A DNA stretch of 41,852 bases from Hyphochytrium catenoides (taxonomy: Eukaryota; Protista; Hyphochytriomycota). The position numbers and the translations under genes were made by a program. Numbering within the stretch: the first letter of the stretch is position 1; every line of letters starts with the position of its first letter. The notes beneath the pieces are model-generated. The model searched no databases. It was not told where the DNA came from and worked only from the letters and a program-made list of their open reading frames with translations. The stretch spans positions 1-41,852 of the forward strand of contig FLMG01003259.1 in the NCBI GenBank assembly GCA_900088475.1. Direction: 5' to 3'. Below, in pieces: positions 1-41,852 of the stretch.

Positions 1-707
1 GCCGCTGTGTGGAAGAACAATAGACTAGACAGAAGAGGCCAGCACAAGGAGGGTCAATTGGCTATTGTTAGCTTAGGGAGCTTCCCACTTCCCTTGGCCG
101 CGAGATGAGCCTTCCCTTGAGAGGAGAGGGTGGGGGACGAGGAGAAGCAGAACGAGAGAGAAGGAGAGAGAGAGCGCCCGAGAGAGAGACAAAGTCAGCA
201 TGGAGAGAGAGAGATGAGCGGTCTACCTCTCGCCTCTGCAACCTTAGTGTGACTGTACCTAAGCATAAATTGGGGGCCTTCTCGCACTCTTTCCAACTTG
301 TTGCATGATCCTCGGTGCCACTGTTTCTCTTTCCACCGCTTCCTCTTCCCGTCCTGACTATTTCTTTATTGTCTTTGTCGTTTTCTCTCGCCCTTGAACT
401 TCCCTAAGGCCAATGAACGTGTAAGAGACAGTGTACAGGAAGAGCAAAACCACCTTCTAGCAGAGAGTCAAGACTTCGGCAGCCAGAAAGTTTTCAGGGA
501 ACCTTAATTCTTCTAGAGGGGCACCGACTGAATACTCCGGCAGGAAAAGAAAGCACGTCCCTAAAAGTATTAATAGCCAGAGCTGCACAGCACATGGGAA
601 CCATATGGAACACGGGAGCAGCCTGTTGTCATAAAGAAAGAAGTGGAGAGTGCGCTGCTGCTAATTTCATTTTGTGCTCGTTACTACCATTGATTAGTAT
701 ACTTTCC

Positions 708-3461
708 TTACGCTACATACACATAGGACTGCACCTGTCCATCTACCCGCTGGATGTACTCCTTGTCTATCAAGATCTCTATGTTCTGCTTGATCTGCTG
801 GACAGATGGCTTGAACATCCTGGAGAGCTGGTTGATGATCTCTGTCACTAGCTGGTTGTGGTCCAAGGCCTTCTTCGTCTTCATGATCCGGACGGCCGCA
901 GCTTGCACAACCATCCTTCTGTCCTCAACTATCTCCTTCTTTGCCACGGCGACCTCCTTAACAGCGTCTGCTGGTGCAGCGGCGGTATGGAGCTTCAGTC
1001 TGGTGCGCTTATTGGAGAAAGAGAAGTTCAGAACGATTTCTGTCTCTCCTGTCATGTTGGACGCATTCTCCTCAGATGCACGGCAGACAAGGACGCCAGC
1101 TCTGAGAATGGGCTCAATGTGCGCCCGAAGTTCTTCCATGCTGAGCCCTAGGCTCCTGCAAATATCCTGAGCAAGGATGCTGTCTAGATCATTAAAGAGT
1201 AGAAGGATCGCCATCTGATAGGTAGAGACTTGAAGCTCATACTTGCTGCTAAAGCAGTTGGCCCGTAGGTCGCCTCTGGATTGCTGATAGAGCCAGTAGA
1301 GCTTGCTACCTGTGTGCTTAGAGTGATAGAACTTCTGGAAGCTCTCCATGCAAGGCTCTAATTCCCTTGGAGTGCGGAAAGCAGCGGTGGCGGAGGGCGT
1401 CTGAATGGGCCAAGATCCTGCTGTTAGCACTAAGACATCAAAGTCGACGTCTCCTAACAGCTCATGCTCATACTCAAGGACAGAGCCTTGTCTTGGCCTT
1501 GGACTCCTGTTGGCTGCGTCCTCCTCGAGGGGCTTCCCTCCATTCCTGACCCATTTCCTGAAGTTGAGGCTAAGATCTGAGCTGAGGCGCTTGTCATTGA
1601 ACATCCGGTTCAGCTTGGAGGCATACTCTATGCCGCAGGTGTCTCTCAGGCTCCTCAACATAAGTTCTTCCATATCATCAGAGATGGACGTGTTCTCAAT
1701 GATTCTCTTGGCATAGAACTTGGAATAGAAGTGCTTGAAAAAGTCTTTGTCATCCAGAAAGCGGAAGATTGTTGCCACGCCTTCAATCTGAGCCTCTATG
1801 ACCGCCTCGTCCTTTGCATGGCGGTGGTGCCGCGGCGTCGTGTCTCCGCTCCCAGCCGCTCCACTCTTATCCAGAAGGCTGTGAGAATAGCGTGCTAGAA
1901 GCTCTGGTGTCCTGCTTCTCATGTTGACAAAGGTCCTGCAGGCTAGGTCGAAGGCTTGTCGGAATAGCGGATGCGTACCAAAGGTGCTGGAGATAAGATC
2001 GTTGAACTGTCCATATAACTTTAGGAGTGCTTCCATGAAAGCTGCAGGCTCCTTGGCAGCATCCGCTTCAGGATATTCATTGATCACAGCAGTTCCTTTG
2101 CTCTCAATAAACTTTTTGACAATGTTCTTCAAAGCGGCAAGACCAATCTTCTCGTCTCTCAGAGAGAGGAGACGGAAGAGGCGCTTGAGATCATCATTCC
2201 TTCCTTCTTCAAGATACACTTCTGCGTCTCCACAGAGCCTCTCTACGTGATCCTCTATCAGCACTCTCTCGCATTCTTGCCTGAGCTTTTTGAGAGTCGG
2301 CTTCGGCAGACACTTTTCGAAGCGCTTCTCATCTGCAGAGAGAATCTCTTCAACTTCACGAAGATAATGTGCGATGGTAAGACGCTGGAGGCTGTCCGCT
2401 GATCGGCGGGAGTAGAACTCGCCTGTAGCCTTGAGGAGGCTCTCTTCGATCTCCTCTCTGTATAGCTTCATCGGGTCGTGCTTGTTGAGTCCCAGCTTAA
2501 GATAAGAGTCCACGATGCTGTAAGCCAGCGAACTCTGCTCAAACGTCTCTTCTTCAGACTCTCTCGCCTTCTTTATGAGCCCAATGAGTCCAGATTTTAC
2601 TCGTCCACGAAGCTTTGTGAAGACGACGTCGCGCCACACGTGCAGAGCGAGCTCTGTGACTGGATAAACACCTGGGATGGGCGTCTGTCCGTTCTCTGCG
2701 TGTGATGTTCTGATCCAATACCGGTTTAGATAGGAGAAAAGTTCTCCGCCATACTTCATGCCTGCCGAAATGTCATATACGGAGAAGGAGTCGTCCAACT
2801 GTTAGAATTGACGTCCCATTAGAGTGAGCCACGAAAGCGAAGAGACAGCGAGGAAGAAAGACGTATCGATAGAAGAGGAGACAGGACAGAGAAAGAGGCA
2901 GTACGGAGCGAGCAAGTGCCAGAGAAAGAGAGCAAGCGAGAGAGAAGGAGAGCACCCAGCGGGGGAGAGCTCGCAAGCGAGACAAACACAGCAAAAGAGA
3001 GAGAGGAGGAGAAAAGAAGAGAGAGACCAGGCAGATGAGGGAGCCTTGGGGGGCGCGAACGACGAAAGAGAGAGATGTCTGTCGATGATCGTGAGAGCGA
3101 GAGTGAGAGAGAGAAAGGTAGAAGTGGCCAAACAGAAGCACAAGCAACGGGTCCCACCTGTGAAGTAATTGGAGAATGCGGAGGCATAATGTATAAGCAG
3201 ATCGCCCTCAGAGGGCACAACCCAGAGCTGATCTCTCAATCTCCCGCAGTACTTCTCAAGCATCGCCTTGAGACGGAAGTAGAGCTGCTCAGACTGCGGG
3301 TTGGAGGCATTGGTACAGATCTTATACACGGCAGTATAGTGGTGCATCCACTCATCGTTCGTCAGCCCGCGGCCAATATCGCTGATCAATGGGAGAAGAG
3401 CTCTCTCTAGATCGGCCCACGCCGTCTCAAAGTTCACGGGTTTGCTGTTTAGAAGAGGCAT
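708..3461 (-). CDS. Cullin (CUL1/CUL2-like), 2 exons (3461-3158, 2761-708)
   Basis: N-terminal cullin repeat (FETAWADL...WMHHYTAVYKICT) joins in frame over intron 3157-2762 (GTGGG...TTCTAAC...GCAG) to YLNRYW. Also present: PELLARYSHSLL, DKDFFKHFYSKFYAKR, VLTAGSWP and the neddylation motif AVRIMK...IEILIDKEYIQR. Confidence 0.93.
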
Positions 3462-3729
3462 CACGGAGACGCTGCTCCACCTCCGAAGCGGGAGAGCAGA
3501 TGTATGAGAGAGTTCACGCTTTGTGCGACGGACTTGTCTTCGACAGGCGAGGCAAAAAATGAGAGAAACTACTACTCGGCTCTAATATTGACCAGAGCTC
3601 GACCTTCACCAGAGATGAGAGCGACCGAAGAGAAAGAAACTGCTCGGTCCAACTCTGACGGGCAGGAAGGCCAAAACCGAGCCAGCGAAGAGGTGCGATG
3701 CAAGATGGAGAGACCGCACAGAATCCTAT

Positions 3730-4060
3730 AGGACAGAGAGAGAGAGAGAGAGAGAGAGAGGACCGTTGGCGGTGACTTTCTTTAGGTTTGGATCTCGAGC
3801 TGCTGTGGGGCTGTCGGCGCACCTTGGCGGCGAATGTGGCTGCGGGTGATCGCGGATGGCATTTGCTGCCAAGAGAGCAAGGAGTTAGGAGACCAAAGAA
3901 CCTTACAGCAGACAGACAGACAGTGCAGAGGTGAGAGACTGTGGAGAGAAGAGAAACTCTCAGAGAGAGAAAGAGCAAAAGAGTGGAGACAGGGAGAGAG
4001 AGAGAGGGGAGAGAGANNNNNNNNNGAGACAGAGAGAGAGAGAGAGAGAAAAAGGGGGAG
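3730..4060. repeat. (GA)n/(TC)n microsatellite-rich tract upstream of the cullin ATG, containing assembly gap 4017-4025
   Basis: Runs of gagaga directly visible, with an N stretch inside. Confidence 0.9.
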
Positions 4061-5005
4061 GTGATGCAGGCGAAGAGTTTTGCAGCGGTCAATCGGAAGA
4101 AGAGACAGAAACAGAGAAGCTGGCGAAGAGCCAGAGGAATGAGGAGATAAGCTTCAGGCCGTATTTATCTATAAGATTTATTAAGATAGAGAGTGCGAGA
4201 TATAGGGTACTGGGTTGGAGAAAAATAGCCTTTGGATAATATCAACAAACTAAGCGCCTGCCAAACGTATGCCGATGCCTGGTGCTTTACTTGTCTATAT
4301 CAGCTTCTGCCTCTCACATTAGGGCCTGAGATTAACCGCCCTCTACCTTCGTCATTGTAGGTCCGTCGCTCTTCGGTGTAACCTGAACTTGCGCCGCCCT
4401 GGGCAGTAACGGACCTATAGGATCTGGCAAACCACCTCCATAGTAGTGGAGAAGACTCCGATATATAAGCCTCCTGGCTGTTCCTAGTTAACCACTATGA
4501 GGCCACAAATGATGACATTTGACTGTGCTATTTGAGTGACAACTATCGGACTAAACTAGAACCCGTAAGATGTGGGTCTGTTACGGATCCCTCCCAAAGT
4601 AGCAGCAACCCAGAACCTCCCAGCAGCGCCACCATCGCCTTGGCATTGGCATTGGCAGCCGGTGTTAGGCACTTCCTTCAGGTCTATGAAAGAAGGGCAG
4701 CTTTGGTTCCTTCCATGCTTAGTGGTCAGGGCCCATGTGCTACTAAGATAGTCGAAGGAGACCAATATCTTTCCTTTCTTTTATAGAGCTTCAGTATTGC
4801 GTTTCAGATGTGCTGACATGCAGACATCCACTGCAAGTCTAGGCACGATTGAGGAAGCCCATTGATCGCTGTTTAGCCCATAGACCCTAGTTTAAGGTTG
4901 CCATGGAGATGGAGTACATTGGTCCTATCATCCATCAGGGTGGCTCATGAGGGCATAAAGTCCAAGGAGAATGATACGATTACTATGTGATAAGTAGGCA
5001 CCTCA

Positions 5006-7116
5006 CTAGACGTTCACCGCTCGCGCCAGCTTTTGAATGCGATTGAGCAGCAAGTCTCCTTGTTTGATGACCTCTTGATATTGCGCGTTCTTCGCATCTG
5101 GACGGTTGGTCTCAATGACGCCTTTGACCTTGTCGATCTTCGCGTTCAGTCTCCCGGCAGCGATAAAGCGTGATAGTTCCCTACAAAGAGCAAGTGGTGC
5201 AATTAGGACCTGTATTCAAAGAGGTCTCTCATTTCGGCTTACTTGTCTAAAAAGGGGACAGTGATGCCAAATGCCCTAGCCATGGACTGCATAGTCACAC
5301 TGGGTCGAGGAGTGGGTTAGTTCTACTATTCCAAAAGAGATCCCAGAGAGCGGGAAGAGTAAAATCTGGGGCAGTCACCTGCGATAAGACTCTAAGAATT
5401 GTCCGTAAGCAAGCACACGATACTCTCGAATAATGTAGCGCAGATGCTGGGATAGATAGACATCCTTTCTGATCCATTCATGAAGATCCACTGCCATCCA
5501 CAATATCAGAGCGGTCAGTTTTCTTAGCCGCAACGAAATGCGAGCTGCCGAGAAGTGCGAGCTGCGGGTTCAATCTGCAAGAAGACGTACCCATAGCCTC
5601 GAAAAACTTTCTATACTCGCAATCATAGAGAGATCTGAGAAACTTTTGCAGCGACTTCTCCTCCAGAACGACTGCGAGGACTTCGGGAGAATCCACCACC
5701 TGTGTGACACACCGTTTTGATTAGAGTCATACAGAGCGAGGAACAACAACGTCCGATGAAAGAAACACTGGGTAACAACCAAAGAAAAGCAAGGCCAACG
5801 ACAGAAGGCTGACGACAGGGGGAACGGTCAAGCAACATGGCGCACGGGGACAGAAAAAGGAGGACCACTGGGTACTATGTATGCATATGGAGCGAGAGGG
5901 AAGAGAGAGAGAGAGACAGAAAAGAGAAGAGACAGAAAGAGGAAGATAGAGGGAGGGAGAGAAAAGGAAGGGAGTTTAGACTATGGCTACCATATTACCT
6001 TCTTCTTCAGAGTAACCCTGTCGAGCACCAGCATGGAGACAATGACGGTATAATAGACGAACCTCTCAAAAGGGTAGAGCTCTGAACAACTGAAAGTTGC
6101 AACACATTCCTGGAGACGAAGACGATTAGGATCTCAGCCGTAAAAAAAGATAGCCCGAGGTTGGAGAACGGTTCAGTAGCATTGTCGCGATTTATCTTAC
6201 CAAAAGCAGAGATGAGGCGCCTTTGATGTCCCTCGTTTGCATCAGGTAGGTTCCCTCATATACTTTTAGTCTATTCCTTCGATCCCAGTCTCCCCCCTCA
6301 TCGATCAACCTGTACAGGGGCATCAAGAAGTCAGTGCAAGTCGAACGGGTAGCTGCTTGCCCGTGTTGCTTTTCCAACGTACTTCTTGGCTTTTTCAATG
6401 TTGTCCTTGATAAGTTGTGAATTGCCGTGGAAGAAGCCTATTCTAATCAAGTGAAGGACCAACGTAATCTTTTGATTCACTGATTGAGGCTTCTTTTCTA
6501 CTTCGCTGAAGGCCTCCAGGGCTCTTTCCTAACATATTTAGTCGTCAGGGCCATAGCACAAGATGTTGTGACGCATCACCCTCACCTCATCTCCAATTCG
6601 TGAGTACATCTTCGCCTTCATATATAGTGCCTGTAAGACCTCCATGTCTCCCAGATTGGCAACAGCATCATCGTGCTTTGCCTCGATAGACTTCAGCTCC
6701 TCCTCATTAGCTGCTCTGTAAGAAAGAGGTCAAACTACATGTCTGGAACTCTCTAGGAAACGCTGCTTCACCTCATCTTCTTTAATAGTGAGTCATCAAG
6801 CTTCCAGCCCAGTTCCTGACATATCTTCTCGTAGAACGGAGCCATGTCTTTACACAAGAGCGTCAATAGCAGTACATTTAGGGGCGGTTCATATGCCATG
6901 CTTACTGTCTTTCTCGATAATTTGAAGGAGCTGTTTCTCGATCTCCTTCTTCTTCTCTGGAGACTCAACCGTATAAAGGAACCTGGAATCCAATCAGCTT
7001 GAATATTTGGACAGAGGATTAGAATTTCAATACCTCATATTGTGGACCTCCATATTGGGCAATCTCTCAATCTCCTCCTCGTCCAGCATCTCCACTTTGG
7101 CGTCCTCTTCTGCCAT
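5006..7116 (-). CDS. RPN7: 26S proteasome regulatory subunit RPN7/PSMD6, 11 exons
   Basis: Spliced translation MAEEDAK...[10 protein letters not shown]...[19 protein letters not shown]...VVDSPEV...[21 protein letters not shown]...[57 protein letters not shown]. All 10 GT-AG introns are phase-compatible. Confidence 0.96.
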
Positions 7117-7920
7117 CTTGTGAGTGGTCCGGAATATCCGCTATAAGCCCCGCTAGTTCTATGCCTATGCCTTTGTCTAGTGAACGTTGTCGACAGGTGA
7201 CGTATCTCTGTGACTAACCCGGTGACTTCAAGCGATCACGATGGATCCATAAAGCTTCATCTCGCCTGGAAATCTTCACTTTACAGTCTCTACCTGCAGA
7301 ACTCTATTAATATTACTTGAAATCTGCAAGAAGTCGAAGGAAGAAAGATCAGCAGCGGCGCCCCTAACATTGACACTGGCATCCTCTAGGGAAGAATGTA
7401 AGCGTCATATAAAGAATGATATATGGCTTTATCCCAAATCCCAGAAGGTTCGTCAACGGTTATACAGGATATTGGGTCGGATGGGCTGATGCGAACGGAT
7501 ATGGGTGGGGGAACTGTTGTGAAATATCCTTTCAACGATCTGCTGAGATCCAGAATCTGCATAGATGATTTGCAAGATTGTTTGGCATTTCCAGAACTTC
7601 TCCAGGAGTGAAGAAGACTCCGCAATGTTGCTTCTCTCATGATAAGAATTAGAACTACAGAGGCAGGTCAACTGGCGGAGCCTTGACTTTATAGGGTTTG
7701 GAGGGAAAAGGCAAAAGATGTCAAAAGATCATCGTCCGTCCATTCTCTTTGTTCGGAGACGAAGAAAGAGCTTGCTCAACGTAGCCAGAGCTCGACTGGA
7801 TTGCCTCTTTCTGAAGCTTTTGAGGCGTATAACTCTCGTCTGTCTCCATATTAGCTTCTTTCAGGACAAGTTGTTTGCATCAGAAGCTGATCTGGTGCTC
7901 ATCCAAGGGCTGAGGGAAAG
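7117..7920. promoter_or_regulatory. Head-to-head intergenic region between RPN7 and CCT5 (probable bidirectional promoter)
   Basis: Divergent ATGs at 7116 (-) and 7921 (+), about 0.8 kb apart. Confidence 0.5.
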
Positions 7921-10675
7921 ATGTCTATGATCTTTGATGAGTTCGGTCGTCCTTATATCATTATCAAGGACCAAGGCAAGGAAGAACGCCTGAAGGGACT
8001 TGATGCACAGAAGGCCAACATTCTGGCTGCTAGGACAGTATGTGGTCTCCTCAGAACATCGCTAGGACCCAAAGGTACTTGGAAACTTTCGGTATTGGCT
8101 GGTCATTGATAAAGCAAAGGAGTCTTTACTATCCCTCTGTGGATGCTAGGCATGGATAAGATGCTCGTCAGCAAAGACGGAGACGTGACAATCACCAACG
8201 ATGGAGCCACCATTCTGGAGAAGATGGATGTGGAGCATCAAGTTGCCAAGCTGATGGTGGAGCTGTCAAAGTCGCAAGATGATGAGGTAAGGGCGATCGG
8301 GCTTTTTCACTCTTCAAGTCACTCTAATCCGTCCATCCTAGATTGGTGATGGTACTACAGGCGTAGTGGTGCTTGCAGGTGCTCTTCTAGAGCAGGCTGA
8401 GAAGCTACTAGAGAAGGGCATCCACCCAGTCAGAATAGCAGATGGTTTTGAGGAGGCTGCCGAATATGCCTGCAAGTATATGGAAAAGATTGCAGATAAC
8501 ATCGCCTTCACAAAGGACAACCTAGAGCCTCTCCTGGAGACGGCCATGACTACGCTAAACTCTAAAATTATAAATGTGGCCAAGCGTAAGATGGCAGAGA
8601 TAGCAGTGCAGGCAGTATCAAGCGTCTGCAACTGGGACAGAAGAGACGTAAACTTTGACCTAATAAAGGTTGAGGGCAAGACGGGAGGCAGCTTAGATGA
8701 CACACAGCTAATCAAGGGCATCGTCATTGACAAAGACATCTCGCACCCTAACATGCCCAAGGTCATCCATGATGCAAAGATTGCCATTCTGACATGCCCA
8801 TTCGAGCCACCAAAACCTAAGGTAATCCCTTCGAAGCTATGGAGTTTGATACCAGCACAACAGCTTGGGCGTTAGTGCCTTCCTTGGTGCTGATGCGTTT
8901 CCTCTCTCTCTATAACCGCTGTGCCTTTTTCCTATCCTGTACCCCTGAGTTCTGTGCCCTGCCCAAAGTTGTAAAGAGGGAGGCTCATATATCCTCTGTA
9001 GACCAAGCATAAGCTCGACATCACAAGTGCAGAAGCGTATGAAAAACTCTACGAGCAGGAGCAAAACTACTTCAAGACCATGGTGAAGCAGGTGCGCAAG
9101 GGAACCGTAGCTTCCATTTCCTTTCCTCTCTTGATCATCCATAACACCTTACCGTCATTGCACACGCTGGCCCCATCATATTCTTTAATCAGCCTTTCTT
9201 GATAAAGATTATTGGATGCATTATCCGTGAGCTTTGCTCATGAAGAATCCCTTGAAGCCCTTGTTTCGTTCTTACCATCTTCTGCTGCCTATCCTTCCCT
9301 GATTCTCGTCACAGGTCAAGGATAGCGGTGCCAACCTTGTTATCTGCCAGTGGGGCTTTGATGACGAGGCAAACCACCTCCTTCTGCAGAACAAGCTGCC
9401 TGCAATTCGCTGGGTAGGAGGCGTGGAGCTGGAGCTCATTGCCATAGCCACTGGAGGTAGGATTGTGCCGCGGTTCGATGAGCTTTCTCCAGAGAAGCTT
9501 GGCAAAGCAGGTGAGTGAAGACGAGACAACGCCACCGAGGAAACAAGTTTCCTCCTTAGACAGCGTTTACGGCCTCCCGTTACATCGTACTTCTGTCTTT
9601 GCCAGTGTCAAAATCCTTCATCCTGCCTTGTCAGTGGAAAAGGCTTGCCACATGTTAGACTTATTTCGCGAAGAGCTCTTTATCCATCTCCGTCCGTAGT
9701 TTTTTGCGTCCATCACATTCCTAGTCGTAGATGATGCTAATTCTTCTTCCTCCTCTGCCGTAGGCATTGTGCGGGAAGTCTCCTATGGCACCACCACTGA
9801 CAGAATGATTGTCATTGAGGACTGTGTAAGCTCCTCAGCCGTCACAGTGCTGGTCCGAGGAGGGAACAACATGATTGTAGAGGAAGCCAAGCGTTCACTG
9901 CATGACGCTATGTGCGTCGTCAGGAACCTTATCAGAGACAGTAGAGTGGTTTATGGCGGTGGAAGTGTGGAGGTGGCTTGCTCTATCCAGTTAAATGAGT
10001 ACGCAGACAGCATCGCAGGCATGGAGCAGGTACGAGGAAGTCTAACGGTTTGGCATGGGGTCTATCACTCTTTCAAAGTCCTGGATTCAAGCGTTACAAT
10101 GTGCCTACTAGATTAGCACTTTTCCGCTCTTCTGGCTCTTGGTCTTTCTCGTAATTGGGCGGCGCTCTCGTCCTCTTCCCTTTAGGCTCTCTGTGCTTGA
10201 TTCACTTACTTGTGCCCTCACTCCTACTCGTTGCTGCCACCATAGTATGCTATCCGGGCCTTTGCTGATGCCCTGGAGGATCTGCCCATGGCTCTTGCGG
10301 AGAACTCTGGCCTCTCTCCTATCTCCTCTCTGTCTGACGTGAAGTCACGGCAGATTGCAGAGAAGAATCCACATCTAGGTGTTGACTGTATGCAGGCAGG
10401 AACCAACGGTAAGATAGAAACCTCAGTAATTAGGCGACAACACGGCTTAAGGAGAAGAGAAAGAAGCCTCCGGCGAGGACGATACAGCCTTACTTCTATC
10501 CTCTACTTTCCCACTCGTCTTTGACTTTTACACTCTTTCCTCACTCTCAGACATGAAAGCGCAAGGCATCTTTGAGACTCTACGGGGCAAGCAGCAGCAG
10601 TTCATGTTGGCTACTCAGGTCGTGAAGATGATTCTCAAGATTGACGATGTGATTCTGATGGGTCAGTACGACTAA
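7921..10675 (+). CDS. CCT5: T-complex protein 1 subunit epsilon, 8 exons
   Basis: [12 protein letters not shown]-terminus, [61 protein letters not shown] and [13 protein letters not shown]; 7 GT-AG introns. Confidence 0.97.
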
Positions 10676-11010
10676 GGGATAGAGGCAGCCCACGTTTGAT
10701 TGATAAAGCAGCAAGGCAATAAAGTGGCACTTTTTGATGGACGCAAGCGCTGATTGTACCAGCACAGTTAGTAGGGATCCACGATAACGTGGAGAATGAG
10801 TCCATCCTCAGCCTCTATAAACTTCTTTCTCAAGCTCGTCTTCCCTACTTCCTTACCATCCGACTTTTCTTCAAGTTCCCTCCTCAATCAATTCTGTCCG
10901 TATGTATCTACCTCCCGAGCCCTAGACCGTCCTACCGCTATCAGCACGAGCTCTCTATCCCTATTCCTGCCAGCGGATCTTTGCGTTTAGTGAGGTGGCA
11001 TCTATCAATG

Positions 11011-11949
11011 TCAGGAAGCGGCGCCTGGGTGGAGACTGTTGGTAGCAATAAGAGCAGAGGAAGGAATGTACGCCACTGTGGCCTTGCTGTTAAGGCTAGC
11101 CAGCGCCTCTTGTTGCTGTCTGCTGGACATATAGCCCGAGAGAAGAGTTAGCGCTGTCTCTGGCGGCATCTTGTCCTTCATTTTCTCCACCATGGATTGC
11201 AGGCTGTCAATTAGTGCTTGATTCCTGGTACTCTCTATCTGAGAACGCGTCTGCGCCTCCTGCAGGAGCTTCCGTTGCTGAGCTTCATGCTCCATTGCTT
11301 CGAGCTCTAGCTGAGTCTTCTTCAGCTGCTTCTGCAGCTCGGCTCGCAGCAGAGCCTCCTGTCGCTCATATTCAAGCTTAGACTTGGCCAGTTTACTTCG
11401 CGCCTCTTCCTCCACGATACTCTGCGCAGCTTTATCCAGAGAAGCAGGGAAGGCAATCTTCTCCATTTTAAGCGCTGAGATCTTGATGCCTAATCGCCCC
11501 ATCTCCTTGTTAAGATCCTCTAGAGTCTGTTCGATAACTTCAGGAAGGCGGATGCGAACATCTTCAGTGCTAAAGTTCCTGGACTTAGTGCCCAGAAGGT
11601 CGCACAGCGTGTGCTTGAGGATCTCTAGAGAGTTGGACGAAGCCATCGTAAACCTCTTCCCGTCCGTGACATAGTAATGCACGATGAGATCAACCAGAAT
11701 GGTCAGATTCTCCCTTGTTACCAAGCGAAAAGCCGGAACGTCATAGACAGACAAGGCTAGAGAGAAGATCTCCACGGTGTCAATCAAGGGAAAGCTCCAG
11801 AAGAGAGCTCTGCGGTCAATGACAGAGACAGAGCCAAAGCGCGTGACCACTGCGGCTTGGAAAGGCTTTAGCACGACCAAGCGGATGATGAAGACTCTCA
11901 GCATAAGTAAGGAGATGGGAAGGATGAGGAGAGAAAGGAAGAGACTCAT
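11011..11949 (-). CDS. SPFH/band-7 (stomatin/prohibitin-like) membrane protein, intronless, 312 aa
   Basis: N-terminal hydrophobic anchor, AAVVTRFG, FPLID, LVTRENLTILVDLIVHYYVTD, LGIKISALKMEKIAFP, then a coiled coil. Confidence 0.85.
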   Translation of the reverse strand: MSLFLSLLILPISLLMLRVFIIRLVVLKPFQAAVVTRFGSVSVIDRRALFWSFPLIDTVEIFSLALSVYDVPAFRLVTRENLTILVDLIVHYYVTDGKRFTMASSNSLEILKHTLCDLLGTKSRNFSTEDVRIRLPEVIEQTLEDLNKEMGRLGIKISALKMEKIAFPASLDKAAQSIVEEEARSKLAKSKLEYERQEALLRAELQKQLKKTQLELEAMEHEAQQRKLLQEAQTRSQIESTRNQALIDSLQSMVEKMKDKMPPETALTLLSGYMSSRQQQEALASLNSKATVAYIPSSALIATNSLHPGAAS

Positions 11950-12169
11950 CGTACTTAAACCTTGCTGTCTAGATGGAGCTGGAACTTAGCGCTGATGGAC
12001 TGGAGAAGAAGTTGGCGGGAATAAGGTGAGGACAGGAGCGAAGATGTGAGAGAGGAGTCAGGCGGAGAGTGGGCAGCAGCCGGGGAAAGAGTTAGACAGG
12101 CCGGCACCAGAGACACTGATGAAGGGATTTCAAGAGGAGGCAAGCGAGGTTGTGAAGAACGAAGAGAGC

Positions 12170-12171
12170 AT

Positions 12172-12219
<48 letters not shown>

Positions 12220-12256
12220 GAGAGAGACACACAGAGAGACAGAGAGAGAGAGAGAG
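12170..12256. repeat. (GA)n microsatellite upstream of the SPFH gene
   Basis: Directly visible. Confidence 0.9.
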
Positions 12257-12726
12257 TAGGAGCAGGGGCCTTAGAAAGCCAGTGAACAAGACCTGGGAAA
12301 AGATAAACAGAACCTTTCGATGTATGTGTATGTTTGTCTGTACCGGTGTTATCTATGATAATTCAAACCCACACTACTTACATGATCAAGAGTTACAGGA
12401 GTGTATGTTGGCAGAGTGTTTGTCCTCTGACTAAAGAGTCGGGAAGCACAGCCAAAGAGAAAAGAGAAGAGCTTACCTCTCTCTCTCCTCCGGCCCCGCC
12501 TGTCTTTCTCTCTCTCTTTTCCTCCCTAACTCTTTCTTCAGTAGGATACGTCTCACCTCTCCCGTTATCAGGATATTGAAAGCCATCGCGTCTCTCGTCT
12601 TGCTTACATCTCTCTCGATGCCACAGTGAAGAAACCTTCAGCGTTCGCCTGGCTGAAGCTTCATCTAGGGAAGTTCTCCGCGGCATCTTCAAAAAGCTAG
12701 CAATCTTCGCTACCTTTCTCTTAAAT

Positions 12727-14675
12727 CTACGGTCTTCCTGCCGCTGTAGGGAAGGAGGCAGGAGGGAAGCTCTTCTCAGCGCGCTGTCTGGCCTTCGAGG
12801 CTTCTCTGAACTTTGCAATGAGCTGCTTCACTTCCTCTTCTAGACAATGTATCCTCTGGTCCTTGTCAATGCCTCTCTGCCTCTCTTCCTTCAGCTGCTG
12901 ACTTAGTCTCTGAATGGCTGTGAGTGTGACTCTCTCATCTCCCGCCTGTCTCTTGGTTCCTCCGGAGAGAGACAGATGGCCTTGGCCCTCTGGAGACAAG
13001 GAAGAGTTCATCAGAGTACTGGGAGAACGAGACGGTGTATGATAGCAGGTGTTTGGTAGCGGCGGAGAGTTGGAGGAGAGAGTGGCGGCGAATAAAGAGT
13101 CTGGTCTCTCCTCATGCCCAGCACAAGCAGGAGAGACGTTCTCCTTTTCATCCATTGGTAAAGGAGACATTGTCCATCGGCCGCTGCTGTGCTCTTTCCT
13201 CTTCCTTTCAACTCCCACAAGTTCATTCTTGACGTCAATGAGAGAGAGAGAGGGCTTGTCCTTCTCTCCAGGGCACCTCTTGCTCAGGTCTTTCAGTCTT
13301 CTCCCCAGATCGGTGTTCTCCCGTATAAGTCGATCCTTCTGCTTGACGAGAAGACAGACCTGAACGGACAGTAGGAGCGAAGCAGCGTGAGCCGAGGCCG
13401 AGGATGCGGGTCTATAGGAAGGTTGAGCCCTTGGAGATGGCGGGAGGACAAGTTTATACTGCTATGGAGAGAAACTTAGAGAGAGGGACAGAGAGAGAAG
13501 AACGGAGAAAGAGAGACAGAGAGAGCAGAGACGAGAGAGGGCAACAATCGTTACCAAGAGAAAAGAGAGAGATACGCGGGACAGGGTGAGTTCAAGCTGC
13601 AAGGGAGGACAACCTGGCGATCCTTATTAGCTTTGGCCTCTGAGATGACCTTGACTTCCCTCTTCAGTTTCGTCTTCTCTCCTTCTAGTGCCAGAGACCT
13701 GTCTTCCTCCTTGTAAAGCATCTCACGGAGCTCGGCGCACTCTTTCTTTTCCTCCTCCAATAAAGCCGTCGTTTCCTCTAGAGCAAGCCTCAGACGCACC
13801 TTAGGAATAGCACTATCAGATGAGTCTCTGCTCTAGGTTTAGCCATTGAGATCTATAGCGGGGAAGGGGCAATAGAAGAGGAAGAAGAGCCAGGCGACGA
13901 GTGGAATAGAGTTCAGAAGGAAAAGGCATCGCGAGAGAGAGAGAAAGAGAGAAAGGCGGAAGACCTGCGAAGAAGAGAGGAAAGAGACCACGGCCCCATA
14001 GCCAAGGAAAGGCGGAAGGATAGGGAGAGGTACCTGTTCGGCCTGAATGTCCAGACTCCTCTTCTTCTCTCCCTCCAGCTTATCGCCAAGCGCTGCCATT
14101 GATGAGGACATCTCATTTGTCTTCTGCTCCTCACCTTCCAGTCTCTCTCTCAAGAGTAGAACCTCTTTCTCTAGCTCCTGCCTTGCCTTCTGGGAGCCAG
14201 CCAAGGCAGCTCTGAGAGCAAGGCATTTCTTACTAGAGAGAGTCAGGGAGAGCGAGAGTTTTCCGCTCTGCTTCTTTTCTCTCTCTACCTCCTCGCGAAG
14301 TAATACAAGTTGTCGGCGCAGCTCTCTCTCTTGCTCCGCATAGAGACTCCAGGCCCCTGAGTGGAGAAGATGGGGCTTTAGAGTTAACACGCTAAAGTGA
14401 GGACAGGTGGGGAGCAGCATAGTGCAGAGAGAGGCAGAAGCTGGCGAAGAAGAGAGAAGATTGCTGTTAAGAGAGCCTGCTCGATGGAAGATAGGGAGAA
14501 GAGTAGAAAAGAAGGGAATGGGAGAGGCACCAACAGACATAGAGGGAGAGAGACACATAGGTCGTTGGAGAAAAAGAAAGCGTTTAGAAAGGGGGAGGGA
14601 GACAAAGATTAGCAGACCTCCTAGCCGGACTTTGGGTGCTGGAGGCGTCATGGCCGACGATGAAAGCCTTCGCAT
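12727..14675 (-). CDS. Uncharacterised spliced coiled-coil protein (5' end uncertain)
   Basis: E/K/R-rich heptad exons (~14350-14035, 13799-~13615, ~13359-12727) joined by phase-0 GT-AG introns. The first exon could not be resolved. Confidence 0.55.
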
Positions 14676-14994
14676 AGCACCACTTACGCTCCTTCTACCC
14701 TTCCAGCAGTGTGCTCTGGGATGCTAAAAGATTTGTGTCTCTCTGGTTTCTCGAGCTCTCTACCTCGTTGGGGCCTGGGGCCGGTGAAGCTCAACAAAGG
14801 AGAGCGCACAGGTACTGGTGACCACGATAGACGTCATAGTAGCGTCGGTCGCGAGAGAGAAGCACGGGAGAGAGAGCGCGGGAGCATTGACTCGCTCTGT
14901 CTGGGTCTGCTTGAGCGGGGGCTTTTGAAAAGCCACAAGTAACGTATCGCAGAGAGCCGGTAACGATATTTATATACCTTTATCTGATTCTGTT

Positions 14995-15000
14995 GCTCTC

Positions 15001-15054
<54 letters not shown>

Positions 15055-15545
15055 CTCTCTCTCTCTCGCTTTCTTTCTCTCTCTCTCGCTCTCTCCCTCT
15101 CTCTCTCTCTCTCCCCCTCAACTCTCTCTCTTTCAACTCTCTCTCTTCCTCATTCTCTCTCCTTTTCTCTTTCTCTCTCTGTGCTCTCCTCTTTTCTCTT
15201 TCTGTCTCTCGCTTTCTCTTTCTCTCTCTCTGCCCTCTTCCTGTCTCTCTTTCTCTCTCTCCCCCGCATCTTCCTCTCTCGCTCGCTTGCGTTTTCTGTC
15301 CCTTTCACACTGTCTTATCACTTGCCCAATCCTTTATTGGCATCCTCGTCCAACTTCCGCTGTCAAGCGACTGATTCTTCTGGTCTGTGCCTCGTACCCC
15401 GTGCGTTAGAAGAGTTAAGGCTGACGCTAAAGCAGTTCATTGGAAAGACAGATACAGGCGAAGAGAGAAAGAGAGAGAGAGACAGAAAGAGAGAAAAAGA
15501 GAGAAGAAGAAGAAGGAGGACACTGGAACACCTGGTCGAGAAGAG
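14995..15545. repeat. (TC)n tract followed by a (GA)n tract in a divergent intergenic region
   Basis: Directly visible; source of several spurious SL/ER ORFs. Confidence 0.9.
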
Positions 15546-15575
15546 AGAGAGAGCAGCACTTGGTGAGAAGAACCG

Positions 15576-17178
15576 ATGAGCGGCTCTCGAGGCAGAGTCC
15601 TGTCGGGGGAGGACAGCGAGGAAGAGGAGGAACTCTCCCATGAAGAGCCTCAAAGGAAGAGCGGCAGATTGAGTCAGAGGAGCCCAAAAGCGAGGGATCT
15701 CAGCGACACCGTGAGCTCCTTAAGCGACTAACAAACGCTTAGACATCCATCTTCCTACTGCTTCTCCTCTCTCTCTCCTCTTCTTAACCTCGCTCTTCTT
15801 CTCTCTTGTCCTCCTCTTTCATCCTTCTTTATAGTGCCTCCCTCACTTCTTCTCCTTGGACTCCGACGCTGGCTCCTCTGGCGCTTATTGGCATCCATTC
15901 TCTGGTCCGCTCTTCGTTCCACGTCCACGATTTTTGCTCCTCAGCTTCCTAACCTCTCCCGTTCTCCCTCTATTCTCCCCTTTGTGCAGGCTGCTCCATC
16001 TCCTCCTGTCAGCTCCCCAAGGGCTTCGGTTGCCCGACGATCCGTCTCCCGCAGCCCATCAAACGAGCTGAAACAGGGCGGAGAGGTCAATAAGAGAGAA
16101 GGAAGAGGAAACATCGTAGACGGGGCAATAAAGGAAGGGAAAGACGACACCGTTGACCCTGTGGAGACCATAGCACAAGGCCTGACTGGAGCCATGCGCC
16201 TGCCTTTGAAGGAAGTTGCCGCACGGCTTAGGGAGCTGCAAGAGGGACAAGAGGTCGGACTAAATCTCCAGACCTTCTGCCTCCATCCTTCAGTCTCCTT
16301 CCCTCGCTCTGCTCGTTTCTGGCCTCATCTTACCTGTCTCGTCGTTTCTTGGGGCTGCATCTTCTCTCTCTTGTCGTGCGGCAGCCTAGCGATTAGGCGC
16401 AAGCACTTCCACACTTTTCCGCATCCCTTTCGTTTGTCAAGCGCTCTTTTCTCCTCTTCTCTCAAACCTAACTCCCTCTATGGTTGGGCTCTAGACCCTT
16501 CTGCAGGAGCTGACAGGGGCGCACCAGCAGCTAGCAGAGCTGCCTCACTGGGAAGAGATCCAGCTCACCATGTCTCGTCTCCCACAATACCAGGTCAGAG
16601 GAGACTTCCGCTGCTTCATCCTAATTCTCTGGATAACGTGGGGCAAAAAGCCAAATCCTCAATTCTCCTCATCTTTTCTATGTTTATATGTGAGTGTGTG
16701 CCTTCCCGTGTCTCTCTCTCTCTCTCTTCCACCGTTTGACTCTCTGGCACGAGCTTTACTTCTGACATCCTGACCTTCGCCCCTCTTCTTCTAGTACAAG
16801 GCCGCAGGACTGCTCAAGGCTATGACAGCCATAACCCTGAGAGTAAGTCATCCTATAGAGGATATTGTATTCTTCAAATATGCCCTTCGATCCTCTCTCT
16901 GTCCTCTCTCAATTTCTTTCTCCCTCTCGGTCCCTGCTACTCTCTCTCTCTTCTCTCTCTCTCTCTCTTGTTCTCTTGCTTACTTATCTCTCCTTCATCT
17001 GTCGATCTTTACTAGTTTGTTCTCCCCAAATGTGTCTCTTGTCGCTTGGTTCCTTTTTGTCGCTGACTTTGTCACACTCTTTCGCCGTCCAACACATTCG
17101 ACCACGATGGGACTCCAGATGGAGAAGTTGAAGAGAGAATCCTTTGAATTCCAGATTCGCGTCCAGCAAGGTGGGTGA
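15576..17178 (+). CDS. Snapin/Pallidin-family BLOC-1 subunit (BLOC1S6-like), about 5 exons
   Basis: Spliced C-terminal half VETIAQGLTGAMRLPLKEVAARLRELQEGQETLLQELTGAHQQLAELPHWEEIQLTMSRLPQYQYKAAGLLKAMTAITLRMEKLKRESFEFQ resembles the pallidin core (LAEGL...L.EL...Q..LL...Y..K...M...KLK). The N-terminus is acidic and Ser-rich. All junctions are phase 0. Confidence 0.72.
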
Positions 17179-17833
17179 CGGCGGCCGCGCAGTTGTGCAT
17201 TTATATAGCCACTGATGGGCCCTTCTTCTCTCCTCATTCTGCTCAATGGGCGGTGATTCCTCAATGCATGCAGCTGCTGGTAACAGAGACTCATTGACGA
17301 AAGGCTCTTCATGACCAATGGAGATGCTCTACAATATCTTAACCCCATCATACCATGCCACATAGTAACACAACTAAATGTTGCACTGTGGCACGCGTCA
17401 GAGCTAGAGCTTGCCAGTAAATAACATCGTGGCCGCCGACACTGTCGTCCATGGCCAGTAAGGGAAGCGTGACCGAGAAAGTCCCCAACAAGGGAGAAGG
17501 ACGTGCTTCTGTCATCTTTACGCTGTATTAACATGTCCAGGAAGGCCTAGCAAACAGCCCTTCGAATAACTCCTGGATAGCGGAAGCACTGCCAGTGCAA
17601 TTATCTTCCTCGTAGATACACCTTGCTCCTACTGATTTACATCGATATGCACAAAATAAACATTAGGCCCAACGCCCTGTACCCTACTTGACGCACATGC
17701 TCTTGAAAGGCCAGCTCGTTACAGATCTGCCCTCCTCCTCTGCAGGAGATCGTTGCTGAGCAACGCCCAAATGCTCTATCTATACGTCTTTTCTCCTTTC
17801 TGTGAGCGCCCGCACATTCTCTCTGAGACAGCA

Positions 17834-20800
17834 CTAACTGATGCTTTTTGAACCCTTTTCTCCCTTCTCCTCCTCTCGACCGAACAGCTCCCGAGAGCTG
17901 TCTTGTACGTGATAAGCAGAGAAATTGAATCCGGATTCCCTCTTCCGCTGTCCTTCTACCTCCTCTGCCTCAGCTTCGCGCAGAGCGAACCGTCTTCTGA
18001 AGATCGCTGTCTCTCTAGACTGCCCTAACTCTCTCGTCTATGATGATGCGGTGTACAGGGGCAAGAGACGTTAGACAGAGAACAAGCAAGGGTAGATATT
18101 GAGGCTTGCAATGAAGAGATACTTCTAGTTCATGGTTGAACCCATCTTAGAGCCTTGCGAAGAGAGAAAGTTCCAGGACTAATGAGGAGGCCCTTCAAAC
18201 AGCTGAAAGAGTGAAGATCGAAGAAATTCAAAAGATGGAGAAACAGCCATGAGATAGCGCCGATTCAATCAGACGAAATCGTTGAAGATGGCTGAGGGGA
18301 TCCCTTACTCTATCAAGCAATAGAAACTCTCTCGATGGCTCCGTCCACCTGTTACCCCGAAAGATGAGAAACTTCCTGAATCCCCACCTCAAAAGCTCTT
18401 TCTCTTTCTTCCGCACTAGTAGCTGCCGGTTACATAATGGAGATATTTAAAGTTATTAGACTGAGAAGGCACCCTTTCAGAAAGTACCCAAGGCGCGACA
18501 GCAAATAGCAAAGAACCCTGACGGCAACAAAAGAGGCATGGCGGGCCGGGCTTAAAGAAAAACCGAAGACATAGTGCGGGGTGTACCCTGAGGATGATGC
18601 ATCCTGTCCGCTTGATCCGCTCCCTTATCAGTCGAATAGCGCCTTGAATGACGTCAAGGTCACGAGAGTATACGCCCTGTAGACGACGATCAGGAGAGAT
18701 TCTAATGTTCCTGCTCTCTACTCCCTCCAGTCCGTCAGCGGGTAAAACTCTGACGCTATCATCTGTATCTCACAGCCGTACCTCTATCTGCTTCTGGTGT
18801 CTCCGGAGTCTATCCGCGGCTATGAGTGCTAGAGCGAATATGTTCCGCTGCAGGTCCCTAGCCATGAAAGGTCCCAAGACCTGGAAATGCTCTCTAGCCC
18901 TCAGTCGCACTGCTGCCACTTTCCACTGTCAGTGCCAATACAAAAGACGGACTTCAGTTCCTCGTAAAGCTCAAGACTTCATGGCAACAGAAAAGCTTGA
19001 CGGTGTCGCAATACTTCCGGGGAAAGAGGACCACAAAGAAACGGAATAGATAAGAGTATTGCCAACTCAATCACTTAGACCAGCCAGCGAAGCCTGGTGA
19101 GGAGATACGGCCAGCATAGGCCGGCAAAATGGCGGTGGGGGTTGAAGGCTATGAAACAAGGAGCTATAGAGGGAGAAGGTAGCGATGTGTTTACCCTGTG
19201 GAAACCCAGGGCAAGCAAACCCAGACGCGCTTTTCTCATGCCTAGCAGGAGCAGGAGTACTCCCTCCCTCCTTCTGTCTACCGATCTCCATTCTTGGTTG
19301 AGGTCCTCATCTTGTGACCCTTGGTGGAGTTTTCTATCTCTTGAGCCAGCGTCATCTGATGCCCTCCTTCGTTCTCCAGGTACTGCTATGTGCATTGCCC
19401 ACTCCTCAAGTATCACGACAATTGCCTCAACATCTTCCTTGCTCTCAGTCAATAGAGAATCTGCAGAAGCGAAACAAGTGCGGGGAGCAGTTGTCAAAGG
19501 TGACGGTCAGGCGCTCTGGGAGTGGACTTTAATGAAGAATGATAGACTTCCATACCTAGTTCTTCCACCGCTGCAACTGTTTCCCTTCTTCTCGTTCCGT
19601 TTGGTGACAATGATGCTTCAACTCCCTGTCAATAGGTACGGATGGGGCGTTAGCTTGCAGTCAAGAGCAACTTGATCCGTGAGAGGACAACTGGACCTAA
19701 CCCTAACACTAAACGTGGGGCTGTTTGAAACTTCTCGAGACTTACCAGAAGGCGATAACGTAGCTTCATAAGCCTAGCTGTGAGAAGAGATGTGAAGTTA
19801 CGGACAGCTTCTCTTGCCACGCGACGGAGCGAAATGGAGAACTCCGCTTCGTTCTCTTTTTTTCTCGCTCTCATTGAACTATCTCTTTCCTTCGACCACA
19901 CTTGCATGCTCTCGCTTAAGGTCTATGAATTAGGTCAGTGAAAGCGGTACATTGGCGGCAGAGAGATCTGACAGACCTTCGGCTCAGTGTGTAGATCCTC
20001 CTCCTCAAATGAACTGCGAGCAGTGAACGCTGATCTCCAAAGAAGCTTTTCTCCTCTTAGGATCTCAAGCTGAAGCAAAAGGAAAACGTTGGGACCAAGA
20101 TGAGATGTGGAAGCTCTTATAATCAAGCCAAAGTTGCTCAGCTCAGGACAGAGAGAGGAGGATGGACCTGAATAATCACTTACGACCGCTGGAACTACAA
20201 GCCGTAAAAGCTCTGACCCAACGAAGGAAGCGGGGGATGAGAGAGAAAACTTTCCCGCCTTTCACCTGCAACTGTGCCTCTTTAAGCAGTTCTTCCGATC
20301 TCTCCGCCCTGTCTGAAGCCGACTCAGGCCCTCCATGTATCTCGACTCTGCCAACATCTTCAAAATCCTCCTCCTCGTCTTTGTCTCTCCCTATTGCTGA
20401 TACGTCAAAAGAGGCAAAGGCCGAGGCAAACGGCTGGATATAGGCAGATCAGCGACAGCAACCAGGCATAGCGAAGGACAACCAAGAAGTATGATAAGGG
20501 AAAGAGCAAGAGGACCTTCACGATCGAAAGAAGAGAGAAAAGCCCGCGGTGACGGAGTTCACCAGCTAAGACGATGCCAAAGGTGTGCAACAGGCAAAAG
20601 TATAGAGAATGAGAGCTACCTCCTCTTCCTCGCGCTGCAGATTGCCAAGCTGCAGCTGTTCCACCTCCGTCTGGCGGAGGGAGAGCTGTGCAGTGAGGGA
20701 GGCAATCTTTTCCTCCTTTTCCTTCAGTTTGCCATGCAGTTCTTCACACTCTTTCCAGACATGCTCTTCTCTTTCTTGTCTTTTTTTAAGGTCTGCAACT

Positions 20801-23800
20801 TGTCTCAACAGTTCATTGTTGTGATGGGAGAGCTCGTAAGCCTGTTTCTCAACGATTGCCCTTTCTCTCCAGAGTGCTTCCTCCTCCGCTCTTGATCTCC
20901 AGACGTTTTCTTTCTCTGTGGTGAGCCTTTTCTGGACGTCTCCCAGTTCTTTCTCAAGAGCCTGAACACGTGTTGACAATGCCTCAGCTTCCTCTTCTTT
21001 CAGCCTTTGCTTTCCCTGCATCTCTTTCTTTAGCATTTCACTTCTTGCTAACTCATCTCTAAGCCTCCTGCTCTCTTTCTTCCATCGCTCTACTATGCAG
21101 TTTATGAGCAAGAGAAGAGTGAGTGGCAGTGATTACGCTGCACACGTAGACACACNNNNNNNNNNAGATGTCGGAATTGCGACGCATGGCAACAGTAAGA
21201 AGTCCAAATGAAAATAGCTCATTCGTGCCAAGAGACAGAAGAGAAATGCATGTTGCCAGATGCGCTAGGGAGAACGTGCAGCGGGAGGCAAATGGATCAA
21301 GGATGCCAAAGTAGATAGAGAGGCTGAGAAGGGATGATGGGGTTGCACTGCATCACCTGTTTCATCACTCTCTCTGTTGCGTCCTTCTCCTGCTCCGTCC
21401 CTCAGTCTGGACGCTGCCAGTTGGCGCAGGCTGCTCAACTCCAGCTGGCAGATGGCAAGCTCAGACTGCACAGATAAGAATCAGTTTCAAGTCAGGGTCA
21501 AGACTAAAGCTGAGAGAAAGACGACGAGAGACTCACCTTCAGTTCCACTTCCGCCTCTATGAACTGTTGGATCCTCTTCTCCTTTATAAAGAGCATCTCG
21601 GATAAACTTTCTATCTCTCTTTTCGTGGCGGTCGCGAGGTCTTCGATCTCGTCTCTATCTTCTGAGTGTCCTTCCCTCTCGACGGCTAAAAGTCCTTCTC
21701 GAACTGCTTTTATAACGCTCTGAGCATCACTCAAGCCTGCAAGCAACATGGAATATGGTTCTCCTCTTGCGCTTTCCCTTTCTTCGCTCAAGAGAGCCGA
21801 TGGGAACGAAGAATCGTACAGGTGCTCGTCTCCTCTAGTGTCCTCTTCTGCCAGGGTGGATTGAGCGAGCTCCGTTGAGAAGTACAGAGAAGGCTCACCG
21901 CCATACCCTGCGTCACCTCTCTCTTCATCGAGGTGCACTGCTCTATCCTTTCGCGGAGTGTTGTCTCCTCGGACTGCTTCATGCCATCTGCGTAACTGCT
22001 GAAGAAGAAGTAACAGGTCTCCCTTGAGCTCCGCCAAGGCTTTCATAACTGCTGCAGAAGCAAGAGCTATTTGTTGTTGGACGATAGTTCCTTCACTGGC
22101 TCCTACGCCAGGAGGAATGCCCGTTCTAATCTCTGCCCTTGACTCTTCATGGGTTTCTTGACGGCTATCCAACTGAGTTGGCTGCGTCGACTGTCTTTCT
22201 GACGCAGGCTCTTTAGCTTGACCTAGCTCTTCCTGCATATCTGACGGCACTCCATCTGCGCCTTCAGCTGTTGAAGTGTTTCCACCAATGGCGGCCTCTG
22301 GGTTCAGCGCAAGGCCTATGCACTCTCTGCTTTCCTCGTATGGCTCTTCTCGGCACTTCTCTACCTCTGCGTGCGGCTCTTCTCGGCGCTTGTCTACCTT
22401 TGCCTGACTGATACCGATACGCCTCTCAGGAAACAGGATACTCTCTGTGTCAGATTTGGTGCTAGGCCGAAGCTGAGGGGCTAATTGAACATCCTTCCGC
22501 TCACTGGTGTCCGATGACATGGAAACTGTTCCCGGTTGTGAAGGGCGCTTCTTAGCCTTTAGCTCTTCCTTTAGGGCGGAAAGCTCGCCCTCTAACTTCT
22601 GAACCTCTTCTTGTCTTCTCAGTTGTAGAGCCTGAAGCTCCTGCTGCATAGCTTTCTGAGCAGTAAAGAAGGAACTCTCTCGCTCTTGTAAGTAAGCGCT
22701 TTCCTCCTTGCTCTCCGCTCTTAAAAGTTCTATTTCCTGAGTTCGGGCAGCGAGAGCTTTGAGGGTATGCGCTTCACGTTCGGTGTGCCTCTTTCTTTCT
22801 TCCTCAAGCTGTCGCTCTATCAACGCAAATGATTGTTGCCAGTCGTGCTGTTCTGAGAGTCCTTGACTGTTGTGTGGGCTTTCCCTTTCGTCTCGCCCTA
22901 AGGCCGCTTGCTGTACCTCTCCTTTTAGTTCAGCTCCATCCGTTCTCCCCTCATCTTTCTGAGAATGCCTATTCAATGCCTCCTGCAGAGCTCTCTTGAG
23001 GCCAACGCACTCAGATCGAAGTCTCTCAATCTCAGTGAGGAGCTCCCCTTCTTCTCTCGTTTGATCCTTGTGTTGAGCCTCTGCCAAGAGATCTCCGCCA
23101 CCTCCTCCATATTCTTCTATCTCTGCTCCGTAACTTTCTGTCACTTGCTCTGCCCTATCGCTGCGCAACCCTGTCGGAGACGTCAGCCTCCTCTGCGCAG
23201 CACTTTCGTCTATCTGCGCTGTGACTCTTGCAAGCGGATGCTCCATTGACAGAGCTTCCCCCTCCGCTCTGTCCCTGGTGAGAAAAGGCTGCTCTTCCTT
23301 TATCCTCTCCGTCTCTTCTGTAGCCTTCTCCAACGTTGCTCTTTCTATTAACACTTGCGAATTTTTCAGGCTAATTATCTCGTCTTCCAAGCGTCGTATG
23401 GAGACTAAGAAGGACGCTCTCTCATCTTCCATCTGCTTTCTCAAGTTCAAAAGTTTGAAGCTATCGGCATCCCGCTCCTTTGCGGGTGAAGTATCCTCCC
23501 CTTGCTTATCATCCTCGTCAGAGAGAGGTAGTGGGGCTACACTTGTTTGTGAAACAGGAGGTGACGAGAGGGAGCGATCAAGTAACGCTTGGCGAAGCTG
23601 AGAGCACTCTGTCTGAAGTCTCAGGAGTTCCTCTTGCTGGCTGATTAGCAGGGCTTCGAGGTTGTCGCGTCCCTTTGAAGTTTGCTCTTTGGTAAATTCT
23701 GCACGGAGGTCCTCAGTGCCATCAAATCGCTCCAGCTGAGTAGCCGTCGGACTGCCACCCTCCTCCTCTTTTGCTATTATGGCTTCGCACTTCGAGGTCT

Positions 23801-26800
23801 TCTCTTCAAGTCGGTCTTCATTGTCACTCCCACCAGGGAGAGAAGATGATGGTAAGGTCGCTGAAGCAAACGTTGGACTTGGCATGGAGCTCGTGGGATC
23901 GCTCATATCCGCGCGGAGCAAGTCAAGCTCGTGCGTAAGCGAAGTAATGAGCTTCTGCTGGGCCTGCTCTCTCTCTTGTTGCTTCTGCTCCCTTTCTACC
24001 TCCCGCTCTTCAACTCTCCTGCTCTCTTCAAACTCTCTTTCCCTGCGTTCCTCTTCCTCCTGCTCCTTACGTTTGGCTTCTCTTTGATTTTTCTCTTCCT
24101 CTAATCTCGTGTTCTCAAGCTCTAATGTTCTTCTTCGCTCCTCCTCTTCTTCGTTCCTCTTTCGTTGGTGACAAATCTCGGCGTCCTTCTCCTCCAACTG
24201 TCGTTCTAAACTCTCTTTCAGGACTTTCATCCTTGAAAGATCGTCTTCCTTGTTCTTCATTGAGAGGGCAAAAGCCTTACAGCTCTTTTCCAGTCTACTC
24301 AATAGTTGCTTTTGCCCTAGTTCCGCTTCTTTTAGTAGGTGGCGCAGATGCTGTAGCTCCTTCTCCCGCTTGATTTGTTCTCTCTCTGTCTCTTCCTCTG
24401 CTATTCTTCTCTGCTCACTTTGTTCTTCAGCCTTCTGCTCGAGCTCTTCCTCACGTTGTCTTCGCCGCTGAATCTCTCTTGTTAGCTTCCGTTCCTTCTT
24501 CTCCTAGAAAAATAGAAGAGTTTTAGCATCCAAGTCATATTCACTAGAGGCCAACGGGTAATACGTATAAGGCGGATACAGTCCGACGTCATTTGTCTCT
24601 TCTCTCCTCCAATCCACGCTATTTCGGCCTTTGTGACGCTTTGCATCTCTTCTCTGGTCCTTGGGTAACTAACTCTCTTCTGGATTCGCTGCTGAAATGC
24701 ACCTGAGACATACCTGATCTTTCTCGCGTTTAGCTAAAAGGTCCCGAAGGTTGCTCAGGTCTTCGTCTATAGAGTCGTCGGCTGGTATTGAGAGTGATGC
24801 TTGCGTTTCGGTGGAGAGTAAAGGCCCCGATAGAGCCATATGTCTTCGAAGGTCCTCAGATTCTTTCTGAACAACGGTCAGCTCTCTTGTGCGCCCCTCA
24901 ATCTCTCTCCTCAAATGCTGCACCTCTCTCTCAATCCGGTCTGTCTGATCTCTCTCTTGTTTAGTTGATAGTTCGCGAAGGTTGTTCAGGTTCTCCTTCA
25001 CAGCTTCGTCGGCTAGTATTGAGAGTGATGCTTGAGCTTCAGTGGAGAGTAAAGGCCTCGAGAGAGTCCACCGTCTTCGAAGGTCCTCAGATTCTTTCTG
25101 CGCAACTGTTAGCTCCCTTGTGCGTCTCTCAATCTCTCTCCTCAAATGCTGCACCTCTCTTTCAATCCGTTCTGTCTGATCTCTCTCTTGTTTAGTTGAT
25201 AGTTCGCGAAGGTTGTGCAGCTCCTTCTCCACAGCTTCGTCGGCTGGTATTGAGAGTGATGCTTGCGCTTCAGTGGAGAGTAAAGGCCTCGAGAGAGTCC
25301 ACCGTCTTCGAAGGTCCTCAGATTCTTTCTGCGCAACTGTTAGCCCCCTTGTGCGTCCCTCAATCTCTCTCCTCAAATGCTGCACCTCTCTTTCAATCCG
25401 TTCTGTCTGATCTTTCTCTTGTTTAGTTGATAGTTCCCCAAGGTTGTCCAGGTCCTTCTCCACAGCTTCGTCGGTTGGTATTGAGAGTGAAGCTTGCGCA
25501 TGACTGGAGAGTAAAGGCCCCGAAAGAGTCCTTTGTCTTCGAAGGTCCCCAACTTCTTTCTGGGCGATTGTCAGCTCTCTTGTGCGTTTCTCAACCTCTC
25601 TGCTCAAGTGCTGCATCTCTTCTTCGACACGTTCTATCTGGTCCCTTTGTCTTCTAGCTAGTTCTCGAAGGTTGTGTAGCTCCTTCTCCACAATTTCGTC
25701 GTTTGATATTGTGAGTGATGCTTGCGCTTCAGTGAAAAGTAAAGGCCCAGGTGGAGCGATTGGTCCTCGAAGGTTCGCAACCTCCTTCTGGGTAACGGGT
25801 AGCTGCATCTCCGCTTGCGCTCGTTCTCTGACTAACTGCACCCCTGACGGACCTGACTGATTCCTTTTCTGAGAACCTCCAGCATCTCCTTCCATTTCCT
25901 CGGTGTTTAAATCAGGCCGTCCGGCGACCTTCTCTGCTTCTGATTCGTCTCCAGCTACGGGGCCCTCGTATATTGTTCTCTTGGTTTTAGTTTCTCGCTT
26001 GCCTGCTTCTTCTCCTGCGGCTCTCAGTTCTCTCCTCAATAGGTCCGTCAGTCTTTTGACCTCCCCCTCCAAGGCTTCTGCGTGAGCTTCCAGCGCTTGA
26101 GCCTCCTCCACACTGAGGCTGAGCGCAGTCTCAGTGGTCAAGAGAGCGGTACGGGCGGAGCTAACCTCCTTCTTCAGAGCTTCCCTATCTTTCTCACTTT
26201 GTCGGGCTAAAGAAAGAGAAGCTTCAAGCTCACTTAAGAGTCTCTGCTTCTCATCCTCCGCTTCTCGAAGTAAGGACACATAGGATGAATTTTCCACTTT
26301 GAGGCGATGGATCTCGTTCTCGATGAGTTGGGCATGTAAGGAGGCCGAAGAGAGATTCTGACGTAAGGTCTCCAGTTCTCTTTTGTGCTGCTCTCCTACC
26401 GCTAGAGCGGAAGACAGCTCAATCTCCAGGCTCTGGATCTTTCTATCGTTCTCATCTAGCGATGGATGTGGGACCGGCTTCTTCGGTAGTTCTCCTGTAG
26501 CCGTGTCAATCTCCTTTGACAAGTTTGATAGCGAAGATGGCGTTCTGGAGACTGACGCCTCTCTACCTACTCTTTCAATGCTGCCCGATCCTATGCTCTT
26601 TGATGAGACAGAGAGACCCTGCTGAGGTAGACTGCTGTCTCCATTCTTTTCTTTGTCGCTTCTGTCTTTCTCCGCCTTCAATTCACCCACTTTCTCTGCG
26701 AGGTCGCTATCTCTGCCTCGGAGTTCCAGGAGGCGCCTAAGAGCACGAAGCTCATTTGTCCAGATTTTCAGAAGCCTCTTGTGCTTATTCTCCACTTTGT

Positions 26801-29800
26801 TGAGCGTATCCAGACGATGCAAGAAGATCTGTTTCTCCTTCATCTCTGCAGCCGCTGGCTTAGTATTGTCTCCTTTTTCGGCTGTCTCTGTATGAACTCT
26901 TTCCCTTTCCAGTTGGTTAGCTTGAGTGCAGCCTTCTCTTCCTTTCGCTCTCGCTTCTTCGTTTTTCTGGTCCTCTGCCCCTATTACCTCCTGCACGAGG
27001 AGTTGTATGAGAGCTTCTACTCCTTCCCGGAGCTTTTGAGTCTGTTCTCTTACTTTCCGCACCTCTTCTTGCCCGGCGTTGTAGGACTCCTCTACTGAAG
27101 AGATTGTCTCCTTGAGCTCAAGCGCTATCTCAGGTTCACTTGCCTCCAGGAGAATGGCCGTGCTCTTCCTACTGAGTTCACCTATTTCCCCTTCGTGTTG
27201 CCGTAAGTCTTCAGCGACAAGAGACAGAGTGATCCCTCTTCTGTCGTCTCCTTGACTTTGTGCCTTCTCTTCTTCTACCGTCTGAAGCTGCGATCTTAGA
27301 GCTCTCACTTCTGCGTCGAGTCGCCGCAAAGTAGAGCTCAATCCTGCTACCACAGTCTCCAGAGCTCCCAAGAATCTCTTTTCCGCCTCTTGTTTCTCTT
27401 TGATATGCTCTGTCCTCGGCCTTCCTACGGCTATTCCCCCTTCGTGTGCGAGGACGAGAGAAGAGGAAGAAGAGAGCGCCATTTGCCTGTTGCTCAGTTC
27501 AGTCCGCAGCAAGTGGACCTCCTCGTCCTGATCCCTTAGCCTTTTTATGAGGTTTCCTTGTTGTTTCTGCAAGCGAGTGATCTCAAGCTCCTTCTGTTCC
27601 AGCAGGGAAGAGGTCAGCCGCGTCGAATGCCGTGCACGCTGTAATCTCTCGCATTCCTTCTGCAAAACCAAGAGCTCCTCTTTTTGTTCGTTCTCAATAC
27701 TCCGGAGGCGGAAGACCTCCCCACTTAGCTTCTTGATGGACAGATCCAGTGAGAGATTGAGAGTCTCAAGCTCCCTCTCTCTCTCCTGGCTCTCCAGTTC
27801 TCTTTGGTCATATTGGTGTTGAAGAATACTGAGCCTATCTCCCTGAAGCTTCATAGTTTGCAAGTCAACATCACCACTGTTAGTCTCCTGAGACCGTTCT
27901 ACCTTTCTGCCTCTTAGCTCAACCTCCAATTCTTTCTCTCTCCGCAAGTACTCATTCTCTTTTATCTCCCAGGCCTTTTTATCTCTCCTCATAGCCTGAA
28001 GCTCGTTAGTGAGGCGAAGTAGGGAAGCTCGGTAGGACTGCAATTGATCTCGAACTTCCTCCTTATCTTGACCTTCTGCAAACTCTTCTTCCTCTCTCAA
28101 CACTCTCTCTTCTAGCCCACTTTCCATTGCGTTTCGCTTGATTGGAAAAGTGGCACGACCAGTTCGGACGCCGGAAGAGGAGATGCCTGAGGAACGTTCC
28201 AATTCCGTGGAGACTGGGTAATCCTCTGTCATTTGGCCTATAGCTCTGCCAACAGCCTGGGCATGACCATGAGAACGAAGGATGGGCGAGAGTCGTGAGA
28301 TGTAGAGAGGGCCATCCTCTCCAATTGTCGCTGACAGGTGATCCCGAGTCTCGGCCTTGCAATGTAAACGGGACAGCTCAGCTTCCAAGTTCTTGATAGA
28401 GGCAAGCAGCAAAGCATTCTCTTTCCTTAGTTCTTTCTCTACCTTTCGATGCCGTTCTTCCTCCTTTCTCATCTCTTCTCTTGCTGCGTTCTCGCGGCGT
28501 CTCTTCCCTCTATCTTTCTCTTGTTTTTCTTTGAGAAATGAAGACAGATCCCTGCAGAGCCGCTCAGCTTCAACCCTGAGGTCCACGGTAAGGTCACCAG
28601 CTTGTATCTCCCTTCCTTCAGCGATGGTGTCATAACCCGTCTCTGTGGACGGGGATAAAGACGAAACTGAAGTGTGGAACGGTTGGGACGGAAGCGTGCC
28701 TTCTGCCTCTTCAGCCTCAGAAGACAAAAGGAGAGAAAGCAGAGTTCCCAGGTGCCGCAAGGAAAAGCCTATCTGTTCGATCTCTCCCCTTAATCTCACA
28801 GCTTCATCTGCCTCCTCGAGAGCGATAAAAGCTGGCGTTAGAGGCTCTGGTCCCTGCTTCACTGGTTGCCGTTGGGAAGAAGCTTGTTGGTCTTTCTCCT
28901 TTTCACCGCGAGAGAGTGCCACTTCGGCGTCGCGAAGCTTCTTTGATTTCTCTGAAAGCTCTGCACTTAGAGCAGTCAGCTCCTCTTCCAGAGCTCTCCT
29001 TCGTTTAACTTCCTCGTGGTAACTTAAATCTAGCTGCACTTGGACAGCCTTCTCAACGTGGCCGCCGCTTTCCGTCTTCCTAGCCATTTCCACTCTTTGC
29101 AGTTCTTCTTTGACGCAATCCAACTCTTGAATCTTCTTTGTGAGCATGTCCTCAAGTCCCTCCATCTTCTCTTTTCTTAGCGCTATGTCCTTCGCCCTTC
29201 CTCTCTCCACTTCCAAGTCAGCTTCGAGCGCTCTGATATGAGTACGCAAAGAGCTGATGTCATGGGACAGACTGTCACACTCTTTCTCTCTCTCTAGAAG
29301 TAGCTGGCGAATCTGCAAGGTAGAAGCCTTTCGCTCTTCGCCTTCCATTCCTCCTCCACTTTCTCTCTCTTCTTGCTCTTGCGACCTCTTCCTATCTACT
29401 TCTGCTTGCAAGGTTGACAGCTGGAGTTGGAGGTCCTTGATCTGTGCCGCTTGTGCTGCCACGAGACCGCCATGCTGGGTCTGCTTACTTGCCTCTGCAT
29501 TGGCAGTAGCACTTGACGCTCTATGACAAGTGCAAGACAGTAAGCAGCGTTCTAACTGGATCACAAGCTCCCTAGCTGAAGTGAGTGACTTCGCTGCTGC
29601 AGCCACCTCTGTCGGTCCCAAAAAGGTTTGCAATAGCTTTTTCTCATTGCTCTCCCCTTCCGATTGAATTAGATCGCTTCCTCCCTCCTGCGCGGCAAGC
29701 TTCCGTGGCTGAGCACGAGTTAAAGGCAGTCTTAGACTATCCAGCAAGGTTATCACTCTCTCTGCCATTCCGGCGGGAGAGGCAGGAGAGGCTTCCTGCA

Positions 29801-31399
29801 TAGCAGTTTAAGTCAGCCCTCGTCAGGCAAAATTAGTGCTTGGGACACGGACGAGGTGAATTAAGGAACGGTCTAGTCTGTGGAATGCCTTAAAGAAGAG
29901 CCAATGTACCGAACGTGGTAAGTCCCGTTACACAGGATACGGCAGGAAACAAGGGCACATACATATATAAAGTAGGTAGAGATAGCATCACTTTATGTGT
30001 GCGTGTGAAAGAGAGAGACAGTGTATGATATCTCATTCACCTCGGCATTCTGGAAGGCAGGAGGTTCTGCTTGCGTCTGAGGTGGCGTATCAGCCTAGAA
30101 GGAGGATAAGCGTGAGAAATGATTATATCGAATTTAATGCAATGAGGGTTTATATAAGGAACACCAAGGCTGAGGCCAAAATAGCTCCGATGAGCGTAGA
30201 GTACGCTAGTGGTGAGCCAGCAGAAAGGCATCCTCAGGATAAAGATAAGGGCGAAAGGACCAAAGACCGAGCTTAAGAGGGAGCGCAGCTGAACAGGCAT
30301 CGGGAGCCAATGATGAAAAGGACGAGAAAAGGGGCCAAAACAACCTTCTGTCTGCCGTCGAGCCTGCTCTCCAGTAAGAGAATGTACTGCAAATGAGTTT
30401 CGCTCTCAGCCCTCAGGAGCTGATTGCCTGCCTCAAGTCGCTTGATCTCACTCTGCAGACATTGAACCTCTGCCTCAAGGCGTAGCTCACGACGGATTTG
30501 CCTAGAGTCTAATAAGATAAGAGTCAGAACGCCAGATGTTTGGCTTGTGCCGTTAGAGAGCGACCAAAGTCAATTAGCACCTAGATCAGCTCGATAGCTT
30601 GCGACCAGCTTCTGCTTTATCAGTTCTCTCTCTGTGCTTAACTGATTGTCTGAAAGCTGCTGAAGATCTATCTTCCTCTTGCACAGTGCAGCGATCTAAA
30701 GAGGAGAAAGAGTCTTAGTAGACACGGGTACTGTTTATTCATGAACCGGAAAAGAAGAAGGTAGAGTCAACGAGCTCAGGCGGAGCCATATGACGGGGAG
30801 ACTCTTGCATCTTGAAAGATAGAGACGAGCTTCACTACCATTCTTAATTACCCCGTCTCTGTCCTTTCGTAGCTGCCCGAACTGTCGGGAAAGATCCTGA
30901 AACTTCTCATTGGCATCATCCAAGCATCTTTTGCCTCTCGTCACGTTAACGTTGAATAGTGAGGTGACGAGATCTTGAACCAGCAGCTCTGCCGGCAGGT
31001 CCACTTTAGCCAGGTCATCCTCATCGTCTTCCGGCTGCGCTTCTTCCTGGAGTCCACGCATTTTGGATGAAGTATAGAGAAAGCCCAAAGGGACAGGAAT
31101 AAGCGACAAAAGAGGAAAAGGTGATCAGGTCCTAGTTGTTGGTCTACCTGCAGCCGTCGGATTCGGGTGCGTATGATATCAAGGACTCGCTGATCCAGCG
31201 AGCCGCCATCCGCGGCACGGAATAGATCAGTCCCCAGACTGTTGCTCCTATTCCTCAGTACGTATTTCTCAAGGTATCGGAATATCTGTAAGAGCACAGC
31301 CTCAATGGCATCCTTGGACTCAGGCTCGGCACCAAGGTCCAGGAGCTCCTCGTCCATCATCACCCTGGCTTGGCGAGGATGATCCGAGTCATTCGTCAT
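17834..31399 (-). CDS. Giant (~3,550 aa) coiled-coil protein, about 18 exons
   Basis: ORFs 31399-31148, 29795-24714 (1694 codons), 24503-21537 (989 codons) and smaller exons join through phase-compatible GT-AG introns to a TAG at 17834. One intron contains an N gap (21156-21165), and the small 3' exons are less certain. Confidence 0.7.
24714..25790 (-). repeat. Coding tandem repeat, 231-bp (77-aa) unit, about 4.7 copies
   Basis: Repeated QKESEDLRRRWTLSRPLLSTEAQASLSIPADEAVEKELHNLRELSTKQERDQTERIEREVQHLRREIE.RTRELTVA. Antisense shadow ORFs start at 24965, 25196 and 25427, confirming the 231-bp period. Confidence 0.95.
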
Positions 31400-32382
31400 G
31401 TCTAGAGATCTGTGGGCTTACGGGAGTCTACTCGTCCCTTACGTCGGCCTACATCGTTCGTGACACGCGTTTATGTATGGAGTTCTTTCTACGACCGCGT
31501 CTTTTCGCAACTACCAGCTCGCACATGACTTCCTTTCAACGAATCCAGCAGCGCAGCAGGATGTAGGATCTCACGGTCCCAGCACCATTAGCACAGCTAG
31601 GACTGAATAACTCTACAGATGGTGATACATGGGATTAGACTGCCCAGGAGCCTCTGCCTTTGCCTGTCAGCGATCTCCGTCAGCAGCTTTCTGCTGCTTA
31701 TTTCTGCTGCGAAGCTTCTTCTCTGCCGTCTCACAAGGTCGAAGGAAGCTGCCGCTGATGTCCCGTTCATGTCTACCCCCTTCCCTCCAAAAACCACCCT
31801 TTTCTGACAAGGCTGATTACTATAAAAACAGTCCAAGAGATCAGACTGTTTAGTTATCAGCTCTAAATTTTTTTATGAAGCTCCTGGAGGGATACTGGAA
31901 GGTATAACTGCATCAATAAACTGTGAAGAGAGAATGACGGCAAGACAGCAAGGCAGATATAAGGCAAGAAAGTCACAGCTGGCCGACCTGATGCTTCCAG
32001 CTGGACCACCGACCTAGGTCTGACTACTAGTCAATCCCTTGGCAGCGTCGACTCACTCTTGCACCAGTCCACATTTTCCTCTCTCCCGCTACCTGGAGGA
32101 CCTCAAGATGTTGAGCAGCTCTCGTATAGCGCACTGTAACAGGTACTAGGAGGCTGTGCCGAAGCGCTGCATTGGGGTGTCCCTAATTAGAGTGTATAAT
32201 TCGTGAGAGCGGAACTAGAGTTGGCTCAGCAGCGGCAGAACTGGCGGTTCACGCAAAGGACCAGCTAGTATTGGACATTTCATACGAAGCTTGTCAGTGG
32301 GTAAGCTCGCTAAGCCTCACCCCAGAGCGAAGTGGGACCACCTTCTGAAGCCGAGAGGCTATAGTCAATTCCGGCTCCCATA

Positions 32383-32619
32383 ATGGGGACGAACAATAGG
32401 CCATGGGAGCAGAAGACTCCCGAGACCGTGGAACAGCCTCGTAGAGGAGTAAACTGGGGAATGATGGTGCCAATCGCCTATGCTCCACTTCTTCCAATGA
32501 TCAGGATAGGACTGCGCGGACGTCTTCCTCGCAAGCAGATTGATGCGATTTTCCTCTCCACAGTAGGGGTGGCTTTAGTGCATGCAGGATACATTATGTC
32601 CCACGACTCCTCTGTGTGA
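32383..32619 (+). CDS. Small 78-aa membrane-associated protein of unknown function
   Basis: Clean ATG-TGA ORF with two hydrophobic segments (NWGMMVPIAYAPLLPMIRIGLR; IFLSTVGVALVHAGYIM). The YAP.LP.IR motif resembles small uncharacterised plant/protist proteins (from recollection). Confidence 0.7.
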   Translation: MGTNNRPWEQKTPETVEQPRRGVNWGMMVPIAYAPLLPMIRIGLRGRLPRKQIDAIFLSTVGVALVHAGYIMSHDSSV

Positions 32620-32863
32620 ACCAGAGAGTACTCTTATATTTTGTCAACAAGTGTGCAGAAACAACGGTCAAGAGCAGTGCAAGGAATGGTCAGGGACCAT
32701 GACGTCAAAGGATAGCCAAGTGGTGTACGTTTTCACCAACCCACTGGCTCTGGCACCTCCAACCATATCTCTGGGATGACGCCTCAATGCGATAGCATGC
32801 CTAAAGCCACTAACTAGGTTCTGCGGCAAGTGTATATAGTAATAATCGAACTATTTCTAGAGC

Positions 32864-34404
32864 CTAGAGCAGCCTACTCTTTGTCAGACGCTGGAGCTTT
32901 CGGTTTCCCCAATATGCGACACCACAAAGAGCAAAGAAGAAGAGGCTGAAAGCCCAGATCCAGCCGCCACCCTTCTTGGCTTCTTGGGCGGATACCTCCA
33001 ATTGGCCACCTATGTAGTGTGCCGTCTCGCTAACCTTCTCTTGAACATGCTGCTCGGCCTTTTTCTTGAGCGCCGCCTCTAATTCCGCGGTTCTCTTCTC
33101 CAGCTCTGCCTCGGTTTTGGCGAGCTCATCAAAAGATTGCTGGTTGTAATCCTTCAAGGCTGAGAAACATGTCTGTTAGTTCGCGCCGTAGGTCTTCAAG
33201 GGTCGTTTGGACTTACTAGTGATAGTGTGTTCCATGTCCTCTTTGAACCTCTCTAGCTTCTTCATGAACGACATAAGTTCTCCCGTGAATGTTTTGTCAT
33301 AAGTTGCAGGGTCATCTTATGCGACAACAGAAAAACGGGTTAGTGGCGCAAACTGTAACGCGCTTAGACTTTGTTCCAACTTACCACCAAGGATGGAGAC
33401 ATAGGCGTCATGAACCTCATGAGAAGCATCATCTGCCTCACTAAGGGGAGGCAAGGGTGGTTAGCACATACATTTAGAGCATTGACGAAGGACCTTACGT
33501 GAATGCATCCAAGCTCAGGATATCGTGGTTGTCTGCCAGGGCTCCGGTCTGAGCTGAAATGCCAATACTAGCTCCCTTAGGCCATTCTGGACCCAAGTCC
33601 ACGTTTTCTTGCTCAAAGCAAGACTGCCATTGACCTTTAGCAGTGGCGTCAATGTCAATCTTCAGCTTCTTATTCTTGTAAGAGATCCGTGCACGAGTGT
33701 GGTTCAAGGTAGAAAAAGTGCCAACGTCCTCATGAAAGCGGATAGGCGAATCGCAACCGATGGCAGGTTCTTCATGGATGTCGTCCAGAGTCTTGTTATT
33801 ATGGTTGAAAAGGACAGCCACGTCTTTGTGGCCTCCGACATGGTCGACATTATGAAATGTGTCAAAGATAATACCGACGCCTAGGCAAACGCATTATAAG
33901 CTGCTCTAAACTGTTAGATCAAAGAGGACTAAAGAGCTTGCTCCTTACCCTGGAATTTTGGTGTAAAGCCATGAAGCTCGCCACTCAGAAAGTAGCGATG
34001 GAGAGTGATGAATAGCCCAATGCCGTCTCCGAACCACCTCTTCCCTTGCCCACTAATACGGAAGCGGAAAATTATGGAAAATTCATCGCGATTAATGCGC
34101 TCGCTATTCCACAGATAACCTTTCTTATCCTGAGGTATTATCACAAGTAGCTCAGCACAGAGAAGCCAAAGCGGACAACCAACAAGAGTTTACGAGCACG
34201 TACCGGACGATCAGGCGTCAAGCGAATGAACGTTCTCTTGACCACAGCATGGCCACCAGGTACCCATCCCTGTCCAACGACCCTGTTCCCGTAACCATCA
34301 ATCTCTTCAAAAGGTTGGCGGAACGAGAGGCTGGGAATATGGACTCCCATGACCGACCCAATAATGGCAGCCAGCAGCAGTACGCCTACAGCCTGCCGCA
34401 TCAT
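32864..34404 (-). CDS. L-type lectin cargo receptor (ERGIC-53/VIP36, LMAN family), 6 exons
   Basis: Signal peptide, SF..PF, IRLTPD, FRISGQGKRWFGDGIGLF, GVGIIFDTF, GISAQTGALADNHDILS, coiled stalk, TM helix (WIWAFSLFFFALCGVAYW) and a short basic tail ending KSRLL. Confidence 0.92.
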
Positions 34405-35329
34405 TGTCCCGATAGCGCGCAATGCCTAGTCCACTCTCCAGACTTGGTTGGACTTTCAAGCGCACCAACCACTTTCCCTATAAGGCAAGAAACTTCGAAT
34501 GCCAAGAAAGCTCAATGTGCCTCCAGACACTGATCAGTAAGCCTGGAGTACAAGCGTATCTCAGATCAGAAACCCAGCTCATTGGCAGCTCTAGGAACTA
34601 CTGTGTAGAATCATTGCGCTCCATAATTCAGAGAGCAAGAAGGCCAGAACGCAATAAAAGAGAGCAGAACTTTGAACCTTTCCCTTGATAACTTCATTAT
34701 GCGCTACAAAGCCTATACGATTACTCAACCATCGATTGCTTCAGCTATTGATAATTTCATGACAATTCTGAAAGGTTCATGGAGTGGTCTAGATGCTGAA
34801 CATGTATAACATTGATCAGGAATAATCCTTCGAGGCTTGCGAAATACAGCGTTCATCTTTCTCTTCCCCTTTTGATGGCTGACCAATGACGGGCGTCTGC
34901 TATTATTATAATCTCTTTTCTTCCCTTTTGTTATGAGAGACAGTGAGGCCAAACGAAGGCGCTCAGCAGCTTGCTGTTCTCACCTCCGTTAATCGCTGGG
35001 ATAGGGGAGCACCATCTACGCTATTGTGTATGATGGGCTCGAGAGCCTGAGGAGAGTACAGTCCATACAATGAGCTACTTCAGATTATTGTCGTTTATAG
35101 ATGTAGTCAACCATCAATGACGGCCAACCAACGTGTTGAAGAAAAATTAGGAGCGAATTCTAACAACTTGAACAAATGTTATATGCCGGTTACTTCTCAG
35201 AAACAGTGTCTGCGAATTGCTTCATCGCATCCCTTCCAACTTGACTGCCACATGGCCAGACTCTGCTCCCGAAACCTCTTTATTGTTGCTGCATCCTCGA
35301 CACTAAATGACCCCGCTCTGTCCGCTAGT

Positions 35330-36652
35330 TTACGTGGAACGCCAGAGAGAGACCGCCGCATCCGGGGTCCAGGTAGAATTTGATGTATGAGCTTGGAGGC
35401 ACATCCAGTCCCGACCATTGTAACTAACGACATCACCGGGACTATAGGTTCCAATTGGGTCCCACTGCCTCCTGCCTGTTGTCGGCTGAGAATATTGGCC
35501 CCCATAGCCGTGATGAGGTTGTGCCTGTTGTGAGCTGCTAGCAGCTACACCCCCAGGTGGCTGCCATTGGCTTTGCTGCTGTTGTTGTTCTTGTTGCTTA
35601 CGCTTCTTCTCTTCCTCTTCCTTCTTCTTCTGGTCTTTCATGAAGTCGCTAGCCAGTACTCCGGCCCCGATAGCGGCCCCGACGCCTAACACGCTCATGC
35701 CCACGTTTGCCGCTGTGTTAATTTGCTCAAGCTGCTTCATCCGGCGGTACTGGATGTCGTTCATCTGTGTAAAGCCTTGCACTGGTGATCCGTCCATAGT
35801 ACCGCCAGTAATAGGTGGCTGAAGAGTGAGTGCAAGGTTGATTGAGCCCTGGACCTTACCCTTTCGGTTGTATAGGTCAAACCAGCCGTTCAAGTGATTG
35901 CCGGGTCGGCTGACGATTTGGTTCAGGGGGATGCAAGTAAAGCCAGAAACCTCATCCACAGCGGCATCGGAGTCAAGCACTTCAACGAAAAGATTGGTTG
36001 ACTGCAGGGAAGAGCCACCTTGGGGAAAGGATATAGCCACGGTCTGATTCCACGTGGGGTTGCTGCCTCCGTCCTTGGCCACCTTGGTCTTAGCCAAGAC
36101 GTTCTTGCCGTCAGGATTGGTCAGGAATTGGACGTAGGGATCCTGCTTACCCATAAGCTCCCTATTTTCAATGCCTCTCGCGCTAATGACCGTGATTGAT
36201 AGCTGTGATGGGACATTTCCAGCCGCAGCAGGAGGCTGAGGTGGATATGGTTGGGCATAGCCCTGCCCTGCACTCGGAGCAGGAGGAGCTGTTGGGTAGC
36301 CTGCTGAAGGCGGTGCTACCACTTGTTGTGCCGCACTGTAAGGGGCGCTGGCCATGGGCGCTCCCCCGGCAGGGTAGCCTGCTGATGCCATTGGAGCTGG
36401 AGCACCATACGCCGGTGCGCCACCCATAGGTGCTCCAGCCATAGGTGCCCCAGCCATTGGTACTCCAGCCATAGGGGCAGCGTAACCCATGGGTGCGCCT
36501 GCATACCCCGGGCCCGCGGGTGGAGCACCGTAACCTGCGACAGGGGCGCCATATCCGGCTGGAGCGCCATATCCAGCTGGAGCGCCATATCCAGCTGGTG
36601 CCCCTGCTGGCGGTGCCCCGGGATAACCATACTGACCTCTATTCGGATCCAT
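35330..36652 (-). CDS. Intronless 440-aa protein: Pro/Gly/Ala/Tyr repeats, C2 domain, Gly-zipper helix, C-terminal CBM5/12 (chitin-binding type 3)
   Basis: C2: LSITVISARGI...GKQDPYV...KTKVAKDGGSNPTWNQT...VEVLDSD...G.I.L.L. CBM: W....TY.PGDVVSYNGRDW.CLQAHTS...WTP....SLW. Confidence 0.9.
   Translation of the reverse strand: MDPNRGQYGYPGAPPAGAPAGYGAPAGYGAPAGYGAPVAGYGAPPAGPGYAGAPMGYAAPMAGVPMAGAPMAGAPMGGAPAYGAPAPMASAGYPAGGAPMASAPYSAAQQVVAPPSAGYPTAPPAPSAGQGYAQPYPPQPPAAAGNVPSQLSITVISARGIENRELMGKQDPYVQFLTNPDGKNVLAKTKVAKDGGSNPTWNQTVAISFPQGGSSLQSTNLFVEVLDSDAAVDEVSGFTCIPLNQIVSRPGNHLNGWFDLYNRKGKVQGSINLALTLQPPITGGTMDGSPVQGFTQMNDIQYRRMKQLEQINTAANVGMSVLGVGAAIGAGVLASDFMKDQKKKEEEEKKRKQQEQQQQQSQWQPPGGVAASSSQQAQPHHGYGGQYSQPTTGRRQWDPIGTYSPGDVVSYNGRDWMCLQAHTSNSTWTPDAAVSLWRST
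36415..36605 (-). repeat. Coding micro-repeats (GYGAPA x3, 18 bp; GAPMA-like, 15 bp)
   Basis: Near-identical 18-bp units (gcgccatatccagctgga) and ccagccataggtgc repeats. Confidence 0.85.
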
Positions 36653-37805
36653 GTTGAGTGGTCAAAGGCAATAGATAAAGATGCGTGGACTTCCAAACCA
36701 AACGATAAGGCGTTAAGTTAGCAAAGACTAAAGGAGTAACTTTCCGATGGCGCTTTGACAGTCAGAGACTAATCACGATGTGAGCTATGTAAGAGAGAGC
36801 ACGCAGCACGATCCGGGCCTAGAAAGATCTTCCCTCCTGCAGGAAAGAATCTTGCGATCTTGTTCTTGAGCGCTGTCTTTCTTTCTTTCTTCCCCTGTCT
36901 GGTTTCTGATTTGATGACGGTTTTTACGCGTTCATATCAGGAATAGAGAGGTAGGACAGCCCTTCTATAGCTCATAACGTCGTGCCCATTCTTAATCCCA
37001 TGATGCTGTGGATTGTGTGTGTCACACTCTCACTTTCTGGCTGTCCTTGCCTGTTCACAAGCCTCTGCCCCTTGTGCCTTTACGTAAGGCTCTGGCGGCT
37101 GGCTATCTAACACGCTGCTGACCACAATGCCTGACAAGGTCCATCATCGGGCTCACATCATCCTCCGCACCTTGCTGTCCTGACACAATGCTGGCAAGGC
37201 TCCTAGTTCCATTAGAAGCTGAATCCTTCAAGAGGTGAAGCAAGATGACACGGAAGAGGCGCATTAGTATTTATATGATAGATCTTGGAAACGATCAAGG
37301 CATGATAGAGGATTAGGGCCAAGGACCTGTCAGCATAATCTTGGGATCTGAGCTGCAGTGCTGCCCCGCTGCCAGATGGTTTTCACCCACTGTCAAAGTC
37401 ATCAATGCAGTCATAAGTCCTCAGGAATAGCTTGAAGCCTTTTCTCAATATTAACAGAATGCGTCATCATGTATCTGTTAGAAAATGAGAAGAACAGCCA
37501 GCATCTGCGTCTTGAAGAGCCTCGTCACAAGTACACGAGCCGGTCATACTGAGAGGGAGGAGTACGCCTGGTAGTAAGTTACGAAGCCAGCAATGGATCA
37601 GGTCGCAGGCCTCATCCTCCTCTTCTTCAAAGTGAGGACTGCCTTGAACTTAATCCTAAACCCTAATAACTACTGTGCGCCTACCAATGCTAACAACTCT
37701 TCACATTAGCATTAGCTGCTAGTTGACAAAGCACCACTATAGAGAGATGGACACTTCCTAAATGACCTATGCAAGGGGCTCGCTGGAGAGATATGAGCCG
37801 CTGAG

Positions 37806-40800
37806 TTAGTGTTCTGGAAAGATCTCTATGTAGCGACTATACATCCGCTGCCCGTTGAGCTCTCGTGCTGCCCTCTGAGCCTCCTCATAGGTATAGAAGC
37901 CAGCCCAGCCCTGCATTGGTGGACGCGAAATATAGTGTTAGAGGCTGAGCACGGTAAGGAGTGCTCGCATCAAGTAGGCACCTGAGCGCCAATACGCATG
38001 TCACACATAAGGCAGGATCATAAGGGCAGCTGAAGGAGCCCACAAAGTGAGCGGCTGTGTAAACTCACCTCTCCACTAGGCCTGCCATCCAAGCCTTGGG
38101 CGATGGTGATGGAATCTGGCACCACTGAATACCCCCTGAGAAAAGAAAGGATATCCTGCTCGGTGGCGCGGTAAGGCAGTCCTCTCATCTTGATGTGGTA
38201 TAGTTTTCCGCTATACGCAGACTGGCCAGAGCTCACGCCATAGCCCTGGGTGGCTGTGCCAGACATGTAAGACATGTCGGTCCCATACCCTTGCTGAGTG
38301 CCATAGGTACCAGCGCTCGACATGCCATAACCACTAGAAGGTAAGGTTGGTCAGCTTAAGAGAAGAGTGATGAGGAAAGTGATGGAGTCACCAGGAAGCT
38401 CATTAAACAAGTACTATAACTTAGGCCCAACTCCACAACTACTGCCTCCGTTGTGAGCAGTTTTACTTTTGGGCGGGGGTGATTGGTGTGCTCCGAAAGG
38501 AGGCAGTGTCAATGCTACCTCATTGAAGGCCTTATCATCCACAGAGCCACCACGAAAAAGACCAGTAAAGCAGAAAATAAATGAGGACCTTACCTGGAGT
38601 CATAGCCGCGAGAGGCCTGCATTCCATAGGAAGAGTAGCCTGAAGCGTCATATCCGCCAGAGCCACCACCTCCATACCCTCCTCCGCCTCCTCCTCTACC
38701 CCCTCTGTACCCGCCATAGGGTCGATCGTAATATCTCTCCCTTTCGTATGGAGGGTAGTCGTTGAATCTTCCCCTACCTCTCCCTCCTCGCCCAAAATAA
38801 AAGTCTCCTCTTCCACGTCCACCCCTTCCAAACGGTGGCCCACCCCACGGGTCACCACGGAACGGGAATCGAGGTCGCTCACCAAAGGAAGAAGTGCTCA
38901 GATCAATTCTGCCCCCTCCATCAACCCCGAGCGCCCTCATCATCTCTCTCCGAGGAACGCGGAACAGCTCGATATATCTGGTCCCAATTGCCGCTCTCTG
39001 TTTTGCCATTGCCTTCTCCGCAATCTACACAGCACACCCAGTTTCAGTCCCAGCCCATCACGCAAAGTAAGTCTAAGCAACAGGAAGACCAAAGCGAAAG
39101 CCATACAACAAAGGAACACTGTCTGTCTTTCCCCACCTCCTCTGATGAGAACTCAACGAAGCCCTCCCCTGATGGTCGGTTCTCTCTCAAATATTTGATC
39201 CCAACGCCATTCTCCACGATCTCTGAACTTAAAGGGTCAAAGAAGTCCCTGATGGCCTGCCTCGTGCAGTCAAACGGCAGCCCCCGCAACTTTATACAGC
39301 ACTTTGCGTCCAGATCCCCATGCAACATTCCCTGCGTGGGCACTTGTGCCTCTGAGCGATGAAGTATCTCCTCCATCTCACCCTTGGAGCTCCGGAACAG
39401 CTCGATGTACCGGGACCCTATTCTCTCTCCAAACTTCTTGATTGCCTCCCCAGCCAGTTCTTCTGATTTAAACTCCACGAAAGCCTCACCTGAACGGCGT
39501 AACGTAGAGCGCCAACTTAGATTTCTAATAGTATTTGGAACCCACACGGTTTACAAAGGACTCACCCGAAGGCCTTCCATCAGCGCTGTAGGCTCTATGA
39601 ATAGAGTTCTCATCCACATGGAGGCCGGCAAAGAACTGCTTGATATCCTGAACGGTGCAGTGATACGGTAGGCCCCTCATTTTAACAATACCCTAGAAAA
39701 CGCGCGGTTAGCAGGGTGCAGACGCGTCGTTGGTAAGCGTAGGTGTGTTTGTACCTCATAACGGCTGTGCAAGTTCTGATTCGCCGTTGGAACCAACAGC
39801 TTGCTAGAGTTCTCAATGGCCGCTTTCATTTCCTCTTCTGTTGCAGGAAAGACTTCGATGTAGCGTCGGCCCATCATTCTCCTATGTCGCTTTAGACCTT
39901 CCTCAGCATCCGATACACTAGCGCACTTGACATACGCTTCCCCATTTGGCCGTCCTTGGAAATTTCTGGCAATGAAGATGCCCGCGAAGGGATCTAGCGC
40001 CATTCCTTTGGTGAAAATTCTGATGTCCTCCTCTGTAACCTCCCAGGGCAGACCTCTCAAGCGAAGGAAAATGCCACCCCCGCCACTTGGGATGGAGGAG
40101 GAAGTGGTCGCGGAAACGCCAGCGTTCGTGGTATCAGAAAGGGACATGCTTTGGTTTTCGGTGCTGGCGGAAGGAGCCGCAGCCTCCACCCCATTGCTCT
40201 CACCGTCAGTCATGGCGACAATAATCGGATTCACGAAGGTATGTCCTGCAGGACCCGTGAGACCGGTACACGCTGCTGCCCAGCCTTAATAAAGAGCTTT
40301 GCTTACCTTGCGTGCAGAGGTAGGAGACGAGCTGGGCGATCGTACGGCACGTCTGAGACCCATGTCCAGCTTCTTCGACGAAGCCAATGCCAGCAACCTC
40401 AGCACAAGCTTTAAGAGACGTGTACGCCTTGCTCCCACTAACCGTCGAGTACTCGGTAGTGATGTCGAATACTCGTTCGAAGTGTGCCTGTAGATTCACG
40501 TCCTTCTCCAAAGCCAGATCATAGAAAAAGTGCTTGAATCTCTGCAACGAAGAGGTAATAAGGCAGAACGAGTGCCCTTTGGATACGAACGTCTCATAGA
40601 CGTATCGGTCAAACTAGTGAAGAATAACAAGCATTAGGTTAGCGTTGTCTGACCCATTCCTGCAAGTATCTACCCACCTGTTGTATGGCTTCGTGGAGGG
40701 TGACTCCATCCTCTAAGGCTGACACAGACAGCCCCGTGCCAGCAAGCATACCATCGGTAAGTTCTTCATAAAAACTGGGCTGGATGTAAACTTGGTTCTC

Positions 40801-41006
40801 ATCAAGAGGGATGGAGTCACGGAGGTCGTAAGTCAGCCAGCATAGTTCGGCGATCTCCTCAATCTTGTCCAAATCAGGCTTTGCAAGCCCAGCCGTGGTC
40901 ACCTCAAAGCATACCAGGTAATCAAACGCTGTCATCATAGTACGTAAGTCCAAGGCACTCGTATCATCTATCACTTGGACAGCCTACCTTTCTTGACCTT
41001 CATCAT
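37806..41006 (-). CDS. ESRP/Fusilli-like RNA-binding protein: degenerate DEDDh exonuclease-like domain, 3 qRRMs, RGG/GY region, 4th qRRM; about 9 exons
   Basis: The N-domain (FDYLVCFEVTTAG...EEIAELCW...LHEAIQQFDRYV...SFCLIT...VFDITTEY...GHTFVNP) parallels the ESRP N-terminus. Four hnRNP F/H-type RRMs carry RGLP(W/Y/F), RP(S/N)GE and RYIE(V/L/I)F. Splice phases are consistent. An alternative start at 40938 is possible. Confidence 0.88.
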
Positions 41007-41534
41007 GCAACAGGAGGTCGGCCCAAAAGGCGCCTATTCTAGAGACCAGAATCAAAACCCACAGCGGGAAGATATAGTAGGAACACCGAGCACGGACCCT
41101 ACGTTTCAGGGAGGCTCTCGTACGGCCCAAAGCTGGCCGTCTTTGGCAGAATGCAGCTGGATCTGCACACTGGATGGGCGAGTTTTGTAAGGCTCGCTAT
41201 GTGGCAAGATTTTTGAAGACTTTCAGCATAGAGCTTCAAATCAGTCTCAACCCCAGTTCCAGACGGCAAAGAAACGAGAGGTGGCGCTGGTTCCTCACAG
41301 AACACACAGAAAGCGAGTGGATACTCCTCACTCTTCGAACTCTGAGCTCCTCCAGGAGTAGTTGTAGACTTTATTACTGATTACTCATTACATTGTCCAT
41401 ATGATAATCGGGTATTTCGAAAATCCAGAGGTATTGGAATTGATATCGATCTACTGGAGGAGATCTGATAAGCAAAGATGAAACGACACCATGGAAGATG
41501 CTCAATCAACTTCACACTTTGCTGCCTCCGTCTA

Positions 41535-41830
41535 ATCAGCGCCGCCGCTGATCGAAGGAGCTGTCAGCTGTCACGGCCAAGAGAGCCAGACCGGCAGCAT
41601 CCTAGGACAAGATGCCGAAGAGATAGGATAGCACGTCTATGAGCTATCAGATATCCAGCTCTTCCTCATACCGCAGAAAGGCATCTGGGTGAGTGAGAAC
41701 TAAGGCGCAGAAATAAGCACGAAGGGTCATTGGGGTCATTCAAGGATTCTGAGTCCATCTATAGTGGCTCCCTCCATCCTTACCCGCTAGACGAATACCT
41801 GAGCGACTGGACATTGCTGAACGAAACGAT
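41535..41830 (-). CDS. Possible terminal exons of an unidentified gene entering from beyond the window
   Basis: Alternating GT donors and YAG acceptors on the minus strand. The reading frame could not be determined and no homology was recognised. Confidence 0.2.
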
Positions 41831-41852
41831 CTAGGGTGGGCGGGCAGGATGG

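Follow-up and report, generated by a model that had tools for sequence, protein, structure and literature searches.

The window, a 41,852-nucleotide stretch of Hyphochytrium catenoides DNA, contains a real and conserved gene. Its product is predicted to cross the membrane once, between a C2 domain and a chitin-binding module that would lie on opposite faces. The protein is not a one-off but belongs to an uncharacterised family that joins a C2 domain, a transmembrane (TM) helix and a CBM5/12 module. The gene consists of one intact open reading frame of 440 amino acids at 35330..36652 on the reverse strand, with an ATG start and an in-frame TGA located 12 nt upstream of it. The features of the gene and its product are as follows.

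35330..36652, reverse strand: whole single-exon coding sequence (440 aa plus stop), from the open reading frame list; the orthologue in sequencing run X6 is alignable only over 35314-36656
36218..36652, reverse strand: residues 1-145, disordered low-complexity G/Y/P/A/M repeat (GYGAPA three times, PMAGA four times, GYP/PYPP motifs), from composition, tandem repeats and pLDDT
35819..36211, reverse strand: residues 148-278, C2 domain, SRC2/ERG-like, from Pfam, HMMER alignment, Foldseek and AF2
35705..35767, reverse strand: residues 296-316, conserved basic juxtamembrane helix (family motif G.S..NE.H.KR.KS...K), from alignments A1/A2, AF2 and charge
35648..35704, reverse strand: residues 317-335, Gly-zipper hydrophobic helix VGMSVLGVGAAIGAGVLAS, probable single transmembrane anchor, from hydropathy and conservation
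35468..35647, reverse strand: residues 336-395, K/E/Q-rich spacer, helical and then disordered, from sequence and AF2
35333..35467, reverse strand: residues 396-440, CBM5/12 module with conserved W397, Y403, G406, YNG, CLQ.HTS, W428, P430 and LW437, from Pfam, the 1ed7 alignment and pLDDT

An independent Logan contig of 1566 nt covers positions 35353-36918. Run X6, which stems from another sequenced organism, holds an orthologue of ~92% identity, and the match is essentially limited to the coding sequence. Synonymous changes account for 17 of the 19 listed substitutions, and the two indels within the repeat (15 nt and 36 nt) are both in frame. Given the independent contig, the confinement of the X6 match to the coding sequence, the in-frame indels and the mostly synonymous changes, the reading frame is not a product of chance; the gene is real and under purifying selection. 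No RNA run is recorded for the organism, and two short near-identical contigs from runs X5 (labelled 'RNA?') and X7 (labelled '?') are too weak to count as expression. The strings that the earlier note on this DNA had quoted, namely KQDPY, LDSDAAVDE, VGMSVLGVGAAIGAGVLAS and KKKEEEEKKRKQQEQQQQQ, are all present.

Domain content of the window protein

The N-terminal repeat is dominated by Ala, Pro and Gly, which make up 72% of its residues (A42, P33, G29), accompanied by 14 Tyr and 8 Met. At the DNA level it is underlain by tandem repeats of 18 nt (2.9 copies, 36546-36598) and 15 nt (4.1 copies, 36414-36475), and AF2 assigns a pLDDT of ~40 across its length. On the Kyte-Doolittle scale the N-terminus is devoid of a hydrophobic core, and we therefore conclude that there is no signal peptide.

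The C2 domain is recognised by Pfam (PF00168) at residues 150-260 with 61.4 bits against a cutoff of 22 (E 1.1e-16), and AF2 models it as a β-sandwich of eight strands (pLDDT ~70-89). In the HMMER alignment to synaptotagmin-1 C2A, all five Ca2+-ligand positions are acidic (E165, D171, D227, D229 and D233/E234). The synaptotagmin-1 ligands, which we take to be D172, D178, D230, D232 and D238, align to E165, D171, D227, D229 and E234, with D233 adjacent. These positions are also mostly D or E across the family; the ligand set is predicted to be Ca2+-competent and would allow Ca2+/lipid binding. The best Foldseek matches of the domain are E-Syt, the Ca-bound C2 of a Trichomonas XYPPX protein, dysferlin C2A and plant ERG, with target-normalised TM-scores of 0.7-0.8 against the E-Syt, dysferlin and Trichomonas domains; Munc13 C2 is also among its structural neighbours. 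The fold is thus nearest to the C2 domains of Ca2+-dependent tethering and repair proteins. The membrane-repair C2 proteins dysferlin, synaptotagmin VII and E-Syt/tricalbins, which are functional analogues only, carry several C2 domains, whereas the window protein has one.

Downstream of the C2 domain, an AF2 helix (residues 299-321) covers the basic juxtamembrane segment. Residues 317-335 form the only stretch that exceeds 1.6 in a 19-aa Kyte-Doolittle window (mean 1.81), and within it G323, G329, A330 and G331 are near-invariant across the family. This probable single transmembrane anchor is Gly/Ala-rich, and a simple Hessa sum of +2.8 kcal/mol marks it as marginal. The AF2 model, built on a shallow alignment, gives low confidence for the TM helix and the spacer and is silent on topology. 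Within the spacer it shows a helix (residues 333-358) followed by 34 disordered residues with pLDDT below 50; spacer lengths in the family range from ~10 to ~160 aa.

The C-terminal module matches Pfam CBM_5_12 (PF02839) at residues 396-437, spanning model positions 1-43 of 44 with 51.1 bits against a cutoff of 26.2 (E 1.3e-13), and AF2 models it with a pLDDT of ~92. It aligns to the chitin-binding domain (ChBD) of Bacillus circulans ChiA1 (1ed7, E 4.5e-8) and to the CBMs of Vibrio deacetylases. The ChiA1 motif W..Y..G..V.YNG...CLQ.HTS...W.P....LW is kept in the window protein and near-invariant in 20 family members, all 20 of which match CBM_5_12. W397, Y403, H422-T-S, W428, P430 and W437 are aligned with 1ed7 residues and are invariant or near-invariant; in ChiA1, chitin binding relies on the GWEP Trp, the HTS residues and the first Trp/Tyr. 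This conservation points to a maintained, predicted chitin-binding surface. The CBM5/CBM12 modules of chitinases and deacetylases (1ed7, Vibrio 4ny2, a Serratia chitinase, fungal GH18-CBM5) share the full aromatic/HTS motif, with ~40% identity to 1ed7. Unlike in those enzymes, the module here belongs to a protein that is probably anchored in the membrane, has no enzymatic part and lacks a signal peptide, and its delivery would proceed via the C-terminal anchor and not by secretion. Pfam finds no catalytic domain in the 440-aa protein. The earlier note had rightly named both domains and the lack of a catalytic domain and a signal peptide (Pfam, hydropathy); its description of the CBM as bacterial-type is too narrow, as CBM5 also occurs on fungal GH18 chitinases.

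The C2-TM-CBM5/12 family and its SRC2-like relatives

Among the best 150 matches of a profile search over 1.84 billion proteins, at least 19 protein clusters combine a C2 domain, a Gly-zipper TM helix, a charged spacer and a CBM5/12 module; block HMMs for three parts (C2, TM and CBM) matched 19 clusters in the same order. The family extends over Mucorales, Calcarisporiella, Mortierellomycota, Blastocladiomycota (Sorochytrium) and Sanchytriomycota (Amoeboradix). Members include the proteins of Linnemannia elongata (P0004), Mycotypha africana (P0001), Zychaea mexicana (P0003), Calcarisporiella thermophila (P0016), Sorochytrium milnesiophthora (P0021) and Amoeboradix gromovi (P0107). Among the matches listed, a search with the A2 profile added only Amoeboradix and outgroup C2 proteins. 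The fungal proteins are collinear with the window protein from the C2 domain through the basic juxtamembrane KR.KS motif, Gly-zipper TM helix and charged spacer to the CBM5/12, with 26-44% identity over the shared part and many invariant columns (A1/A2). The 145-aa repeat is an addition of the window protein to this plan: it is missing from most family members, and a comparable N-terminal P/Y repeat occurs in only one short-form relative, P0045.

The earlier note had not recognised this architecture as described. Our literature searches, which combined C2 with CBM5, ChtBD3, chitin-binding and tail-anchored, found no paper on C2 + CBM5/12 proteins, and the annotations of family members say no more than hypothetical or "C2 domain-containing". 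Neither the window protein nor the product of a neighbouring reading frame has an exact match in a collection of 15 billion proteins. As a sequence, however, the architecture is not novel: environmental sequences and at least 11 named species of early-diverging fungi share it.

Outside the family, the nearest C2 domains are found in C2 + YGAP/PGY-repeat proteins of plants, green algae, an aphelid and protists. Among the matches listed, the closest outsiders retrieved by the family profile are a Citrus 'SRC2 homolog' (E 3.5e-12) and algal C2-PGY proteins; in the Atlas search an SRC2 cluster appears at rank 3, with a score of 0.76 that lies below the reliable range. SRC2 (cd04051), green algal and aphelid proteins and the Trichomonas 'XYPPX repeat family protein' (PDB 9bkw/9zk0) share the C2 signature GKQDPY ... 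GG.NP.WNQ with the window protein. C2 identity is ~25-33% for most of them, and one plant match reaches 41% over a shorter stretch. SRC2 and related proteins also bear YGAP/GYPP-type repeats, and some have a Gly-rich hydrophobic C-terminal segment; the same Gly-zipper segment is present in some of the plant C2-repeat proteins. The SRC2-like label proposed before probably holds for the C2 subtype and fails for the domain order. The repeat follows the C2 domain in SRC2-like proteins and precedes it here, and 105 residues including the CBM follow the hydrophobic segment in the window protein, whereas SRC2-like proteins have neither a CBM nor any other domain beyond it. Through the family, the plant SRC2 class is connected with a broader and ancient set of proteins built from a C2 domain, a repeat and a Gly-zipper anchor. 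Most SRC2 proteins associate with the plasma membrane and act in Ca2+ signalling (PMC12989361). A search of the literature for 'XYPPX repeat' returned incidental mentions only.

Proposed membrane topology and competing readings

The window protein has no signal peptide and a single hydrophobic segment followed by 105 aa. Two observations from the family bear on its orientation. In about 20 clusters of paralogues, each ~200 aa long, the chain stops 6-25 aa past the same helix, which makes these proteins tail-anchored with a cytosolic N-terminus. Moreover, the net charge in 35 family sequences averages +2.8 over the 15 residues that precede the helix and -0.2 on the C-terminal flank. Based on these tail-anchor-like paralogues and the positive N-side charge, the C2 domain and the repeat would be cytosolic and the CBM exoplasmic (N-in/C-out). 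Chitin is found exoplasmically only, which fits a CBM on the outside.

Our best reading, to which we give about an even chance, is a transmembrane link between wall chitin and cytosolic Ca2+/lipid events. We infer the plasma-membrane location, chitin binding, Ca2+/lipid binding and physiological role that it entails. The window protein would be a single-pass, tail-anchor-derived membrane protein, whose basic juxtamembrane helix tethers the cytosolic C2 domain ~40 residues from the bilayer and whose Gly-zipper helix spans the bilayer and probably self-associates. On the outer face, a charged stalk of ~60 aa, helical to residue 358 and then disordered over 34 residues in the AF2 model, would present one CBM5/12 and could reach the inner wall layer. 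The CBM would bind chitin, and the likeliest ligand is that of the organism's own wall, immediately beyond the plasma membrane, so that the wall would be physically coupled to the inner leaflet. A rise in Ca2+, for instance upon wall or membrane stress, may then dock the C2 domain on acidic lipids, in cis or on incoming vesicles, while the repeat may recruit or cluster partners. A functional analogy may be drawn with the fungal wall-integrity sensors Wsc1 and Mid2, in which a stalked ectodomain that binds wall or glycan is likewise joined through one TM helix to a cytosolic signalling part. These share no sequence relationship with the window protein, are of type I and not type II, and have a Ser/Thr-rich instead of a charged stalk.

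Several features speak against a link to wall chitin. The helix is Gly/Ala-rich with the marginal Hessa value given above, K/E/Q-rich spacers are commoner in cytosolic proteins, basic residues also follow the helix, and the putative ectodomain contains one Cys, no disulfide pair and no conserved glycosylation sites. Together with the missing signal peptide and a P/G/Y repeat that seems to resemble the N-termini of annexin A7/A11 and galectin-3, most of these traits would suit the galectin-3-like design put forward in the earlier note. In such a design, a wholly cytosolic, peripheral protein with an oligomerising or monotopic hydrophobic segment would sense chitin or glycans that become accessible from the cytosol when food vacuoles or phagosomes are damaged, and the C2 domain and repeat would bring in Ca2+-dependent membrane binding and repair factors. 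We consider this very improbable. The helix and its flanking charges are conserved in more than 35 sequences and part the C2 domain and repeat from the CBM; the tail anchor of the short paralogues and the charge asymmetry would place the domains on opposite sides of the membrane. Furthermore, the family thrives in osmotrophic, non-phagotrophic Mucorales, which have no food vacuoles, and in Mortierellomycota, and most of its members are without the repeat; food-vacuole sensing is therefore not a general function. Cys counts were considered as a sign of an oxidising location and dismissed, being even in many Mucorales ectodomains, one in the window protein, and too inconsistent overall.

An endomembrane version keeps the N-in/C-out orientation and places the protein in ER, Golgi, secretory-vesicle (chitosome-like) or vacuolar membranes. 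A luminal CBM would hold chitin or chito-oligomer cargo or mark wall-bound vesicles, and the C2 domain would act in the manner of synaptotagmin or E-Syt in Ca2+-triggered docking and fusion or in ER-plasma membrane tethering. The tail-anchor-like geometry, which delivers first to the ER, the short TM helix of 19 aa and the structural neighbours E-Syt, dysferlin and Munc13, which act in tethering, fusion and repair, agree with such a location. Chitin, however, is synthesised at the plasma membrane, from which the polymer is pushed to the outside, which makes a luminal ligand doubtful, and the window protein has no retention motif; on balance we regard this version as unlikely. The endomembrane and wall-link readings are compatible if the protein cycles to the surface. 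Less probable still is that the CBM5/12 fold has been repurposed for chitosan, cellulose, another β-glucan of a stramenopile wall or a protein, or that the protein travels as a tail-anchored protein to mitochondria or peroxisomes with no link to chitin. A moderately hydrophobic TM segment directly followed by K/R, as seen here, is the pattern of outer-mitochondrial and peroxisomal tail anchors, and some CBM5/12-type modules occur on non-chitinase enzymes, such as an intradiol dioxygenase and DUF3472 proteins (PDB matches). Against this stand the conservation across the family of the residues important for chitin binding in the ChiA1 ChBD and the C-terminal domains of 100-200 aa, which are atypical for post-translational tail-anchor insertion.

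If the wall-link topology is right, the family connects wall chitin with cytosolic Ca2+/lipid signalling by means of a single, simply built protein; we know of no wall sensor or anchor of such a type described in fungi. We tentatively propose, as a possibility short of probable, a new class of wall-cytosol link. In it, an extracellular CBM5/12 would grip nascent chitin and a cytosolic Ca2+-sensing C2 domain would couple attachment or strain to docking, repair or exocytosis, with a condensate-prone repeat added here. Such a class would have a long history in zoosporic and zygomycete fungi, and an old horizontal transfer would account for its presence in a stramenopile-like protist that makes chitin. 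The family reaches Mucorales, including human-pathogenic genera such as Apophysomyces, as well as Mortierellomycota and zoosporic lineages. To our knowledge, the wall-integrity machinery of these groups is poorly known and may differ from the yeast Wsc/Mid2 paradigm.

Evolutionary origin

In the tree, the window protein lies in an unresolved basal polytomy outside the clade of Mucorales and Mortierellomycota, and the codon usage of its gene is native to its genome. Recent transfer or contamination is ruled out by these two observations. The cullin encoded next to the gene is closest to oomycete proteins. With a host genome that looks stramenopile-like, the gene may have passed to or from fungi long ago, and the presence of the family in an apparently non-fungal chitin producer makes it suitable for testing whether fungi and fungus-like protists have shared genes. 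The short C2-TM forms, which are still informative on topology, were considered as the ancestral state and rejected: the tree nests them within the long-form clades of Mucorales and Mortierellomycota, and for this reason they look like secondary losses of the CBM.

Organization and constraint of the 440-residue protein

The open reading frame at 35330-36652 on the minus strand runs uninterrupted for 440 codons, and its ATG start is preceded by an in-frame TGA 12 nt upstream. The encoded protein comprises the following parts:

aa 1-145, G/Y/P/A/M low-complexity region (A42, P33, G29, Y14, M8)
aa 150-260, C2 domain (Pfam 61.4 bits, cut-off 22, E 1.1e-16)
aa 317-335, the sole hydrophobic stretch, VGMSVLGVGAAIGAGVLAS (Kyte-Doolittle mean 1.81 over 19 aa)
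directly after aa 317-335, K/E/Q tract
aa 396-437, CBM_5_12 domain (Pfam 51.1 bits, cut-off 26.2, E 1.3e-13)

C2 and CBM_5_12 are exactly the two Pfam domains that exceed curated cut-offs, and the Pfam scan detected no catalytic domain, bearing out the earlier note on this DNA. The repeat, hydrophobic segment, K/E/Q tract and lack of a signal peptide described there are likewise each found in the sequence, the last because the N-terminus has no hydrophobic core. The observation is confirmed; its interpretation is upheld in part. The DNA encoding aa 1-145 is partly tandem, with an 18-nt unit repeated 2.9 times (GYGAPA) and a 15-nt unit repeated 4.1 times (PMAGA).

A 1566-nt Logan contig from a public run of the same organism covers 35353-36918; the public records list no RNA run for this organism. 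Run X6, labelled as another organism, holds a relative of about 90-94% identity, alignable only over 35314-36656, approximately the coding sequence alone, with diverged flanking DNA. Its two indels, a 15-nt insertion and a 36-nt duplication, both lie in frame within the N-terminal repeat, and 17 of the 19 listed substitutions are synonymous, the remaining two constituting a V/I swap. GC3 is 0.59 over aa 146-440 and RSCU correlates with that of the neighbours at r = 0.80-0.85, so that base composition and codon usage are both native. Judged from these comparisons, the frame is a real gene under constraint. The gene has no intron, a weak hint of an old transfer or retroposition, although its codon usage is native.

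Both domains look functional, since their ligand positions and chitin-binding motif are kept. In a HMMER alignment, the five Ca2+ ligands of Syt1 C2A (D172, D178, D230, D232 and D238, their numbering verified by a residue count in the alignment) pair with E165, D171, D227, D229 and E234, the last adjoined by D233; these five positions are mostly acidic across the family alignment. The CBM aligns with the chitin-binding domain of B. circulans ChiA1 (1ed7, E 4.5e-8) and keeps the motif W..Y..G..V.YNG...CLQ.HTS...W.P....LW. All of 20 sequences share W397, Y403, G406, S424 and P430, and nearly all keep W428, H422 and W437.

A conserved family of C2 and CBM5/12 proteins

In a word-indexed search, the combination of C2 and CBM_5_12 turned up in four fungal proteins, from Mycotypha africana, Gryganskiella cystojenkinii, Zychaea mexicana and Linnemannia elongata. 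Their alignment is collinear, and the C2 domain is followed in order by:

basic juxtamembrane motif, KR.KS...K
Gly-zipper helix, VG..LGG.LAVGAGLL
charged spacer, varying in length among members
CBM5/12, in terminal position

A profile built from this alignment and searched exhaustively against 1.84 billion representatives retrieved 106 proteins at E<=1e-30. When the best 150 matches were classified with block HMMs for the three parts, 19 clusters carried C2, TM and CBM in order, and 20 further clusters C2 and TM only. Exact look-up added six organisms (Fennellomyces, Pilobolus, Sporodiniella, Apophysomyces, Calcarisporiella thermophila and the blastocladiomycote Sorochytrium milnesiophthora), and further members occur in Amoeboradix gromovi (Sanchytriomycota) and several metagenome and Logan sequences. 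The architecture, which the earlier note did not recognise as described, is therefore not unique to the window. Pfam CBM_5_12 matches 20 of 20 aligned members. Annotations throughout the family read 'hypothetical', 'C2 domain-containing' or 'Ca2+-dependent lipid-binding protein'; full-text literature searches found no papers on the domain pair. The family is conserved and undescribed in the literature, and the window protein is a variant of it with an extra N-terminal repeat.

In most members only a few residues precede C2; in a handful of Mucorales proteins this leader is about 45 residues long and rich in Q/S/T/Y. The 145-aa repeat sets the window protein and the orthologue in X6 apart, with a comparable one in P0045, a 372-aa short form (without CBM) from a representative library, in which a 187-aa P/Y/G/S/Q repeat precedes C2; PY-type repeats therefore joined the C2-TM core more than once. 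The nearest C2 domains outside the family sit in proteins with YGAP/PGY repeats (P+G+Y fractions 0.33-0.48) from green algae, plants (including a Citrus 'SRC2 homolog'), an aphelid and MMETSP protists; some plant and streptophyte-alga examples bear closely similar Gly-zipper segments. An Atlas feature search agrees, ranking a Mucoromycota C2 cluster first, Streptophyta C2 proteins next and then SRC2, the last with a score short of the reliable range, and PDB neighbours include a Trichomonas 'XYPPX repeat family protein' (Ca2+-bound C2), E-Syt, dysferlin C2A and plant ERG. The description 'SRC2-like' thus seems apt for the parts but not for their order: here the repeat lies ahead of C2, and the chain continues beyond the hydrophobic segment.

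In an ML tree, the window protein falls in a basal polytomy with Calcarisporiella, Sorochytrium and environmental sequences, outside the Mucorales and Mortierellomycota clade. The short forms look like secondary CBM losses, as they nest within the Mucorales and Mortierellomycota clades. The host is apparently non-fungal. Native composition and flanking eukaryotic genes rule out recent transfer or contamination; an old transfer between fungi and the host lineage is possible. A neighbouring 696-aa ORF at 708-2798 (-), with Cullin and Nedd8 domains, is closest among named matches to Saprolegnian oomycete cullins (Thraustotheca, Aphanomyces cullin-5-like; 39-42% identity). Together with a Band 7/SPFH ORF at 11011-11949 (-), it provides a useful marker for placing the organism.

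Within 10001-11806 of L002, a 43-kb IMG metagenome contig, a tandem C2-only paralogue whose hydrophobic tail has degenerated lies 160 nt downstream of the gene for P0024, a long-form family member. The source organism is probably zoosporic, as the contig also encodes the flagellar genes Enkurin and Fy-3.

Membrane topology and candidate function

The roughly 200-aa paralogues terminate 6-25 residues past the same helix, as in tail-anchored proteins, in which the helix lies near the C-terminus and the N-terminal domain faces the cytosol. Across 35 family sequences, the mean net charge is +2.8 in the 15 residues ahead of the helix versus -0.2 past it. C2 domains are cytosolic modules, and to our knowledge chitin lies on the exoplasmic side only. 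Tail-anchor paralogues, charge asymmetry, the lack of a signal peptide and these domain habitats point to an N-in/C-out topology. In the AF2 model, C2 and CBM are predicted with confidence (pLDDT about 92 for the CBM) and the TM with low confidence. The N-terminus and residues 359-392 come out as disordered, and helices are placed at 299-321 and 333-358; the predicted stalk would be able to reach a few nanometres past the bilayer.

We consider the chances about even that the protein links wall chitin across the membrane to a cytosolic C2. The ectodomain CBM would hold wall chitin, the Gly-zipper helix would span the membrane and probably self-associate, the tethered C2 would bind acidic lipids on a Ca2+ rise, and the N-terminal repeat may cluster or recruit partners. 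Against this stand the marginal hydrophobicity of the helix (+2.8 kcal/mol for aa 317-335 in a simple Hessa sum), a K/E/Q spacer of cytosolic character and basic residues immediately following the helix. An endomembrane or vesicle version would keep the same topology and is a minority prospect; that the CBM has been repurposed, or the protein targeted to an organelle, seems distinctly improbable. The wholly cytosolic, galectin-3-like sensor originally proposed is more doubtful still: the helix is conserved and the family abounds in non-phagotrophic fungi, both of which speak against it. As a transmembrane link, the family would unite two well-known modules on either side of a membrane anchor, a pairing of exterior chitin binding and interior Ca2+ sensing that is unstudied and easily tested.

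Further features of the window

Two very long E/L/R/S-rich, coiled-coil-like ORFs without a Pfam match coincide with strongly negative AT and GC skew at 22-29 kb and could be pieces of one giant coiled-coil gene:

21504-24302 (-), 932 aa
24669-29801 (-), 1710 aa

Over the 3' flank of the C2-CBM5/12 gene (35000-35256), sequencing run X1 yields two contigs, one identical to the window and the other with 15 differences in 257 nt, indicating that two haplotypes may be present, or that the source may be heterozygous or polymorphic.
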